The translations under genes and the position numbers were made by a program. The notes beneath the pieces are model-generated. The model saw nothing but the letters and a program-made list of their open reading frames with translations. It was not told the origin of the DNA and made no database searches. This document shows, piece by piece, positions 1 to 64,000 of a DNA stretch of 64,000 nt. The stretch covers positions 51,047 to 115,046 of IMG/VR virus record IMGVR_UViG_3300010399_000001, one strand, 5' to 3'. Every line of letters begins with the position of its first letter. Positions within the stretch are counted from its first letter, which is position 1. Origin of the DNA: a virus.

Positions 1-496
1 CGGCCTCTCGCGCCAGGCCGCGCTCATTCCGGCCATAGACGCGCTGAGACTTCTTCTTGGCTAATGCCCTTAGCCCATTGGCTAGGACCTCTAGCGCTTC
101 GGACTTGCGGCTTGCGGGGCGGCAGCAGCCGTCGCAGCCGTGGACCTGCCAGACATCGCGCCTGTCGTACCGCGCGAGCCAGTCCAGAGAGTCCGGGTCG
201 GGATGACCCACCCCGTGCGGGCAGATGCGCTCGCTCAGGGTCAGCTTCATCCCGTTGCGTACCACCTGGCGATCCATGCGGTGAACCAGCGGCCAGTGGT
301 TCATGTGGTGATTGGAGGGATTGTGGATGCAGCATCGCTGCCCCGCGCAGACCGAGGGGCTGTGGGTGTGCAGGACCGGACGACTATGGATCTCCTGATC
401 CGGACCATCCTTGCCGAGGATGGCGCTGATTTGATAGTCGTCGAAGATCATTGCATTGGCGATCCTGATGCCATCCCATGAACCGGACATGCTCAC
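1..496 (-). CDS. Cys/His-rich hypothetical phage protein, runs off the window start (not in the ORF track)
   Basis: Open frame from GTG 496 / ATG 490 to base 1: ...CAGQRCCIHNPSNHHMNHWP...ERICPHGVGHPDPD...HGCDGCC; GTGA overlap with the upstream stop. Confidence 0.7.
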   Translation of the reverse strand, partial: MSMSGSWDGIRIANAMIFDDYQISAILGKDGPDQEIHSRPVLHTHSPSVCAGQRCCIHNPSNHHMNHWPLVHRMDRQVVRNGMKLTLSERICPHGVGHPDPDSLDWLARYDRRDVWQVHGCDGCCRPASRKSEALEVLANGLRALAKKKSQRVYGRNERGLAREA

Positions 497-1029
497 TGCC
501 TGCTCCCCTCCGCCCATCGGCGGACGTTGCCGAGGTGCTTATCGGTGATACCGGTGCGAGGACTGACCGGCTCGTAGAGGGTCGGCGCGATCATACGGTC
601 CCGCATTCCGGCCTCGGTCAGATCCATCGGGGTGAACTCGTCATCCAGCCATGCGTACGGGCGATGGCGGACATACTCCTCCACGCTCGGCCGCTTCCAG
701 ATCCGCAGGGGATCGCCCCGCTGCCACACGCACTCGATGGTCGGTAACTGCGGCAGACCCAGGATGGGGGCGATCAGCTTGTTTGCCAGATCGTTCCACG
801 CGGTAGCCCAGACTAGATCCACAACGTCGGTCAGCTCAAGAAGCTGCCTGCCGTGATCGGGATTGAGCCACACCCGGATGCCACCCTTGACCCACGGGCG
901 GCCGAGTGGATCGGTGAATGCCCCGCTGAGCAGGCGGTGCGTCTGGAATCCCGGCGGCCTGCGGGTCGGCTTGGCCGCGTAGGGGTTGAGCGGACCGTCC
1001 ACATCGATCAGCAATAGCGGCTTGTTCAT
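493..1029 (-). CDS. HAD-superfamily protein, Swiss-Army-Knife RNA-repair-like HAD
   Basis: LLLIDVDGPLN (motif I), WATAW, WLDDE (motif IV); start reassigned to ATG 1029; directly downstream of Pnkp. Confidence 0.8.
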   Translation of the reverse strand: MNKPLLLIDVDGPLNPYAAKPTRRPPGFQTHRLLSGAFTDPLGRPWVKGGIRVWLNPDHGRQLLELTDVVDLVWATAWNDLANKLIAPILGLPQLPTIECVWQRGDPLRIWKRPSVEEYVRHRPYAWLDDEFTPMDLTEAGMRDRMIAPTLYEPVSPRTGITDKHLGNVRRWAEGSRQ

Positions 1030-1030
1030 C

Positions 1031-1993
1031 TCAGAAGTCTCCGTACTCGACCTGGTGGCAGGGCAGCTTGTAGACCAGCCGCCACAGATCGACCACCTGG
1101 TTGCGGTCGTCATAGACGGCCTCGACGTTGTAGCGGCCTCGGATGTTCTGCTCGAACAGCTGCGACTTGACCACGAAGTCCGGCCGCCTGTCCCCAGTGG
1201 GGCGCATGTGCAGGTCGCTGTACTTGATGTTGTGGGCTCGCAGCCACGCCTCGGTCTGCCTGCGGTACTCCTCCTGGCGGCCGGACAGAAGGATGATCTT
1301 GATCTCGCCGTCGACGTACGGGTAGATGTCGATCAGATTGGCAACTGCCTCGTTCAGGCTGTCGGTCTCCAGCTCCTCCAGGTCGTAGGGACCCCTATCC
1401 GCATGCTTCGCCAGGGTGCCGTCGATATCGAACAGCACGCACCAGGGCAGATCATCGTCGATAACGCAGGGCTGAACTGGGCGGATCAGGTCACGCCACT
1501 CGTTCATCCACTCATCGGTCAGCTTCCAGCCGTCCTTGCGGGTGGACTGATGGCGCTCCCACATACCCCGGATGACCGACTCGCCCACTCGCTCCCCATC
1601 GCGCCGCCCGGCGTCCACGGCGATGCACTCCTCGACCGTCATATCAGTCAGGTCGTGAACCCGGAAGATCACATTGCGGGTGGAGAGGGTCGTGCGGTAC
1701 CGATTGGGCAGCTTGTAGCCCATGTGGGTGTTGTCGATCACCACGTCGTATCCGGCGTCCACCGCGCTCATGACGCCGCGCAGCATGGCCTTCTGAACCA
1801 CCTTCTCGATGGCGTCATCCCATCTGGGGATGCTCATCATCCGGCGGTAGTCGTCCAGATTGAAGCGCATGGCCGAGATGCTGCGAGCGTACGTGCTCTT
1901 GCCAGAGCCGGGCAGGCCGTGCATCACATGGATCACCACCTCCTTACTGGATGGATCGTGACGCGGATCAGCCGCGAGATCGTAGACGCGCAT
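1031..1993 (-). CDS. pseT: Polynucleotide 5'-kinase/3'-phosphatase (T4 Pnkp-like)
   Basis: N-terminal P-loop GLPGSGKST plus IDNT; C-terminal HAD FDIDGTLA, SGR, RRPDFVVK, YDDRNQVV. Confidence 0.93.
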   Translation of the reverse strand: MRVYDLAADPRHDPSSKEVVIHVMHGLPGSGKSTYARSISAMRFNLDDYRRMMSIPRWDDAIEKVVQKAMLRGVMSAVDAGYDVVIDNTHMGYKLPNRYRTTLSTRNVIFRVHDLTDMTVEECIAVDAGRRDGERVGESVIRGMWERHQSTRKDGWKLTDEWMNEWRDLIRPVQPCVIDDDLPWCVLFDIDGTLAKHADRGPYDLEELETDSLNEAVANLIDIYPYVDGEIKIILLSGRQEEYRRQTEAWLRAHNIKYSDLHMRPTGDRRPDFVVKSQLFEQNIRGRYNVEAVYDDRNQVVDLWRLVYKLPCHQVEYGDF

Positions 1994-2042
1994 AGGTGTC
2001 TCCCGTCAGATGCAAGCGCTAGAGCGCTCCTAGCTTTATATA

Positions 2043-2056
2043 GAGTATTGTAGCAT
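2043..2056 (-). promoter_or_regulatory. Extended -10 promoter (TGCTACAAT) for pnkp; copy of a recurring phage motif
   Basis: Reverse complement ATGCTACAATACTC; identical copy at 59683-59696. Confidence 0.65.
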
Positions 2057-2081
2057 GTGCTTTAGATGAAGCTTGGATGTG

Positions 2082-2121
2082 CAGCTGCCCCGCTCTCAGG
2101 CCTGCGAGAGCGGGGCAGCTG
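2082..2121 (-). terminator. GC-rich hairpin after the Ro60 gene
   Basis: cagctgccccgctctc ... gagagcggggcagctg inverted repeat about 10 nt past the stop. Confidence 0.7.
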
Positions 2122-2132
2122 TATCAGCTCTG

Positions 2133-3797
2133 TTAGAAAGGCCAGCTACCATCACCGGCAGACAGCGAGGCCAGCATCGTGAACACCTTGTCGGAGAACC
2201 CGCCGATCTCGTACCGGTTCGGCTTGCTCGTGTCGATGCTGGATGCACCGTAACCCGAGGTGTTGATGCCGAACATCGGCACGCGGTCCGGAATGGCCTC
2301 CGACACGCTCATACCGCGCACCTTGCCGATCGCATCGTAGTAGCCGACCGAACCACCACCGGGGTAGTGGAACGCCTGCATGTCCGAGACGATGACCACC
2401 CGATCATGACCGGAGTAGCTGGCCTTGAGGGCGGCGACCGTCTCGGTACCGTGACCGACCGAGCCGACGCGCTTGCTGAATCCCTCGATGTCGCGCAGCA
2501 GGCTGCCGCCGTTCTTGAGCGGGTACTGGAAGACTCCGTTGGCGAAGCCGACCAGGTCCACATTCTTCGGACCGCACTTACGCGCGATCGCCACGCCGAT
2601 CAGAGCGCCGATATCGACATGACGGATGCTCGACTTGGCCGAGACGTTGCTGTGCATCGATCCGGAGGTGTCTACCAGGACCAGGGTGCGGCCCGGCAGG
2701 TTGGGGATGTTGGCGCATGCGTGACCCAGCGCCTCCTCCAGCGGCTGACCCCAGCGCAGCGAGTTGAGCGAGCGGTAAGCCGACAGGAACCGGTACGGGA
2801 ACTGGCGGGACTTGGCCACCTGAGCCGGGTCGCTGATGCGCGAGGCGACCTTCTCGTAGACCTCCTTGCCAAGCTTGGCCTCATCGAAGTTGCGCAGGTT
2901 GCGCAGCAGCGCCATGTAACCCATCGACGGGATGATCGCCTCCCAGGCGATGCGATCCATCGGGCCCTGGAGCCAGCCGGACAGCGCCTCCCAGGTGATG
3001 CCAGCCTCACGCAGCCGCTCCGCTGCACCGGAAGCCTTGACAAAGCTCCGGCGCTCAGCGAGGGGGAGGGACAGCAGCTCCTTGCGCTTGCGCAGCATCG
3101 TCAGCGACTCGGGGATCTCCTTGCCGCGCCCGTGCCTCTCGTCGATGATGTGCTCGAACAGGTCCCCCTGCTCGGGCGTGACGAATGCGGCGTTGAACCG
3201 GTCGACAGGGTGCACCATCTCGATCACGTCGGCGAAGCGCACACTCTTGTCCGGCGAGTCGTACTTGGAGTACGAGTACTCGCTGTAGAGGCGGCGCACC
3301 GCATCACCGGTACCGCGCTTGATCGAGATCGGGATGCGGTTGCGGCCATAGTTGGCGATCCAGTAGGCCAGCAGCTCCCCCGGCTCGTCGGCGCGAGAGC
3401 ACGCCAGGGAGATCAGGCGGCGGTTGATGCCGACCGGCACATCGTTGCGGATATCGGTCGGAGCCATGAGCGTGCGGGTACGCACCGCCTCGGCGGCGAT
3501 GACGATAGACGCGGTGCGCATGTTGGCCTCGTTGCGCAGCCACGGGATGAAGCCCAGCAGCCACTGCGGGTCCTCGCGCGCAACGGCGGCGGCCAGCTCC
3601 TTCAGGCGCTTGGCCTGGTCGCTCTTGGACTCGTAGAACTTGTCCTCGCCCATGTAGGTGACGGCCAGGATGAACAGGTCGCTCTTGGCGTCACGCTTGA
3701 ACGCCGCCCCACTCTCGAAGGTGGTGGTCTTCTCCCCCGTGGTGCGCACCGGCCCGAGGGTCGCAGTGCCACCCGAACGCTTGTTGAATCCAGACAT
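2133..3797 (-). CDS. rsr: Ro60/Rsr TROVE-domain RNA-binding protein with C-terminal vWA domain
   Basis: TROVE motifs (FYES, LRNEANMR, KYD, TWE, MGYMALLRNLRN, SRQFPYRFLSAY); vWA MIDAS DTSGSM, GT, VSDMQ. Confidence 0.95.
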   Translation of the reverse strand: MSGFNKRSGGTATLGPVRTTGEKTTTFESGAAFKRDAKSDLFILAVTYMGEDKFYESKSDQAKRLKELAAAVAREDPQWLLGFIPWLRNEANMRTASIVIAAEAVRTRTLMAPTDIRNDVPVGINRRLISLACSRADEPGELLAYWIANYGRNRIPISIKRGTGDAVRRLYSEYSYSKYDSPDKSVRFADVIEMVHPVDRFNAAFVTPEQGDLFEHIIDERHGRGKEIPESLTMLRKRKELLSLPLAERRSFVKASGAAERLREAGITWEALSGWLQGPMDRIAWEAIIPSMGYMALLRNLRNFDEAKLGKEVYEKVASRISDPAQVAKSRQFPYRFLSAYRSLNSLRWGQPLEEALGHACANIPNLPGRTLVLVDTSGSMHSNVSAKSSIRHVDIGALIGVAIARKCGPKNVDLVGFANGVFQYPLKNGGSLLRDIEGFSKRVGSVGHGTETVAALKASYSGHDRVVIVSDMQAFHYPGGGSVGYYDAIGKVRGMSVSEAIPDRVPMFGINTSGYGASSIDTSKPNRYEIGGFSDKVFTMLASLSAGDGSWPF

Positions 3798-3798
3798 G

Positions 3799-3827
3799 AA
3801 AAAACCCCTCTCGTCTTGACGGAGGGG
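3799..3827 (-). terminator. Intrinsic-terminator-like hairpin that sequesters the rsr Shine-Dalgarno
   Basis: Minus strand CCCCTC-CGTC-AA-GACG-A-GAGGGG-TTTTTT-C-ATG(rsr). Confidence 0.65.
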
Positions 3828-3834
3828 AAAGGCA

Positions 3835-3987
3835 TGGTAGCGCCCGAGATCAGAAGTCGGTGGCGGTGTTTTCAGTCTTATGCTCTACCTGACTGAGCTA
3901 CCCCACCCGAAGGCGGGGGCAGGATTCGAACCTGCGACCGTAAGATTAGCAATGAAGTATCCGTCACCTGCGCTTCGGGCGCTGCCA
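3835..3987 (-). ncRNA. yrlA: Y RNA unit 1, YrlA-type (circularly permuted tRNA-like domain)
   Basis: CCGAAGCGCAG...; T arm GCAGG-UUCGAAU-CCUGC, acceptor CCCCGCC-UUCG-GGUGGGG, D arm GCUC-AGUCAGGUA-GAGC; ...UGAUCUCGG; adjacent to rsr. Confidence 0.9.
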
Positions 3988-3994
3988 AAACCTT

Positions 3995-4081
3995 TCCCGA
4001 GATCAGTGTGAATGGCGGTATTATGCCTCGAACTACCATGTGAAGGTTATTGAGAAGTAACCGTCATTCTGCGCTTCGGGA
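3995..4081 (-). ncRNA. Y RNA unit 2 (short; hairpin with a tRNA-Val-like 7-nt loop)
   Basis: Same scaffold; insert ACC-UUCACAU-GGU in an imperfect hairpin. Confidence 0.8.
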
Positions 4082-4094
4082 TGAAGCCTTTGGT

Positions 4095-4204
4095 CCCTCC
4101 GAGATCAAGATGGCGATGGAGAGCGGGACTTGAACCCGCAGAATTCCGTTGCTTAGACAGAATCATTCAACCAATGAAGTAACCATCACCTGCGCTTCGG
4201 AGGG
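4095..4204 (-). ncRNA. Y RNA unit 3 (D-like arm, anticodon-like arm and T arm in normal tRNA order)
   Basis: CAUU-GGUUG-AAUG, AUUCUGU-CUAAGCA-ACGGAAU, GCGGG-UUCAAGU-CCCGC inside the scaffold. Confidence 0.82.
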
Positions 4205-4217
4205 TGAAGCAGTAGAT

Positions 4218-4370
4218 ATGGACATCCCCGAGATCGAGTCGACCAAGGTAACGTTAGGCGCTTTAGGCCACTAAGCTACCCCCGGATGAGCCCAGGGGGC
4301 AGGATTCGAACCTGCGATCTCCCGCTCCCAATGCGAAGTAACCCTATGTCTGCGCTTCGGGAATGTCCAT
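4218..4370 (-). ncRNA. yrlA: Y RNA unit 4, YrlA-type permuted tRNA-like domain
   Basis: T arm GCAGG-UUCGAAU-CCUGC, capped acceptor CCCCUGG/CCGGGGG, D arm GCUU-AGUGGCCUA-AAGC; terminal stem atggacat/atgtccat. Confidence 0.88.
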
Positions 4371-4382
4371 AACAAAGCAGGG

Positions 4383-4530
4383 GATGCGGTCCCGAGATCA
4401 ATTCGGCTGGGAGGTGTTTAACGTGCTGCCATTGCACCACCGGCCCAGGAGTGGACCGGACAGGATTCGAACCTGCATCTCTCCATTAGAAGTGAAGTAA
4501 CCCCTTATGCCTGCGCTTCGGGGCCGCATC
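4383..4530 (-). ncRNA. yrlA: Y RNA unit 5, YrlA-type permuted tRNA-like domain
   Basis: T arm GCAGG-UUCGAAU-CCUGU, acceptor CCGGUCC/GGGCCGG, D arm GUGC-AAUGGCA-GCAC; terminal stem gatgcgg/ccgcatc. Confidence 0.88.
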
Positions 4531-4559
4531 TTCTCATTCTCTATTCAGTTGTGAAAAGC

Positions 4560-4692
4560 ATCCCGAGATCAAGCCGGTGAACGAAAGCGCATTGGACCAC
4601 TCTGCCACGACCTGCCTGCACTAGTCAGACAGGCGCTGGGATTCGAACCCAGGTTCTCTGTGAGAAGTAACGCTCAACCTTCGCTTCGGGAT
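4560..4692 (-). ncRNA. yrlA: Y RNA unit 6, YrlA-type permuted tRNA-like domain with a long acceptor stem
   Basis: T arm CUGGG-UUCGAAU-CCCAG, extended stem CCUGUCUG/CAGGCAGG, Ser/Leu-like D arm GCAGAGUGGUCCAAUGC. Confidence 0.85.
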
Positions 4693-4703
4693 ATGAAGTT
4701 TGA

Positions 4704-4784
4704 CAGCTCCGAGATCAAGTCGATGCCAGGCGTTGGTGTCTAATTTACAGTTAGAAGTAACCCGGCTTCTTCGCTTCGGAACTG
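4704..4784 (-). ncRNA. Y RNA unit 7 (first transcribed; carries a tRNA-Tyr-like anticodon stem-loop)
   Basis: Scaffold plus UCUAA-CUGUAAA-UUAGA (5-bp stem, 7-nt loop CU-GUA-AA). Confidence 0.82.
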
Positions 4785-4789
4785 AGACT

Positions 4790-4818
4790 AAGCTACCGTG
4801 CTCATCGGCTAAGTGCAA
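4790..4818 (-). promoter_or_regulatory. Sigma70/HrdB-type promoter of the Y RNA-rsr operon
   Basis: TTGCAC-N17-TAGCTT on the minus strand; predicted start about 4784, the 5' end of unit 7. Confidence 0.75.
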
Positions 4819-4821
4819 GTC

Positions 4822-5601
4822 CTAACTGATGTGCCTGGCGAAGAACGCGGCGATCTCGTGGGTGTCCTCGTCCGGTACCGACGCCAGGAAGCATCCTGCC
4901 ACAGTGAGGGCTGAGTCCAGATCGTCATTAGCCAGAGCCGTGGCGATCTCGTACCCGGTAAACGAGACTCCGTCGATGCTCAGACCCCCATACGGAGCGG
5001 GCCCCGAGCTGGCGATCGCCGCCTTGGCCAGGCTGATCAGAACGCCGAGCTGGGTGTTCATCAGCCCGTCCGTACCAATCAGCGCCCTCCAGATCTTCTT
5101 GAAGGACTCCATGTCGTCCTTGGCCGACACAAGCTCCTGGTAGGCGATGTTGGAGGTCTCGGCGGAGTTGTGCGCGACCTCCTCCATGATCGGGCGCAAC
5201 ATGCTGATCAGCGCACCGAACAGCAACCGGGCGTTACCCTGCGGGTTGGCCTCGACATACCGCCAGATCATGTCGCCGAACACCTTGCTGTTCTCGGGCG
5301 AGGGCGTATTGCGCGCCATGTCTAGGAACGGCGGCACGTCCTTGGCGATCTGCGAGTAGTGCGCCTGATCCTGATTCAGGAACTCCACCGCCTTCTCGTT
5401 TGTATAGTCCTTGCCGACCCATACGCACAGCGCGCCGATAGAGCCCATGACCTTGAACTTCGCGGCCGGGTCCCCCTTCAGGGCGTTCGCCTCATTCAGG
5501 CCCCACCATGCAGAGCAGGCGAGCATCCCTTCGTCGCCGCTGTAGAAGCGGTACATGAGAGAACGTATCTCTTCGGCGAGATCTCCATGCGTCGTCCCCA
5601 T
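4822..5601 (-). CDS. Hypothetical alpha-helical protein
   Basis: Long ORF with coding-like codon usage; start reassigned to MGTTHG. Confidence 0.65.
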   Translation of the reverse strand: MGTTHGDLAEEIRSLMYRFYSGDEGMLACSAWWGLNEANALKGDPAAKFKVMGSIGALCVWVGKDYTNEKAVEFLNQDQAHYSQIAKDVPPFLDMARNTPSPENSKVFGDMIWRYVEANPQGNARLLFGALISMLRPIMEEVAHNSAETSNIAYQELVSAKDDMESFKKIWRALIGTDGLMNTQLGVLISLAKAAIASSGPAPYGGLSIDGVSFTGYEIATALANDDLDSALTVAGCFLASVPDEDTHEIAAFFARHIS

Positions 5602-5665
5602 GAGGACCCATCCTTTCGAAGCGCGGCGGACCGATGCGTACACCGGTCCGCCGCAAAGCCGGTGC

Positions 5666-6526
5666 CTACCTGCGAGGCTGGGGGAAGTTGTCGTTGGACA
5701 GTCCACCCTGCGGGAGCTGGAGCTTGTACCGCGACGCCTTAGAGCGGTACGCGTTCCATGCGTAGATGATGAATGCGATGTACACGTCGGACGGGATGCG
5801 CCGGTGCTCCTTCTGGCGACGGTCGTTCTCGCGCCGGATGCGGTCGCGCAGCACCAGGATCGGGTGATTGGCCTCCAGCCCCGCTCCGTCGCACAGGCGC
5901 TCCAGGAAGTACGTGCCTTCCACGGGATTGCTGTTCATCAGCAGCCAGTGCACGAAGGACAGGATGGAGGCGTGCACACCAACCTTGCGGTAGTTGGTGA
6001 TGCCGTAATCCACCGACACCCGCAGGTGCGGGTACCGGGCGAGCACGTCCTCCAGTTCAGAGTGGCTGGGGCGCAGGCCACTACCGCCCTGGACGTAGCA
6101 CCCAACCTCCCATAGGGCGATACGCCGCAGCGCCGCCGACAGGGTGGAGTAGTGCGACTCGCCAGCCAGGTTCAGCTGGTCACGGAACGCCCTCGGGCGG
6201 CCCGTATCGATCACCTTCTGGTCTTCGATCGAGGCTCCGTAGTGCACCAGAAGCTCTACGGTCGCACCAGACTGCGCGATAGCTGCCAGCCGGTGCTGAC
6301 CATCCACGATGACAAGGCCGCCATCCTGGGTCCTGGCGAACTCGACGGCCTTGGCGATGCGACGCCAGCGACCAGCGAGCATGTCGCGGGCGTACTGATC
6401 CACGACGGACTGGGAGATCGTGCGGTTGTGGCCGTTGCGCGTCTCCAGCCACAGCTTCGCCATGGCGGGAGTGACCTTCACCCACTGCGGGGCGGTCGGA
6501 GGTTCAGATTGAATGGCCTTGGGCAC
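5666..6526 (-). CDS. ParB/Srx-fold (DGQHR) DNA-associated protein
   Basis: VTPAMAKLWL..NR......V..YARDM..GRW...DGQHRLAAI; GTG start after the AGAAAGG RBS. Confidence 0.8.
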   Translation of the reverse strand: MPKAIQSEPPTAPQWVKVTPAMAKLWLETRNGHNRTISQSVVDQYARDMLAGRWRRIAKAVEFARTQDGGLVIVDGQHRLAAIAQSGATVELLVHYGASIEDQKVIDTGRPRAFRDQLNLAGESHYSTLSAALRRIALWEVGCYVQGGSGLRPSHSELEDVLARYPHLRVSVDYGITNYRKVGVHASILSFVHWLLMNSNPVEGTYFLERLCDGAGLEANHPILVLRDRIRRENDRRQKEHRRIPSDVYIAFIIYAWNAYRSKASRYKLQLPQGGLSNDNFPQPRR

Positions 6527-6716
6527 GTCATGCCTTTCTAGTGATGCTCTCGGCAAGCTCAGCATGTCAATCCCTGAGCATGTGAGCATCGTAGCATAAT
6601 GAATATCACCGGGCAAACATCTGAGCGCATCTTTATCTCTAGCTATTGATATCGCAAGGTGTGCGCTATGCGCGCAATGTGCTACGCTGCTCTCAGCGCT
6701 CCCGCTCATGCTTCCC

Positions 6717-6889
6717 CGCCCCCCAGCGGAGCGGGGGCGCGCTGCCTCCGCCCTCGCTCGTTGCCCCACGCTGCGAGCGAGGGCGGCTCCAGGGCACCCG
6801 GGTTCGAGACCTAATCGCCCGGGAGATCGGCCGTCGCTGGGGGCGGCCGATCTGCGACCCCGCCCTCACCGCACTGGGGGCGGGGTCGT
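6717..6889 (+). ncRNA. Putative structured RNA or DNA element of five consecutive hairpins
   Basis: Stems at 6717-6739, 6748-6786, 6797-6823, 6824-6853, 6854-6889; promoter-like motif at 6679-6692. Confidence 0.5.
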
Positions 6890-6935
6890 CTGCATGTAGG
6901 CTACAATGCTCATAGCGATCGGAGAGGAGGTCTCC

Positions 6936-7532
6936 ATGTTCCACCCACTATCCCAATTCGGCTCCGTGGTCGGTGTCGACTGCGACGAGATCACTGTCGC
7001 AACCGATGCAGCACTACATCCCGGTCGCGGGGTTCAAGGGCTGGCATTCCTGGCCAGCAATGGCAAGTACGGTCTCGCCCTGCGCGCCATCAACCCGAGA
7101 GATGGGTCCGATCGCACCACCGTGGCGGAACTCAAGGCCATCTCCTACGCCCTGGAGAAGCTGAGCAAGACTGCGCGCATCACGATCCTGAGCGACTCGC
7201 GCAATGCGTTGCGGATGATCGAGCGCTGGATATCCGGCGAAGAGGTCTACCCAGACGGTTACCACGCGGGTATCCGCGAGAACGGTGACCTGCCACGGCT
7301 GGTGGAGATGCGCGCGCTGATCCTGCGCGACCCTTCTCGTCTGACCCTGATCTGGCAGCAGGGGCATGAAGGGCACCCGCTCAATGAGTTTGCGGACTCG
7401 GCAGCAAAGCTGGCGCTGCGTACCGGCAAGGACGCGTCGCGCCTGGATGTGAAGACCCTGCCGAAGATCTGGGCCGCGACGCGCCTAGCCGATTGGCGCG
7501 CGCTACGCTCTGGAGCATGCCGAGCCGCGTAA
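6936..7532 (+). CDS. rnhA: Ribonuclease HI-like protein
   Basis: ATDAA, AELKAI, ILSDS, WQQGHEGHPLNEFADSAA (D-E-D-D plus His). Confidence 0.88.
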   Translation: MFHPLSQFGSVVGVDCDEITVATDAALHPGRGVQGLAFLASNGKYGLALRAINPRDGSDRTTVAELKAISYALEKLSKTARITILSDSRNALRMIERWISGEEVYPDGYHAGIRENGDLPRLVEMRALILRDPSRLTLIWQQGHEGHPLNEFADSAAKLALRTGKDASRLDVKTLPKIWAATRLADWRALRSGACRAA

Positions 7533-7786
7533 CACAGCCCCTGCTGGATACCGAGGATGTCTGGTACCTGGAGTACTTCGACGTTCAGGTAGAGGAGTGG
7601 ACGGGGCTTTACCCATACACCGAGTACCACTCAGAGGTCGCGGCGTGCCGCGCCCACCTGGAACACAAGAAGAAGGTGCCCGGCGGTAACGCTCGGGTGG
7701 TGCGCGAGACCCGGCAGCGCTATCTGGTGACCGGACCGCTGCAACCTAAGCGGCCGTTATCTCGCCGTAATCGAAACGATAGGTGA
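7517..7786 (+). CDS. Hypothetical protein
   Basis: ORF overlapping the end of rnhA, GGAG RBS. Confidence 0.55.
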   Translation: MPSRVTQPLLDTEDVWYLEYFDVQVEEWTGLYPYTEYHSEVAACRAHLEHKKKVPGGNARVVRETRQRYLVTGPLQPKRPLSRRNRNDR

Positions 7787-7792
7787 GGCAGG

Positions 7793-7798
7793 TAGCAT
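7793..7798 (+). promoter_or_regulatory. -10 box for probable leaderless transcription of the deazaguanine operon
   Basis: TAGCAT followed 6 nt later by ATG 7805. Confidence 0.5.
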
Positions 7799-7804
7799 GA
7801 GCCC

Positions 7805-8413
7805 ATGGCTACCTTCCTTGGGTTCGAGACTCTCAAGCTCGACGAACTGATTCCCTTCCCCGGCAATGCGCGTCGCGGTGACATCGACGGCATCCGCTCC
7901 TCGGTGCGCGCTCACGGCCAGTACCGCTCCCTGGTCGTTAGGCGCACTCCTGGTGGGGATGTGGTGCTCGCTGGCAACCACACGCTGCGCGCCCTGATCG
8001 CCGAAGGATTCACCGAGGCGCGCTGCGAGGTCATCGAGTGCAGCGAGGCTGACGCTATCAAGATCAACGTCGGAGACAACGGCTGGGGCGACAAGGCGAC
8101 CAATGACGAGAGCGCGCTGGCCGACCTGCTGGAGCTGCTGAACGGTGACTTTGAGGGCACCAGCTACACCCAGCAGGACTTCGAGGACATGCGCGGGCTG
8201 TGGGATGCGGATGAGAACTCCACGCCCGATCTGGACAAGCTGGCGGACGAGCTGGGAGATCCGGTCGACTCGGATCTGTGGCCCACGCTTCGCTTCAAGG
8301 TCCCCCCGCAGGTGCGCGACGACTTCTATGACCTGACGAACAATTGCGCCAATCCGAATGACGACAACAATCGGTTCATGCACCTGATCCAGAAGGTTCG
8401 GAGTGCAGAGTGA
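7805..8413 (+). CDS. ParB-like N-terminal domain protein leading the dpd cluster
   Basis: L.PFPGNARRGD...I..S...HGQYR.LVV....VLAGNHTLRA...DN. Confidence 0.85.
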   Translation: MATFLGFETLKLDELIPFPGNARRGDIDGIRSSVRAHGQYRSLVVRRTPGGDVVLAGNHTLRALIAEGFTEARCEVIECSEADAIKINVGDNGWGDKATNDESALADLLELLNGDFEGTSYTQQDFEDMRGLWDADENSTPDLDKLADELGDPVDSDLWPTLRFKVPPQVRDDFYDLTNNCANPNDDNNRFMHLIQKVRSAE

Positions 8414-9519
8414 CCTTCAGGTTCCTAGTCTCGTTCCACTATCACGAGAAGACGGACCTACAGGCGATCGTCGATGCCTACAACGGCCCATGCGAAGTGT
8501 TCGCCGACTCCGGCGCGTACTCCGCCGCCTCTCTCGGTGCGACGATCAAGCTCGCCGACTACGCCGCATGGCTCAAGGATTGGGAACACCTTCTGACCAT
8601 CAAGGCGACGCTGGATGTGATCGGGGACCCGCAGGCCACCGCCCGCAACACCCGCACGCTGGAGCGCCAGGGCATCAACGTGCTTCCCGTCTTCCATGTA
8701 GGCACCCCATGGGGCGAGCTGGAGAAGATGGTCAAGCAATACGACTATCTGGCCCTCGGGGGAATGGTCCCGCACAGCGGCAAGGCCGATGCGGTGATGC
8801 GCTGGCTGGTGAAGGCGTTCCAGGTGGCAAGGGAGACCGGCACCGTCTATCACGGCTTCGGTCAGACCAGACTGGAGACCATCAAGAAGCTGCCGTTCTA
8901 TTCGGTGGACTCCTCGGCATGGTCATCGGGGATGCGCTACGGCACGATCGTCCTATGGGATGAGAAGTCATCGAACTTCATCAAGCTACAGGCGTCAGAC
9001 CCGGCTCAAGCGCGCCGCTATGCAGCTCTCTTGCGCTCTCATGGCGCTAATCCGTCCCTGGTCGCGAAGCCAGGCTTCGCGATGCTCTCGCGCCGTACGC
9101 CGGAGCAGTTCAGGCGTGAGGTCTCGATGATGCGCGGAGCGCCCGCCATCGCCTATATGCGCATGGGGGAGTATCTGGCGCGGCGTCACAAGGTGCCCAG
9201 GCCCGCGAGCCTCGGCGATGGAAAGAACGGTACTGCCGTCTATGTGGCGGACGCCGCGATGAGGCATCTGGTGGACGCCGCACCCATCGTCAATGACGTT
9301 GGAACAGCTGTGTACCTGGCTGCGGATACCGGCGGCAGCTGCATGAAGATGGCGCTGGACCATATGCGCGATACCGGTACGCATGTCTATCTGGCCAACA
9401 CGGCTGCCATCAATCTGCGCGGCGCGGCAATGGTGGCGGGTGGCGTAGACGCTAACGAGGTAGACAAGAGTGTCTACATCGACGAGATCCGAAAGAAGAA
9501 GGATGGGGAGAATGAGTAA
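8410..9519 (+). CDS. dpdA: DpdA-like 7-deazaguanine DNA transglycosylase (TGT fold)
   Basis: DSGAYS, LDVIGD, PVFH, LALGG, YHGFG, SVDSSAW; directly upstream of queCDE-folE. Confidence 0.8.
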   Translation: MTFRFLVSFHYHEKTDLQAIVDAYNGPCEVFADSGAYSAASLGATIKLADYAAWLKDWEHLLTIKATLDVIGDPQATARNTRTLERQGINVLPVFHVGTPWGELEKMVKQYDYLALGGMVPHSGKADAVMRWLVKAFQVARETGTVYHGFGQTRLETIKKLPFYSVDSSAWSSGMRYGTIVLWDEKSSNFIKLQASDPAQARRYAALLRSHGANPSLVAKPGFAMLSRRTPEQFRREVSMMRGAPAIAYMRMGEYLARRHKVPRPASLGDGKNGTAVYVADAAMRHLVDAAPIVNDVGTAVYLAADTGGSCMKMALDHMRDTGTHVYLANTAAINLRGAAMVAGGVDANEVDKSVYIDEIRKKKDGENE

Positions 9520-10207
9520 GCCGCTTGCGGTGGTGTCCCTCTCGGGCGGGATGGACTCCACGACCCTGCTGGCCCACCTGCTGCAAGACAATGAGGTGCT
9601 GGCTCTATCGTTCGACTACGGACAGCGCCACCGCAAGGAGCTGGACGCGGCCAGGGATGTCTCGCAGTACTACGGCGTCGAGCATCACGTGATCGATCTG
9701 ACCTCGGTGGGCAAGCTGCTGACCGGCTCGGCTCTTACCGACAGCTCGGTAGAGGTTCCCGAGGGTCACTACGAGGCCGAGAACATGAAGGCCACCGTCG
9801 TGCCGAACCGCAACGCGATCATGGCCAGCATCGCCATCGGTATTGCCAGTTCGCGCAAGGCGAAGTTCGTGGCTCTCGGCATCCATGCCGGTGATCACGC
9901 GGTCTACCCGGACTGCCGGCCTGAGTTCGTCGAGGTGCTGCGGGAGCTGGCCTCTGTGGCGCTGGACGGCTTCCATGCCCCACGCATCGAGACTCCGTTC
10001 GTGCTGTGGTCCAAGACTGGCATTGCGCGTGAGGCTGGACGCCTCGGGGTCCCGATCGAGCGCACGTGGAGCTGCTACAAGGGTGGCGAGAAACACTGCG
10101 GCCGATGCGGTACCTGCGTCGAGCGCATCGAGGCGATGCGGGACGCAGACGTGGCAGATCTGACCGAATACGAAGATAAGGCGTTCGCCGAGGGGGTGCT
10201 GGCCTGA
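9512..10207 (+). CDS. queC: 7-cyano-7-deazaguanine synthase
   Basis: SGGMDS, FDYGQRH, VPNRN, YPDCRPEF, TWSCY, CGRCGTC. Confidence 0.97.
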   Translation: MSKPLAVVSLSGGMDSTTLLAHLLQDNEVLALSFDYGQRHRKELDAARDVSQYYGVEHHVIDLTSVGKLLTGSALTDSSVEVPEGHYEAENMKATVVPNRNAIMASIAIGIASSRKAKFVALGIHAGDHAVYPDCRPEFVEVLRELASVALDGFHAPRIETPFVLWSKTGIAREAGRLGVPIERTWSCYKGGEKHCGRCGTCVERIEAMRDADVADLTEYEDKAFAEGVLA

Positions 10208-10641
10208 TGTATGAGATCGCGGTACGGCATAACTTCGAGACCGCACATCGGCTACCGCACCTTGAGGGCAAGTGTCAGTCTCTCCACGGGCACTCCTGGT
10301 GGGCTGAGGTCACCGTTGCCGCACCTGTGCTGCGCGGCGGCATCCTAGTTGAGTTCGGACCGTTCAAGAAGGCCCTGCGCGAGTGGATCGACACCAACCT
10401 CGATCACGGTGCAATGCTCGGCTTCGATGATCCGCTGCTGCCGATCCTGCGCGGCCACGGCAGCAAGGTGTATGAGTTCACCCACTGGCCAACGGTTGAA
10501 GAGGTCGCATCCGAGATCGGCTTCAAGGCTCAGGAGATACTCACCACAATCACGCGCGCACCGGGAGCGGCGGTCATCCGCTGCGATGTGCAGGAGACCC
10601 ACGTCAACCGAGCATCTTGGACGCCGCCGCATGATGCCTGA
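10207..10641 (+). CDS. queD: 6-carboxy-5,6,7,8-tetrahydropterin synthase
   Basis: FETAHRL...KCQSLHGHSW, LDH, PTVE, ET. Confidence 0.95.
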   Translation: MYEIAVRHNFETAHRLPHLEGKCQSLHGHSWWAEVTVAAPVLRGGILVEFGPFKKALREWIDTNLDHGAMLGFDDPLLPILRGHGSKVYEFTHWPTVEEVASEIGFKAQEILTTITRAPGAAVIRCDVQETHVNRASWTPPHDA

Positions 10642-11338
10642 GAAGTCGCTGATGGTCAGCGAGGTATTCGGCCCCACCTTCCAGGGGGAGGGGCCGAGTA
10701 CCGGACGTAGGGCGGTATTCATCAGGCTAATGGGCTGCAATCTGACCTGCAAGTGGTGCGATACGCCGTACACCTGGGACGGCAAGAGGTTCGACCTGCG
10801 CGCCGAAGGCAAGCGGATGCAGGTCGCTCGGATCATCCGCAAGATCAGCGGTAAGCCGGAGCTGGCGGTTATCACCGGAGGCGAACCTCTGCTGCACCAG
10901 GAGCAGAGTGGCTGGATACCACTCCTGGATGAACTGGTCGCACATGGCCTGAAGATCGAGATCGAGACCAACGGTACCCAGCTACCCACGACGCAGACGG
11001 AGATGCGGGTGGCCCGCTTCAATGTCTCGCCGAAACTGGCGCACGCGGGCGACAAGGAAGATAAGCGCCTGAAGTACGACGTGCTGCGCGCGCTGGTGGT
11101 GACTGGAGCGGCGATCTTCAAGTTCGTCGCGCGCACCGCCTCCGATCTGGACCAGGTGGAGCGCATCGTAGAACGGGCTCAGATCCCTAACGAGCTAGTC
11201 TGGATCATGCCCGAGGGTACCGATGCCGAGACCCTGACCCGGGGCATCCAGACGCTAGCGCCGCTCGTCGTGACGCGCGGATGGAATCTCACTACGCGTC
11301 TGCATGTGATCGCGTATGGCGATAGAAGAGGTGTATAG
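10634..11338 (+). CDS. queE: 7-carboxy-7-deazaguanine synthase (radical SAM)
   Basis: TFQGEG, FIRLMGCNLTCKWCDT, ITGGEPLL, IETNGT, VSPKL. Confidence 0.96.
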   Translation: MPEKSLMVSEVFGPTFQGEGPSTGRRAVFIRLMGCNLTCKWCDTPYTWDGKRFDLRAEGKRMQVARIIRKISGKPELAVITGGEPLLHQEQSGWIPLLDELVAHGLKIEIETNGTQLPTTQTEMRVARFNVSPKLAHAGDKEDKRLKYDVLRALVVTGAAIFKFVARTASDLDQVERIVERAQIPNELVWIMPEGTDAETLTRGIQTLAPLVVTRGWNLTTRLHVIAYGDRRGV

Positions 11339-11914
11339 ATGACCGATACCGCTGCCGCTCAGGCTGGCGTGCGGGCGCTGCTGCTTGGCATCGGAGAGAA
11401 TCCGGACCGGCCTGGCCTGAAGGAGACTCCGCGCCGGGTGGCGAAGGCGCTTATCGACTTCACGACACCTACCGGTCCAAGTCCGCAGGAGCTTCTGGCC
11501 GTCACATTCAACGACGCCGATCCCGCACCGGACCAGATGATCACAGTAGGGCCGATCGAGTTCGCATCGCTCTGCGAGCATCACCTTCTACCATTCACCG
11601 GGCACGCGTATGTCGGCTACATCCCCGGCGCGGCCGGGGCGGTGGTGGGCCTGTCCAAGCTGGCACGCCTGGTGGACTGGTATGCGCACGGCCTCCAGAT
11701 CCAGGAGCGCCTTACCGCTCAGGTGACAGGGGCGATCGACAAGTACCTCGATACCCTCGGCTCGGCCTGCACGATCCACTCGTCGCATTCCTGCATGACC
11801 TCTCGCGGCGCTCACAAGCCTGGTGCGATCATGCGTACCACCTCTCTAACTGGAGCGTTCCGGGATCAGGATGCGACCAGGGCAGAGTTTCTAGCCCACA
11901 CGCGCTGCTGCTGA
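11339..11914 (+). CDS. folE: GTP cyclohydrolase I
   Basis: GENPDRPGLKETPRRVA, SLCEHHLLPF, GLSKLAR, QIQERLT, HSCM..RG. Confidence 0.97.
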   Translation: MTDTAAAQAGVRALLLGIGENPDRPGLKETPRRVAKALIDFTTPTGPSPQELLAVTFNDADPAPDQMITVGPIEFASLCEHHLLPFTGHAYVGYIPGAAGAVVGLSKLARLVDWYAHGLQIQERLTAQVTGAIDKYLDTLGSACTIHSSHSCMTSRGAHKPGAIMRTTSLTGAFRDQDATRAEFLAHTRCC

Positions 11915-12032
11915 GGGGTGTGCCCGAGCGCGCTCTTATGCTACGCTACTCAAGGCAGATGCACGCGAGATCTATCACCCTCGTGAGATGCATCAACACA
12001 TTGAGTCCCTACCCCCGGGAGAAGGGAGTGGC

Positions 12033-12281
12033 ATGGCCAGCAAGCTTTACCGCGTCAAGACTCTGACGCTAGGCGAGGTATCCATCGAGGAGGGTTCCGA
12101 AGCCAAGGAGCTGGAGGAGGCGATCGCCAAGGGCGAGGAAGCCGTCTTCGACCTCTTCAACGAGTACGAGATCGGCGTCGATCTGGATGACGCAGAAGTC
12201 GTCGGCGTGGAGATCATCGACGCCGATGGCAAGGTCATCGCCAAGAGAGGCCAGGAGTTGCCCGGAATCGTCCGGGTCTAG
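12033..12281 (+). CDS. Acidic hypothetical protein
   Basis: ATG after GGGAG RBS; promoter motif at 11938-11951. Confidence 0.6.
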   Translation: MASKLYRVKTLTLGEVSIEEGSEAKELEEAIAKGEEAVFDLFNEYEIGVDLDDAEVVGVEIIDADGKVIAKRGQELPGIVRV

Positions 12282-12292
12282 AACGGAGCAAC

Positions 12293-12472
12293 ATGCCCAG
12301 GCAGAAGAGGTCGGTATCCCCGAATCCGGGTAGGCGCAGCGGCGAGCCGTCGAAGCACCAGCGGCGCGTCAAGGCGAAGCTGGCCGAGCGCACCGCGCGC
12401 TACGAGGCCGTGCCTGCCCCGATCAAGGGCGGCTTCAGGAAGCCGGGTTCGCAGAACCTGCACCACCAGTAA
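12293..12472 (+). CDS. Small basic protein (59 aa, below the ORF-track cutoff)
   Basis: GGAG RBS; MPRQKRSVSPNPGRRSGEPSKHQRRVKAKLAERTARYEAVPAPIKGGFRKPGSQNLHHQ. Confidence 0.6.
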   Translation: MPRQKRSVSPNPGRRSGEPSKHQRRVKAKLAERTARYEAVPAPIKGGFRKPGSQNLHHQ

Positions 12473-12512
12473 CCCCTACGCGGGAGGGAGTCCACCACCC
12501 CCTCCCGCACCC

Positions 12513-12580
12513 GCCCCTGTCGCCCAATTGGCAGAGCATCCGGTGCACCGGAGATCGAGGTTCAAGTCCTCGCGGGGGCT
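12513..12580 (+). ncRNA. tRNA-like RNA lacking an anticodon loop (4-nt loop)
   Basis: Acceptor GCCCCUG/CGGGGGC, D loop AAUUGGCA, arm UCCGG-UGCA-CCGGA, T arm CGAGG-UUCAAGU-CCUCG; no CCA. Confidence 0.8.
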
Positions 12581-12614
12581 CTCTGCGGCCGACCGGCCGT
12601 GAGAGGAGGAGGTT

Positions 12615-13091
12615 GTGGATCTCAGTGGGGAGGCCAGACGCATCGGAGACGCACTCCGGCTGCACTGGCCTGAAACGAAGTTCTACGTCTCAACCCAGCC
12701 GTCCGAGGGTGAGCATTGCGCTCTGGTGATCGTCGAATGGGAAGACGCACCGCGCGCCACCATGGTGCGACATGTAGCCAGGGAGGCTGCTGACTTCTCC
12801 ACCAGCAAGAGGCCGGGATGGAAGATCGCCTTCCGTCACCGCATCTCCCGCGACCTGCGCCTTCGGGTGCGCGAGGTGATTCTGGCCCAGTATCCGGGCT
12901 ATGACTACATCACGCAGACCGGTGATCTGAATCCGGATGCCGTCTGGCGCTACCTCGCACCGCCGATCGTGATCCCGGTGGATGAACTCGGTGAAGAATC
13001 CACGGTCAAGTGCAAAGACCGTGATGGCAACTTCCTGATCAAGGCGGTCGCCTATGCGATCCTGCGGCGCGAGGGCGCGAAGGATGTCTAG
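12615..13091 (+). CDS. Hypothetical protein
   Basis: Strong AGGAGG RBS. Confidence 0.65.
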   Translation: MDLSGEARRIGDALRLHWPETKFYVSTQPSEGEHCALVIVEWEDAPRATMVRHVAREAADFSTSKRPGWKIAFRHRISRDLRLRVREVILAQYPGYDYITQTGDLNPDAVWRYLAPPIVIPVDELGEESTVKCKDRDGNFLIKAVAYAILRREGAKDV

Positions 13092-13117
13092 CCATATCCG
13101 GAGGGGGGTGAAGAAGG

Positions 13118-13375
13118 GTGAGAAGACCTAACTGGCTCAGGGACATCATCGAAGGCATCCGGGAGGGACTCGAAGAGGGTCACGAGAGCGCACATACGCG
13201 CGTGGTGATGCAGATGCCGCTGGATTGGCCGTGCACGACGTGTAGCGGTAGAGGTAGCGGGCCCAATCAAGATGCGTGCACCAGGTGCGACGGCAGCGGC
13301 TATGCGTTATCACCGCGCGGCGAGGAGCTGGCCTCCTTCCTGAAGCGGCATGGTTTCACGCGCTCGATCCGATAG
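13118..13375 (+). CDS. DnaJ-type zinc-finger protein
   Basis: CTTCSGRG...CTRCDGSG (two CxxCxGxG). Confidence 0.7.
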   Translation: MRRPNWLRDIIEGIREGLEEGHESAHTRVVMQMPLDWPCTTCSGRGSGPNQDACTRCDGSGYALSPRGEELASFLKRHGFTRSIR

Positions 13376-13491
13376 AACCCCGCGATGCAAGCGGCTGCGT
13401 CACAGGCGCAGCCGCTTGCTGCTTGTGCGCTGATCTTGCGCACATGCTACGCTACTCGCGCGCAAGAAAGCGCATAGAGAGGAGCGCACCC

Positions 13492-13701
13492 ATGGACGAG
13501 ATCATCATCGGGGCGGGCTGCAAGATCGAGTGCGGCGAGAGCTTCGGCCGGACGATCATCGACCTGATCTATCCGGGCGACACGGTGACCCTCAGCTTCG
13601 AGGGTACCGACGAGGAGATTCGCGACTGCGCCATGCGGCTGACCCTGGCTGCGGCGGAGGTCTACAGCGACGCCAGTCGGCGCATTGCGGGCCGTGGCTG
13701 A
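13492..13701 (+). CDS. Hypothetical protein
   Basis: GAGGAG RBS; promoter motif at 13444-13457. Confidence 0.6.
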   Translation: MDEIIIGAGCKIECGESFGRTIIDLIYPGDTVTLSFEGTDEEIRDCAMRLTLAAAEVYSDASRRIAGRG

Positions 13702-14465
13702 TGTTCATCGAGCGCAGCGGTAAGAGGGGCAGAGAGCCGCAGTATCTGATCTGCTACCCGTCCGTGACCGACGTGGGCGATCGTTCGATCCTGATCGACA
13801 ACCTGCGCGCTATAGAGGCTGGCGAGGTGGATGTCGAGCCGACCGTCTATCACTCACCCTCGGGCAGCTCCGAGTTCATCGAGGTTGAGTGCAAGACGAG
13901 CCTGATCGATGACCAGCCAGGCAGACGCGAGACCAGAGTCAAGACCCTTCAAGGGGATCTTGTCGACGAGCTGGAGTGGTGGATCGAAGGGGCTGGTAGC
14001 CCGAAGAAGGCTGGCAAGAGGAAGATCGGAAAGAAGCCGTGGCGGCCCAAAGCGACCTTCTATCTGCTAGCCGAGGTCTTTCCGCTTCCCGGCGGCGAAC
14101 GGCGCTTCACGCCGATCGGGATCTTCTTCAAGCTGGCCAAGGCCCAGGACTGGGCGCAGGAGATGACGAAGGACTACGAGCAGTCCGCAAGCCAGTTCGA
14201 CGACCCACCACACCCCCTGGAGTTCTGCTGGTCCACCGATAAGAAGACCGGCGAGATGTCGCTGCGCACCTCGATCAACGGTATGGGTGTAGGCATCGTG
14301 CAGTTCATCATCCAGGGGATTCCCTGCGATCCTGCACTGCGCGACACCTATAACGAGATCAGGGCGGTCGCAGCAGAGCGCGCTCGTGCGGCAGGCGACG
14401 AGAAGTCGGCGCTGGATATCGAGGCCAGCAAGAAGGGCCGCAGAAGGGTGCATCGTGGCGACTGA
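13701..14465 (+). CDS. Hypothetical protein
   Basis: TGATG coupling with the upstream gene. Confidence 0.65.
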   Translation: MFIERSGKRGREPQYLICYPSVTDVGDRSILIDNLRAIEAGEVDVEPTVYHSPSGSSEFIEVECKTSLIDDQPGRRETRVKTLQGDLVDELEWWIEGAGSPKKAGKRKIGKKPWRPKATFYLLAEVFPLPGGERRFTPIGIFFKLAKAQDWAQEMTKDYEQSASQFDDPPHPLEFCWSTDKKTGEMSLRTSINGMGVGIVQFIIQGIPCDPALRDTYNEIRAVAAERARAAGDEKSALDIEASKKGRRRVHRGD

Positions 14466-14670
14466 CGGTCCGGATCGAATCACCGTTTGCCTGGACGCAG
14501 ACGCCAGGGCCGCCCTGGCTCGCCTGCTAGGCCGTACTGATCACTCCAAGACGGAGGTCACGCAGCGCGCGCTGAAGGTCTACGACCTCGTGGACGATTC
14601 CATCCGCAAGGGCGGCAGGGTCTACGTCGAGGATGCAGACGGCAAGTTCATCGAGGTGAGAATCCTATGA
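14455..14670 (+). CDS. Ribbon-helix-helix (CopG-like) DNA-binding protein
   Basis: RITVCLD..ARAALARL......SKTEVTQRAL.VY. Confidence 0.65.
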   Translation: MATDGPDRITVCLDADARAALARLLGRTDHSKTEVTQRALKVYDLVDDSIRKGGRVYVEDADGKFIEVRIL

Positions 14671-16362
14671 GCGACGTGGCCCAGGCGCGGCACGTGATCG
14701 ACCATTGGGATACGGCCGCCAAGATAGGCGATGACGAGTGGGAGCTGGACGGTCACGAGTTCACCAGGCAGGAGGCGCTGGATAAGGTCGCCAGACTGCG
14801 CTCGATCGTGCCAACGATGGATCACCGCCCTGTGCACGTGACCGGGCACATCCAGTTCACCGAGGAGGCTCCGTGAGCAAGGAGCCGCTGCAAGGTGAGA
14901 CTTCCGAGGACTACTGGGACCTGATCGCGCCGACCGGCATCGGCGGCGGCTGGGAGCTGTTCGGTAAGAGGCTGGATAAGCAGTCCGCCAAGAATCAGGC
15001 TGCCAATGCCAACGGCATGTTCCCGCTTGCCGATGTGCGCGCAGTGCACGTCACCACGTCTATGCGCTTCACCGAGGAGGACTAGTGGAGCCTCTATTCG
15101 AAGTCATGGACTGGGTGATGCTCCAGAACTGCCCCAGCCCCGGCATGGTGCTGGACCGCCAGGTGCGCGAGGGTGACTTCCATTACCGGATGGACTGGCC
15201 GGATCACCCGAAGGATCACAAGTACTACCCGCAAAGCGATCTACTGCCGACCCGTGCGCCCAGTGAGCATGGGGCGCAGAGTGATGTCGGATAACGAGAG
15301 GAGCAGGTCATGAGGGGTTTCTTCGCAGCACTGATCAGCGGTGCAGTCGTGCTCACCGGTCATGTGGTCGGGTTCCCCATGTGGGAGGACTTCACGGCCG
15401 GAGTCGTGCTGGGCTCCCTGCTCGGCGGACCGACGACCACGATGCTGTGGGATGACGGCCATAAGCGCAAGAACAAGAGACTGCCGAAGTAGATGGCAGT
15501 CGACGGTAGACGACGATGAAGGGATCGAATGATGGGGGTCTTCCAGAAGCGGGGCGGCTCGGCATGCATCGTGACGGGCTGCACGGACCCGATGCTGGCA
15601 CTGGTGCTCGCGATGGCGCTGGTGAAGGTCGCGCCGAAGGTGCGCAAGAGGCGGGCGAGGTAAGCCGGGAGAAGACGAAGCTGTCGCCGGAGAGGTGGGC
15701 TGCAACAGTCACTTTCGTACTGGCGAATCAGCCGGAGCTGGCTGGCGTGACGGTGCAGGCGATGCAGGAGGGAATCCTCATCGCCAATGACCGCCTGCGC
15801 GACCGCGTTGCTGCCGTCAGCCTGGGGTTGGTCGAGGCCATGAACACGAGGCTGACCCACAAGAAGCGGCGGCATGACGTGATCATCCGCGCGATCAAGG
15901 CCAGCGTCGTGTTCGGCTCGAAGTGGTCCGACGACATGATCGCCAGCGAGAGCGAGGCGCAGAAGGAATGAGCGCCGCAGATCTCGCCAGGGCTCATCCC
16001 GCAGCAGCGCAGGTCGTCCTCGGGGTCTATGTGACCTTTCTGGTCGGCGCTGGGATCTGGTTGGTTATTCAGTTATGGAGGCGCAGGTGAGCGACCAGCC
16101 AAGCTTGGGGCCGGAGCAGATCGACAGGGTCGGCTGTACCTGCTACGGGTGCATCCTTGATCGGAACGTGCCCTTGGATCGGGCGACCGTGACGCAGGTG
16201 CACGACATGCTTCAGGGTCGGCTCATCAATGCCACCGGCATCGACAGAAGCGAGTTCCTGACCGTCTGTGACGGCACCGGCAAGGTCGTACGGGTGATCA
16301 AGCCGGAGAGCAACGATGAGTTTCTCGACGCGATAAACACGAACAACTGGAGGATCAGATGA
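14667..16362 (+). other. Run of small coupled hypothetical ORFs (14667-14876, 14873-15085, 15085-15294, 15310-15492 membrane protein, 15516-15971, 16075-16362)
   Basis: ATGA/GTGA overlaps and GGAGG-type RBSs; no recognisable domains. Confidence 0.55.
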
Positions 16363-16589
16363 TGGACGAGCAAGGACCCGCCGAAGTCTCAGTCGAAGAT
16401 CCGGATGAGCTGGACTGCGCACCGCCCGGCGCGAAGCTGGTGGTGTATCCGATCCGCTTCCCGGCCGATCGGGTCGAGCAGCTGCGGCGGGTCGCGGAGT
16501 CCAGGGATGTCAAGCCCACCGTCCTGGTGCGCGACTTCACCCTTATGATGCTCGATGTCGTCGATCGCAAGGGTGCGGAAACCAGGTGA
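16359..16589 (+). CDS. Putative ribbon-helix-helix DNA-binding protein
   Basis: VYPIRFPADRVEQLRRVAESRDVKPTVLVRDF. Confidence 0.55.
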   Translation: MMDEQGPAEVSVEDPDELDCAPPGAKLVVYPIRFPADRVEQLRRVAESRDVKPTVLVRDFTLMMLDVVDRKGAETR

Positions 16590-16936
16590 GCGCACTGCTC
16601 GGCGGTATCATCGATGCCGCTGCTGGCGGCCTTGGCGGTTACGTGTTCGGACGCATTCGCGGTGCGATGCTCAAACCGAAACCGAAGCCGGACCCGACGC
16701 CGATCTGTCTGTGCAGTCACGCCATCTCGTTCCATGAGGACAAAATCGGGCGGTGCATCAACGTCGACCTGAAGAAACTCAATACCGAGGTGGCCGCCCT
16801 CGACGGCAACGGTGACGTGATCTTCGATGATGACGACTATCCGGTGTTCAATGTCACCGAGTCATTCGTCGAGAAGCCGTGCGGCTGCCTGCACTACGTC
16901 GGTCCAGATCCGATACCGACGATGATCGCACTCTGA
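16586..16936 (+). CDS. Membrane-anchored Cys/His metal-binding protein (paralogue A)
   Basis: N-terminal hydrophobic helix; PICLCSHAISFH....GRC ... PCGCLHYVGP. Confidence 0.65.
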   Translation: MSALLGGIIDAAAGGLGGYVFGRIRGAMLKPKPKPDPTPICLCSHAISFHEDKIGRCINVDLKKLNTEVAALDGNGDVIFDDDDYPVFNVTESFVEKPCGCLHYVGPDPIPTMIAL

Positions 16937-16949
16937 GGGGGTGAAATAG

Positions 16950-17210
16950 ATGAGTGGACAACTCATAGAAGGTGCCGTGATCGCATTCGCGGCAGTCGGC
17001 ATCGGCTTCAGCCTGCCAAGTAGGCGCAGGAGGCCGAACCCGAAGAAGGCGATCTGTGGCTGCACACACCACCTGGCCCTGCATGATCCGGAGACCAGGG
17101 AATGCAGCTCCACCGTACCGGTGCCGATTTACGACAGCACTGGTGAGGTGAGAGGCTACGAGCGCAAGCCATGCGCCTGTAGGCAGTACATCGGGCCGCC
17201 TGCGGCCTAG
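16950..17210 (+). CDS. Membrane-anchored Cys/His metal-binding protein (paralogue B)
   Basis: TM helix; AICGCTHHLALH.....EC ... PCACRQYIGP. Confidence 0.65.
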   Translation: MSGQLIEGAVIAFAAVGIGFSLPSRRRRPNPKKAICGCTHHLALHDPETRECSSTVPVPIYDSTGEVRGYERKPCACRQYIGPPAA

Positions 17211-17216
17211 AACGAC

Positions 17217-17255
17217 AAAACAGCCCTCCGGCCCCGAAGGACCGGAGGGCTGTTG
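17217..17255. terminator. Terminator at the convergence of the accessory and late operons
   Basis: aacagccctccgg...ccggagggctgtt hairpin; T-tract on the minus strand. Confidence 0.8.
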
Positions 17256-17273
17256 CCATCTCCCGAGATGATC

Positions 17274-18254
17274 TTAGTTGATGCCGAGTGCCGCACTGGT
17301 ACGCGGACCGGCGATGCCATCGGCCACAAGGCCTCGGGTCATCTGGAAGTGCACTAGCGCAGTCATCGTGAGCGGGCCCGCCATGCCATCGATGGCCAGG
17401 CGCGAGCCGTGCCCATTCAGAGCGCCCTGTACGAGCTTTACGCGGGCCACCAGAGCACCCCACGTATGCGGGCCGCAGATGCCATCGGCAGCGAGCCCAT
17501 GAGCGCTCTGGAAGGCTCGCAGGGCTGCCAGGGTGCGAGGCCCGAAGGTCCCATCCTGAGCCCCCGGAACCTGCCCGGCGAGCATGAGTGAGCGCTGCAT
17601 CAGGATCACAGCGGCTCCGGTGCTGCCCTCGCGCAGGATGGGCAGATTGGCGGGCTGCGGCACGGTAGAGGCAGCGGGCCACTGCCCGTACTCGTCGGTC
17701 ATCGCTTCATCCAGATCGACCTGCACGCCGCCGATGTAGTTATCGACAGCCGTCTGGCGGATGGAAGCCGACCCATGCCACTTAGTCGGATTGCCGGACC
17801 AGGCGAAGGTCTGCCATGCGTACCTGAATCCCGCTGCGAGGGTGGCTGCAACGGTGTCGTACCCACCATAAACGCCGACCAGATCCTTCGATCCCTCGGC
17901 GTCCGCCACGCCATGAAGATAGTCGAGCACCGTGGAGATCTGGGCGAGAGTGGCGTCGAAGTCGACCGAGTAGTAGATAGGCACGCTTGCCGGGGCTCCG
18001 AGCGCCTGAGCCTGTGCGCGGGCCGTCCTGCCATCCGCTAGGCCGCCCTGATAGCCGCGCAGAGCCATCTGGGCGGTCGTCTCCCAGTTGAGAACGACCG
18101 AGATGCCAGCGCCATGCAGTGCGGAAAGCTCAGTGGCGGTCAGATTCTTGGAGGGGTCAGTCGACAGGTAGCGGCAGACAAACCCGATACCGGCGGACTT
18201 CAGGGATGAGGTGTCCGGATGGGTGAATGCGTAGTCGGCACCGGCAGTGGTCAT
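17274..18254 (-). CDS. Endolysin: DUF1906/GH25-like hydrolase plus peptidoglycan-binding repeats
   Basis: FVCRYLS...KNLT..E, IYYSVDFD, GVYG, WQT.AWS; C-terminal DG.FGP.T..A...FQ..HGL.ADGI.GP.T repeats. Confidence 0.9.
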   Translation of the reverse strand: MTTAGADYAFTHPDTSSLKSAGIGFVCRYLSTDPSKNLTATELSALHGAGISVVLNWETTAQMALRGYQGGLADGRTARAQAQALGAPASVPIYYSVDFDATLAQISTVLDYLHGVADAEGSKDLVGVYGGYDTVAATLAAGFRYAWQTFAWSGNPTKWHGSASIRQTAVDNYIGGVQVDLDEAMTDEYGQWPAASTVPQPANLPILREGSTGAAVILMQRSLMLAGQVPGAQDGTFGPRTLAALRAFQSAHGLAADGICGPHTWGALVARVKLVQGALNGHGSRLAIDGMAGPLTMTALVHFQMTRGLVADGIAGPRTSAALGIN

Positions 18255-18718
18255 GAGCTTGCCTCCGGGGGAGATGGGGCTAGTTGAGATAGGTGCTCGA
18301 TGATCTTCTCGATTCGGTCATCCTGAGCGGTCAGATGCGACTGTATCTCCAGAGCCTCGTGCAGCGCGGCGGAGGCATCCTTGAAGGTCTGCTCCGCTCG
18401 CGCGTCCGAGGCCTGGGCCTGCACGTTCTGGCCGACCATGATGATCGAGAGAAGGACCAGCTGGAGGAAGGTCTGCGCGATCCACGAGATGATCGCAGCC
18501 GTGCCCAGCCGGATAGCGGACGGTAGGGAGATGCAGTCGAACAGCGCGAACGCATAGGCGCACCACATGCTGCCGACTATCTTGGTGATCACCAGGGCAA
18601 GGCGGGTGTTGAAGCGGGTGATCACACTGCCGGTCGGGTGCTGATCTGCGACCTTGACCGGGCCCTCTTGCCTGCGCTGTTCGATGTGAGGGTGCGGCAT
18701 GTGCTCATAGGTACTCAT
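18251..18718 (-). CDS. DUF1003-like membrane protein (holin candidate)
   Basis: VGSMWCAYAF, LQLVLLSIIMVGQN; two TM helices; adjacent to the endolysin. Confidence 0.65.
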   Translation of the reverse strand: MSTYEHMPHPHIEQRRQEGPVKVADQHPTGSVITRFNTRLALVITKIVGSMWCAYAFALFDCISLPSAIRLGTAAIISWIAQTFLQLVLLSIIMVGQNVQAQASDARAEQTFKDASAALHEALEIQSHLTAQDDRIEKIIEHLSQLAPSPPEASS

Positions 18719-19023
18719 CGGTGCGTCACCAAGAGTGTGACGACGATGGCCATGGCTGCGATCAGCAACCCAGTGGCGGTACCGAGGATCGTGATCAAGA
18801 ACCGACTGCGGTTGGTGTCCTTCTCTTCCACTCTCTCCTCCGTCTCCTTCTCCTTCGTGATGGCGTTCACCTTGATTTCGACTGCACCGACGCGGTGCTC
18901 AAGATTGTTCACGTCAGCTCTATCCGCCTTACCGGTCAGGACGTTCATCATCAAGTCCAGCTTGCCGTCCAGGCGCGATATCAATTCCTTGACGGAGAAG
19001 ACGATTGCCGGTTCCTCAGCCAC
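18715..19023 (-). CDS. Coiled-coil protein with a C-terminal TM helix (lysis accessory candidate)
   Basis: Coiled coil plus hydrophobic C-terminus in the lysis cassette. Confidence 0.6.
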   Translation of the reverse strand: MAEEPAIVFSVKELISRLDGKLDLMMNVLTGKADRADVNNLEHRVGAVEIKVNAITKEKETEERVEEKDTNRSRFLITILGTATGLLIAAMAIVVTLLVTHR

Positions 19024-19104
19024 TAGTGACCTCCAGTATTCGGCCATGGGCATCACGGGCGCCGTCCGCCACACCTGATAGGGCCGCTAGGGCGAGGATT
19101 GGCA

Positions 19105-19545
19105 TCATGCGTCCTTGGCCGGAACGAACTCAGCGGCGGGCTTGGCCCCGGCGCGATGCCAACGTAGGGTCTCCCAAAGGGCTGAGGGAATGACGTGAAC
19201 CCCGTAGTGCGTGCGGTGGTGGTTGGTGCACAGGACTTCCAGGTTGCCGGGTGACTCCACCCATGCCTGGAAGTCCTCATCGTTCTCGAAGTGCAGTCCA
19301 AGCCCCTGCTCGACCCGATGAGAGTCCACCGCGTTGATCTGCGAGAACTCCACGTGGCTGTGATGCAGCTCGGGTCCACCACCACACAGGTCGTCGTTGA
19401 TGATGCACTTCCACAAGCCCTGACGCTTGAGCCGCGCCTTGGCCTGCTCGAACAGATGGTAGTGCGGGTCGTCCTCGCGCGGCTCATGCTCGGGCACATG
19501 CGCGAGGATGTGCAGGGTCATCGACTGATCATGCTCTGCCGTCAT
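19105..19545 (-). CDS. His-rich HNH-like protein
   Basis: C...C....ELHH..VE....N ... NLEVLC..HH.....VH. Confidence 0.55.
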   Translation of the reverse strand: MTAEHDQSMTLHILAHVPEHEPREDDPHYHLFEQAKARLKRQGLWKCIINDDLCGGGPELHHSHVEFSQINAVDSHRVEQGLGLHFENDEDFQAWVESPGNLEVLCTNHHRTHYGVHVIPSALWETLRWHRAGAKPAAEFVPAKDA

Positions 19546-19553
19546 AGCTTCTC

Positions 19554-20267
19554 CTAGACCAGAAGGGTGATAGCAAGCGATACGTGACCGCCAGTTACGT
19601 TCACTGCCGCAGCGGCCTCTGCGTATGCGCCTAGCTGGATGAGGTCGCCAGCATTGAACTGCTGGATGTCCGCCACCTGGCAGTCCCCACCGTTTATCAC
19701 GATGTACTCGGAACCCCGAGCAAAGACCGTGCCGTTCTTAGTGAGAACTGGAGCCTGGGAGAAGCTGGTGGATGCCAGGGTGGTGCCGATGGTCCCGTGA
19801 ACCAGCCAGTACCCTCCGGAGAAGGGGATGGTGAAGCGGTGATTGGCGGCGGAGAACATGCCGTGCGGATCTTCTCCGGTCGCAACGCTGTTGAGGTTTA
19901 GAACATCGAAGCCGGACTGCCCCGAGCGGGATGTGAGCGTCTGAGATCCAGTCTGCGTCGCCCGGCCGTGATAGTTCCCACCCCCATGACGCCACCACGT
20001 GCCAGGCGTACCGGCAACCGCACAGATCCACACGAAGCCGTCTTGCGAGATGATCATGTCGCCTTGCAGGAATGTCCCCGATGTAGGTGGCCCTGCGGTC
20101 GTGCCGCCTACATATCTAGACGCAGAGGGTGCGCCGACAGTTACGGCCTGGATGCCATTGGAGACCGTTACCTGAGTCGTAGGATCTGAACCATTGAGCA
20201 GGTTGCTGACCTGATTGATGTCCTGGGCATTGAGAAATGTACCAGTCGAGACGGTATACAACGACAT
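19554..20267 (-). CDS. Tail fibre / receptor-binding paralogue 4
   Basis: Shared N-terminus (A.D.NQ..NLLNG), PPTSGTF..GD..W.C..AGTPGTW, C1q-like beta C-terminus. Confidence 0.65.
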   Translation of the reverse strand: MSLYTVSTGTFLNAQDINQVSNLLNGSDPTTQVTVSNGIQAVTVGAPSASRYVGGTTAGPPTSGTFLQGDMIISQDGFVWICAVAGTPGTWWRHGGGNYHGRATQTGSQTLTSRSGQSGFDVLNLNSVATGEDPHGMFSAANHRFTIPFSGGYWLVHGTIGTTLASTSFSQAPVLTKNGTVFARGSEYIVINGGDCQVADIQQFNAGDLIQLGAYAEAAAAVNVTGGHVSLAITLLV

Positions 20268-20275
20268 AGCGCCCC

Positions 20276-21022
20276 CTAGTTTCCCATGAACGTGCCCTGA
20301 AGGACGTTGTCGGTGTAGCCGAGAGTTACCGAGTATGAGCCCTCGCTGTAGATACCGAGCTGAATGACATCACCGACGACAGTGGTCACCAGAGAGGAGA
20401 CCTGGACGCTGGGCGTCCCGTAGCCGAGGAACTGGGAGCCAAAGCAATATGGCTGACCGTTCTTGAGCAGCAATATTCCGATGTCCTCACCAACGGTTCC
20501 ACCGCCTAGCGAGATCGAACCGGAGAACAGGTAGGTGCCCGGATACTGAATGGTGATCGCCGATTGAACGGCAGAGCTGCCGGGGAAGTTATGAACCTTC
20601 TGCCCGATAACCTCATCGAAGTTGACGATATCGAATCCGGTGCGACCCGTTCTCGTGGTGAACACTTGACCGGTATTGAGTACTCGTATACCACCAGCCG
20701 TATTGCCGCCGCCGATGCGGTACCACGTGCCGGGGGTGCCAGCTGAGACGCAGACCCAGAGGCACAGCAGCACTGGATCTGTCATCAGATCACCGACAGC
20801 CCAGGTGCCGGATGTCGGAGGCCCACCGGTCGCCGAGCCGATCGCTGCCGACATTCCTACTAGACCGGTCGCAGCAGTAGCACCCGTAAGCTGGGCGCGG
20901 ATACGATTGGCGATCGTTATGCCGCCCTGCATCGGCCCAGAGGTCCCGCTCAGCAGCATGATCGCCTGGTTCAGGTCTTGCGCTGCGGGTGGATAGGTGT
21001 TCTGCACCGTATATAGCGCCAC
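20276..21022 (-). CDS. Tail fibre / receptor-binding paralogue 3
   Basis: AQDLNQ..LLSG, PPTSGTW..GD, WVCVSAGTPGTW. Confidence 0.65.
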   Translation of the reverse strand: MALYTVQNTYPPAAQDLNQAIMLLSGTSGPMQGGITIANRIRAQLTGATAATGLVGMSAAIGSATGGPPTSGTWAVGDLMTDPVLLCLWVCVSAGTPGTWYRIGGGNTAGGIRVLNTGQVFTTRTGRTGFDIVNFDEVIGQKVHNFPGSSAVQSAITIQYPGTYLFSGSISLGGGTVGEDIGILLLKNGQPYCFGSQFLGYGTPSVQVSSLVTTVVGDVIQLGIYSEGSYSVTLGYTDNVLQGTFMGN

Positions 21023-21032
21023 GCGGTGCCCC

Positions 21033-21842
21033 CTATTCGACGTGCCAGACCGAGATGTACGTACGATCCGGACCCGACACGTCTACATTGAAAGCCGCCG
21101 GGGCGGATGCAAGCGGACTCATCGCGAGTTGCATACCTGGTCCGGCGTTCATGAAAGCGCAGAAGTAGGTGCCGGTATACTTATGCGTATTGTCCTGCAC
21201 CGCAGAGATCTGGATACCGGCCGGGCCGACGGTATTCATGGCTGTGAATAGCCACGAGACATTCATCGAGTTGACGCCAGAACCATGCACTGCCGCTGCG
21301 ATACCCCAGATGCCGTCGAATGGGATCTGGATTGCGATACCAGGGCCGAAGATACTCGGCCTGATCATCCCTCGCGGATCGAAGTCGACAGTATCACCCG
21401 TGACGTATGTGATCAGAGTCGTAGAGACTGACACCGCAGCGGTCTGATGGATGCGGCATACGTATCCAGATACTCCCGTGGGGCTAGAGTCTAGCCCCTC
21501 ATTCGTCACGTAGTTGTATACGCCGATTGGGCCGCCCGTGCTGGCCCAGGATAGATCCCCGTTCTGATAATACGTACCCTGACCCATTCCCTGACCATCG
21601 AAGTCAGTCGGGAATGGAGAATCGGAGAACGTTGAATAGTTGAAGTTGAATGTCGGCTGATTCGGATATGGGGTACGGCCGCCGACATAACGCAGAGGGG
21701 CTGGGGCGGGGGAGAGCTGGGCGGAGATGGGGCCATTGACCGTCACCTGGGTATTGGTCGTCGTGCCGTTTAGCAGATTGACTACCTGATTGAGATCGGC
21801 GGCGCTGCTCGTGTTGCCCTCGGTGATGAGAGTTAGCGCCAT
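21033..21842 (-). CDS. Tail fibre / receptor-binding paralogue 2
   Basis: AADLNQVVNLLNGTTT; divergent middle and C-terminus. Confidence 0.6.
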   Translation of the reverse strand: MALTLITEGNTSSAADLNQVVNLLNGTTTNTQVTVNGPISAQLSPAPAPLRYVGGRTPYPNQPTFNFNYSTFSDSPFPTDFDGQGMGQGTYYQNGDLSWASTGGPIGVYNYVTNEGLDSSPTGVSGYVCRIHQTAAVSVSTTLITYVTGDTVDFDPRGMIRPSIFGPGIAIQIPFDGIWGIAAAVHGSGVNSMNVSWLFTAMNTVGPAGIQISAVQDNTHKYTGTYFCAFMNAGPGMQLAMSPLASAPAAFNVDVSGPDRTYISVWHVE

Positions 21843-21845
21843 CGG

Positions 21846-22625
21846 TCACATCCACCCGTACAGATAGAAGCGCGATCCGGCGACGAAGTTACCGGATGCG
21901 GGGTACAGCTTGAGCGAAGTGACCGGACCTACGTTGGTCGTGCTACCACCGAACACGCCCGCAATACCCGTAGCGGAGTTGCCGAGATTCACGCAGGTCG
22001 CCACGATTGGAATATAGTTGGTGTCCTGCGCGCCATTAATATCGACAGTGCCGCTTCCGAAGTAGTTCGCGTTGCTGCTGGTGCCCGGTAGCGTACCGAT
22101 CAGAAGATTTGCAGTAAGCGACAGAGCCCCGGCGACGGTGCTGTTGTTGGCGTCGATAAACTGCGACAGGTATGAGCTAGAGGTGACTCCGTTCACCTGC
22201 ATGTTCATATTCTGCGTCACAGTGGCAGCATCCCCCTTGGCATGCCACTTGAGCGTGAGACAGTTGAACGCTGGAATGCTTGAGAAGGTGATCGATGCTA
22301 GTGAGCTGATCAGTGTCTGCGAGCTGATCAGCGTCGGGCCGGTGCTCCATGTGCCGGGACTGCCACCAGCCGTGCACACCCATTCCACCCCGAGGGTGCT
22401 ATCGATGATGAAGTCACCGGCGACGAAGGTGCCGGAAGACGGTGGTCCGCCAGCGATCTGTCCGACGTACCCACCGGAACCGGCCGTAGCACCAGAGAGC
22501 TGGGCGCGGATACGACCGGAGTTGGTGATCTGAACGCCTGTAGTCGTGCCGTTAAGCAGGTTGGTGAACTGATTCACGTCATTTGGGGAGATGACGGAAG
22601 CGGCCTGCACCGCATATAGAGCCAC
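21846..22625 (-). CDS. Tail fibre / receptor-binding paralogue 1
   Basis: NDVNQFTNLLNGTTT, PPSSGTF..GD, WVC.AGGSPGTW; C-terminus ..GSRFYLYG. Confidence 0.65.
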   Translation of the reverse strand: MALYAVQAASVISPNDVNQFTNLLNGTTTGVQITNSGRIRAQLSGATAGSGGYVGQIAGGPPSSGTFVAGDFIIDSTLGVEWVCTAGGSPGTWSTGPTLISSQTLISSLASITFSSIPAFNCLTLKWHAKGDAATVTQNMNMQVNGVTSSSYLSQFIDANNSTVAGALSLTANLLIGTLPGTSSNANYFGSGTVDINGAQDTNYIPIVATCVNLGNSATGIAGVFGGSTTNVGPVTSLKLYPASGNFVAGSRFYLYGWM

Positions 22626-22635
22626 GGCGGACCCC

Positions 22636-22845
22636 CTACTCGCTCAGTACCGCGACGCGACTCTCCAGCTCGGCGATCCTCGCCTCGGCGGCCAGGAGCT
22701 TGTCATGGACATCGTTGGTCTCGGCTGCCCGCTGCTGGAGAACCTTGGTCAGTTGCTTGATGTATGCCATCGCCTTGCCGAGTTCCGCATAGGCGGTGTC
22801 GACATCCGGCTGGAACGGCGGGACGGCGGGGGGCAGATCGGTCAT
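22636..22845 (-). CDS. Small coiled-coil protein
   Basis: Heptad pattern; located in the tail module. Confidence 0.55.
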   Translation of the reverse strand: MTDLPPAVPPFQPDVDTAYAELGKAMAYIKQLTKVLQQRAAETNDVHDKLLAAEARIAELESRVAVLSE

Positions 22846-22853
22846 CGACTACC

Positions 22854-23603
22854 TCATGCTGATTGCAGGGTCATGGAGAAGTTGAGCGTGGCGGTCTGAG
22901 CGCTCGTCTTGGTCACCGAGGGCGAGAGCAGCGCGTGATCAAGCAGGGTGCCGGTGTTATAGGCCACCGTCGTGCCGATCGCGAACGAGCTGACTGCGGT
23001 GAACGAGCTGACGTTGATAGTCGTCGAGCCTGCGGTAGTGATGCCGGAAGTCACCACGCTCTGCGTCTGTCCGGTGCCAGCGCCGTAGTTGATGATCAAC
23101 GTAGAGCTGGCAGGGATAGTGGCAGTGGTGGCGCTGACGGCGAGCGAGGTGTAGGTCTGGTTCAGCGTGAGGCCGCTAGAGAGAGTGACTTGCTGGGTGG
23201 AGGCCTGCACGAACACACCCATCTCGGTGACCGTGCCGTTGCCTGCGGTGGTAGGAAAGAAGAACTGATACGTCAGCACATTGGCGCTGTCGGTGCCGGT
23301 GGTCACCAGCTCTCGGCCGATCTCATTACCGAGGGCGATATCCCCTGCTACCGGAGTGGCTACGCCAGTGCCGACCGCGCCATAGATGTCGCCGAGGTTG
23401 CCAGAGGTCGAGGCGAAGGGGCTACCCCATCCGCTGTTGTAGTTCTGAATGAACGCCCAGTTCAGCGCAGAGGCTATGACGTTGAGACCGGAGGTGACGA
23501 TCAGGTTCTTCGAGGAGCGCGAGTCCACCAGATCACCGGACTCGGCGTCGAAGACATCCAGCCGCAGAACGCCGAACATGCCGAAACGATCCCGATGGCT
23601 CAT
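22854..23603 (-). CDS. Minor tail / baseplate protein
   Basis: NLIV.SG, AVGTG..P..GD.ALGNE, NGTVTEMG, .KTS..T motifs typical of tail-fibre attachment proteins. Confidence 0.65.
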   Translation of the reverse strand: MSHRDRFGMFGVLRLDVFDAESGDLVDSRSSKNLIVTSGLNVIASALNWAFIQNYNSGWGSPFASTSGNLGDIYGAVGTGVATPVAGDIALGNEIGRELVTTGTDSANVLTYQFFFPTTAGNGTVTEMGVFVQASTQQVTLSSGLTLNQTYTSLAVSATTATIPASSTLIINYGAGTGQTQSVVTSGITTAGSTTINVSSFTAVSSFAIGTTVAYNTGTLLDHALLSPSVTKTSAQTATLNFSMTLQSA

Positions 23604-24598
23604 TTCCACTGGAACGTCCCCCATTGCGTGCTCGTGCCGTTATAGGTGGCAACCGTGGGAGCAGAGTAACCCGGATATGGGGTGATGCCGTACTGCGTCG
23701 CTCCACCGCCATACGCCTCGGCGAGCGCATCGGAAGCGATGCCCCAGTTGTAATGCGTGCTCACCTGGGTTGGCGTAAGCGGCTTGCGGTAGATCGCCAC
23801 CTCGGCCATGGACATCTGGCATGTCTGAAAGACGCCATAGTTTCCAAGGACCACATTATTGGCGGTGTTGGACGGTACTGTCGTATACGTCTGGCTGCCG
23901 ACCTGCGAGCCGTTGATATAGACCTTGATGGCCTTCGCGCTGCCATCTCTGGTCACTACCACGTGATACCAGTTGTTGAGCGACATGGAGCCGGAAGCGA
24001 AGGCAGCGAGCCCGTTCTGCGCGAAACCGATCTGACCGACCCCAGAGTTGTTGTATAGGTATACCTCGAACTCTCCGGTGGAGCCTCCGGTGTTCGCCTC
24101 CTTCACGATCAGGGAGTACAGACCGCCAGTGGTGTTGAACGAGGTGAAGAAGACCCAGAACTCCACCGAGAGGTCGCCGGTGATCTGTAGTGAGGAGTTG
24201 TTGTTGAACACGATATTGCTTGCGGTGAAGCTGGTGAACTGGGACGCATGAGAGTGGGCGAGAAAGCTACTGGCATTCTGAGTGATGCCAGTCATAGACG
24301 ATGATGCGATGCGCGGATAGATCGAGAAGTAGCCCTGATTCGAGTCGTACGCCACGCCACCAGAGGACTCGGCGAGACGCCAGTAAGAGGTTGGCATGTC
24401 TCCGGAGGCGTTCGTTGGATAGATCGTCGAGGTGGTGAACGTGGGCGCAGAGCCGCTCACATTGAAGTTCAGGGCCTCGATATCCGAGTAGAACTGATTG
24501 AGGACCTCGGTAGAGTCAAGCGGGATGTTCTCGGTCGAGTTGTTCGCGAGCTGGGCGAACAGATCCTGCATGGTCAGCGCGCGCCCCGGAGTCGGCAT
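23600..24598 (-). CDS. Minor tail protein with a LamG/concanavalin-A-like domain
   Basis: SYWRLAE..G..AYDS, SVEFWV, WYHVVVT, VYING, EVAIY...LT..QV..HY. Confidence 0.82.
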   Translation of the reverse strand: MPTPGRALTMQDLFAQLANNSTENIPLDSTEVLNQFYSDIEALNFNVSGSAPTFTTSTIYPTNASGDMPTSYWRLAESSGGVAYDSNQGYFSIYPRIASSSMTGITQNASSFLAHSHASQFTSFTASNIVFNNNSSLQITGDLSVEFWVFFTSFNTTGGLYSLIVKEANTGGSTGEFEVYLYNNSGVGQIGFAQNGLAAFASGSMSLNNWYHVVVTRDGSAKAIKVYINGSQVGSQTYTTVPSNTANNVVLGNYGVFQTCQMSMAEVAIYRKPLTPTQVSTHYNWGIASDALAEAYGGGATQYGITPYPGYSAPTVATYNGTSTQWGTFQWK

Positions 24599-24606
24599 CG
24601 CACCCC

Positions 24607-26016
24607 CTAGAAGATTCCGGCCGGACCGTTGGCCCTGGCGGCAGTGATCTGGTAAACGCGATATCCAGCGCCCTTGTCGGATGCCTGGATCGTAAGCTGC
24701 ACCACGATGAAGGTGTCGTTGATGCCGACCGAACCGCCGTTATAGAAGTCCGGCGTGGAGGAGTTGATGAACGTGAACAGCTCTCCCGCTCGGATGTGAC
24801 CCGGCCAGTCGTCAGTGGTGTAGAACTGAACTCGATCCTCTGGATAGCCGAAGGTGTGCACCTCAGTCTGGCCGCGAAGCTGCGCGGCCTCCAGCGACTG
24901 AAGGTTGGTATCTGCGATGTAGACGGAGAAAACGCCCCGGTTCGGCAGGGACGCGTACTTGGCGATCGAGGCTGGGGCGGTGACCTCTGCGATGTTCGGA
25001 GCCACGTACTTGTACTTTATCACGATCGAGGCACCGGCTCCAGGGATGGAGCCGAAACTGCCATTGACCTGGAGGAACCACTGACCCGACAGGTTCGGCT
25101 GAATAACGAATGCCGTGGTCTGGCTGGTGCCGAGCTGAGCCGATACCGTCTGGGTTACTCCCGCGACCTTGAGGTTGATGCTGGAGATGGCAGTAGTATC
25201 GGGGGCCTGCGTCAGAGGCCAGGCCGTCTGTGAACCATTGCCGACGAATGTGTCCACCTGTGCCACGAAGTACGTCGAACCGCGCACCACTGCGCGGTTG
25301 CGCATCTGCGTGGCGTCCCAGCCGTACATGAAGTTGTCCACGTCATAGAAGCCGAATGTCGTGGAGACTGGGCTATTGCCGCCGATCTGCGCGGTGAGGT
25401 TGTCGCTGAAGGTGATACCCGATACCGGAGCATTGGCCAGCGGGTAGAAGTGCAGATTGCGATTCTCGTCGATATACCAGCCCCAGCTGGTGTAGGTCGC
25501 AGCGAGCTGGACGGTGTTGGTCAGTGCGGCCGAGAGGGTGTTGAAGATGTACTTGGCGCGCACCACCAGCGGTCCCGGATAGACGAATCCGGCCGGAGCC
25601 AAGGCCGCATTGATGCCGCAGTTCGCATTGGCCACTGCGGCAAGCACGATCTGGTCGGTGGTCATATTGGAGGTGTCGAGCTGAACCAGGGCGCGATCAG
25701 ACAGATACGTCCAGTCAGTGCACTGAAGCTCCCAATAGGCCAGGTTTGGACCGGGGCGGGTCAGCTCTGGGTATGTACACAGCCCGGAGAACAGGGTCAC
25801 GCCGAGAGTGTTGTCGACGAAGACAACCTGAGAGAGGGGCTGGACCGTGAAGGTCAGGGAGACACCGCCCTCGGTGATCGAGGGGTGCTCGTCCACCAGA
25901 TAGAAGGTGGCGGTGTCTCCCTGGCGCGACCACTGCTGCGTGATGGTCCAGGTGTCCTGTTCCAGATACTGAGTCAGATCGACTCCGTTGACGAGGAACT
26001 GGACAGTATTGGCCAT
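24607..26016 (-). CDS. Minor tail / hub protein
   Basis: Follows the tape measure; WYIDENRNLHFY, NRAVVRG, SIAKY motifs. Confidence 0.7.
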   Translation of the reverse strand: MANTVQFLVNGVDLTQYLEQDTWTITQQWSRQGDTATFYLVDEHPSITEGGVSLTFTVQPLSQVVFVDNTLGVTLFSGLCTYPELTRPGPNLAYWELQCTDWTYLSDRALVQLDTSNMTTDQIVLAAVANANCGINAALAPAGFVYPGPLVVRAKYIFNTLSAALTNTVQLAATYTSWGWYIDENRNLHFYPLANAPVSGITFSDNLTAQIGGNSPVSTTFGFYDVDNFMYGWDATQMRNRAVVRGSTYFVAQVDTFVGNGSQTAWPLTQAPDTTAISSINLKVAGVTQTVSAQLGTSQTTAFVIQPNLSGQWFLQVNGSFGSIPGAGASIVIKYKYVAPNIAEVTAPASIAKYASLPNRGVFSVYIADTNLQSLEAAQLRGQTEVHTFGYPEDRVQFYTTDDWPGHIRAGELFTFINSSTPDFYNGGSVGINDTFIVVQLTIQASDKGAGYRVYQITAARANGPAGIF

Positions 26017-26025
26017 CACGATCTC

Positions 26026-29000
26026 CTAGTAGGTGGCTCGCGGGATCTGGATACCGGCAGTCGGCACTGCCTTCTGCACGAACTGCTTGTTGATCTGCTG
26101 CATGATCCAGTTGATCGAGTTAGGACCGGCGATCTGCGAGTTGGGGAACGAGAAGTTGACCTGTACGTTGCCCTGATTGCGCGCCGATGCCACCGAGGAC
26201 AGCGAGCTATTGCCGCCGCTGACCACAGGATTGATGGAGGTGGTGACGGTGCCAGTGACCTGACTGAGCTTCTTCTTCAGGGTCTCGATCTGAGAGTCGA
26301 TACCGGTGATGAAGCCCTGCATGACCAGCTGGCCGTTCTGCACCAGAAGGATCTTGTCCTTGCTGGGCGGGCCCTTCCAGCTGGTGATGGCGCTGGTGAT
26401 ATCGCTGAAGAAGCCCTGCACGTCGCCCCACATGGACTTCAGGCCGTTGATGAAGCCGGTGAGGATGTCCCGCCCGGCGTTGTAGAGCCAGGTGCCAGCA
26501 TCCTTGAAGAACCTGATGAACGTGTTCCAGAGCTCTATCAGGGCGTTCCAGACCCCACCGAGAGCATCGTTGATGCCCCTGATGAACGATCCCCAGATGT
26601 TGCTCACCAGACTGACGACGAAGTTGCCGATGGTCGAACCGATCGACTTGAGGAACGACCAGATGTTGTTCCACGCGTCCTTGAAGATCTTTTCGAAGTC
26701 ACCCCATAGCTTGCCCCACTGACCGGTCACTAGGTCGGCGAAGAACTTGAGGATGTCCTTGACGGCGTCCAGCACGGTGTTGATGGTCGTCTTGACCGCT
26801 TCCCAGACGATCTTGATGACCGCAAGGATGGCGTCCCACGCAGTCTGGAGTACGCCCATGATCACGGTAAGCGAGCCCTTGATGATCCCGTAGATGATAT
26901 CCCAGGCCATCTTGACTATTCCGGAGATCAGATCCCAGGCCACATGGAAGATGCCCTGGATGATGTCCCAGCCGCCCTTGACGTAGCCGGAGATCATAGT
27001 CATATACGACTTGAACCAACCGGCCATCAGGTTCCAGACCAGGCGTACGCCATCTTTGATCTCATCCCAGTGGCGGGCGATCAGAGCGACCAGCTTTCCA
27101 CCAGTCGCATTCCAGATGGTCGTCAGCGAGTCCCAGATCGAGGACAGATCGTCGGAGATATGCTTCCACTCATCAGTCAGAGGCTTGGATATATCTCCCC
27201 AGATACCCTTGAAGAAGTTGGCGACATCCTGCGCGCCACCCTTGATGTCCTTCCATAGCCCCTCGAAGAACGCCTTGACCTGCTTCCAGTGCATGACGAT
27301 CTCAAGAACCAGCGCGATCAGCATGCCGATCGGACCGCCGAGCAGGGCCAGTGCGCCTGCGACCATGTTGACGTGGGACTTGATGAAGTTCCACGCCTCC
27401 TCTGCGGTCTTCTTCAGCCAGCCCCAGAACTCCTCGATCCACTTCTTGACGGTGGACCAGTGGGTGATGATCAGTAGGGCTACGACGGCGATGAGGGTGA
27501 TTGCTGCGACGACCGGATTGAACTCGGTGGCCTCGGTGATCGCGGTGAAGGCGATCCACGACTCCTTCAGCAGGGTGATGACCTTCATCACCGCGATGAA
27601 CGTGGTGATCACCACGCCGATGACGCCGATGATGGCAAGGAGCGTTGCTGCCAGGGTCTTGTTATGTCCGATCCAGTTGGCGATCGGCTCCACGATCTTC
27701 ATGACCCAGTCCAGCAGCTTGGTGACCATCGGCAGCAGTGCGGTGCCGAGCTGGATTGCGGCGACGTTGGCGGAGGCCTTCAGCTCGGCGAGCTTCTGGT
27801 TCATCGTCTGCTGGATCAGAGCCCAGCCGTTCACGTCGCTACCGGTCTTCTGGGATGCGGCACCGACCTTACCGACGATCGAGTTGAGATCCTGGCCCTG
27901 ATTGGCCGTGAGCATCAGCGCGGTCTTCAGCGACGTGGAACCGCCAAGCATGGTCGATAGGGCGGCATTGAAGGTCATGGCGTCCGGATTACCGGCCTTG
28001 AGCATCTGGTTGAAGCCGTTGGCCTTATCCGCAAGCGTCATGAACTGCGTCATCACATTGCGCTGGAGCGGCGGCATCGCGTACAGATCGTTGCGGTATT
28101 CCTTCGCCGTGATCGATCCGTTCATGAAGGCGTTGGCGACCTGCTGCATGGCTGGTGTCATATCGCCGAGCATGACCTTCAGGTCCTTGGCTGCGGCCGA
28201 AGAGTTATACCAGTCTTGCAGCATGATCTTGCCGTTGTGGGTGTTGTTCGCGATGGCCTGGAGCAGGGTGTTCATCGTCCCCGTCAGGCCGTTCTTGCCG
28301 AGGTCGTTCGATAGCTTGTTGGAGTCGACGCCCATCTGCTGCATCATCTGGATGGCCTGCTGGTTGGGCTTCTGGAGCTGGCCGATCATGTGAGCCAGGT
28401 CCTGCGTGGACTGCTGAGCGCTCATGCCCTGGCGGGTCATGGTCGCGATAGCGCCACCGACCTGCTCGAAGCTAAGGCCTGCGGAGTGTGCGATCGGTAG
28501 GACGGCGGAGAGGGATGAAGAGAGATCCTGCGTGGTCATCTTTCCGTTCTGGACCACGGTGATCATCTCGTTCATGGCCTGGATAGGACCACCCTTGATC
28601 TTGTCGCCATAGTTGACCATGATCGTGGTCAGAGCATTGGCGACAGTGCCAAGGTCCGCATTTTCGGCCTTCGCGCCCTGGGCTGCGGCCTTGAGGGTGT
28701 CGTACTGCTGCGAGGTCTTAATGCCAGCCGAGCCGATCTGGTACATCGCGTTGATCAGCTGCTGCGTACTGGTGCCGGTGCTAGCGGACAGGCTCAGAAT
28801 GTCCTGTCTGGTCTTCTCGATCGTCGCCTGAGTCTGACCGCCAGAGGTCATCAGCACGGTGGTGGCAGCTTGGAAGTTCGCAGCCGACTTCACCGACTCA
28901 TAGCCGATCGCGGCGACGGCTACAGAGGTCGCCATGGCGACCTTGCCGACCTGGCTCAGGCCTATACCGGTCGCATCGCTCTCTGTGGATGCCTTCTTCT

Positions 29001-29430
29001 GGGCGTCCGCCATATATGCGGCCCGCTCTGCTACCGAGTCTTCCGCCTTGCGCACCGCATCGAGGGCGGCGACCTGATCGGCTGATGCGACCTGAACGAT
29101 CTTCGCCGCATCCGATGCGGCCTTGGCGTCGGTCATATCGGTGGCGGCTAGCGCCTCCTGGGACTGGCGCAGGGAGGTGCTGGTGATTCGCAGCCGCTCC
29201 ATCGCGGCATTCTGTTCGTCGAGAGCGGCGCGGTGGGCGTCCTCGGCTGCGATCGCCTTGAGCTGGGCGGCCTCCAGCTCATCGCCGGTAAGGACTGCGG
29301 TGCCGCCCATCTCCTTGATCTTCGCGCCGAGGTTGTCGAGGGTCTTGCCGAGACCGCCGATAAGGCCGCTGGCCTTATCCATCGCCTCGATCATCAGCAG
29401 GACCGTGATCTCCGTCCTCGTAGACGGCAT
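26026..29430 (-). CDS. Tape measure protein
   Basis: About 1134 aa, Ala-rich helical, TP901-like core, TM segments, W/F-periodic repeats. Confidence 0.93.
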   Translation of the reverse strand: MPSTRTEITVLLMIEAMDKASGLIGGLGKTLDNLGAKIKEMGGTAVLTGDELEAAQLKAIAAEDAHRAALDEQNAAMERLRITSTSLRQSQEALAATDMTDAKAASDAAKIVQVASADQVAALDAVRKAEDSVAERAAYMADAQKKASTESDATGIGLSQVGKVAMATSVAVAAIGYESVKSAANFQAATTVLMTSGGQTQATIEKTRQDILSLSASTGTSTQQLINAMYQIGSAGIKTSQQYDTLKAAAQGAKAENADLGTVANALTTIMVNYGDKIKGGPIQAMNEMITVVQNGKMTTQDLSSSLSAVLPIAHSAGLSFEQVGGAIATMTRQGMSAQQSTQDLAHMIGQLQKPNQQAIQMMQQMGVDSNKLSNDLGKNGLTGTMNTLLQAIANNTHNGKIMLQDWYNSSAAAKDLKVMLGDMTPAMQQVANAFMNGSITAKEYRNDLYAMPPLQRNVMTQFMTLADKANGFNQMLKAGNPDAMTFNAALSTMLGGSTSLKTALMLTANQGQDLNSIVGKVGAASQKTGSDVNGWALIQQTMNQKLAELKASANVAAIQLGTALLPMVTKLLDWVMKIVEPIANWIGHNKTLAATLLAIIGVIGVVITTFIAVMKVITLLKESWIAFTAITEATEFNPVVAAITLIAVVALLIITHWSTVKKWIEEFWGWLKKTAEEAWNFIKSHVNMVAGALALLGGPIGMLIALVLEIVMHWKQVKAFFEGLWKDIKGGAQDVANFFKGIWGDISKPLTDEWKHISDDLSSIWDSLTTIWNATGGKLVALIARHWDEIKDGVRLVWNLMAGWFKSYMTMISGYVKGGWDIIQGIFHVAWDLISGIVKMAWDIIYGIIKGSLTVIMGVLQTAWDAILAVIKIVWEAVKTTINTVLDAVKDILKFFADLVTGQWGKLWGDFEKIFKDAWNNIWSFLKSIGSTIGNFVVSLVSNIWGSFIRGINDALGGVWNALIELWNTFIRFFKDAGTWLYNAGRDILTGFINGLKSMWGDVQGFFSDITSAITSWKGPPSKDKILLVQNGQLVMQGFITGIDSQIETLKKKLSQVTGTVTTSINPVVSGGNSSLSSVASARNQGNVQVNFSFPNSQIAGPNSINWIMQQINKQFVQKAVPTAGIQIPRATY

Positions 29431-29704
29431 CGTGAACGCCTCCCTGCTGTCGCAGCGCCTGGAAGGCCGCCTCGGTGTCATCTATGGATTGCGACGAACC
29501 AGAGGATGATCCGCTGTTATTGAGTGCGGCCTCTATCTCCCACAGCTTCATCGCCCGCTCGAAGTCCGCATGCGTGTAAAGCGCACGAGCCTGCTCAGTA
29601 GTCAGGCCCGTGCGCGTCCACCATGCCTCTCGCATCCATAGATCCATGATCAGCGGATGGTTGGTCCGCTTCATGCGGACTGCGCTAGTCGCCCGAGCTA
29701 CGAA
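29375..29704 (-). CDS. Tail assembly chaperone, second (frameshift-extension) ORF
   Basis: Overlaps the end of the chaperone in the +1 frame; sits just before the tape measure. Confidence 0.55.
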   Translation of the reverse strand, partial: FVARATSAVRMKRTNHPLIMDLWMREAWWTRTGLTTEQARALYTHADFERAMKLWEIEAALNNSGSSSGSSQSIDDTEAAFQALRQQGGVHDAVYEDGDHGPADDRGDG

Positions 29705-30185
29705 AGTCGGCCTTGTCATCCGACCCCTTGGAGTCGTCGGCATTCTTCTCGACGCGGGTGACCAGCATGTCGTACACACCCGGCGGTAGGCGCTTGATGG
29801 AGCGGCGCTTGGCGTCCAGTGGCGCTAGCGGCAGCTTCTGATCCATCTCGTCGGTCAGATTCCAGTCGACGATGGCAAGCGCCAGAAGCTCCAGCCGGTA
29901 TGCAGCGGTATCCATGCGCACCTGGGTGCGGGTACCGGAAGTCTGCTCCTCTTCCGGCTCGACCGGAAGGCCGAGCATCTGGCGCTTCGCGCGCTCCTTG
30001 GCGGCGCGAACGGCGCTTGCATCATCGTTCGCCATTGCGGTCATCTGGAGCTTCTTGCCCTCGGCGATGTCTAGCTCGGCCCCTGAGAGCGTCTTCTTGA
30101 TGTCAACCCACCAGTGCCCATCCGGGTCTGCGGGTTCGGTGATGTCGATGCGGACCGTGCCGCCGTAGAGCGAGAGAAAGCCCAT
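29685..30185 (-). CDS. Tail assembly chaperone
   Basis: Between tail tube and tape measure; AIVDWNLTDE...LP motif. Confidence 0.78.
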   Translation of the reverse strand: MGFLSLYGGTVRIDITEPADPDGHWWVDIKKTLSGAELDIAEGKKLQMTAMANDDASAVRAAKERAKRQMLGLPVEPEEEQTSGTRTQVRMDTAAYRLELLALAIVDWNLTDEMDQKLPLAPLDAKRRSIKRLPPGVYDMLVTRVEKNADDSKGSDDKADFRSSGD

Positions 30186-30194
30186 GAGCGATCC

Positions 30195-31415
30195 TTACAG
30201 GGGAAGGTAAGACTGGTTGATGATGGTGGCGGAGATGGTCTGGAGAGTCGCGAGGTTCAGGAACACCTCGTACTCCAGGGAGGTCATGATCACGTCTTCG
30301 AACTTCACCGAGTCGGCAGCCTTCTTCAGCAGCACCTTCGGCATCGTGAACGACACGGAACCGCCCGATGCCGGATGGGTGAGGCTGAGGGTCAGAGTGC
30401 CGCTGGTGCCAGCGACCATCTGGTTGAAGTAGCCCCAGGTCGCATCGTCAAGCGAGGTGAAGACCACATCGATCTTGCCGGAGACGTGCCGGGTGACCGG
30501 AGTCAGGAAGTTGAGATTGTGCGTGGTGTTCATCGTGTACGTCGACTTCAGGCCGTTGTCGATATCCAGGGTGAAGCTGGAGGCCTGGAGGACGTTCTGG
30601 CCGAACAGGGAGACGGACGCCTCGGCGAAGACGAACGGCGATTCGTTGGTGATCGTGATCGCGGAGGGGGAGGCCAGAACTGCGACCGACTTGGCCACCG
30701 CGTCCACCGACATGGTGGCTTCGGCATCCGTGGATGTAGCGGCGATCGACAGCTTGCCCACGCGGGAACCGGCGAACTGGAGCGACTCGAAGGAGCCAAG
30801 GTTCTTCTCGATCGTGAACGAGGAGAGCTGGTTGGCCTGCTGCACCGAGTGCGTATACGGAGCGACGACTCCGATCACATTCACACCGGAGGCATGGTTG
30901 TAGCTTATGGCGGAGTCGATGGTGAGCGTATTGGTGACGATGTTGGTGATCTTGCGGCACTCGGCCGTCGTCGGACCGACAGTGTTGTTCACGTCGATCT
31001 GGATGACCTGCCCCTGAGTGAAGCCAGCGGCGGAGGTGACATTCACCGTGGTGGTACCTGCGGTCAGGGTGCCGGAGGTGGTGGTGGAACCGGTACCGAC
31101 CGTCCCGATCACGCCGAAAGACGCCTGCGCGTCCGGACCGATAGCGCCAGGGATGAACAGAGCACCGTTGGTCGGGAACAGGGCGGCCGCCAGACCGCCG
31201 GAGTTCTTGTACTGGCCGAACAGCGGGAAGGTATTGACATCCCTCTGGCCGAACATGACCTTCGGGCTGAACAGTCCAGGGTCCAGCTGAAGCTCGTTGC
31301 CCGTCATGGGCAGGAAGGTTGTAGGCACTACGGGAGTACCGAAGGTGGTAGCCCCCTCACGGGCGGCACCGGTAGCGGACAGGGACCCGTACCGCTCAAC
31401 AACGGCAGTAGTCAC
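30195..31415 (-). CDS. Major tail (tube) protein
   Basis: E.TTFGTP...FLP, SFTIEK...F.G..V.KL, ..IDN.L, R.VSG; internal Ig-like insert. Confidence 0.85.
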   Translation of the reverse strand: MTTAVVERYGSLSATGAAREGATTFGTPVVPTTFLPMTGNELQLDPGLFSPKVMFGQRDVNTFPLFGQYKNSGGLAAALFPTNGALFIPGAIGPDAQASFGVIGTVGTGSTTTSGTLTAGTTTVNVTSAAGFTQGQVIQIDVNNTVGPTTAECRKITNIVTNTLTIDSAISYNHASGVNVIGVVAPYTHSVQQANQLSSFTIEKNLGSFESLQFAGSRVGKLSIAATSTDAEATMSVDAVAKSVAVLASPSAITITNESPFVFAEASVSLFGQNVLQASSFTLDIDNGLKSTYTMNTTHNLNFLTPVTRHVSGKIDVVFTSLDDATWGYFNQMVAGTSGTLTLSLTHPASGGSVSFTMPKVLLKKAADSVKFEDVIMTSLEYEVFLNLATLQTISATIINQSYLPL

Positions 31416-31438
31416 ACAGCTCCTATGGGGTTAAGCGA

Positions 31439-31777
31439 TCACGGGTGGCGAATCGCGTCCTGGTCGACAGGTTCGCCGGCATAACTGACGAATCGTCCAG
31501 TACGCAGAAGAGACTCGACGAGATAGTCGGGAGCAGCGACGATTTCGCCCGCGTGCAGCTCGCCGAACGGCGCAATTACCAGATCGTCACCCCGGTACGC
31601 CAGCAGAGTGCGCGGCCCCTGCTCGCTGGGCATTTCCAGCGAGATCTCGGGTGCCTCGGGAGCGCTCGGAGCGGCCTCCTGAGCGCTTTCGATCATGCCT
31701 TCGGCATCCGCGCTAGCTGCGGGTGCCTCGGGCAGCTCAGCATCGCTCTGCGCGCTTTGCTTACGGGTGGCGGGCAT
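31439..31777 (-). CDS. Hypothetical virion-module protein
   Basis: In the operon, coupled to neighbours. Confidence 0.55.
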   Translation of the reverse strand: MPATRKQSAQSDAELPEAPAASADAEGMIESAQEAAPSAPEAPEISLEMPSEQGPRTLLAYRGDDLVIAPFGELHAGEIVAAPDYLVESLLRTGRFVSYAGEPVDQDAIRHP

Positions 31778-31779
31778 CG

Positions 31780-32247
31780 TCAGATCCTCTCGAACAGCGC
31801 AGCGAACGACGAGGAGATCATGGGGAGCATCTTCTCCATCGCCTTCTGGTGGAAGGGGTTGGCGTGCGCGCCCTTATGGAAGGTGTGATTGCGGAAGATC
31901 ATCGTTCCGCTCGCGTCCGGGAAGTGCAGCGCCAGACCGTTGGTCGGGGTGATCGCGTGCGGCCTGGTGCCTTCGATCACATACTTCGCAGCCGGATCGG
32001 TGCTGTGGAAGGTCAGAACAACTCCGCCGACAGAGGTGCGGCGCTGATAGTTGATCGAACCTTGCAGGCGGCCGGAACCTTGACGGCCCCGCTTGTCCAC
32101 GGGAGCCTGAGACTTGAGTTCATGCTCCATGGCCAGGCCCACCTTGTCGGCCCAGGAGACCATTCGCAGGGTGGCGTTGAACCTTTCCATGCGCGACGCA
32201 GCACCGGAGTCGCCGCCCATTCCGAAGGACAGCAGCGGATTGGCCAT
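31780..32247 (-). CDS. HK97 gp10-like neck protein
   Basis: APV....GRLQGSI, AKYVIEGTRPH.I.P....ALHF, H.GA.ANPF. Confidence 0.75.
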   Translation of the reverse strand: MANPLLSFGMGGDSGAASRMERFNATLRMVSWADKVGLAMEHELKSQAPVDKRGRQGSGRLQGSINYQRRTSVGGVVLTFHSTDPAAKYVIEGTRPHAITPTNGLALHFPDASGTMIFRNHTFHKGAHANPFHQKAMEKMLPMISSSFAALFERI

Positions 32248-32255
32248 GGGTTCTC

Positions 32256-32756
32256 CTATGCCTGGATGATTTCCTTCACATCGACCGTGAGCCTGGCGGT
32301 GTAGCGCAGCATGCGCTGGTCCTCCAGTGAGTGAACGGGGGCATAGTCCCAGCTCATAGTCTCGCCGATCATCTCCACCGTGGACTTCATGCCGGTGACC
32401 GGATCGATGATGGGTACCTGCATTTGTGTGTCTCGCAGAATCGCCATGACCGAATCGATGACGGCTGGAAACGACGAGTCCACAGCCTCATCATCCGCAT
32501 AGGCGCAGAAGATCAGCCACAGATCGATCGTGTGCTCGATCCACTTGAAGCCGCCGGAAGAGTAGTTGCCTGGCGCGTGGCGAGGCATGCTCTGGCGCTT
32601 CTCATGGGCCACCGATCCCCAGATGTAAACGGTCGGATCGATGCCCTCGCCGGGATCTGGCGGAGTGATGAAGGCTTGAAGGGTGCCCAGTCCCAGCGGG
32701 AGCTGGGCACCGTCCAGGAGGCCCTTTACGTAGGTCTGAATGCTGGCAAGCGGCAT
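32256..32756 (-). CDS. Putative tail terminator / head-tail joining protein
   Basis: Position and size. Confidence 0.5.
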   Translation of the reverse strand: MPLASIQTYVKGLLDGAQLPLGLGTLQAFITPPDPGEGIDPTVYIWGSVAHEKRQSMPRHAPGNYSSGGFKWIEHTIDLWLIFCAYADDEAVDSSFPAVIDSVMAILRDTQMQVPIIDPVTGMKSTVEMIGETMSWDYAPVHSLEDQRMLRYTARLTVDVKEIIQA

Positions 32757-33724
32757 TAGACGACCCTCCGGTACGGATGCAGTATCTCCCTGGCGGCCTC
32801 GATGAACTGCTTGGAGCTTGCACCGGGGCCGACAGAGGTACCGGGCACGGCTTGAACTGTGGTGGCGGTAGCACCTCGGGTCAGAGCCTGCGCCACCGCG
32901 TAGAGGATGACCGCCTGCTGGATCGAGCCGGGGATGGTGGAGACCATCGTGCCGTAGCCGTGCGCATAGCTAAGCGCCCTGCTCAGGGTCAGAATGCCTG
33001 GACCCGAGATCGCGGACGACGCAGTGCAGGTGATCGTCTCCTGCTGACCGCCGTCGTATATCACCCCGGTCGCACCTGTGATGCTCGTGCCGGTGGGAGC
33101 CCATCCGGTGCAGTCATCGATCTGTATCGTGCTGGAGCCAGCCGATACCGGGGCGGTGAGCGACCCGTGCGGCCAGCCGTTCACGTAGGTGATCTGGAGG
33201 TCGTACGCATTGCGGCCGAATCCCCAATTGGCGATACCAGGAGCCATCACCACCGTCTGACCGCCATCGCCGGAGCCACCGGGGGAGGTGGTGCCATACA
33301 CCCCGATAACCGGCTGGTATACGCGGAACTGATTGGCGTTGATCGTAGTCCACTGCGCCGGGAAGGCGGTTGCGGGAGTGATCTGGCCGCCGAGCACCGA
33401 GACGATCGGAGAGCGCGAGAGCAGCAGCCATGCTCGCTGGTTACCGTTCTGGAGCTGAAAGCGGAAGTCTCCCGGACCGGTGAGCTGCTCGGTATCGATG
33501 GTCGCATGGATGGGCTGATTGAGGTATCCGGCCGCCATGGATGACGCGCGCTTGCAGATGTTCAGCTGCTCGGAGTACTGCTGCTCCACCGTGGGGCGGG
33601 AGTTACCCGGACCGCCGACAGTGGACCACTGGATTCCGGTTGCGGCCGACAGCAGGATCTCAGGGGTGATATACGGAGTGCCAGGTCCGATTACCGGCAC
33701 ATCCTCCGGCGAATAGACCGGCAT
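32756..33724 (-). CDS. Head-to-tail adaptor
   Basis: YIT.E, RAS....YL.QP, ITY..G, IP.SIQQAVI. Confidence 0.65.
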   Translation of the reverse strand: MPVYSPEDVPVIGPGTPYITPEILLSAATGIQWSTVGGPGNSRPTVEQQYSEQLNICKRASSMAAGYLNQPIHATIDTEQLTGPGDFRFQLQNGNQRAWLLLSRSPIVSVLGGQITPATAFPAQWTTINANQFRVYQPVIGVYGTTSPGGSGDGGQTVVMAPGIANWGFGRNAYDLQITYVNGWPHGSLTAPVSAGSSTIQIDDCTGWAPTGTSITGATGVIYDGGQQETITCTASSAISGPGILTLSRALSYAHGYGTMVSTIPGSIQQAVILYAVAQALTRGATATTVQAVPGTSVGPGASSKQFIEAAREILHPYRRVV

Positions 33725-33727
33725 GAC

Positions 33728-33907
33728 CTACCCCTTTCGCGCGCACCTGGTGCAGATCTCGGCTCCGGCCTCGCTGTCCCACACCTTGTGTCTAAGGCAT
33801 ACGGGGGACAGGCAGCGGTGGCAGTATCCGGCGATGGCTGCCCGGCGGCCCGCGCGTCCCCGCTTAGGGCCTCCGCAGAGGGCGCACACGCCGCCGGGAC
33901 GGCCCAT
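33728..33907 (-). CDS. Small zinc-finger protein (59 aa, below the track cutoff)
   Basis: MGRPGGVCALCGG...YCHRCLSPVCLRH...ICTRC; TAATG coupling. Confidence 0.6.
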   Translation of the reverse strand: MGRPGGVCALCGGPKRGRAGRRAAIAGYCHRCLSPVCLRHKVWDSEAGAEICTRCARKG

Positions 33908-34407
33908 TACGACTGCTTCCGAGGGCGACCCGGAGAACGCTTGATCGGAGTCTGCGGCTTGTCACCATCATCTGCCGTTGCATCCGAGGCGAGACCGGCC
34001 CGCTTGAGCAGGGCGGCGAGCTGATCCTGCGGCAGATCGTCGAGGGCGGCCAGAACATCCTCCGTGGCCACCTCGACCTTCTGCGCCTTCTGCTCGACCC
34101 TGGGCTTGTCGACCATAACCAGCTCGGCGATCTTCTCGCCGATAGCCTTGGCCGCGAGGGACTGGGCCGTAAGACCGGTAGCCTTGGCCTCTTCCAGCGC
34201 TGCATTCTCATCCACCGTGAGCTTCACTCCGTGCGGAGTGCCAGCCCAGCCCAGCGATGGGATGTCCAGCAGAGCAATGGCGCACATCGGGCAACTGATG
34301 CCCCTGCCGCCAGTGTCGGCCTCGATGACCTTGTGGCTATCACCACAGCCGCCAGAGACGGTGATGCTCTGCACGTCGGTAGGTGCGTACGCGGCAAGAC
34401 TTGCCAT
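33907..34407 (-). CDS. Hypothetical protein (Cys motifs, C-terminal AT-hook-like PGRPRK)
   Basis: GC..SH, CPMC; start reassigned to MASLAAY. Confidence 0.6.
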   Translation of the reverse strand: MASLAAYAPTDVQSITVSGGCGDSHKVIEADTGGRGISCPMCAIALLDIPSLGWAGTPHGVKLTVDENAALEEAKATGLTAQSLAAKAIGEKIAELVMVDKPRVEQKAQKVEVATEDVLAALDDLPQDQLAALLKRAGLASDATADDGDKPQTPIKRSPGRPRKQS

Positions 34408-34685
34408 TAACTTTCTCCTTCGATGGTTGGCTCGCCGCAACGCGGACAAGTCACGCTCCATGCATTCCAGGCACGCTTACACGGGGTACACAGCTTGGTC
34501 TTCTTCGTTCCGAAGGAGAGGGACTGGGAGTCCGCCATGACGCCGCTCTGTCCATACCAGCTCGTCTTCAGATACTTGGCATGCTCGCTGGACATCTCCA
34601 CGCGGCCTGTACCGTCCGCGTTGTACTTGGTGCCATCGGCCATATCGAGGCCGGAGCAGCCCGAGGGGAGCGTGACCTTTGCCAT
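34407..34685 (-). CDS. Zinc-ribbon hypothetical protein
   Basis: CTPC...CPRCG. Confidence 0.65.
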   Translation of the reverse strand: MAKVTLPSGCSGLDMADGTKYNADGTGRVEMSSEHAKYLKTSWYGQSGVMADSQSLSFGTKKTKLCTPCKRAWNAWSVTCPRCGEPTIEGES

Positions 34686-34695
34686 ACGCGGCCTT

Positions 34696-34974
34696 TCAGG
34701 TCTGGAGCACGGATACGACGCTGCTGGTTGCGCAGACGGCGTAGATGGAGTCCCCAGGGAACAGGGGGACGGTGAAGTACGTGGTCGCGGAGGTGGCGAC
34801 GGCTAGGCCATTGGTGGTCGAGACGTTCGCTCCGCCGAGATAAACCGTCGCGCCAGTGTTGTTGATCACCACCGAGCCCACCTGGCCGTAGCCAGGGGAG
34901 CCGGTGGTGGGTGGCGCGGAAGCGATCAGTACGGCGGTGGTGGTCACCGTGTACTGCGCAGATCCGGCAGCCAT
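34696..34974 (-). CDS. Small beta-rich virion protein
   Basis: N.GATVYLGG.NV...NG; head module. Confidence 0.6.
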   Translation of the reverse strand: MAAGSAQYTVTTTAVLIASAPPTTGSPGYGQVGSVVINNTGATVYLGGANVSTTNGLAVATSATTYFTVPLFPGDSIYAVCATSSVVSVLQT

Positions 34975-34976
34975 GA

Positions 34977-35504
34977 TCAGCCCACGCGACGGCAGATGAT
35001 CTGCGCGTTATACGACGAGGATGCGGTCGCGCTGGCGATCGCCTTGATGTTCACCGTGTCCGCGCCGGAGAGGTTGAGAACGACCGGACCGAAGGACCAG
35101 CCGACAGTTGAGCCAGTGGTGCCGGGCACCGCGATCTGAAGCACCTGGCGTGAGGTGCCGGTCTGATGCAGGCCCATGTTGTTCGAATCGGTAGCGGCGA
35201 CCGTAGTGCCGGTGATGGCGATAGAGCCCTCGACCTCCCACAGCCCTGCGGTACCGGGAGTGCACGTGGCTACAACGGTGCCAGCGGTAGGGGCCGCCTG
35301 AATACCGGTCGCCTGAACCGTGACGACGGAATCGCGGAAGTTGGCGGTCTGAAGGTTGGCGACGCCACCGGAGGCTAGAGATGTCGCATAGGCATTACCG
35401 GACGGGTCTGCCGGAGTCTCGATCTGCTCGGTGATGCCGGATGCGGGCTGGGCATAACCGCCGGGGACCGGAGTGCCCTGCTGACTGAAGTTCGGATTGG
35501 GCAT
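34977..35504 (-). CDS. Putative capsid decoration / virion protein
   Basis: T/A/G/S-rich beta protein downstream of the capsid gene, strong RBS. Confidence 0.55.
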   Translation of the reverse strand: MPNPNFSQQGTPVPGGYAQPASGITEQIETPADPSGNAYATSLASGGVANLQTANFRDSVVTVQATGIQAAPTAGTVVATCTPGTAGLWEVEGSIAITGTTVAATDSNNMGLHQTGTSRQVLQIAVPGTTGSTVGWSFGPVVLNLSGADTVNIKAIASATASSSYNAQIICRRVG

Positions 35505-35520
35505 GGTCTCTCCTTAAAGG

Positions 35521-35548
35521 GGAAAGCCGCCCCGAAGGGCGGCTTTCC
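35521..35548 (-). terminator. Hairpin (cUUCGg loop) downstream of capsid-associated genes
   Basis: ggaaagccgcc-ccgaag-ggcggctttcc. Confidence 0.7.
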
Positions 35549-35550
35549 AA

Positions 35551-35859
35551 CTACGACAGGGTGATCTCAGTGAAACACTGGATGTTGGTCACCGGGGCGT
35601 TGAGAGAGGCCTTCAGGTTCACCAGCTCGGCAGCAACGAAGTCGCGAACCAGCTCGCGGGCGATCTTGATGCCCGACTCGGGCCACGAGATCGTGACGGC
35701 TGCGCTTGAAGCCGTAGCGGTGGCTGCGGTCAGAGATACGGCCGGAAAGACTGCACCGTTGAAGGCTGCGGCGATCAGAGTCGCATCACCGTTGGTGTTA
35801 CCCGGCGCGTTCAGGGTGACGTAGGTGTAGTAGGTAAGCGTACCGGCAGGAGCCGCCAC
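35551..35859 (-). CDS. Small virion protein
   Basis: Follows the capsid gene; GAGGAG RBS. Confidence 0.6.
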   Translation of the reverse strand: MAAPAGTLTYYTYVTLNAPGNTNGDATLIAAAFNGAVFPAVSLTAATATASSAAVTISWPESGIKIARELVRDFVAAELVNLKASLNAPVTNIQCFTEITLS

Positions 35860-35880
35860 ACAGTCTCCTCACGTGAGGGA

Positions 35881-35904
35881 GGGGGGCGCTTGATAGCGCC
35901 CCCC
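35881..35904 (-). terminator. Hairpin after the major capsid gene
   Basis: ggggggcgct-tgat-agcgcccccc. Confidence 0.6.
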
Positions 35905-35910
35905 AGCCGA

Positions 35911-37752
35911 TTAGGACCAGGTGCCGGTAGAGCCGGAGCGGTCCGACTTCTGGATGCCCTGCATGATGCCGCAGTACTGCGGGGCGTTGGCCACCAGGGC
36001 TCCATACATGAACATGGAGAACCGGAAGGTGGCGTCGATCACGGGCCAGCTGATGCTCAGGTAGTCCTGAACGGCCACGAACTCCCACACGTTGGACACG
36101 TTGGACCAAGCGAACGGGAGGGTGTAGCTCATCGCCATGACGGTGCCCTGCGGCAGCCACGGGTGGACCAGGAGCTTGAGGATGCTGCGGGTGATCGGGT
36201 TCTGGAACTCGGAAACCGCAGCACCGGCGCGCACGCCAGGAACCTCGGACTGCTCCACGAACAGGCGGTAGTTCGTGGTGGTGCCCGAGTTCACGATGTC
36301 GTTGCTCAGGCGCATCAGGTCGCCACCCTCACCGATCAGCTCGGCGGGGTCGGCGCGGTAAGCGCCGGGCGCGTCCCACAGGCCCTGAAGCATCGTGTTG
36401 ATGTTCGAGATGTGCAGGGTGTCGCCGACGTTCTGGTTGACGTAACCGCCCTGCCAGTTGGCCGGGTAGACCTGGCCGGAGCCCTGAGAGTGACCAGCGA
36501 GCACCGGGATGATGCCCTCCTGGCCATTGGTCGAACCAGTACCGGTGTCGGCGGCCGGAACGACGGTGCCAGAGGTCGGCAGAGCGCCCTGGAGGGTGAA
36601 GTTCAGACCACCCACCTGCGACTGCATCAGGTAGTAGGTACCGGCGGAAGCGCCCGTGGTGACGTACAGGTTGTACCACTGCGCGCCAGGGACCGGAGAG
36701 ATGGTCACGTCCACGACATTGCCGTTGGAGGTGGCGACCGAAGCACCGGATGCGGCGGCGGTCTCACCGAACCAGTTGGCAGCGGTGACCTTCACGAACA
36801 CGTTGGTGGTGACGCCGGACAGACCGGTCTCACCCGAGTTCGCGGAGCGCGCCGTCAGAGTCGCAGTGGCAGGGGTGCCGAGGTTCGTCGAAGTGGAGGC
36901 AAGGTGCATGGCCTCTTCCGACAGCATGAACTCCTGAAGCAGGATCAGGTTCGCCAGGGCCGAGATGTCCTCGAAGCCCTGACCACCGAACTGCGCGAGC
37001 CACGAGAGCGACTCGCTCAGGCCCCAGAACTTGTACGGGACGTTGAGGTCCACGGCGTCCTGAGCACCGCTGCCCGGCAGGTTGAGCGGCCAGTTCTGCA
37101 TCGAGCCGGTGCCGGAGACCAGCTCCGGAATACCCAGGTTGACGAACTTGCCGCCCGAGGTGCCGGTCTGCGAGCCGGAGATGCCGGTCACGACCTTGGT
37201 GCGGCGGGAAGTGCCCTGGCCCGGAACTCGCGCCAGCTTGTTGCGAATCGGGCTGTAAACCGGGTAGATCAGGCGGCTCGGAGCCACCAGGTCGAACGGC
37301 ACCAGGCCCGACGCCAGCGGCGAGGGCAGGGTGAAGTTCTTCGACACGTCCTTGCCAAGCAGATCACCGATCTGCGAGGTGATCGAGCCGAGGAACTGCG
37401 TCATGGCGTAGTTCTGCGGCGTCGAACCCAGGAAGGAGCCGAACTGGTTGGCGAACTCCGGAGAGAGGCCCTTGATGACCTCTGCGGGCCGGTTCAGGCC
37501 GTCCTTGACGGCCTTGGTCAGCAGCTTCTCGGCGCGCATCGAGCGGGTGAAGACCTGCTCGTCGTCCATAAGCGGCTGGTTGCCACCGGCCTTGGCGTAG
37601 CCCACGCCCTTGACCAGGGGCTGCATCTTGCCCGCGAGCATCTTGTTGATGCCCTCGGGGTTCTGCGCGGCGGACTCTACGTCAGACCACGCACCTGCGA
37701 AGTACTGCTCATCCGCGACATCGCGGACGTTATCAAGCACGGTGTTACCCAC
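35911..37752 (-). CDS. Major capsid protein with an inserted Ig/FN3-like domain
   Basis: Follows the protease/scaffold; FDL.AP...IYP..SP.RN.L.R..GQG; highly biased codons; central VKVTA.N..GET.AS...V.VT...V.GA..YN.YV insert. Confidence 0.8.
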   Translation of the reverse strand: MGNTVLDNVRDVADEQYFAGAWSDVESAAQNPEGINKMLAGKMQPLVKGVGYAKAGGNQPLMDDEQVFTRSMRAEKLLTKAVKDGLNRPAEVIKGLSPEFANQFGSFLGSTPQNYAMTQFLGSITSQIGDLLGKDVSKNFTLPSPLASGLVPFDLVAPSRLIYPVYSPIRNKLARVPGQGTSRRTKVVTGISGSQTGTSGGKFVNLGIPELVSGTGSMQNWPLNLPGSGAQDAVDLNVPYKFWGLSESLSWLAQFGGQGFEDISALANLILLQEFMLSEEAMHLASTSTNLGTPATATLTARSANSGETGLSGVTTNVFVKVTAANWFGETAAASGASVATSNGNVVDVTISPVPGAQWYNLYVTTGASAGTYYLMQSQVGGLNFTLQGALPTSGTVVPAADTGTGSTNGQEGIIPVLAGHSQGSGQVYPANWQGGYVNQNVGDTLHISNINTMLQGLWDAPGAYRADPAELIGEGGDLMRLSNDIVNSGTTTNYRLFVEQSEVPGVRAGAAVSEFQNPITRSILKLLVHPWLPQGTVMAMSYTLPFAWSNVSNVWEFVAVQDYLSISWPVIDATFRFSMFMYGALVANAPQYCGIMQGIQKSDRSGSTGTWS

Positions 37753-37777
37753 ACTTAGCCCTTTCGGGTAGGGGTTG

Positions 37778-40387
37778 TCAGGAAGCCAGCACCTTTTCCA
37801 GGACGGCTGCGGCCTTCTCGCGGTCTTCGCCGCGAGGAGCGTGATCGCGCGCCTTTACCAGGTAGGCGATCAGATCGCGCCGCTCCTGGGCTTCGATGTC
37901 GATGGGTGCCTTAGCGGACTTCTCCACGGGAGAAATCGGTTCGGCGGGCTTCCGGACTGCACCCCTCGGCGGGGCCTGAGTCTCATCGGCCTGTGAACCC
38001 AGCTTGTCGATCTCCGCCTGCATCTTGGAGATCGTCTGCTCATACTCGCTGCGCAGGCTGCTGACTTCCTGCGCCACGAGAGACTTGATCAGTTGCGGAT
38101 CGACCGTCTTCTCTCCGGGGGCACGGCCCTGGGCCGGAGCATTGACGGGCGTCGGCGTTGCGCCGCTGTTCATGCCTGCGGGCGGAATCGGACCGGAGGC
38201 AGGGGCCAGCGCGCACATGTCAGGATACGTCTTCGCGATCTGGTCGTGAAGATTCTGGAGGGCGTTACGCGTCGCTTCGCGAGATGCGGACGGGTAGAAC
38301 CCGCGTGCACCGCTGTGCGCCCCGAAGGTCGGATTGTTGCCGCTCTTGTTGCCGGGGCTCGGGCGCTCCTGGCCAGCGGTGAGCGGACCACGGGAGAAGT
38401 CGTCCGGGTCCGGGGTGTGAGTGCTGGACGGGATGCGCGGAGAACCGCCGGGCTTCATCAGAGCGTGACCGGTACCAATGAACGGGCGGCGGAACTGGCC
38501 CGGCTGCGGGGGGGCGGCCGGAGTGAGGTGGATGTTCGGGTAAGAGTCCATGAACATCTTGCTCAGTTCGGCGCGCGCATCCGATAGCAGGTCGCGATCA
38601 ACGCTCTTGATTGCCTCGGCGGTGTCGGCCAGAGAGCGAAGACGTGCGGTCTTCTTGGCCTTACCTGCACGATCGGCCTCGGCTGCGGCGTCGCGCCAGA
38701 AGTTCGGGTCGATAGCATCGGCGATCGTATCCAGCGACGGGTAGACGCTCTTGACCGAGTTCTCGTGGTACGCGGCGCACAGGGCGTCGTGCATCCGGCG
38801 AGTGCCATAGCTCGGCCCGCTCTTGACTGAGGCGGGTACCTTGTCCGGCGTCGGGTCCGGATCGGTGGCCATGCCTGCGTCACTCTCGAACGGCTCCACG
38901 GTGCTGGTCCCATCCGGCTCGCGGTGAGTACCGGCAGGGGCGATAGCCGGGTCGGTGTTGCCACCCTGCTCGCCGAGACTGACCGGCTTGGTGTTGCCCG
39001 GACCGGCATCCATGGCGGAACCCGGCATCAGGGAGTCGCCCTTGGCCAGGGCGCGTGCATCCTCGATGGACACAGCGCCTGCGAGGATGTCAGCCAGGAG
39101 CTTCTCGGCCTTGTTGCTCTTGGTGGCCTTCAGCTTGGTACCGCAGCTCTCGCAGCGCTTGGCCGGGGAGTCCGCATCGTAGTCGTGACCGCACTTCGGG
39201 CAGTCCTTGGCACCCTTGGTGGCGGCAGGCTTCTCGTCCACATCCTTGCCGTCGCCATCAGAGTCCTTGCCGTCAGCATCCTCCTTGCCGAATGGCTTGG
39301 CGGCACCGTTGAACGGCTTCTTCTTGCCCTTACCCTTGGCCTTCTCGATCTCTGCCTCGTCCATCTTCCAGGTATCGGGCAGCTTGGCCTCGAACGCCGC
39401 GCCCTTGCGCTTGGCGATGCGGATCAGGTTGGCCTTGATCTGCTCAGCCGAGTAGTTGTCGCTGCCAGCGCGGCCCAGAGAGCGGGCGGCGTCGGCGATA
39501 TCCTGCGGAACGACGATCGGGAAGGAGCGATCCTTGCCAGCGAAGTCCTCGGCCGGGATCTTGTCGCGGTCTACGCCGCCTCCGACATTCGGGTCCATCT
39601 TTCGCTTGGCGACCCAGATGGTGAAACCCTCGTCATCGCCACGCTCGAAGCCGTAGTCCTCACCGAGCTGCGACCACTTCTGCCATGCGGCGCGGGCGAT
39701 CAGGTAATCGGTGCCGGAATGCGACTTCTCGCTCGTCGGCTCAGAGTCGAGCCAGACCTTGCGATCTTCCCAGTACATCTCTCGCGCCGACTTGAGAGCC
39801 ACACCTGAAGCGGGGACCTCATCCTGCGGCTCGGCCTCAGCCTTGGCGAGCATGTCATCGAGATCGCCATAGGTCCACTCGTCATCGCCGAGCTGCTTGT
39901 CGGCGCTCTTGACCAGAGTGATACCGCAGTTGCGGTTAGCCGGACGGTCCACCAGGGAGATCTCGCAGATCTCGGTGTTGTCGCCGAACTTGATGACGCC
40001 ACCACGGGCCTTGCCGGAGATGTCGCGCTCGATGATCGGGTGGGCGATGCCAACCGAGTAGGCGCGCAGGACCCCGGCCTTCACGAGCTTCTTGGCGGTG
40101 TCTTCGACCACCAGAGACTTCACGAAGTGGCCATCTGCGGTGGTCTCAACCTCAAGACCTCGGCCAGCGGGGTAGAGCTTCGGGTTGTGCTGAACGCGGA
40201 CGTTGCCGCCGGTGTCCAGCCACTTGCGCAGTGCGTCCGCGCTGCCCTGCGGATCGACGATCTGGAGGTCTGAGTCGATAGAACCATCCGTCGCCTTGCC
40301 GTAGACGATCAGATTCCCATCTGCATCCTCTTCGGACTTGATGATGGGAAAGGACGCGTAGATAAGGTTGTCGCTGGTCGTAGCCAC
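37778..40387 (-). CDS. Prohead protease fused to a scaffold-like region
   Basis: N-terminal HK97-type protease (VYG.AT....D.D.QIV, NVRVQH, AYSVG, EISLVDRPAN); C-terminal coiled coil. Confidence 0.85.
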   Translation of the reverse strand: MATTSDNLIYASFPIIKSEEDADGNLIVYGKATDGSIDSDLQIVDPQGSADALRKWLDTGGNVRVQHNPKLYPAGRGLEVETTADGHFVKSLVVEDTAKKLVKAGVLRAYSVGIAHPIIERDISGKARGGVIKFGDNTEICEISLVDRPANRNCGITLVKSADKQLGDDEWTYGDLDDMLAKAEAEPQDEVPASGVALKSAREMYWEDRKVWLDSEPTSEKSHSGTDYLIARAAWQKWSQLGEDYGFERGDDEGFTIWVAKRKMDPNVGGGVDRDKIPAEDFAGKDRSFPIVVPQDIADAARSLGRAGSDNYSAEQIKANLIRIAKRKGAAFEAKLPDTWKMDEAEIEKAKGKGKKKPFNGAAKPFGKEDADGKDSDGDGKDVDEKPAATKGAKDCPKCGHDYDADSPAKRCESCGTKLKATKSNKAEKLLADILAGAVSIEDARALAKGDSLMPGSAMDAGPGNTKPVSLGEQGGNTDPAIAPAGTHREPDGTSTVEPFESDAGMATDPDPTPDKVPASVKSGPSYGTRRMHDALCAAYHENSVKSVYPSLDTIADAIDPNFWRDAAAEADRAGKAKKTARLRSLADTAEAIKSVDRDLLSDARAELSKMFMDSYPNIHLTPAAPPQPGQFRRPFIGTGHALMKPGGSPRIPSSTHTPDPDDFSRGPLTAGQERPSPGNKSGNNPTFGAHSGARGFYPSASREATRNALQNLHDQIAKTYPDMCALAPASGPIPPAGMNSGATPTPVNAPAQGRAPGEKTVDPQLIKSLVAQEVSSLRSEYEQTISKMQAEIDKLGSQADETQAPPRGAVRKPAEPISPVEKSAKAPIDIEAQERRDLIAYLVKARDHAPRGEDREKAAAVLEKVLAS

Positions 40388-40431
40388 ACCACTCCCGGGG
40401 TGTCGTCTGCCGGTGGGAAACGCGCCGCATA

Positions 40432-41190
40432 CTAGGCCTGGTTGACAAGCGCGGCGCGCACTAGCTCCCAGTCGTCGAAAATCCACACTCCGGGCGGAGG
40501 GTGGGAGGGGGTTTTCGGCAGGTGCGGTGTCCACACGCTGATACCTGGGCCTGCTGCAAGCCACTGCTGCGGCTTGTCGTCTATCAACACTGCCGGATTG
40601 TCCGGTCCATACCTACCGCGCACCCAATCGATCTTGCGGCCCCTGCCGACCAGGGCCAGGCCATCACGCGGTACGTTCCAGCGATCCAGCCAGTCATTGG
40701 TTACTGGGGTCAGAGACGGATCACGCGCGCTGGTGATGTGCACGTGGTAGCCGATGCGCTTGGCGAAGCCGATCACATCTATGGCGTGGTAGTTCGGTGC
40801 GATGTTCTCGTAGATGTCGCTCTTACTCATCTGCACGGAGAGCCACTGTCGCTGGGTGCGGTCAAGGATCATGTCCCATTGCGCACCAGCGACATCGCTC
40901 GCCTTGTATCCGGTATCGAATGCTGCATTGATCGCAGTCATGGCCGACTCGCTTGAGAAGGCGATGGTGTCATCGATATCGACTATGAGGACTGGCAGCG
41001 CGAGAGCGGCAGCGAACTGCCTGCCGGGATCGGAGACCTGGACATCGTGGTAGGTATCCACCATATTGGCCAGAGCCTGATCTGGCAGGATGCCAGATGC
41101 AGTCGCGGCGTCCACTAGCTCGCTCAAAACGATATGCCGACCATCTCCATGAGAGTTGGTCGGCATATGGCAGCCGCAGTCGAGGCACAT
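40432..41190 (-). CDS. HAD 5'(3')-nucleotidase-like protein with an N-terminal MCLDCGC motif
   Basis: IVDIDDTIA, ITSAR, T..WL, K, LIDDKP. Confidence 0.75.
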   Translation of the reverse strand: MCLDCGCHMPTNSHGDGRHIVLSELVDAATASGILPDQALANMVDTYHDVQVSDPGRQFAAALALPVLIVDIDDTIAFSSESAMTAINAAFDTGYKASDVAGAQWDMILDRTQRQWLSVQMSKSDIYENIAPNYHAIDVIGFAKRIGYHVHITSARDPSLTPVTNDWLDRWNVPRDGLALVGRGRKIDWVRGRYGPDNPAVLIDDKPQQWLAAGPGISVWTPHLPKTPSHPPPGVWIFDDWELVRAALVNQA

Positions 41191-41199
41191 CTATGCCCC

Positions 41200-44100
41200 C
41201 TAATGATTGAGCTTGGCCTCGTTCATGATCTTGCCCCACGGTCCGGTCTCCGTGGAGACCTTCCCGATCCAGGCCTTGATGCTCTTGGCGCCCGCGTCAT
41301 GGAAAGCGGCGAGGCGGTGATAGCCGTCAGCCACCTTGTACGGGGGGCTCGATGGCGTCTGCACCAGCACTACCGGGCTGTCGGGTGGGGTGCCGTCCTT
41401 GATGGAGTGGACCATCATCGACACCTTCTCCTCGTCGCGCGCCCCGCCGGGGCGGCGCTCGAATTGGATCTCCGAGAGATCTACCGACACCGGTCCGCGC
41501 CAGACTGCACCCTTGACCCACTCGATCACGTCGAGTGGGTAGTGGCGGGCCAGGTAGGCGTAGACATGCTCGGTCTCATCCGGCAGGTGATGATCGCCAT
41601 GATCTTCATGGGTGACCTCGGTAGCGGACCCCTCTTCACTGAGGGCCGGTGGAAGCTCCGGAGCCGGATCGGCCTTCTTACCCTTCTTCTTACCCTTCTT
41701 CTTTTTCTTGCCGAGCACTGCGCGCCTAGCCTCAGCCATACCGCCGTGCTCGGGTGCGACGTGGCCACCCATTGATGCGACATCGCCGTGCAGGCGTTCG
41801 GCCACACCGGATACTCCGGTGGGCATCTCATCTTCGGCTGGAACCGCGTCATTAGGTGTAGAGGCCAGGAATGCCTCACGGGCTGCGCGGATGTCCTGTG
41901 CGATCTGGCTTGCGCGGTTCAGATCATCGCCGAATAGATCGTCGAGGCCACCGCCCGACATCGGGTTGATGCCGATCGAGCTTTGATCGCCCTGCACTGC
42001 TTCCAGGTAGCACTTGCAGTTCGGGCCGCCCATGCATAGACCCATGCCGGATGCGGACATACCGCCGAATCCACCATCCCCAGGCCAGCCGGGAAGCGTT
42101 GCAGCACTGTAGACCTGCCCGTCACGCGGTGCGCACAGATCACACGGCCTGGCTGAAGTGGTGTGCCAGATGATGTATGCGTCCGGATCGGCCGCGAACA
42201 CGCTCATGCCGAAGCCCTGCTCGAACGCCGAGCGGACCTGAGCGCCGTACAGGCCGAAACGAGAGAGGAACGCATCGATCAGCAGGCCAGCCGTAAGCAG
42301 GTCCTGAAGCAGACCCTGGAGGAAGTCTGACTGCTCACCGCCGAGCTGATCGGCTAGCGAGGCCAGATACTCCCCATAAGGACCGTCAAGGATCGACTCG
42401 ATGTCGTAGTCCTCACCGTCATCCTTGGTGACCGGATGGGCGGGGGACAGGGCCAGGCGTGCACCAGCGAACAGCCCAGAGCGGATGCCGCTGCGCATGA
42501 GCGCTGTGCCCTTGTCGATGAACTCCATGTGACCGATGGTGCCCTGCCGCACGCTCTGCGCCAGCGAGCCCAGAGTGCGAGCCAGGGAGGCGGCCTCTTC
42601 GTTCACGACGGCATCGCGAGCGGCCAGGCGGTCTGCGGACTTGATCATGGCCCGAGCCCGGTTGATAGCGGCTATCGGCTCGACGTGCTCGGCCTTGAGA
42701 ACCTGCACCACATCATCGGGCACGAACTCGAATACCCAGTCATCAGTATCGCGACCCCTGATCATGCGGCGGCGATATAGATCGATCTCCCGAAGGGCTG
42801 CGACCTTGCTGGTCGTCTTCTTCGGTGTGACTACCGCCCGTCCGGTGGACTGGGCGGGCTTGGTGCTCGCGCCCGAGGTGGCATGGGCGGGCGTGCCGGT
42901 GACTGGGCGGGTGGTGGATGGGGTCTTAGCGGGGGTTGCAGCAGGCTTGGCTGTGGGCTTTGCCGGGGTAGTAGCAGGCTTAGCCGGAGAGCCTGGCTTT
43001 GTCGGAGCAGGTGCGGGCCCTTGGGTGGCCACACCTGCCTGAGTCGGCAGGGCAAGCTGCTCGCCCATCGGGCGGCCAGTAGAGGGATCGATCGCGCCGA
43101 CAGGGACGATGCCGGTAGCGGTAGCCCATACCGGATCGGAAGTCAGAGGCAGACCCCACGGCTGCTCGCCAAGCTCGACCCTGGCCTCATCGATGCTCAT
43201 CAGGCCATGCTCGACCTGGTTGATGAGGTTGTCGATCAGGGACTCGCGATCCTCGCCCTCCTCAAGCCCTTCCCAGGTGAACTGCATGTCCTCCTGGCCG
43301 CAGACCTTCTGGAGAACGAAGTCGAAGACGTTCTCCTTGAGCCAGAGCAGCAGCGGCTTGAGGGACTTGCGCTCATGGATGGACTGAGAGGCCTTGGCCA
43401 TCTGGTTGCTTGCGCCGGGCGACATCGTGGTGGAGACCTTGGGTGCGATACCCAGCTCCATCGGCATGATGTCGAAGGCCATGCAGACCTGAGTCATGAC
43501 GACTTCATCGAACTGATCGGCCAGTGGAACCGGCCGCATCGGCTCGATACGACTACCGCCGGGAAGCACGATGATCTTGTGCTTCCATGCCGGGTCGCCA
43601 GCCATGGCGTTCAGAGCATCCTGGAGGGTGCGCAGCTGGTTGGGTGTAGCAGTAGAGTCACCGGAGGAGATGAAGATGCCGGGGATGGACCCTTCAGAGA
43701 AGTAGTCCAGCTGGTACTTCTGCTTCTGGAGGCCCGAGAGGATCGGGACCAGAGCCTTCTCGATGCAGGCGAATCCGTACGGAGTCCAGTTGCGCTGCTC
43801 GTAGGGCAGATACAGGAGCTGATCGCCCCGGTATTCGGCCTCTAGTGCATTCGGGTCGATGTCCTTGATGTCAGCCCCGGCGATCGCGGTGGTCATATCC
43901 ACGCGCGGGATGCCGAAGTTGAAGATCTGATAGGCCACATTCGGTGGCTGCGGGGTACCGCCCATCACATCTAGCAGCGGACGCACCGTAGAGCCGTCGA
44001 TCAGACGCAGCGATTGCAGATTGCTGCCCAGCAGCCCCTTGCCCGGTAGACGAGTGGGCTGGAGGTAGACCGAGAGGGCGTCGATGACCAGGATGTCTTC

Positions 44101-44709
44101 AAGTACCGCAGAGAGCCACGTGGTGAACGAGCGATACTTGCCGGGGTCCGGGTTCTCGAAGAAGGCGATCGCCTCTGCGCGCCGCTTCTCGAAGTCCTTG
44201 CGGGCGGAAGAGACGCCGCCGCCCATCTTCTTCTCGGCCTCACGGGTCGGCGCGATGTTCCACGCTAGACCTAGGACCTCCTGCTTGCGTACGTTGATGC
44301 AGGCGCGGGCCACCGAGTAGGTATCGGCCATGGCGCGCAGGGTGGCAAACGGTACGAGCTTGAGGCCCTCGTCACCTGGGGTGCCGACCGGCATGTTCCA
44401 GGCGACAGGGTAGGTGAAGCGGCGCGGCTCCGGACGGCCGGAGATCGGATCTGGCGTATCGATACCGACCGGCTCGATCGGCGCGAGAGGGCCGAACGAG
44501 CCAGACAGGAATGTCTGCCATTCACGCGGTAGCGGGTTGCCGTACGGGCGACCCTGAGTCCACTGCTGATAGCTACTGACCACGGGCGAGGTGCCGCCCA
44601 GGTTCTGAGAGCCGAACGTCGACTGCACGCCACCGAAGCCGCCGGGCGACATCGCTCCGGGGTTGAGAGGGGGTAGGGCGCGGGCGACATTGCGGGCGTT
44701 GGAGGCCAT
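41200..44709 (-). CDS. Portal protein fused to MuF-like and C-terminal ParB-like domains
   Basis: Portal (F.TLR..A...VARACI..R, DG.TVRPL, YG...IE, YFSEG.IP, SIDEAR..LG.P); MuF (W.T....C..C..DG..Y...P...GPNC.C); ParB (PVVLV...VADGYHRLAA). Confidence 0.88.
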   Translation of the reverse strand: MASNARNVARALPPLNPGAMSPGGFGGVQSTFGSQNLGGTSPVVSSYQQWTQGRPYGNPLPREWQTFLSGSFGPLAPIEPVGIDTPDPISGRPEPRRFTYPVAWNMPVGTPGDEGLKLVPFATLRAMADTYSVARACINVRKQEVLGLAWNIAPTREAEKKMGGGVSSARKDFEKRRAEAIAFFENPDPGKYRSFTTWLSAVLEDILVIDALSVYLQPTRLPGKGLLGSNLQSLRLIDGSTVRPLLDVMGGTPQPPNVAYQIFNFGIPRVDMTTAIAGADIKDIDPNALEAEYRGDQLLYLPYEQRNWTPYGFACIEKALVPILSGLQKQKYQLDYFSEGSIPGIFISSGDSTATPNQLRTLQDALNAMAGDPAWKHKIIVLPGGSRIEPMRPVPLADQFDEVVMTQVCMAFDIMPMELGIAPKVSTTMSPGASNQMAKASQSIHERKSLKPLLLWLKENVFDFVLQKVCGQEDMQFTWEGLEEGEDRESLIDNLINQVEHGLMSIDEARVELGEQPWGLPLTSDPVWATATGIVPVGAIDPSTGRPMGEQLALPTQAGVATQGPAPAPTKPGSPAKPATTPAKPTAKPAATPAKTPSTTRPVTGTPAHATSGASTKPAQSTGRAVVTPKKTTSKVAALREIDLYRRRMIRGRDTDDWVFEFVPDDVVQVLKAEHVEPIAAINRARAMIKSADRLAARDAVVNEEAASLARTLGSLAQSVRQGTIGHMEFIDKGTALMRSGIRSGLFAGARLALSPAHPVTKDDGEDYDIESILDGPYGEYLASLADQLGGEQSDFLQGLLQDLLTAGLLIDAFLSRFGLYGAQVRSAFEQGFGMSVFAADPDAYIIWHTTSARPCDLCAPRDGQVYSAATLPGWPGDGGFGGMSASGMGLCMGGPNCKCYLEAVQGDQSSIGINPMSGGGLDDLFGDDLNRASQIAQDIRAAREAFLASTPNDAVPAEDEMPTGVSGVAERLHGDVASMGGHVAPEHGGMAEARRAVLGKKKKKGKKKGKKADPAPELPPALSEEGSATEVTHEDHGDHHLPDETEHVYAYLARHYPLDVIEWVKGAVWRGPVSVDLSEIQFERRPGGARDEEKVSMMVHSIKDGTPPDSPVVLVQTPSSPPYKVADGYHRLAAFHDAGAKSIKAWIGKVSTETGPWGKIMNEAKLNH

Positions 44710-44726
44710 GGCCTACCCCCTTGCGT

Positions 44727-44984
44727 CTATCTGGTCATGATCCGTGACGCATCAAAGTAAGCGTCATAGGTATCCGGCAGGGTCGGGCACAGCGCCTCGT
44801 GCGCATCCCGAGAGCGGATGCCGGTCTTCCAGCCATCACCGCGATTGACCGTGCGCGTCCAGCCGCAGCGCGCTGCCGAGGAGCGGCAAAGCAGCACATA
44901 GGGCAGATGGCGCGGGATGCAGTCCTCATCCTGGATCTGGATGGGCGCTATGGTCTTGGGTCCATGTCCGTTCACTCTTGCCAT
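44727..44984 (-). CDS. Hypothetical protein (C..C..H..C)
   Basis: ORF in the operon. Confidence 0.5.
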   Translation of the reverse strand: MARVNGHGPKTIAPIQIQDEDCIPRHLPYVLLCRSSAARCGWTRTVNRGDGWKTGIRSRDAHEALCPTLPDTYDAYFDASRIMTR

Positions 44985-44985
44985 G

Positions 44986-45321
44986 TCAGCACACCGGGTA
45001 CGGGAAGCGGCGCGGCTGCTGATGGGCGAAAGGTGGATCGACCGGTTCGCCAATATCCCACACGTGATTGCGCACCTGGCTCGATGCCATGTACGTGTCA
45101 TAGTCAGCGCCGAACGTGCATGCGCTGGCGATACCGACTAGATCGTGGCGCTCCTTGAGCTGATCTGCCACTTCCCAATCAACGCCGAAGGCGTGCGCCA
45201 TCAGGGGGCGGGTAGTCTTGCCAAGCCTGCGACCGTAGATGAGGCCGGGTGGCTCGACTCCCGGATCGGTGGTATGGCCCCAGAACATCAGCTCGCTGGC
45301 CTGATCCATCGGTGCGGTCAT
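44986..45321 (-). CDS. Hypothetical protein
   Basis: ATGA coupling. Confidence 0.5.
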   Translation of the reverse strand: MTAPMDQASELMFWGHTTDPGVEPPGLIYGRRLGKTTRPLMAHAFGVDWEVADQLKERHDLVGIASACTFGADYDTYMASSQVRNHVWDIGEPVDPPFAHQQPRRFPYPVC

Positions 45322-45770
45322 TCGCTCATCTCCGGGGAGTCGGGGAAGATCACATTCTCGGTCGGCCACTTGCCATCGGGCCAGAATTCGACCTCGGCAA
45401 GGGCGCTGTTGTCGTGGTACCGCATGCGTCGCACCCTCGGGCATGCCCTGTTGTGGACGCCGCGACAGTGTGCGCAGACCTCATTGGCCTCGAAGTAGGC
45501 CCTGGCCCTGTCCCGCTGCTCGGGCGTCATACTCGGCTGCGCAGGCTCCATGGCCAGGAGAGCCTGATGATATCGGTACGCGGCCTCTCCGATGGGCAGC
45601 GCGCCCTCTTCATAGGCCTTGACCCTATCGGCGCTCACACCTAGAAGCTCCGCTAGAACCGAGCGGCTGATGCCAGCCTGATCTCGGATCTCGCGCCGAG
45701 TCCTTGCGGGTATGTCTCGAAGCGCATGGACCGCCATGGCGATCTCATGTAGTTGATCAAGCTCGCTCAT
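45318..45770 (-). CDS. XRE-type HTH protein with a C-terminal C..C...H...CP zinc motif
   Basis: RREIRDQAGISRSVLAELLGVSADRVKAYEEG. Confidence 0.7.
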   Translation of the reverse strand: MSELDQLHEIAMAVHALRDIPARTRREIRDQAGISRSVLAELLGVSADRVKAYEEGALPIGEAAYRYHQALLAMEPAQPSMTPEQRDRARAYFEANEVCAHCRGVHNRACPRVRRMRYHDNSALAEVEFWPDGKWPTENVIFPDSPEMSE

Positions 45771-45828
45771 GTAACCCCTCTACATGGCTCGCGCCAGACG
45801 CTACCCGAAGGCCGCGTCTGGCGCGAAG

Positions 45829-45896
45829 TGCGCCCATGAGGATTTGAACCTCAAACCTCCGGTAAACCGGTGCTCTGGCAGTTGAGCTACAGGCGC
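45829..45896 (-). ncRNA. tRNA-like RNA lacking an anticodon loop (4-nt loop)
   Basis: GCGCCUG/UGGGCGC acceptor, D arm GCUC-AACUGCCA-GAGC, CCGG-UUUA-CCGG, T arm UGAGG-UUCAAAU-CCUCA; hairpin 45789-45826 follows. Confidence 0.8.
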
Positions 45897-45902
45897 TTGG
45901 TG

Positions 45903-46949
45903 TTACGGGAGATAACGGTAGTCCATCTTCCCGTGCTCGTCCAGTTCGAGCTTGCGGGCTCCGCCGATCGTGATAGACGCATGATGAACGGCATGACCGT
46001 CCTTCAGTAGCTGATCGACGAACTCCTTGAGCCGCACCTCTGCGTCATAGTCCATGCCGTTGTCATGAACTCCGTGGCCGTCGATTGAAATGTGCCAGTT
46101 GCCCATAGTTCTTCACTCTCTCATTGAAGTCCAGCCAGTCCTGGATGCACTCCTGGACCTGATCTAGTCTGATTCCGGTGGCCAGTCTCCTCTTATCCGA
46201 GGTTTCCAGCCAGCACAGCACGCCATGAGTGGGATCGGTGTACTCGTGAATGGTCACGCCGTTCGCTTCGGCGAACCGCCTGATCTCGCCCTCGTCTATC
46301 ACAGATAGAACCCGATGTGCCGCTCGGGCTGTGGATGGTCTAGCTGAGTGTCGATGGTGACAATCACGCGCTCGCTGATAAGACGATCATCCTTGTCGTA
46401 CTGGCGGTTGATCGTCTCATACTTGACCGCGCCGCCCGGAGGCTCTTTCTCGTTGTTCATTGCGCACCCGATCGTCGCATACCTTGTGACATGGCTGATT
46501 GGTCGCCGGATGCCGCATCGATGCCTGGCCGCCGCAGTGCATGCACGGCCCCATCCAGCCGACGCGGGATGTCGGCGCGTGAGACCAGTCCAGCGCCCCC
46601 CATGAGGTGAGCGCTGGACCCTCTATGCGCCGATAGGTCATTACATCGTCAGCTGGTAGGTGACCCCAGCGCTCAGGGGTGCGTTATTGGAGACGTTCCA
46701 AGTCACTACCGGCTGGCCGATCCAGTGCAGACCGCCAGGGCAGTACGGGGGTGGAACGTTGATCGCGGGCTGCCCGGTCTCCGGATCGCCATAGAGCCTG
46801 GTGATCTCGAAGATGCCATCAGCCAGAGAGGGCCACTCATTCAGGCGCTCCACCGCAGCTTCGGCGTCCATCTCATAGCTGTAGGGGCCGAAGACCTGAA
46901 GCAACTTGGTGTGCTTGGCGTTCCAGAACAGAACCGCATACTTGGTCAC
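45903..46949 (-). other. Small hypothetical ORFs (45903-46106, 46063-46302, 46299-46460, 46417-46641, 46641-46949)
   Basis: Coupled short ORFs; 46417-46641 has C..C and CH..C. Confidence 0.5.
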
Positions 46950-46967
46950 GTTGATCCTCTGCTTATC

Positions 46968-47043
46968 GGTGGCGGGGGCGGGATTTGAACCCGCGACTTG
47001 CGGGTTATGGGCCCGCCGAGCTACCTAGCTGCTCCACCCCGCT
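46968..47043 (-). tRNA. tRNA-Met(CAT), initiator-like
   Basis: Cloverleaf; 1:72 mismatch (A:C); three G-C pairs at the base of the anticodon stem; loop CCCAUAA (C33); ends ACC then G. Confidence 0.88.
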
Positions 47044-47244
47044 TTGACCAGGTGGTATTGCCACCCGCATCGTCAGCGCCAGCGTAGCATAGATCTCTTG
47101 GTGATCAACTCTTTCGCCGTTGATGGTGCAGCCGACCCGAAGACTGGTTATCAGGTCTTCAAGCTGAGCGATTCGCCGCTCCAGGAGCCTGATCGCTTCG
47201 GCGTCGTCCATGAGACCACCTTGGGTCGTGGAGGCTTGCCCCTT

Positions 47245-47348
47245 GTGGACCGTCCGGAGTCGAACCGGATACCCGAAGGTGGGGAATCCTAACCCCCTGA
47301 TCCGTTTGATCTTCGAACCTGCGCGCGGTGATCCGGTTCGGCGATCTA
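47245..47348 (-). ncRNA. Aberrant tRNA-like RNA with an expanded D region and a variable arm
   Basis: T arm UCCGG-UUCGACU-CCGGA, variable arm ACC-UUCG-GGU, arm GGGGG-UUAGGAU-UCCCC, acceptor UAGAUCG/CGGUCCA. Confidence 0.5.
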
Positions 47349-47377
47349 GTGCGACTCTAGCGGATGCGAGGGACAGA

Positions 47378-48796
47378 TCACAGCTTCTCGGCGGCGCATT
47401 TCGGGCAGCGCTCGTGCACCTCGCCCATGTACTTGTGGGTGCACTTGTGGCACTCGACGACGCCGTAGGCTCCGAACCAGTCGCCGGAGGACAACGAGTG
47501 CAGCTCGGTGATGGCCCAGACCATAGCGTCCAGGCGGTCGGGAGATCCCGGAACCCCTGGAGCCCAGGTGCACATCTGATCCTCTAGCTCGGTCAGCAGT
47601 CCCACATGATGAACGCGATTCTGCTCGTAGAGCGCGGAGACCGGCTCGGCCCGAAGCGCCTTACCTCGGGTGGCGTGCACCACCTTGTAGGGCACGTTCG
47701 GATCGACCGTGCGCAGCAGGGTGCCGATGTAGTCGCCACCGTTGTTGACCTCACCCACAATGCAGTCTGCCTTGTGGTCATAGAAGGCCCGAACCACCCG
47801 CTCCATCACATTGTGCGGCGATGCCACGCGGGAGTAGTCGGCAAGTACATAGCCGTGGCCACCCTTCTCGCCGACCACCACGATGCCGGACTCATCCGAG
47901 TTCTCATCGGCGGATACGGCCGGGTCGATGGCCACCACGATGCGATCCAGGTCCGGCAGATCCTTGTAGGCCACCCGGTTTCGGTCGATGATGTCGGCGT
48001 TCCATAGCGCGCCCTCGACATCCTCCAGCAGTTCGCCTTCAAGCTCCTGCCGCTCAAGGCGGGTACCCTTGGCGCGGCCGACGACCTCCGCGAAGAAGGC
48101 CTCGGACAGGTTGCTGGCGTTATCCACCGTGCGCAGACGAGCCACTGGAACGTTCGGATCGTCCAGCAGCATCTTGACTAGAGCCTTGGCCTTACGAGAG
48201 GCCTTTGGAGTTCCAGTCACGACGATCTGGGCCTTGCCGAGGCGTACCGCGTAGCCCAGCGACTCCATCCACGCGATCTGCCACTTGTCCCACAGGCCGA
48301 TCTCGTCGGCCCATGCGCCCTTGAGGTTCTTTCCCTGGATGCGCAGGCCTCCGTCATCAGCGGAGGCCACGCGGATCAGATGGCCGCTGTGGAAGCGAAG
48401 CTCACCCCAGGAGCGGTTCCAATGCGAGACCAGAGGGCTCTTGCGCTGCTTGACATCCGCTGCGGTCGTGCCCAGGGCGGCCAGGATGCCGCTCGGGCCC
48501 TCGATGCAGGTTGCCCAGCCGTCCTCGAAGGTGGGTGCGATGACGCCCCACTCACCCGGATCGGGGTCGGACAAGATCCACTCGCACAGGATGTGAGCGC
48601 CGCTCCAGGTCTTGCCGGAGCCTCGGCCACCCCTAAGATACGCCGTCCTCCAGTTCCCCTCCGGGGGTAGCTGGTCCTGGCGGGCCTTCAATCTCCAGTG
48701 GCCGAATCTCAGGGTAGCCAGCAGGCGATCCTGGTCTGCCTTGGACCAGTTGTGAAAAGACTCTGGCAATTTCGGCGCTGGCTGTTGCCGAGTCAA
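47378..48796 (-). CDS. terL: Terminase large subunit
   Basis: GGRGSGKT, WADEI, TGTPK, RQELEGE, IDPA, DESGI, EVNNGG, K..RAEP, SPDRLDA. Confidence 0.96.
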   Translation of the reverse strand: MTRQQPAPKLPESFHNWSKADQDRLLATLRFGHWRLKARQDQLPPEGNWRTAYLRGGRGSGKTWSGAHILCEWILSDPDPGEWGVIAPTFEDGWATCIEGPSGILAALGTTAADVKQRKSPLVSHWNRSWGELRFHSGHLIRVASADDGGLRIQGKNLKGAWADEIGLWDKWQIAWMESLGYAVRLGKAQIVVTGTPKASRKAKALVKMLLDDPNVPVARLRTVDNASNLSEAFFAEVVGRAKGTRLERQELEGELLEDVEGALWNADIIDRNRVAYKDLPDLDRIVVAIDPAVSADENSDESGIVVVGEKGGHGYVLADYSRVASPHNVMERVVRAFYDHKADCIVGEVNNGGDYIGTLLRTVDPNVPYKVVHATRGKALRAEPVSALYEQNRVHHVGLLTELEDQMCTWAPGVPGSPDRLDAMVWAITELHSLSSGDWFGAYGVVECHKCTHKYMGEVHERCPKCAAEKL

Positions 48797-49244
48797 TGGT
48801 CGTCACCTCCACCGCAGAGCGAGTCGGCTGATCTAGGCCAAGCAGCTTTGCCCGACGCTCCTGGATGCGAAGCAGCGAGGAGATGGCCTGGAGAGTGGGC
48901 CCGTCATCGATGAGGACCTCTTTGGTGTCCGGATGGCGGGCCACGTTGCCGGTAGCAGAGACGGCATAGTGAGGCTTGCCCAGAACCTTCCAGGCCACCC
49001 GCTCCATGGCATCGAGCTTCTCAGCCTCAAGGGATCGCAGATCCTCGACCGCAGCGCCCAGTTCGGCGGTGCGATGCTTGAGGGTTCGCTCTATGTCATG
49101 CCTGACCTGACTTACGCTCAGACCGAGCTGCCTGGCGATCTGATCGGGAGTAGCGCCAGAGACTCGCATATTGACGACTCTGGCGCGTCTCTCGGCCATC
49201 ACCGCATCTTTCGCTCCGCGAGCGGGATCACGCGGCCTTGCCAT
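48633..49244 (-). CDS. terS: Terminase small subunit (HTH)
   Basis: R..G.T..QIA.QLG.S; QERRAKLLGLD; immediately upstream of terL. Confidence 0.8.
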   Translation of the reverse strand: MARPRDPARGAKDAVMAERRARVVNMRVSGATPDQIARQLGLSVSQVRHDIERTLKHRTAELGAAVEDLRSLEAEKLDAMERVAWKVLGKPHYAVSATGNVARHPDTKEVLIDDGPTLQAISSLLRIQERRAKLLGLDQPTRSAVEVTTIDSATASAEIARVFSQLVQGRPGSPAGYPEIRPLEIEGPPGPATPGGELEDGVS

Positions 49245-49252
49245 GCGGCTCC

Positions 49253-49474
49253 TTAGTCCTCGGCGACGGAAATCTCGTGGATGGTGAGAACCTCATCGCG
49301 CGCCACGCCAAGAACGATGTGGTGATCTAGAGCCTTGAAGACCACGAATCCCTCAGCCTCCGCAGCGCCGCTCACCGTCGAGGAGCCACCGCACATCCAG
49401 TAGGCGGCGTCTATGGTCAGACAACCGCCACTGCGCATCTTGATCTGGAATTTGCGCATCTTCTTGTCGGCCAT
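49253..49474 (-). CDS. Hypothetical protein
   Basis: AAGGAG RBS. Confidence 0.55.
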   Translation of the reverse strand: MADKKMRKFQIKMRSGGCLTIDAAYWMCGGSSTVSGAAEAEGFVVFKALDHHIVLGVARDEVLTIHEISVAED

Positions 49475-49490
49475 GATCTTCTCCTTGCTG

Positions 49491-49829
49491 TTACTGGGTT
49501 ATCTGGATCTGGCCTACGTTCTCCACGTAGATCTCGGGACTCGCGAGGATCTGTAGCCAGACGTCATAGGTGGTGCCATTGGCGAGCGCGATGGTGCCGC
49601 CGGAGGGACCGACGAGGCATTGCGCCACATAGCCCCCCTGTGCGGTCACCGTCCAGCCGCCGGTCTTCCAATCGGTGTTGAGGGGCGCTGAGTTGCTTAT
49701 CACCGGGATGAAGGCCATGTTGATCGTGAATCCGGTCGGATTCACCTGCACGCCGCCGTTATCCGCATAGACGGGAACGCGCACGTAGGTGGTGGCCTGA
49801 GAGCTGAGCTGAGCTACGCCGCCAGACAT
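49491..49829 (-). CDS. Ig-like virion protein (tailspike adaptor candidate)
   Basis: Beta-rich; LVGP....L..GTTYDVW..I...PE. Confidence 0.55.
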   Translation of the reverse strand: MSGGVAQLSSQATTYVRVPVYADNGGVQVNPTGFTINMAFIPVISNSAPLNTDWKTGGWTVTAQGGYVAQCLVGPSGGTIALANGTTYDVWLQILASPEIYVENVGQIQITQ

Positions 49830-49964
49830 ACCGCCCCTAGTCCGCGATCTCGGGCGCTTGGGTCATCCACTTGATGTAGATCTCACCGAAGCGCGGCATA
49901 TAGGCGAACGGGGCCTGCGCGATCCACTTGATCACCGGAGCGCCGGTTACGAATCTGATTGCCA

Positions 49965-52463
49965 TCAGTCGAGCACCCAAATCGCGGTAGGGAGAACGGC
50001 GCAGTTGACCTTGATGTACTGTCCGGGGCCAACCCGCACCGGGAACGGGGTTGCAATGGTTCCTGCGGCGGTGAAGTCCGCCACGGTACTGACCGCCGGA
50101 ACGCTAGCGCCACCGGCCAGGGCTGATACCTGAATGGTGGTCACCGTGGTGCCACCGGTCAGATAGACCGTCGCAGGCCGCCATAGGTTGTTCATGACGG
50201 CGGTGTTGGCCACCAGGGATGGGGGAGCGCCCGCGACTCCGGGGGAGATCTGCTCCTTGATCACCCGCGCCAGGAAGCCTGTGCCGGTGGTCACCGTGAT
50301 AGCGCTGGGAGAACCGGCGAGGCGTATCTCACCCTGAAGGGTGTTCAGGGATGCACCGTTGCTCGGGTTGTCGCGGAACTGGAGAGTACCCTCGGTGTCC
50401 ATCGTCCAGTGCACGATCGGGCCGATGCCTGCTGCGCCCGAGCCGAACACGTTGATATGGAAGGTGCATGCCTCTACGCATAGCTGGTCGAACCAGGAGG
50501 CATGCAGGGCCGAGACGGCGTTTGCGCCGGAGTCGTTGTAGTTACCGCATGGGCAGATACCGCTCCAGCAGTACAGGATCGTCACATCGTTGCCCACGGT
50601 GTGCTCCGTGGCCACCAGGCCATAGGTGTATCCGCCATTGCAGACGATGTTGTTGAGGTAGTTGCTGGCGTTGTTGCCATTGCTCGGCATCAGCAGGCCG
50701 ATGCTCAGGCCGCCGGAGAGCAGGGTGACGTTGGTGAAGTCCCCGTTGTTGCCGTTGAACAGCTCGATGACACCCGTGGTGCCGTAGGTGAAGTTTCTGG
50801 CATGGAAGCGGGCGACGCCGAACATGTTGGCAGCCGAATAGGTCCATCCCGAGTTGCAGTGCGTGGTCAGGATGGAGATGTCCTGGAAGACCACCATGAC
50901 GTTGTTGTAGAGGGGCGTTGGAGTACCCACTCCATAGCCGAACTTACCGGTGGGGCCGCCGATCACCGAGGCGTTGCCGTTGCCCGAGATGTTGTTGGAC
51001 TGGTTCAGGGCGGTGGTGAACACGCCGAACGAGACGATCGGGGAGCCGCTGAACGCGGGGACGGTGGTGTTCCAGTAGCGAGTCTGGCCACCGTCTCCGG
51101 TGCCACGAAAGACCAGGGTGATGCCCTGGTTGTGCTCCGCATTGACCGGGATGGTCAGCTGGGAGTTGTAGACCGCATTGACGCCATCGGTATTCTTCAG
51201 CGCCCCGCCGACGCCATAGAACAGTCCGACCGGGGCGGGGAAGAACACCTCGGCCAGACCGTGAGCCTGCGCATAGATGGTCGCCGCAGCTATCGCGCTC
51301 TGGATTGCCACCGTGTCATCGGTGGCCCACAGGACCTGAAGGCCGGTAGCGGTTAGAGTCGGAGTCGTATTCCATGTTGCGGTGAACGAGGTGGAGGAGT
51401 TCACCGTAGTGATCGTTCCGACCGAGGTGGTCTGCCCGCTGGTGCTGCGGTCCTGTAGTGCATTCTTGACCATGACGATCTTGCCGACATCCGCCTGCGT
51501 CAGTACAGATTCACTGATGGTCACGGTGGTGGTGCCGTTGGTCGCCCCGGTGTTGCTGATCTTGCCATCAGCCTTGGCTCCGTAGGCCATTACGGTGAAG
51601 CGCCACGCCTCCAGCGGGTGCCCGTGACCGCCATCAGCCGATAGGCCGGTCTGACCGGCATTTCCAACACCCTGTGGCAGCAGATCGGACGCCGTGGAAT
51701 CGAGCCGCAGAGCGCCCTGGACCGCCGTGGTGCCAGTAGGCAGATCTGCGGCGAGGATCGCGCTCAGGGATGCATTGGTGCCGTCGCTGCGCAGATACCT
51801 GCCCGAACTCTGAGCCCCGGTCAGGGCATTGATGGCCGCCTGCTGCGTACCGGCCGAGGTGCCGCCTTGGGCGAACGGCAGGGGACTGGACAGGTGGGTG
51901 GAGATGACCTGCGGAGAAGAGTTGGTGCCACCCAGATCTCCGCCGATCTGCACTGCGCCAGGCGGTACCGCCCAGGTGCCATCAGCCCGCAGGAATGCGG
52001 TGGTGCCACCTGGCGGTAGAGCGATGGTGGTGGTGCCCAGGGCGATACCGGCGCTGAAGGTGTTGAGCTGCGTGAAGACGTTTGCCCCTGCGATCACCGC
52101 ATACGGGCTCACGTTCGGCAGGGGAGTGGTGACCACCAGGGTGCTGAAGTCGACGCTGGAGCCCAGGGTGTGCGGTAGCAGATATGAGCCGGTTATAACG
52201 GTAGGACCGGCCTGGAAGATGATCGTGTAGGTCCAGTTGGACGGTGCGATGTTCGCATTGTCCGTGCACACCAGACCGGAGATCGAGAATGCGCCGTTGA
52301 CCAGGCTCTGAGTGATCGGCTGCGGAGAGATGATCACATGGCCGGTGCTATCGGTGATCGTCGCTGACGGTGTGATGATGATCGTGCCGTTCAGCGCCGC
52401 CCCGGTAGCGCTGACCGCCGTACCTGTCAGAGTAATAGTCGTCAGATCGGCGGGCAGCGCCAC
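49965..52463 (-). CDS. Tailspike / depolymerase-like protein (pectate-lyase-like beta helix)
   Basis: N-terminal virion attachment domain, FLRADGTW, YGAKADG...TDDTVAIQSAI...VFFP; N/G/T-rich repeats. Confidence 0.78.
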   Translation of the reverse strand: MALPADLTTITLTGTAVSATGAALNGTIIITPSATITDSTGHVIISPQPITQSLVNGAFSISGLVCTDNANIAPSNWTYTIIFQAGPTVITGSYLLPHTLGSSVDFSTLVVTTPLPNVSPYAVIAGANVFTQLNTFSAGIALGTTTIALPPGGTTAFLRADGTWAVPPGAVQIGGDLGGTNSSPQVISTHLSSPLPFAQGGTSAGTQQAAINALTGAQSSGRYLRSDGTNASLSAILAADLPTGTTAVQGALRLDSTASDLLPQGVGNAGQTGLSADGGHGHPLEAWRFTVMAYGAKADGKISNTGATNGTTTVTISESVLTQADVGKIVMVKNALQDRSTSGQTTSVGTITTVNSSTSFTATWNTTPTLTATGLQVLWATDDTVAIQSAIAAATIYAQAHGLAEVFFPAPVGLFYGVGGALKNTDGVNAVYNSQLTIPVNAEHNQGITLVFRGTGDGGQTRYWNTTVPAFSGSPIVSFGVFTTALNQSNNISGNGNASVIGGPTGKFGYGVGTPTPLYNNVMVVFQDISILTTHCNSGWTYSAANMFGVARFHARNFTYGTTGVIELFNGNNGDFTNVTLLSGGLSIGLLMPSNGNNASNYLNNIVCNGGYTYGLVATEHTVGNDVTILYCWSGICPCGNYNDSGANAVSALHASWFDQLCVEACTFHINVFGSGAAGIGPIVHWTMDTEGTLQFRDNPSNGASLNTLQGEIRLAGSPSAITVTTGTGFLARVIKEQISPGVAGAPPSLVANTAVMNNLWRPATVYLTGGTTVTTIQVSALAGGASVPAVSTVADFTAAGTIATPFPVRVGPGQYIKVNCAVLPTAIWVLD

Positions 52464-52485
52464 ACAACCACCATGCTTTCCAGGG

Positions 52486-53052
52486 TTAGGTTCTAGTCAG
52501 TCTCGCCATCTCGTAACGGGAGAGATAGCCGCCAAGATCGCGATGCCAGAGCGCATCAGAGAGGGCATTGTGGATGGATGCCGACTTGTTGCGGATCATC
52601 GGTGCCCCGAGGCGCACGCGCTCCTGCTCCAGGTCGAAGGTGGTCATAGGCACCTGATCCGGCAGGTCGGCCATAGTACCGAACAGCTGGGCCAGCACGA
52701 CATGGTCGTAGGCCGGATACCAGGACCACAGCTGCGGGTTCGGGGTCTCCAGGGTGAACTGATAGACCTTCGCGCGGATGGTCTCGCGATTCCATACGCA
52801 CGCACCGTACTCGGCGTCGTCCTCGTCCCACTCGAACCAGCGAGGCATGTCGAACAGCGGCTCGTCGTGGATGATGATCGGTAGGTGCGGTAACACGTTC
52901 TGGCGCAGCCAGTCATGCCGCAGCGCCCGGCCTATCGCACCCTCGCCGTTGATGCAGTACAGCTCGCGGCCATCCTCGGCCACCATCCCGATCGAGATCA
53001 GATCGATGGTGGAGCCGTCCTCGATGAACTCGGTGTCGTAGTAGATGCGCAT
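52486..53052 (-). CDS. DEDDh 3'-5' exo(ribo)nuclease, Rv2179c-like
   Basis: YDTEFIEDG.TIDLISIG, AYDHV.L.QLFG.M..LP, HNALSDA. Confidence 0.88.
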   Translation of the reverse strand: MRIYYDTEFIEDGSTIDLISIGMVAEDGRELYCINGEGAIGRALRHDWLRQNVLPHLPIIIHDEPLFDMPRWFEWDEDDAEYGACVWNRETIRAKVYQFTLETPNPQLWSWYPAYDHVVLAQLFGTMADLPDQVPMTTFDLEQERVRLGAPMIRNKSASIHNALSDALWHRDLGGYLSRYEMARLTRT

Positions 53053-53528
53053 CAGATCTTGGTCTTCGCGGTAGAGAACTGTCGACGCAGCTCGTCGGCG
53101 ACCACACTGATCACCGCATTGCGAAAGTCAATGGTCTTGAGGAGGTTCAGGGTGCCCGGCGGCAGCGAGATCGCATGCTCCCAAGAGGGATCATCCCGAA
53201 TCGCATCGATGGCGGCCCACAGCTCCTCCTCGTTGCGGCGGCGCTCTGCGGGCTCCTCCTGTACCAGGCTCAGCTTGCGGGCTACCTTCATCGACTTTGG
53301 GTCATAGTCGAGATCATCTTCGAACTCGAATCGAGTCGCACCATTGTGGCCGTGGATGGCCACCGCATCCTCAAGCGATGCGTAGACGGCAGTGGAGCGG
53401 TGTTCGCTTCGCCAGCGCAGAACGGTGGTTCCGTCACCGAATACAACGCCATCGGCCACGTGGCCCGCTCCACTGACGCCGCTGACATCAGTATCGCGCA
53501 TCAGCTTGAAAACGCGGGGTGCGGTCAT
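53052..53528 (-). CDS. Conserved actinophage hypothetical protein
   Basis: F.L.RD.DVSGVSG.G.VA.GV.F.DG..V.RW...HGH.G.T. Confidence 0.65.
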   Translation of the reverse strand: MTAPRVFKLMRDTDVSGVSGAGHVADGVVFGDGTTVLRWRSEHRSTAVYASLEDAVAIHGHNGATRFEFEDDLDYDPKSMKVARKLSLVQEEPAERRRNEEELWAAIDAIRDDPSWEHAISLPPGTLNLLKTIDFRNAVISVVADELRRQFSTAKTKI

Positions 53529-54052
53529 GCAATCACCTCGTAGGGGTTCATCCACTTTTGACCGGCAAGGTTTGCGGGGGTGACCTCGCTGGCATCACGC
53601 TTGCCGCACATCCAGTCGTACCCTGCGGCCTTGCCCATCATGGCCACGGCCTGAGAGCAGATCAGCTCGTGATCGCCACTGGCCAGATCTGCCAGATAGC
53701 GCCAATGGACGCCGATGGCCTCCAGGCCGTCATCGACGATGCCAAGGTCGTTATAGGGCACGCCAACCATCGAGTAGGCAGCCTTCACTATGGCGTCCTG
53801 CTGGTCCTTGCCCATCGAGATGCCGGAAGAGATCTTCATCGGCCTACCGGCGTACTGCGAGATGTGGGATCTCTCGACCCCGCCAGGCATGGCCTGCACG
53901 ATCTCCCCATCCATCGAGGTGATCATGAAGGCATGATCGTACCGGCTGTGGGTGCCCAGCTTGATGGCCAGCGGACCGAGGCCGGGGGTGCCGACGCACA
54001 CATAGAAGCCAGGGGTGAAGCCCTGCGCCCCAAGCGAATTGGTGAACTTCAT
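53525..54052 (-). CDS. Permuted papain-like NlpC/P60 (YiiX/YebB-type) hydrolase
   Basis: S.YDHA, G.PY, ICSQ.V, V.P..L. Confidence 0.75.
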   Translation of the reverse strand: MKFTNSLGAQGFTPGFYVCVGTPGLGPLAIKLGTHSRYDHAFMITSMDGEIVQAMPGGVERSHISQYAGRPMKISSGISMGKDQQDAIVKAAYSMVGVPYNDLGIVDDGLEAIGVHWRYLADLASGDHELICSQAVAMMGKAAGYDWMCGKRDASEVTPANLAGQKWMNPYEVIA

Positions 54053-54336
54053 GCGTCGATCCTCTCGAACGCGATGATGTCGTAGTCATCCCAGTACAGC
54101 GGCCTGTAGCGCAAGGCGGCGGGTAGCAGATTCAGGGTCAGCACGCCATCGGTGAACGAGAAAGATCTCGGTGGCGCACTATCCAGCAGCATCGCGGTGA
54201 TATTCAGGTAACGGGGAGCCGGTCCGATCACCCTCATGTCCTGCGGATCGATGGTGATCTCGCCGGTCTCGATCTGCGGACCGTCATACGGCTTACCGCT
54301 GCGCAGGTGCTGACGTACCTGCTGGGCGATCGTCAC
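54049..54336 (-). CDS. Hypothetical protein
   Basis: GTGA coupling. Confidence 0.5.
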   Translation of the reverse strand: MTIAQQVRQHLRSGKPYDGPQIETGEITIDPQDMRVIGPAPRYLNITAMLLDSAPPRSFSFTDGVLTLNLLPAALRYRPLYWDDYDIIAFERIDA

Positions 54337-54566
54337 TCGACGATGATCCAGTCGCTCGCCAGCAGATCGGTCTGCGAGGCCAGCCATGGCACCAGCTTTC
54401 CACCCACCGTGCTCAGGTACAGATAGGGCAGGGTCATCTTGGAGTGCTCATCGGGGACCTGGAGGGCCACCCACATGCCGGTACCGTTCCAGCCCAGGCG
54501 CGCGATGCGCTTGCCATCCTTGACCCAAGCCAGGGCCTGCTCGAACGGGGCGTCGATGTTCACCAT
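54333..54566 (-). CDS. DUF2829 / Thoeris anti-defence 2 (Tad2)-like protein
   Basis: F..AL...K.G.RIAR.GWNG.GMW...PYL......VPW.ASQTD.LA.DW. Confidence 0.85.
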   Translation of the reverse strand: MVNIDAPFEQALAWVKDGKRIARLGWNGTGMWVALQVPDEHSKMTLPYLYLSTVGGKLVPWLASQTDLLASDWIIVE

Positions 54567-54769
54567 CAGTTGCTCTCCACGACCTGCGTAGCGGCGCTCT
54601 CGGCAGCCTTCTCGGCCTCGCTGGCGACCTTCTCGGCCTCAGTCTTGACCTCATCGACCACTGGAGCCTCCTGCTTGGTGAAAGCATGCTCGAATCGCAG
54701 CGCCAGCGACTTCACGTCATCACCGAGACGGTGGATCAGATCGGAAAGCTCATGCAGCGGGTTAGCCAT
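54566..54769 (-). CDS. Small acidic protein
   Basis: Coupled ORF. Confidence 0.55.
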   Translation of the reverse strand: MANPLHELSDLIHRLGDDVKSLALRFEHAFTKQEAPVVDEVKTEAEKVASEAEKAAESAATQVVESN

Positions 54770-54983
54770 GGGTTATCGCCTTTCGGTTGCGCGCGGCGCG
54801 CTTGGCGGCCTGCGCTGTATTGGCCTCGTCTAGTGCGTCTAGCGAGTAGAGGCGGCGTTTGGGGGCCATCGGATCGGGGACGCTGGGTACCCGGTAGAGA
54901 CTCACCCAATAGTGGATCGTACCTGGCGCTACTCGAAACAGCAGGGCTGCCGCTTTGACATCTGCGAACCTCGCCGGAGTCAA
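54762..54983 (-). CDS. MerR/Xis-like HTH protein heading the late operon
   Basis: AAALLFRVAPGTIHYWVS...RRLYSL. Confidence 0.65.
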   Translation of the reverse strand: MTPARFADVKAAALLFRVAPGTIHYWVSLYRVPSVPDPMAPKRRLYSLDALDEANTAQAAKRAARNRKAITHG

Positions 54984-55148
54984 TACGTCCCCCTCTCGAT
55001 CATCGGGGGAGACGTATAAGCCAATACTCGCAGGCTAACGACCATCTTCTTGGTGATCATGATCGCTGTCAAGCCGGTGATGTGCCAGACTCCTTGCTAC
55101 AACGCTCTACAACCGGAGGACTCATTGCAGTCGAACCATGAAGTGATC

Positions 55149-55811
55149 ATGGGAGAGATCCGAGCGCGGGTGCGCCGCGCCGGTAGCAAGCGCGTGAGCA
55201 GGGTCGAAGAAGACCGCCTCTACCTGCTCGGAGAGGTGGATCGACTCGCTCGCGCCATGGCTGGCGTAGAGGCCGATGCGAACCATCAGGTAGAGACCCA
55301 GCTGGCGTTCCTGCGGGGACGGATCAAGACGCTGGAGGCCGAGAAGAGGGAGCTTTCGTCGCAGGCCGAGATCTACCGAGAGCAGCGCGACGCATCGGTC
55401 GCCAGCTATGAGAGCCTGTCGGCTTCGATCTCTCATCTGGTAAACGCCTCAGAGGACTTCACGGTCGCAGATCGCATGCGGCTGCAAGCTGCGATGGCCC
55501 ATAGGGTCAAGCAGATCGAGGAGGCGTGCGCCATCCGCGAGCAGGAGTGCGAGATCACCGAGCGCTACGCCGAGGAGCGCATCAACTCCGTCGAGGAGCA
55601 GGCGCAGCGCGAGAAGGACATCCGGCGCAGGGTGCATGAGCGCTTCAAGCGCGTGCGGCGCGATGCGGTGGCGGCCTCTTACGAGATCAACCGGCTGCGG
55701 CGAGAGCTTGAGGCCGAGAAGGATCTGGGACGCCAGGCGCGCAAGTTCGCCGCTCTGGCATACCGGGTTCTTGAGTGCGAGGAGAGCGAGGTCGAGCCGA
55801 CGTGGCCATAG
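55149..55811 (+). CDS. Coiled-coil protein
   Basis: E/R/A-rich heptads. Confidence 0.65.
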   Translation: MGEIRARVRRAGSKRVSRVEEDRLYLLGEVDRLARAMAGVEADANHQVETQLAFLRGRIKTLEAEKRELSSQAEIYREQRDASVASYESLSASISHLVNASEDFTVADRMRLQAAMAHRVKQIEEACAIREQECEITERYAEERINSVEEQAQREKDIRRRVHERFKRVRRDAVAASYEINRLRRELEAEKDLGRQARKFAALAYRVLECEESEVEPTWP

Positions 55812-56155
55812 AGACCTGTCCGCACTGCGGCTCGCCACGGGCATCGCGCAAGGTCTCGTGCCCAGATGGGCGAGAGGGTTGCGCGGTTCTGCATAAGAGA
55901 TTCTACTGCCCCAACTGCGAGGAGAAGAAGATGAAGATGGAAATCGGCGGCCCCGGTGGATCTGTGGTCGTCGATAACGGCAAGGTTTACATCGATGGTG
56001 AACGGTGCTATCCGCATGACCTGATCGAGGAACTGGATGAAGCCTGGCATGAGATGGTGCTCTACTACGAGCCGCATGCCGTGGGCGATATCCACCGCCT
56101 AGGCGAGATCTCCAGGCGGGTGCGGACCATCCGAAGCATCCTGGGTCTGGCGTGA
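55802..56155 (+). CDS. Zinc-binding hypothetical protein
   Basis: CPHC, CPDGREGCAVLH, CPNC. Confidence 0.6.
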   Translation: MAIETCPHCGSPRASRKVSCPDGREGCAVLHKRFYCPNCEEKKMKMEIGGPGGSVVVDNGKVYIDGERCYPHDLIEELDEAWHEMVLYYEPHAVGDIHRLGEISRRVRTIRSILGLA

Positions 56156-56835
56156 GGCTGCTAGATCTGTACTGCGGCGCTGGCGGGGCGTCGGTTGGAT
56201 ACCACCGGGCGGGGTTCGATGTAACGGGAGTCGACATCGAACCCCAGCCTGATTACCCATTCGAGTTCATCCGGTGCGATGCGATCGAGGCGATCACGGA
56301 TATCGCCGATTCGTTCGATGCGGTGCACGCATCCCCACCGTGCCAGGATGTCATCGCGATCACCGCTGGCAACCGTGGTCGGCCCGGATGGAGTGATAAC
56401 CATCGCAACATGGTTCCCATCACCCGCGCGCATCTAGCAGAGCTGCGGATGCGCAAGGGCATACCGACTCTGATCGAGTGCGGCGTGGGTAAGCATCTGC
56501 GCAAGGACTTGCAGCTGTGCGGTGAGATGTTCGGTCTATCGGTCATACGGCACCGCACCTTTGAGATCGAGGGAATCGACATACCTCAACCTCGGCACAT
56601 CAAGCACCGTGGCAGGGTCTCAGGCTGGCGGCACGGCGAGTTCTTCGAGGGACCATATGTCGCGGTATACGGTGAGGGTGGTGGCAAGGGATCGGTACCG
56701 CAGTGGCAGGACGCGATGGACATCCACTGGACCCGCAGTCGCAGATCGATTGCCGAGGCGATCCCTCCGGCGTATACCGAGTACATCGCAACGATGATGA
56801 TGACGACGATGAGAGGCCGCAATGATCAGTCATAG
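56152..56835 (+). CDS. Short C5-cytosine DNA methyltransferase-like protein
   Basis: LDLYCGAGG (motif I), HASPPCQ (motif IV), RHR.FE, EAIPPAYT. Confidence 0.85.
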   Translation: MRLLDLYCGAGGASVGYHRAGFDVTGVDIEPQPDYPFEFIRCDAIEAITDIADSFDAVHASPPCQDVIAITAGNRGRPGWSDNHRNMVPITRAHLAELRMRKGIPTLIECGVGKHLRKDLQLCGEMFGLSVIRHRTFEIEGIDIPQPRHIKHRGRVSGWRHGEFFEGPYVAVYGEGGGKGSVPQWQDAMDIHWTRSRRSIAEAIPPAYTEYIATMMMTTMRGRNDQS

Positions 56836-57775
56836 CGAGATAGCCGCGATGATCCAGGACATCCCGAGCGTCGAGGGATGGTCTGATGAGCGGATGGAGC
56901 TGGCGTACTGTGAGCTTGCCGAGCGCATGATCGAGTTCGGCGTACCAGCGCAGCATGCGGCGGACATACTCACCGAGGCGTTCGCCTATGCGATGGCGGA
57001 GTTGGCCGCCGAGCTGCGGGGAGAGTAGCGATGCCCGGCATCAACGTCCCGCTGGATGACGGCACGCCCTTTGGTATCGGGGCCTGTCGCAAGTGCTCGA
57101 TGATCTGGAAGCTGACCGCAGAGGGAAAGCTGGAAGACCACCAGTATCGCGGCCTGCTGGTCGGTACCCGTTGCCAGGGGAGCGGCGAGGAGCCCTGGGA
57201 CTATAGGGGGTAGATGTGGACGCTCAGATGAAGCTGGCCAAAGTCATCCTCAAGAGGGTGCGAGAGACCGATCCGTTGTCGTGGATCGCCAGCGGCGATA
57301 TCGACCACATGCGCGAGTGCCAAGATGCATGGGTCGACAATCCGCAGTACATGGAGAACGTGTGCGACTTCGATACCTGCTGGTGGACCGTGCTGGAGGC
57401 GATCATCACCTGCCCGCACGGCAAGAGGCTGGAGTTCGTCTACGAGAGCCTCGATACCGTGGATGACCTGTTCACAGAGATGGACCAGATGTGACCGAAG
57501 CAGATGAGAAGGTTCAGCGGCTGCTGGTGAAGCTGTTCCGCGATGGTCGCGGCGAGACTCAAGGGGTGCGCGGAACGATCAAGCATCTGCGCGAGTGCGC
57601 TACCACGCAAGCCGAAGATGTGGACGGTGGAGATAGCTTCTATGGCTGCGATACCGGATGCGAGTACGTGCGCCTGAAGGCGAGCATCCGGTGCAAGTGC
57701 GGTCGAGTCGCCTACTACGAGTATAACGAGTTCGGCGACATGGAGGGGCTGTTCTACGATATGGATCACGCATGA
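56822..57775 (+). other. Four small hypothetical ORFs (56822-57028, 57031-57213, 57216-57494, 57491-57775)
   Basis: Coupled ORFs; the last two share a C..C.Y/W..L.A.I.C..G....Y pattern. Confidence 0.55.
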
Positions 57776-57946
57776 CTCGCGACCGGATGATGGGGCGCTA
57801 CTTCTCGCAGTGCCCCGGATGCCGCTCTCATCGCTCCAGCGGGCCCGATTGCGCGGGGGGCGGCCAGCTATCGCGAGGCCGCATCAGAGCGCGGGAGAAG
57901 CGCTCCTGGCGCGCTCTAGAGGGCATCTAGAGCAGCGCGCTTAGCG

Positions 57947-58019
57947 CTGGCCCGGCAGGGATCGAACCTGCGACGTTCCGGTTAACAGCCGGATGCTCTG
58001 CCATCTGAGCTACGAGCCA
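57947..58019 (-). tRNA. tRNA-Asn(GTT)
   Basis: Canonical cloverleaf UGGCUCG...UCCGG-CUGUUAA-CCGGA...GCAGG-UUCGAUC-CCUGC-CGGGCCA-G; CCA not encoded. Confidence 0.95.
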
Positions 58020-58129
58020 TTGGACTGCGGGCGAGCCTGGTACCAGACTGAACTTTCCTTGCGCCGATGGATCGCGTAGCCCTCGGCGTCGAGGGGTGTT
58101 GTATCCGCTTGGACCCGCAGATTGCTAGC

Positions 58130-61100
58130 TTACTCGTCCCTGCCGTAGGCCTGGTCGCGCGCCCTGCGCAGGGCCTTGATCAGATCGTTGATCTCGCTGC
58201 GGCTGAGCACCATGGAGAAGGTCTCCTTCTTCTCGCCCAGCAGATCGACGTGGCGTACCGCGTCGCGCTCGGCAATGGCCTTCTCCAGGCGAGCGCAGTA
58301 CTCGTCCCAGGTGGCGTCGTTGTACTCGACAAGGGAGACCTGCACGTTGCCGGTGCGATCATGCCCGGCGGCGGCCCAGCGAACGGAGATCTGCGGCCAG
58401 GTGTCCGTCATGACGACGCACTCGGGTGGGCATCCGCCAGGATGGCAGTTGCGGTGCACCTGCTGCACGTCGGGAAAGCCGATCATTTCCTTCGGCATCA
58501 CGCCTCTTTTCCATCACGGAAGGGTCTTGCCCATCACGGGCAAGACCACCATACCGCTAGGAGAGCAGGCCGAGAAGGGCCTGGTTGCATACCGAGCAGA
58601 CCCTGGCCTTGAAGTGGATCGAGACGGCGTTTCCGTCGAAAGACTTGCGCCAGGTCACCGAGGGCTGCTCGTCGATGATCACCAGATGCCGCTGGAGGAT
58701 GGGCATGGCGATGTCCCGATCCTCGCCATGAAAGGTGATGTAGCCGGGGTGCAGGGAAGACTCACCCATCTTCTCGATCAGGGCCATATGCTCATCGGAG
58801 ATGGGTTTGACGCTGTAGTCGATGTTCGGGAAGTCCATGCAGCCACCCTGGCAGCAGTGGCCGGTGCGCACTCCGGCCGCCACCAGCTCCTCCACCAGAT
58901 CGACCATGCCCTCGTCGATCTTCTCCAGGCGGCCGTCGATCTCGATCAGGCGGTACGGGTGATGGTTGGGCGCGTAATCCCGATACAGCCCGCACTCGCA
59001 CGAGTCGGTCGATGGGTACGGCGCGCTGTTGGGGTGGTCGAACCTGAAAGCGTGCTGGTGCATCTACGGCCTCTCCAAGGCGAATAGCTCGTACGAATAC
59101 CACAGGTTGCTGCGGTTGTCCTGGCCCCACTGGTCAGCGAGTTCGCGGCTATCGAACGGGCCGACCACCCTCATGGCCTGGTCGTCGATCTCCTGCATCA
59201 CATAGAAGATCATCACGCACCATTGCAGGCGCGGGTCCGGCGCAGGCCCATAGCCATGCGGAACGCTCCACTGCATCAGATGATCCTCACCTCGTCGCTG
59301 GGTGCGTAGATCTGCTCGATACCCTCCAGCGGTTCGATCAGGTCGATGCGCACCACCTGGCGACCGCCCCAGATCCTCTCTGCCGCCCCGTATCCCTCAT
59401 AGGTGCGCCCGTTGTCCACGTGGCTCAACTTGCGGCCCTGATACCTGCGCATGGAGTTCAGGTCCATCACCATTGCTGCTCAGATGGGTAACTTGTAGTA
59501 GCCATCCTGGCCTTCCATGATCTTGTCTATGCTGTCGATGTGGTCCTCGCACAACAGGAAGACCGCTGTGATGTCAACCACCAGGGGATGCGTACCGGCG
59601 TTCGGGCATGGCTCGCTCCAGCCCTGATGGAGGGTATTGGTCAGATCTCGACCGGCCGCACAGGGTCTCATCTCGTCCATACGAGTATTGTAGCATGTTT
59701 CATATCAAGCTATCAACATCCCGCTGTGCGCTAGAGTTTTGGTACCGGCAAGACGCGCACGCCGAGCCGCATCGCCCGCACACGATGGCAGGCCAAGGCC
59801 CCTCGGGCCCGCGCGCCGCGCCCCTGACACCACCTCCGCAGGGGCGCGGCTATAAATCTACGACGGCGGACATTTACCCCAGATCTCGTACATGACCTGA
59901 TCGCCCAGGGTGCAGCACAGCTTGCCCGCATCCGCCATCCACTGATTGCGACCCTGCGGGGTGGCACCGTCCGGCATCAGAGCGATCATCTTCTGCATCA
60001 CCGTGAGGGTCGCGGCAATACCGTTCGCGCCGTAGACCGGACACGGTGCCCAGTGACGCCAGCACCACTGATCGTGCGTCCAGCCTTCCGGGGTGTCGTC
60101 AAGAAACTGATCGAACCACTTGGAGGGGTCTTGCCGCATGGCGCACCCGGCCTAGATCGAGGAGTTGAAGCCGATCGAGGCCTTCTGCTTACGCTCCTGC
60201 GAGTTCCCCCGCACCAGCGTTGCCAGGCTGCCCGGCTCGACCCTGTTCACCCGGCTTACGATCTGACCCTTTTCGTCCAGTTCCATCACCCTTCTCCTCT
60301 CGCTTGTCATGATTCCCGCTCAGCGTCTTGTTCGCCGCGCGGAAGCTGTCGTCGATACCCGTGGCATCGCTCCACTCGAACATGAACGGCTCGGTGCCGT
60401 CCCCGATCAGCTCCCAGCCGATCGCCTTGTCATCCTTGAACACCAGCACCATCGCGTACCCTCGCGGGTGCAGGACGGCGGTATTGACGAGCCATAGCAG
60501 GCCGCTGGTCGACAAGTCTTCGAAGTTCCTCATCGCTTACCTCTACCAGTCGCCGATGGTCGGTGTGCTGCGCGATCAATCTATCCGCCTGCTCCAGCGC
60601 GGTGATCATGTCGTCGCCCTTGTGGAATATGCGGGCCTTGAACCACGGGTGCATGTCGCAGGCCAGGTGGATGTGTCCGGGGCGCTTCTGGCGGGTGATA
60701 CCCGGCTCGATCCTGCGCCACGGTGCGTCGATTGTGGTGGTCCACATCCGCACGATGTGCTCGATCACAGCGCCACCTGACCTTGAGGACTCTCCCGATG
60801 GGCATTCTGCACCAGGGTCATGATGCTCATCGCGATCTTGGTGCTCTTACCGGGGAAGTTGAACACAAAGGTGCAATCGGTGCACCGCAGGTGAGGCTGG
60901 CCGCCGATCACCAGCTCCATGTCGTGATCACTCACATCGGCTCCGGGTCTTCAGGCTCCGGCTCCACCCCTGCGCAGTCGGCATGTACCACTACGGTGCC
61001 GCCATTAGCCCAGAGGCGACCTTCCCGGCGGTCCTCGGGGTGGAAACCCACCAGGACCATGGTGATCGGGGTGCCTTCAAAGCCCTGGTCGCATACCGGA

Positions 61101-61955
61101 CACGTCCAACCGTCACGGATCAGCCAGTGATCGGGCTGCGGAGGGGGTTTCCACCCGAAGGTGGTGATGGGAGAGTCAGTCTTCGCCCTGATGGGAACCA
61201 TCGGCATTCTCCTTGATCCACTTGAGCTTGGCCAGACCGCCGTCGTCGATGATCTGCTTGAGGATTTGGGCGACATGCTGCGCTTTGCGCTCGCTGCACT
61301 CGCAGTCGCAACCCTCGATCGCATAGGGAGAGTCGCAGCAGTTGCACTCCTCGTCGCAGGGGACCGAGTACTGCTTGCATGAGCACTGCCCGACCCTAGG
61401 CAAGATTCATCCCGAGGGGAGGGTGCTGGATGGGGTTACCGGCCTTGGCGTCGCGCACGGCGCGGATCGCGAACTGCTCGGCAACCTCATCACTGAGCGG
61501 CGCGGGGCGATCGGGATGATGACCCTTGCCGTAGAACAGGTCCAGATCGCCCTGATGGGCGCGCTTGAAGTACTCGGCCCACAGCCGGGTCTGGGCGATG
61601 TCTCGAAGATCATCGAAGCTACCGGTCATGACTCCTGCCTGATCTTGTCGGCGACCATGCGCAGCAGGTAGATGAGCTGATGGTCGTTATAGCACTGCGG
61701 ATCGCGCTCGATATTGGATGCCATGTACTCCAGGATCTCCGGGTTGCTGCGTCGGCGGATGTGCAGGGTCGTGGCGTGACCCTCACCGGCGATGATGGTG
61801 CTCTCGCGTAGGGCATCGGTGCGATCGAACGCATCGGACCACGCGGTAGGCATGGGCTCGGTCGGCATCCGATCATCGGGGGTGTAGGCCATCGGCTCAC
61901 CCATCGCCTGATGGAGGCGCTCGCAGATCGGGCACCAGATCACCTCGTCGCTCAT
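58130..61955 (-). other. Run of small minus-strand hypothetical ORFs (58130-58501, 58557-59063, 59064-59276, 59276-59473, 59480-59680, 59858-60139, 60189-60533, 60430-60768, ~60932-61200, 61176-61403, 61396-61629, 61626-61955)
   Basis: Tightly coupled short ORFs, many Cys-rich; typical early accessory region. Confidence 0.55.
59683..59696 (-). promoter_or_regulatory. Extended -10 promoter; leaderless transcript of ORF 59480-59680
   Basis: TGCTACAAT then 6 nt to ATG 59680. Confidence 0.65.
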
Positions 61956-62509
61956 TGCCTCTCCGCCAGCGTCGTCAGCAGCTTCTCCATGGCCATGCGC
62001 TTGTTCTCCATCTGCGACCCGCCGCCCTCGCCGATGGCCACAAGACCGGTCGGCAGATGGGTGATGCGCACCACGTTCTGCGTGGGCCGAGTGATGTTGC
62101 CCGCGACCCCGGCGGTGCGGAAGATCTCGATGCGCAGTTGATCCGGGGGTAGTTCGATGTCGTGGATGCTCGGCTCGCTGCGCGACGGGGCGCGCACCTG
62201 GATCTTGATGTCACCGACCCACTCACCCTGCGGGTCTACATCTATCCACGGACCCCAGTGCGGGGTGAAACCCGGAGTGCCATCGTCCACGTCATCCCAG
62301 ACGCGCACCTGGAAGCCTGATCGCTCGATCAGGGCCCGCAGGTCATCGGGCGAGATAGAGCGGCGCAGGTCACCGATGTAACCGGAGCGCAGGTCGCTGT
62401 AGGTGCCGTACAGGATCACCGATTCAAGGGTGCAGCCCTCAACGGCGTCGGCCACCAGATCATCCATGGCCGAGGACAGGGCGGCGAACGCCCGTTGGGC
62501 CGGGGTCAT
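61952..62509 (-). CDS. Protein with a C-terminal class I release factor (RF-1) domain lacking GGQ
   Basis: LRIEIFRTAGVAGNITRPTQNVVRITHLPTGLV......SQMENKRMAMEKL matches the RF domain 3 pattern; GGQ replaced by AGN. Confidence 0.8.
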   Translation of the reverse strand: MTPAQRAFAALSSAMDDLVADAVEGCTLESVILYGTYSDLRSGYIGDLRRSISPDDLRALIERSGFQVRVWDDVDDGTPGFTPHWGPWIDVDPQGEWVGDIKIQVRAPSRSEPSIHDIELPPDQLRIEIFRTAGVAGNITRPTQNVVRITHLPTGLVAIGEGGGSQMENKRMAMEKLLTTLAERQ

Positions 62510-63510
62510 CGGTACTCCTCTCGCAGTAGATGGGGAGCCTCGGCGCGGACCCTTGCCATCACACCCTGATAGCAGTCATCACAGACGGTCAAGATCTCCT
62601 CGCCTGCAAGATTCTCAGCCGGGATGCTGTCCAGCAGTTCATCCCAGCACTCCTGATCCGGCCGGGTCTTGGGGTAGACCGCATGGCAGTTGGCGCACTC
62701 AAAGGTCCCGCTCATAACTGACTCCAATGGCCGATCGCGCGTACGACCTTGAGGGATCGCTCCCCTACCGTGCGCACCTGGGCCCACTGCCTGCCATGGC
62801 GCACCCAGAATAGAGCGTCGCCATCAGGCTCGGTGAGCACCGCGAACCACTTGACCGGATCTTTGGGGGGCAGGAACCCAACCCCCTCGAACAGTTCGAT
62901 CATCACTCCGTTCACCTCCAGGCTCATAGCTCATCCCGCATCCTGTAGTACATCCTGCGCGCGACCTCGCGGGCCTTATCCAGGCTGCTACAGGGCCCGG
63001 AGCGCACCTCGATCTGGAGATGGTCATCGACCCAGATCACGTCAGGGTGCTTGGTATCGTGATCGCACCAGATGATCGATTCGCGCACCTGCATCGGCAT
63101 ATAGCCGCCCACGCGCAGTTCCAGCGCCGCAAGGTGCTGCTGCACCTGCTCCAGCCCCTCGCACAGCCGAGAGATAAGGGCGGCGGCATCGCGCAGCAGG
63201 CCGGTCTGGACGGTCAGAAAGGTGGTCAGCCGCACCACGTCGGCTTGCAGGATCTCGATCTGCGTCGACTGCTCACCCATCAGGCGATCTGGCCATAGCG
63301 GGAGATGTCCTCGAACTCGATCGAGTAGTACAGCACCGCCAGATCATCCGCGCACCGGCCGACCTTATCGGCAGCGCACTGGACGGCCAGGTCGAACAGC
63401 TGAGACTGGCTGGAGATCTTCTCCTCATCCGATCCGATGACCCCGGCGTAGGTGCTCCTCTTGAAGCCCCCCGCGATGCGATACTCCACGGTCACGATCA
63501 CATGCCACAT
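62506..63510 (-). other. Small hypothetical ORFs (about 62506-62715 with C..C..C..C, 62712-62927, 62924-63280, 63280-63510)
   Basis: ATGA couplings; RBS before 63510. Confidence 0.55.
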
Positions 63511-64000
63511 GGTCTTGCCCCTCTCTCTGCATTGAGCTTGTAGCTTTATATCATGAGCTTGCCATCAATCGCTACAGCTCATGAGCTTGCTCTCTTCCGC
63601 GCGAGCGCTCTAGACCCGGGGAACTGCGGTACCTATAACGGGCAATGATCCCGCAGCATAGGCCGTAAAACAGGACCTGAGAGGGTCCGACAGTCCGAAA
63701 TAACGGGTCAGGCGATGGCTATAGGGTCGAGGTATGTAGCTTAATCTATAGAGTCCGTTAGAAGGCTCCAGGTCAGGAGATTTTGGGGCTGAGAGGAGTG
63801 CCGAGATTACCGGGCTGAGACTGTGGTTGGAGTAATGTAGCATGGCGAATAGAGATGAAGGAGAGTTGAGTAGAGGGAGGACCCCGTAGGGGCTCAAGGG
63901 GGTACCTCCCACAACGCCATGGGGTGATATGCAGCGGGTGATCATCAGCGCTCGTCTCACGGTCGTGATAACGGCCTATCACCGAGCGGATATGCAGGGC

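What the first reader, a model, noticed from the sequence alone, without database searches (positions are those of the whole stretch)
4739..4755. Y RNA unit 7 displays a perfect tRNA-Tyr(GUA) anticodon stem-loop
Seen: UCUAA-CUGUAAA-UUAGA, a 5-bp stem with the canonical Tyr loop CU-GUA-AA, followed by CACCA. Known: U33-G34-U35 in a 7-nt loop is the minimal substrate of tRNA-guanine transglycosylase, and GUN anticodons are targets of colicin-E5-type RNases. The phage also encodes preQ0 synthesis. Inference: the loop could decoy a GUN-specific anticodon nuclease, or sponge host TGT so that deazaguanine is spared for DNA modification.
Basis: partly seen in the sequence, partly recalled or inferred. 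Interest (0 to 1): 0.78.

Follow-up and report, generated by a model that had tools for sequence, protein, structure and literature searches.

The report
Phage Y RNA displaying tRNA-Tyr anticodon arm
A soil phage encodes, beside its Ro60 gene, a small RNA made only of a Ro60-binding stem topped by a copy of the tRNA-Tyr anticodon arm, one case of a wider habit, which I did not find in the papers I could read, of actinobacterial and phage Y RNAs carrying tRNA-style anticodon arms.

Summary
On the minus strand at 4755..4739 lies UCUAA-CUGUAAA-UUAGA, the tip of an 81-nt unit (4784..4704). It is the first of seven tandem Y-RNA units upstream of a phage Ro60 (rsr) gene and a polynucleotide kinase-phosphatase (Pnkp) gene.

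It sits where Chen et al. 2014 placed the "V" stem-loop, just after the conserved YUAY motif. I collected 401 homologous units from 160 rsr loci. In these, the hairpin often has a 5-bp stem, supported by covariation, and a 7-nt loop with C32, U33, R37 and A38. A34 is avoided and G37 follows G36, as in tRNAs. Of 114 comparable loops, 87 equal a real tRNA loop.

CUGUAAA recurs in four other loci on different stems. One is also the first unit of a 9-unit array in a distant 111-kb phage. The triplet itself varies freely between close relatives.

The TGT-sponge idea is poorly supported. TGT was missing from 103 of 121 sampled genomes of the class. The distant phage with the same unit has no preQ0 or DpdA genes.

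A decoy or bait for enzymes that read anticodon loops is plausible but untested.

The scan noted similar anticodon-display RNAs beside Ro60-like genes on other DNA.

The parts
4739..4755 (-). Anticodon-arm look-alike: 5-bp stem UCUAA/UUAGA with 7-nt loop CUGUAAA (C32 U33 G34 U35 A36 A37 A38)
   Evidence: Read directly. Predicted as the apical hairpin in the MFE and centroid folds. Shuffles expect 0.01 such hairpins per window.
4704..4784 (-). Y RNA unit 7 (81 nt). It consists of a terminal stem, a Ro60-binding-type bulged helix, a second stem GCCGGGU/GCCUGGC, and an internal loop holding UUAC, with the anticodon arm as its only module. It has no T, D or acceptor arms.
   Evidence: Fold with z = -3.4. 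Unit boundaries. No Rfam hit at E<=10 and no ARAGORN tRNA call over it.
4769..4780 (-). 5' conserved motif UCCGAAGCGAAG. This is the CGAAG core of the published GNCGAAN0-1G motif thought to be recognised by Rsr.
   Evidence: Seven copies in the array against 0 expected by chance. The motif is described in PMC4201824.
4754..4762 (-). GGUUACUUC, the conserved YUAY motif that begins the 'V' stem-loop of YrlA-type RNAs. Its UUC forms the 5' strand of the hairpin base.
   Evidence: Present in all 7 units and in 401 homologous units. YUAY is described in PMC4201824.
4708..4718 (-). 3' conserved motif UUGAUCUCGGA, which pairs with the 5' motif to close the unit
3839..4784 (-). Array of seven tandem Y-RNA units: 4784-4704, 4693-4559, 4522-4391, 4371-4217, 4204-4095, 4081-3995 and 3983-3839. 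All share one scaffold, but their modules differ.
   Evidence: Rfam YrlA matches below the gathering score on three units: 50.2, 27.9 and 25.4 bits.
2133..3797 (-). rsr / Ro60 orthologue (554 aa, TROVE domain), directly downstream of the array
   Evidence: Pfam TROVE at 1.8e-14. More than 6000 homologues at E<=1e-50, the nearest cellular ones in Streptomyces and Catenulispora.
1031..1993 (-). Polynucleotide kinase-phosphatase (Pnkp), an RNA end-healing enzyme
   Evidence: Pfam HAD_PNKP at 1.8e-46 plus AAA_33. PHROG 505 polynucleotide kinase at 5e-76.
493..1113 (-). Second HAD-type protein, with a weak match to 'HAD domain in Swiss Army Knife RNA repair proteins'
   Evidence: Pfam PF18143 at 26.3 bits, just under its cut-off of 27.5.
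4790..4818 (-). Candidate promoter TTGCAC-17 nt-TAGCTT, ending about 6 nt before the first base of unit 7
   Evidence: Seen by eye only. The consensus scan did not report it.
3799..3827 (-). Terminator-like hairpin (CCCCUCC ... GAGGGG followed by U6) between the last unit and the rsr start codon
   Evidence: Read directly. The scan did not report it because the loop is longer than 8 nt.

Best explanation
Unit 7 is a minimal, YrlB-like Y RNA of a roughly 115-kb soil phage, probably an actinophage. A conserved stem of the kind that Ro60/Rsr binds carries a single module, a replica of a tRNA anticodon arm with the tRNA-Tyr(GUA) loop.

The hairpin is homologous to the 'V' stem-loop that follows the YUAY motif in YrlA RNAs. 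In the actinobacterial and actinophage branch, that stem-loop is a tRNA-type anticodon arm. In the tRNA-like units it is followed by a variable loop and a T arm.

Inferred mechanism: the RNA is cut out of a seven-unit transcript and bound by the phage Ro60. It then presents the anticodon loop to a protein that reads anticodon loops. The most likely such protein is a host anticodon-loop nuclease, for which the RNA would serve as bait or a competing substrate. The long Y stem and Ro60 would hold a nicked loop together, so that the neighbouring Pnkp and a host ligase could heal it.

What is shown: the sequence, the fold prediction, the covariation, the tRNA-like loop rules and the gene neighbourhood. 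What is inferred: transcription, Ro60 binding, the identity of the protein that reads the loop, and the decoy role.
For: Anatomy
- There are seven units against 0 expected by chance, lying upstream of the TROVE gene and Pnkp.
- The fold predicts the apical hairpin with z = -3.4.

Placement
- In 401 non-redundant units from 160 rsr loci, CU...AA occurs at offset 0 or 1 after UAC in 97 units. Other offsets give 0-3.

Stem
- I took 80 units chosen by loop alone. In these, 92.5% of stem cells pair against 65.8% in shuffles (0 of 500 shuffles reach it).
- There are 87 cells changed on both sides against 22.6 expected. Slid controls give 30-56% pairing.

Loop rules
- Over 131 loops: C32 82%, U33 85%, R37 89%, A38 80%.
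- A34 occurs in 7 of 123 loops, and 92.7% of triplets are natural anticodons.
- G37 follows G36 in 20 of 25 loops, against 3 of 98 otherwise (Fisher 1.6e-15, not corrected for relatedness).
- After removing ARAGORN calls that were really Y units, 87 of 114 comparable loops equal a real tRNA loop with the same anticodon. For non-consensus loops the figure is 11 of 29, against a permutation mean of 5.5 and maximum of 10.

Recurrence of the Tyr loop
- CUGUAAA recurs on four other stems, in L242, L351, L366 and L350.
- In L242 it is again an arm-only unit and again the first of the array.

Experimental anchor
- The published probe for M. smegmatis YrlA, an RNA shown to be bound by Rsr, implies CCA-CUUCUAA-UGG at the same place.

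Context from papers
- A phage Ro60 binds Y-like RNAs and host PNPase (PMC12135203).
- A phage Ro60-like gene counters a defence system (PMC11482910).
Against: - There is no expression or binding evidence for this phage.
- The anticodon triplet is no more conserved than unconstrained positions. In 12 Lentzea genomes the orthologous unit carries GUU, UUU, GUA, CCU, GCA or CGG, and positions 34-36 have a pairwise difference of 0.53-0.62 against a median of 0. The Tyr identity may therefore not be selected.
- Given the base frequencies at each loop position, five CUGUAAA loops among about 97 CU...AA loops is close to expectation.
- Many short units carry other loops, such as triloops, AUUGG-type loops and pyrimidine-rich loops.
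- Mimic loops match CU...AA more often than real tRNA loops do (72% against 48%). The frame may therefore serve a Y-RNA-specific purpose.
- The phage has no RNA ligase.
- The same kind of unit sits in bacterial chromosomes, so a purely anti-defence role cannot be the general one.
- No anticodon nuclease of the host is known, and the host itself is unknown.
Confidence: 0.45

Rival explanations
1. The hairpin is an evolutionary relic with a purely structural role. It is the leftover anticodon arm of the tRNA, or tRNA dimer, from which Y-RNA modules arose. It is kept only as a stable stem-loop with a U-turn. The triplet drifts freely, and the 'Tyr' reading has no meaning for function.
For: - The dimeric-tRNA origin model is published (10.1101/312249).
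- Rfam's tRNA model and ARAGORN read the 5' halves of many units as ordinary tRNAs.
- Triplets vary as much as unconstrained positions in Lentzea.
- The number of CUGUAAA loops is near what position-wise base composition predicts.
- Many units carry other kinds of loop.
Against: - The loop frame and the 5-bp stem are strongly maintained.
- A34 is avoided and G37 is coupled to G36 as in real tRNAs. One Lentzea genome, L368, changed five of the seven loop positions to give an exact tRNA-Pro(CGG) loop. Drift within a fixed frame does not predict this.
- Arm-only units exist, in which the hairpin is the entire module.
Confidence: 0.3
2. The loop specifically decoys a nuclease that cuts GUN anticodons (colicin E5 type), which attacks tRNA-Tyr, His, Asn and Asp.
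For: - U33-G34-U35 sits in a 7-nt loop.
- Two of the phage's three tRNAs called by ARAGORN are GUN tRNAs, Asp(GUC) and Asn(GUU).
- GUU is the commonest triplet among mimic loops, and GUN triplets make up 27 of 123.
- Pnkp lies next door.
Against: - Arrays in relatives display many non-GUN triplets, including those of Ser, Lys, Arg, Trp, Pro and Met.
- The counts are not corrected for relatedness between units.
- No such nuclease is known for the host, which is itself unknown.
- No cleavage data exist.
Confidence: 0.1
3. The loop sponges host tRNA-guanine transglycosylase (TGT), so that preQ0 is spared for modifying the phage DNA.
For: - UGU in a 7-nt loop is the known minimal TGT substrate. 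This rests on established knowledge and was not tested here.
- The phage encodes QueC, QueD, QueE, FolE and a DpdA-like enzyme.
Against: - TGT was not found in Lentzea pudingi, Catenulispora rubra or Streptomyces smaragdinus, while all 14 control genomes were positive.
- TGT was found in only 18 of 121 sampled genomes of the class.
- Phage L242 has the same Tyr-only first unit but no QueC and no DpdA homologue.
- Lentzea chromosomes carry Tyr units without any phage deazaguanine pathway.
- Bacterial TGT uses preQ1 rather than preQ0. This is established knowledge, not a test made here.
Confidence: 0.03
4. The hairpin is a chance hairpin or an assembly artefact in non-transcribed spacer DNA.
For: The automatic scan found no promoter.
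Against: - Nearly the same array lies in contigs from at least three soil metagenome runs of different studies. One contig spans the whole stretch with 4 differences.
- The motif occurs seven times against 0 expected.
- Homologous arrays lie beside rsr in 160 loci.
Confidence: 0.02

Closest known systems
YrlA, the tRNA-like bacterial Y RNA (Rfam RF02553; Chen et al. 2014, PMC4201824; structure in Wang et al. 2018, 10.1101/312249)
   Same: - It is encoded just upstream of rsr on the same strand.
- It has the CGAAG-type 5' motif and the YUAY motif, and its 5' and 3' ends pair.
- Four sister units in the array (1, 4, 5 and 6) have the T arm, closed acceptor stem and D arm in the YrlA order.
   Different: - Unit 7 has no T, D or acceptor arms.
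- The published descriptions call the hairpin after YUAY a variable ('V') arm and state that YrlA lacks an anticodon loop.
- Here, and in more than 100 relatives, that hairpin has the size and loop rules of an anticodon arm.
Short Y RNAs: S. Typhimurium and M. smegmatis YrlB, and D. radiodurans Yrn2 (PMC4201824)
   Same: It is a second, shorter Rsr-associated RNA encoded in tandem with YrlA and processed from one precursor. It is essentially one long hairpin with a small loop.
   Different: The published short RNAs are described as having a small pyrimidine-rich loop, and M. smegmatis YrlB as having a possible T arm. Unit 7 has an exact tRNA-Tyr-type 7-nt loop on a 5-bp stem.
Anticodon stem-loop of tRNA-Tyr(GUA)
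   Same: The 7-nt loop CUGUAAA is identical, the stem has 5 bp, and U33 and A37 are in place.
   Different: The stem sequence is dictated by the Y-RNA UUC motif. The rest of the tRNA is absent, so the RNA cannot be charged or decode.
Phage answers to tRNA-cutting defences: T4 Pnkp with Rnl1 against PrrC, and phage tRNAs with altered anticodon loops (van den Berg et al. 2023, cited in PMC11482910)
   Same: A Pnkp gene lies in the same operon-like block, and the logic concerns anticodon loops as a battleground.
   Different: - The phage has no ligase.
- The element is not a functional tRNA but a Ro60-bound display RNA.
- A decoy mechanism has not been shown for any Y RNA.
Thermus phage phiLo Ro60 with Yrl1 and Yrl2 (PMC12135203)
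   Same: It is a phage-encoded Ro60 with Y-like RNAs upstream, identified through the CGAA motif.
   Different: It has two RNAs rather than seven. The passages I read mention no anticodon-arm mimicry. Its Ro60 is only about 24% identical to the one here.

Membership tests
Bacterial/phage Y RNA (Rsr-associated) | Encoded within about 4 kb of rsr on the same strand | tested here: met
   Unit 7 lies 907-987 nt upstream of the rsr start codon on the minus strand.
Bacterial/phage Y RNA (Rsr-associated) | GNCGAAN0-1G motif near the 5' end | tested here: inconclusive
   The core CGAAG is present (UUCCGAAG). The first G of the published motif is U here, and it is C or U in the sister units.
Bacterial/phage Y RNA (Rsr-associated) | The 5' and 3' ends pair into a long, bulged stem | tested here: met
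   The MFE and centroid folds show it, with z = -3.4.
Bacterial/phage Y RNA (Rsr-associated) | Bound and stabilised by Rsr/Ro60 | not testable with these tools
   This needs immunoprecipitation or a gel-shift assay.
YrlA (RF02553) | T arm, closed acceptor-like stem and D arm forming a tRNA elbow | tested here: not met
   Rfam gives no hit over 4704-4784 even at E<=10, and the module is a single hairpin. Sister unit 1 scores 50.2 bits, below the gathering score of 69.
YrlA (RF02553) | Conserved YUAY at the start of the 'V' stem-loop | tested here: met
   UUAC lies at 4760-4757, directly before the hairpin.
tRNA / tRNA-Tyr gene | Cloverleaf with acceptor, D and T arms | tested here: not met
   Neither ARAGORN nor the Rfam tRNA model calls anything at unit 7.
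tRNA anticodon arm (as a structural motif) | 5-bp stem and 7-nt loop with Y32, U33 and R37 | tested here: met
   The hairpin is UCUAA/UUAGA with loop C-U-GUA-A-A. The same rules hold across homologous units, with covariation in the stem.
Substrate of tRNA-guanine transglycosylase | U33-G34-U35 in a 7-nt loop, and a TGT enzyme present in the cell | tested here: inconclusive
   The sequence feature is met. TGT was not found in 103 of 121 sampled genomes of the class, nor in three rsr-bearing actinomycetes. The true host is unknown.

The most novel reading that the evidence does not exclude
Ro60 particles of actinobacteria and their phages carry exchangeable anticodon-arm 'cassettes'. The Y-RNA scaffold stays nearly invariant, while the displayed anticodon loop changes from lineage to lineage and keeps to tRNA loop rules.

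The particles would then be specificity-swappable baits or sensors for anticodon-loop nucleases. They would be self-holding after a cut and healable by Pnkp and a ligase. Arm-only units such as unit 7 would be the minimal form. This would give the long-unexplained tRNA-like domain of bacterial Y RNAs a concrete role.
Probability: 0.25. Interest if true: 0.85.

Novelty: new variant of a known kind. Interest (0 to 1): 0.7.

Why it matters
Ro60 and its Y RNAs are conserved from bacteria to humans, yet what the tRNA-like part of bacterial Y RNAs does has been open since 2014. The papers I could read treat the hairpin after YUAY as a variable arm and say YrlA has no anticodon loop.

In a large branch, that hairpin obeys anticodon-arm rules. 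It can stand alone as the whole module, and its triplet is among the most variable parts of an otherwise frozen RNA. Together these give a direct experimental handle: swap or mutate the loop and ask what binds, cuts or modifies it.

In phages the link to Pnkp points to the contest over tRNA integrity.

There is also a practical consequence for annotation. ARAGORN, and at least two GenBank phage records, appear to call such units tRNA genes.

Tried and rejected
I therefore could not fetch the contigs of the closest Ro60 relatives, P0002 (77% identical) and P0003 (75%). The best test of loop conservation in near relatives was not possible.
- The search for related loci with the single protein found nothing in viral contigs. 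The alignment query worked.
- The first DNA pattern scans gave mostly chance hits in GC-rich coding DNA, and only a handful of real units.
- The MAFFT alignment of whole arm-only units (A2) put gaps inside the stem, so I did not use it for pair counts. I used fixed 19-nt windows instead (A3).
- My first comparison with 'real' tRNAs (98 of 117 identical loops) was inflated, because ARAGORN had called 46 Y units as tRNAs. After removing them the figure is 87 of 114.
- I considered that the recurrence of CUGUAAA proves selection for Tyr. I rejected this, because position-wise base frequencies predict about four such loops and five were seen.
- I considered that the anticodons displayed on the Y RNAs avoid the phage's own tRNA set. 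There is no overlap in this phage or in L242, but with sets this small that is expected by chance about one time in three.
- No run listed as holding the stretch is on record as RNA.
- Run X5 has no cover over 4675-4744. One of its contigs joins 4530 to 4754, with the letters between unknown. This is not interpretable.
- The host could not be assigned. The terminase is at most 41% identical to that of any cultured phage, and another large protein has almost no relatives.
- The promoter scan found nothing.

Full report
**Observation.** The reported hairpin is real but lies on the minus strand. T4755 to A4739 reads UCUAA-CUGUAAA-UUAGA, followed by CACCAACG. CTGTAAA occurs only twice in the window, and only this copy is closed by five pairs. 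Shuffled windows give 0.01 such hairpins. The 81-nt unit 4784..4704 folds at -26.5 kcal/mol with z = -3.4, and 0 of 200 shuffles fold as well. The fold gives a terminal stem, a bulged helix, a second stem and this hairpin at the tip.

**Surroundings.** The hairpin belongs to the first of seven tandem units on the minus strand, spanning 4784..3839.
- Each unit is framed by CCGAAGCG(C/A)AG ... GGUUACUUC ... UGAUCUCGG. There are seven matches against 0 expected by chance.
- The array ends at a terminator-like hairpin one base before a 554-aa TROVE-domain protein, Ro60/Rsr (3797..2133).
- A polynucleotide kinase-phosphatase and a second HAD protein follow.
- Rfam's YrlA model matches three units below its gathering score. 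The best is 50.2 bits for the last unit.
- The record is a complete 115-kb virus with terminal repeats and 62% G+C, from soil.
- No cultured phage is close.
- Nearly the same array lies in contigs of at least three soil runs from different studies, so it is not an assembly artefact.

**What the hairpin corresponds to.** Chen et al. [quoted passage not shown] Wang et al. 2018 state that YrlA lacks the anticodon loop. Unit 7's hairpin starts right after UUAC, so it occupies this 'V' position. Unit 7 has no T, D or acceptor arms, so by build it is a short Y RNA of the YrlB kind.

**Homologues.** I collected rsr loci from four sources:
- cultured actinophages;
- IMG/VR viral contigs;
- metagenomes;
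- actinobacterial genomes.

Of 178 loci with rsr, 160 have recognisable units upstream on the same strand. This gives 401 non-redundant units.

*Placement.* The loop pattern CU...AA occurs at offset 0 or 1 after UAC in 97 units, against 0-3 at any other offset.

*Stem.* I chose 80 distinct units by that loop pattern alone, not by pairing.
- The five flanking pairs form in 92.5% of cells, against 65.8% in shuffles (0 of 500 shuffles reach it).
- There are 87 cells changed on both sides, against 22.6 expected.
- Slid controls give 30-56% pairing.

*Loop rules.*
- Over 131 seven-base loops: C32 82%, U33 85%, purine-37 89%, A38 80%.
- A34 is rare (7 of 123), and 92.7% of triplets are natural anticodons.
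- G37 follows G36 in 20 of 25 loops, against 3 of 98 otherwise (Fisher 1.6e-15, not corrected for relatedness).

*Comparison with real tRNAs.* ARAGORN had called 46 Y units as tRNAs. After removing these, 87 of 114 comparable loops equal a real tRNA loop of the same anticodon from the same set of loci. For loops outside the CU...AA consensus the figure is 11 of 29, against a permutation mean of 5.5 and a maximum of 10.

In the tRNA-like units the hairpin is followed by a typical variable loop such as AGGUC, then the T arm. That is the order found in a tRNA.

The published probe for M. smegmatis YrlA, an RNA shown to be bound by Rsr, implies CCA-CUUCUAA-UGG at the same place.

I conclude that in this branch the 'V' stem-loop is a tRNA-type anticodon arm. 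I did not find this stated in the papers I could read. Two reviews were not held.

**The Tyr loop itself.** CUGUAAA recurs in four other loci, on four other stems:
- a 111-kb phage (L242; Ro60 52% identical);
- Lentzea pudingi (L351);
- an actinomycete metagenome-assembled genome (L366);
- a tRNA-like unit of another Lentzea (L350).

In L242 it is again an arm-only unit and again the first of the array, here of nine units.

Against a specific Tyr role, the evidence is as follows.
- Twelve Lentzea genomes have an almost invariant tRNA-like unit, with a median pairwise difference of 0.
- Its loop reads GUU (five times), UUU (twice), GUA, CCU, GCA, and CGG, plus one odd loop. The CGG case has U32 and G37, an exact tRNA-Pro loop.
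- Positions 34-36 differ at 0.53-0.62. That is as high as the freest positions elsewhere in the RNA.
- Given the base frequencies at each loop position, about four CUGUAAA loops are expected and five are seen.
- Many short units carry other loops altogether.

The frame of the loop is therefore conserved. The triplet is free or diversifying, but it stays largely tRNA-legal.

The preQ0 statement is correct. QueC, QueD, QueE and FolE are present, with a DpdA-like enzyme beside them. The TGT-sponge idea fares badly on three counts.
- TGT was not found in three rsr-bearing actinomycete genomes, while all 14 control genomes were positive.
- TGT was found in only 18 of 121 sampled genomes of the class.
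- Phage L242 has the same Tyr unit but neither QueC nor a DpdA homologue.

The decoy idea is neither shown nor excluded.
- In its favour: Pnkp lies next door. The long Y stem could hold a cut loop together. The triplet is hypervariable but legal. A phage Ro60-like gene is reported to counter a defence system.
- Against it: there is no ligase in the phage. No nuclease is known. The same units lie in bacterial chromosomes. There are no RNA data.
- Two of the phage's three ARAGORN-called tRNAs are GUN tRNAs, Asp and Asn. This is a weak hint for a GUN-specific story, and arrays elsewhere display many non-GUN loops.

**Verdict.** Unit 7 is an arm-only Y RNA that displays a tRNA-Tyr-type anticodon arm. 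It is a new variant within the known Ro60/Y-RNA kind. Its function is inferred: my best guess is bait or tether for a protein that reads anticodon loops (0.45). A structural relic is the main rival (0.3). The TGT sponge is unlikely (0.03).

The scan's own earlier notes describe the same array in overlapping windows of this genome. They also describe anticodon-display RNAs beside Ro60-like genes in unrelated phages. These are unchecked leads, not evidence.

Noticed in passing
window 45829-45896 (-): A tRNA-like gene scores 53.6 bits with Rfam's tRNA model, but its anticodon stem is closed by only 2-3 bases, with no anticodon loop. ARAGORN does not call it.
   Followed up: no
window 8410-11914 (+): A 7-deazaguanine DNA-modification cluster: a DpdA-like transglycosylase (found by PHROG only; Pfam TGT misses it), then QueC, QueD, QueE and FolE.
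   Followed up: partly
L119 2677-2748 (Gordonia phage VanLee); L117 2769-2843 (Streptomyces phage GiJojo): The GenBank features tRNA-Arg(tct) and tRNA-Arg(cct) overlap Y-RNA units, which carry the 5' Ro-type motif and UUACUUC followed by an anticodon-arm hairpin. ARAGORN likewise called 46 Y units in the fetched loci as tRNAs, so phage tRNA counts may be inflated.
   Followed up: partly
L350-L374 (12 Lentzea genomes), about 180 nt upstream of rsr: The tRNA-like Y unit is nearly invariant except for its anticodon-like loop, which reads GUU, UUU, GUA, CCU, GCA or CGG. The CGG case also changes positions 32 and 37, giving an exact tRNA-Pro loop.
   Followed up: yes
window 4541-4553 (-) and 98 of 401 units in other loci: A conserved motif ACAACU(U/G/C)NA lies 18-23 nt upstream of the CGAAG/GGUGC motif in 24% of units, against 0.6% of random 45-nt windows. 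It could be a processing site or an internal promoter element.
   Followed up: partly
window 4095-4204 (-), unit 3; L242 unit at 933 nt before rsr: A non-permuted tRNA-like module sits inside the Y stem: a D-like hairpin, a 7-bp stem with loop CUAAGCA, and a T arm. The matching unit of phage L242 has loop CUUCCAA instead.
   Followed up: partly
window 3839-3983 (-), unit 1: This is the classic YrlA layout. The anticodon stem UAAGA/UCUUA forms between the D side and the T side. A full Phe-type loop, CUGAAAA, runs from it into the Y stem.
   Followed up: partly
window 4530/4754, run X5: A soil metagenome holds a relative about 88% alike. One of its contigs joins 4530 to 4754, skipping 223 nt that include unit 6 and the unit 7 hairpin. 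The letters in between are not known.
   Followed up: no
window 3799-3827 (-): A terminator-like hairpin with a U6 tract ends one base before the rsr start codon. Ro60 would then be made only by read-through.
   Followed up: no
window 493-3797 (-) and whole genome: Ro60, Pnkp and a HAD protein are adjacent. However, no RtcB or Rnl-type RNA ligase was found anywhere in the 115-kb genome or in phage L242.
   Followed up: yes
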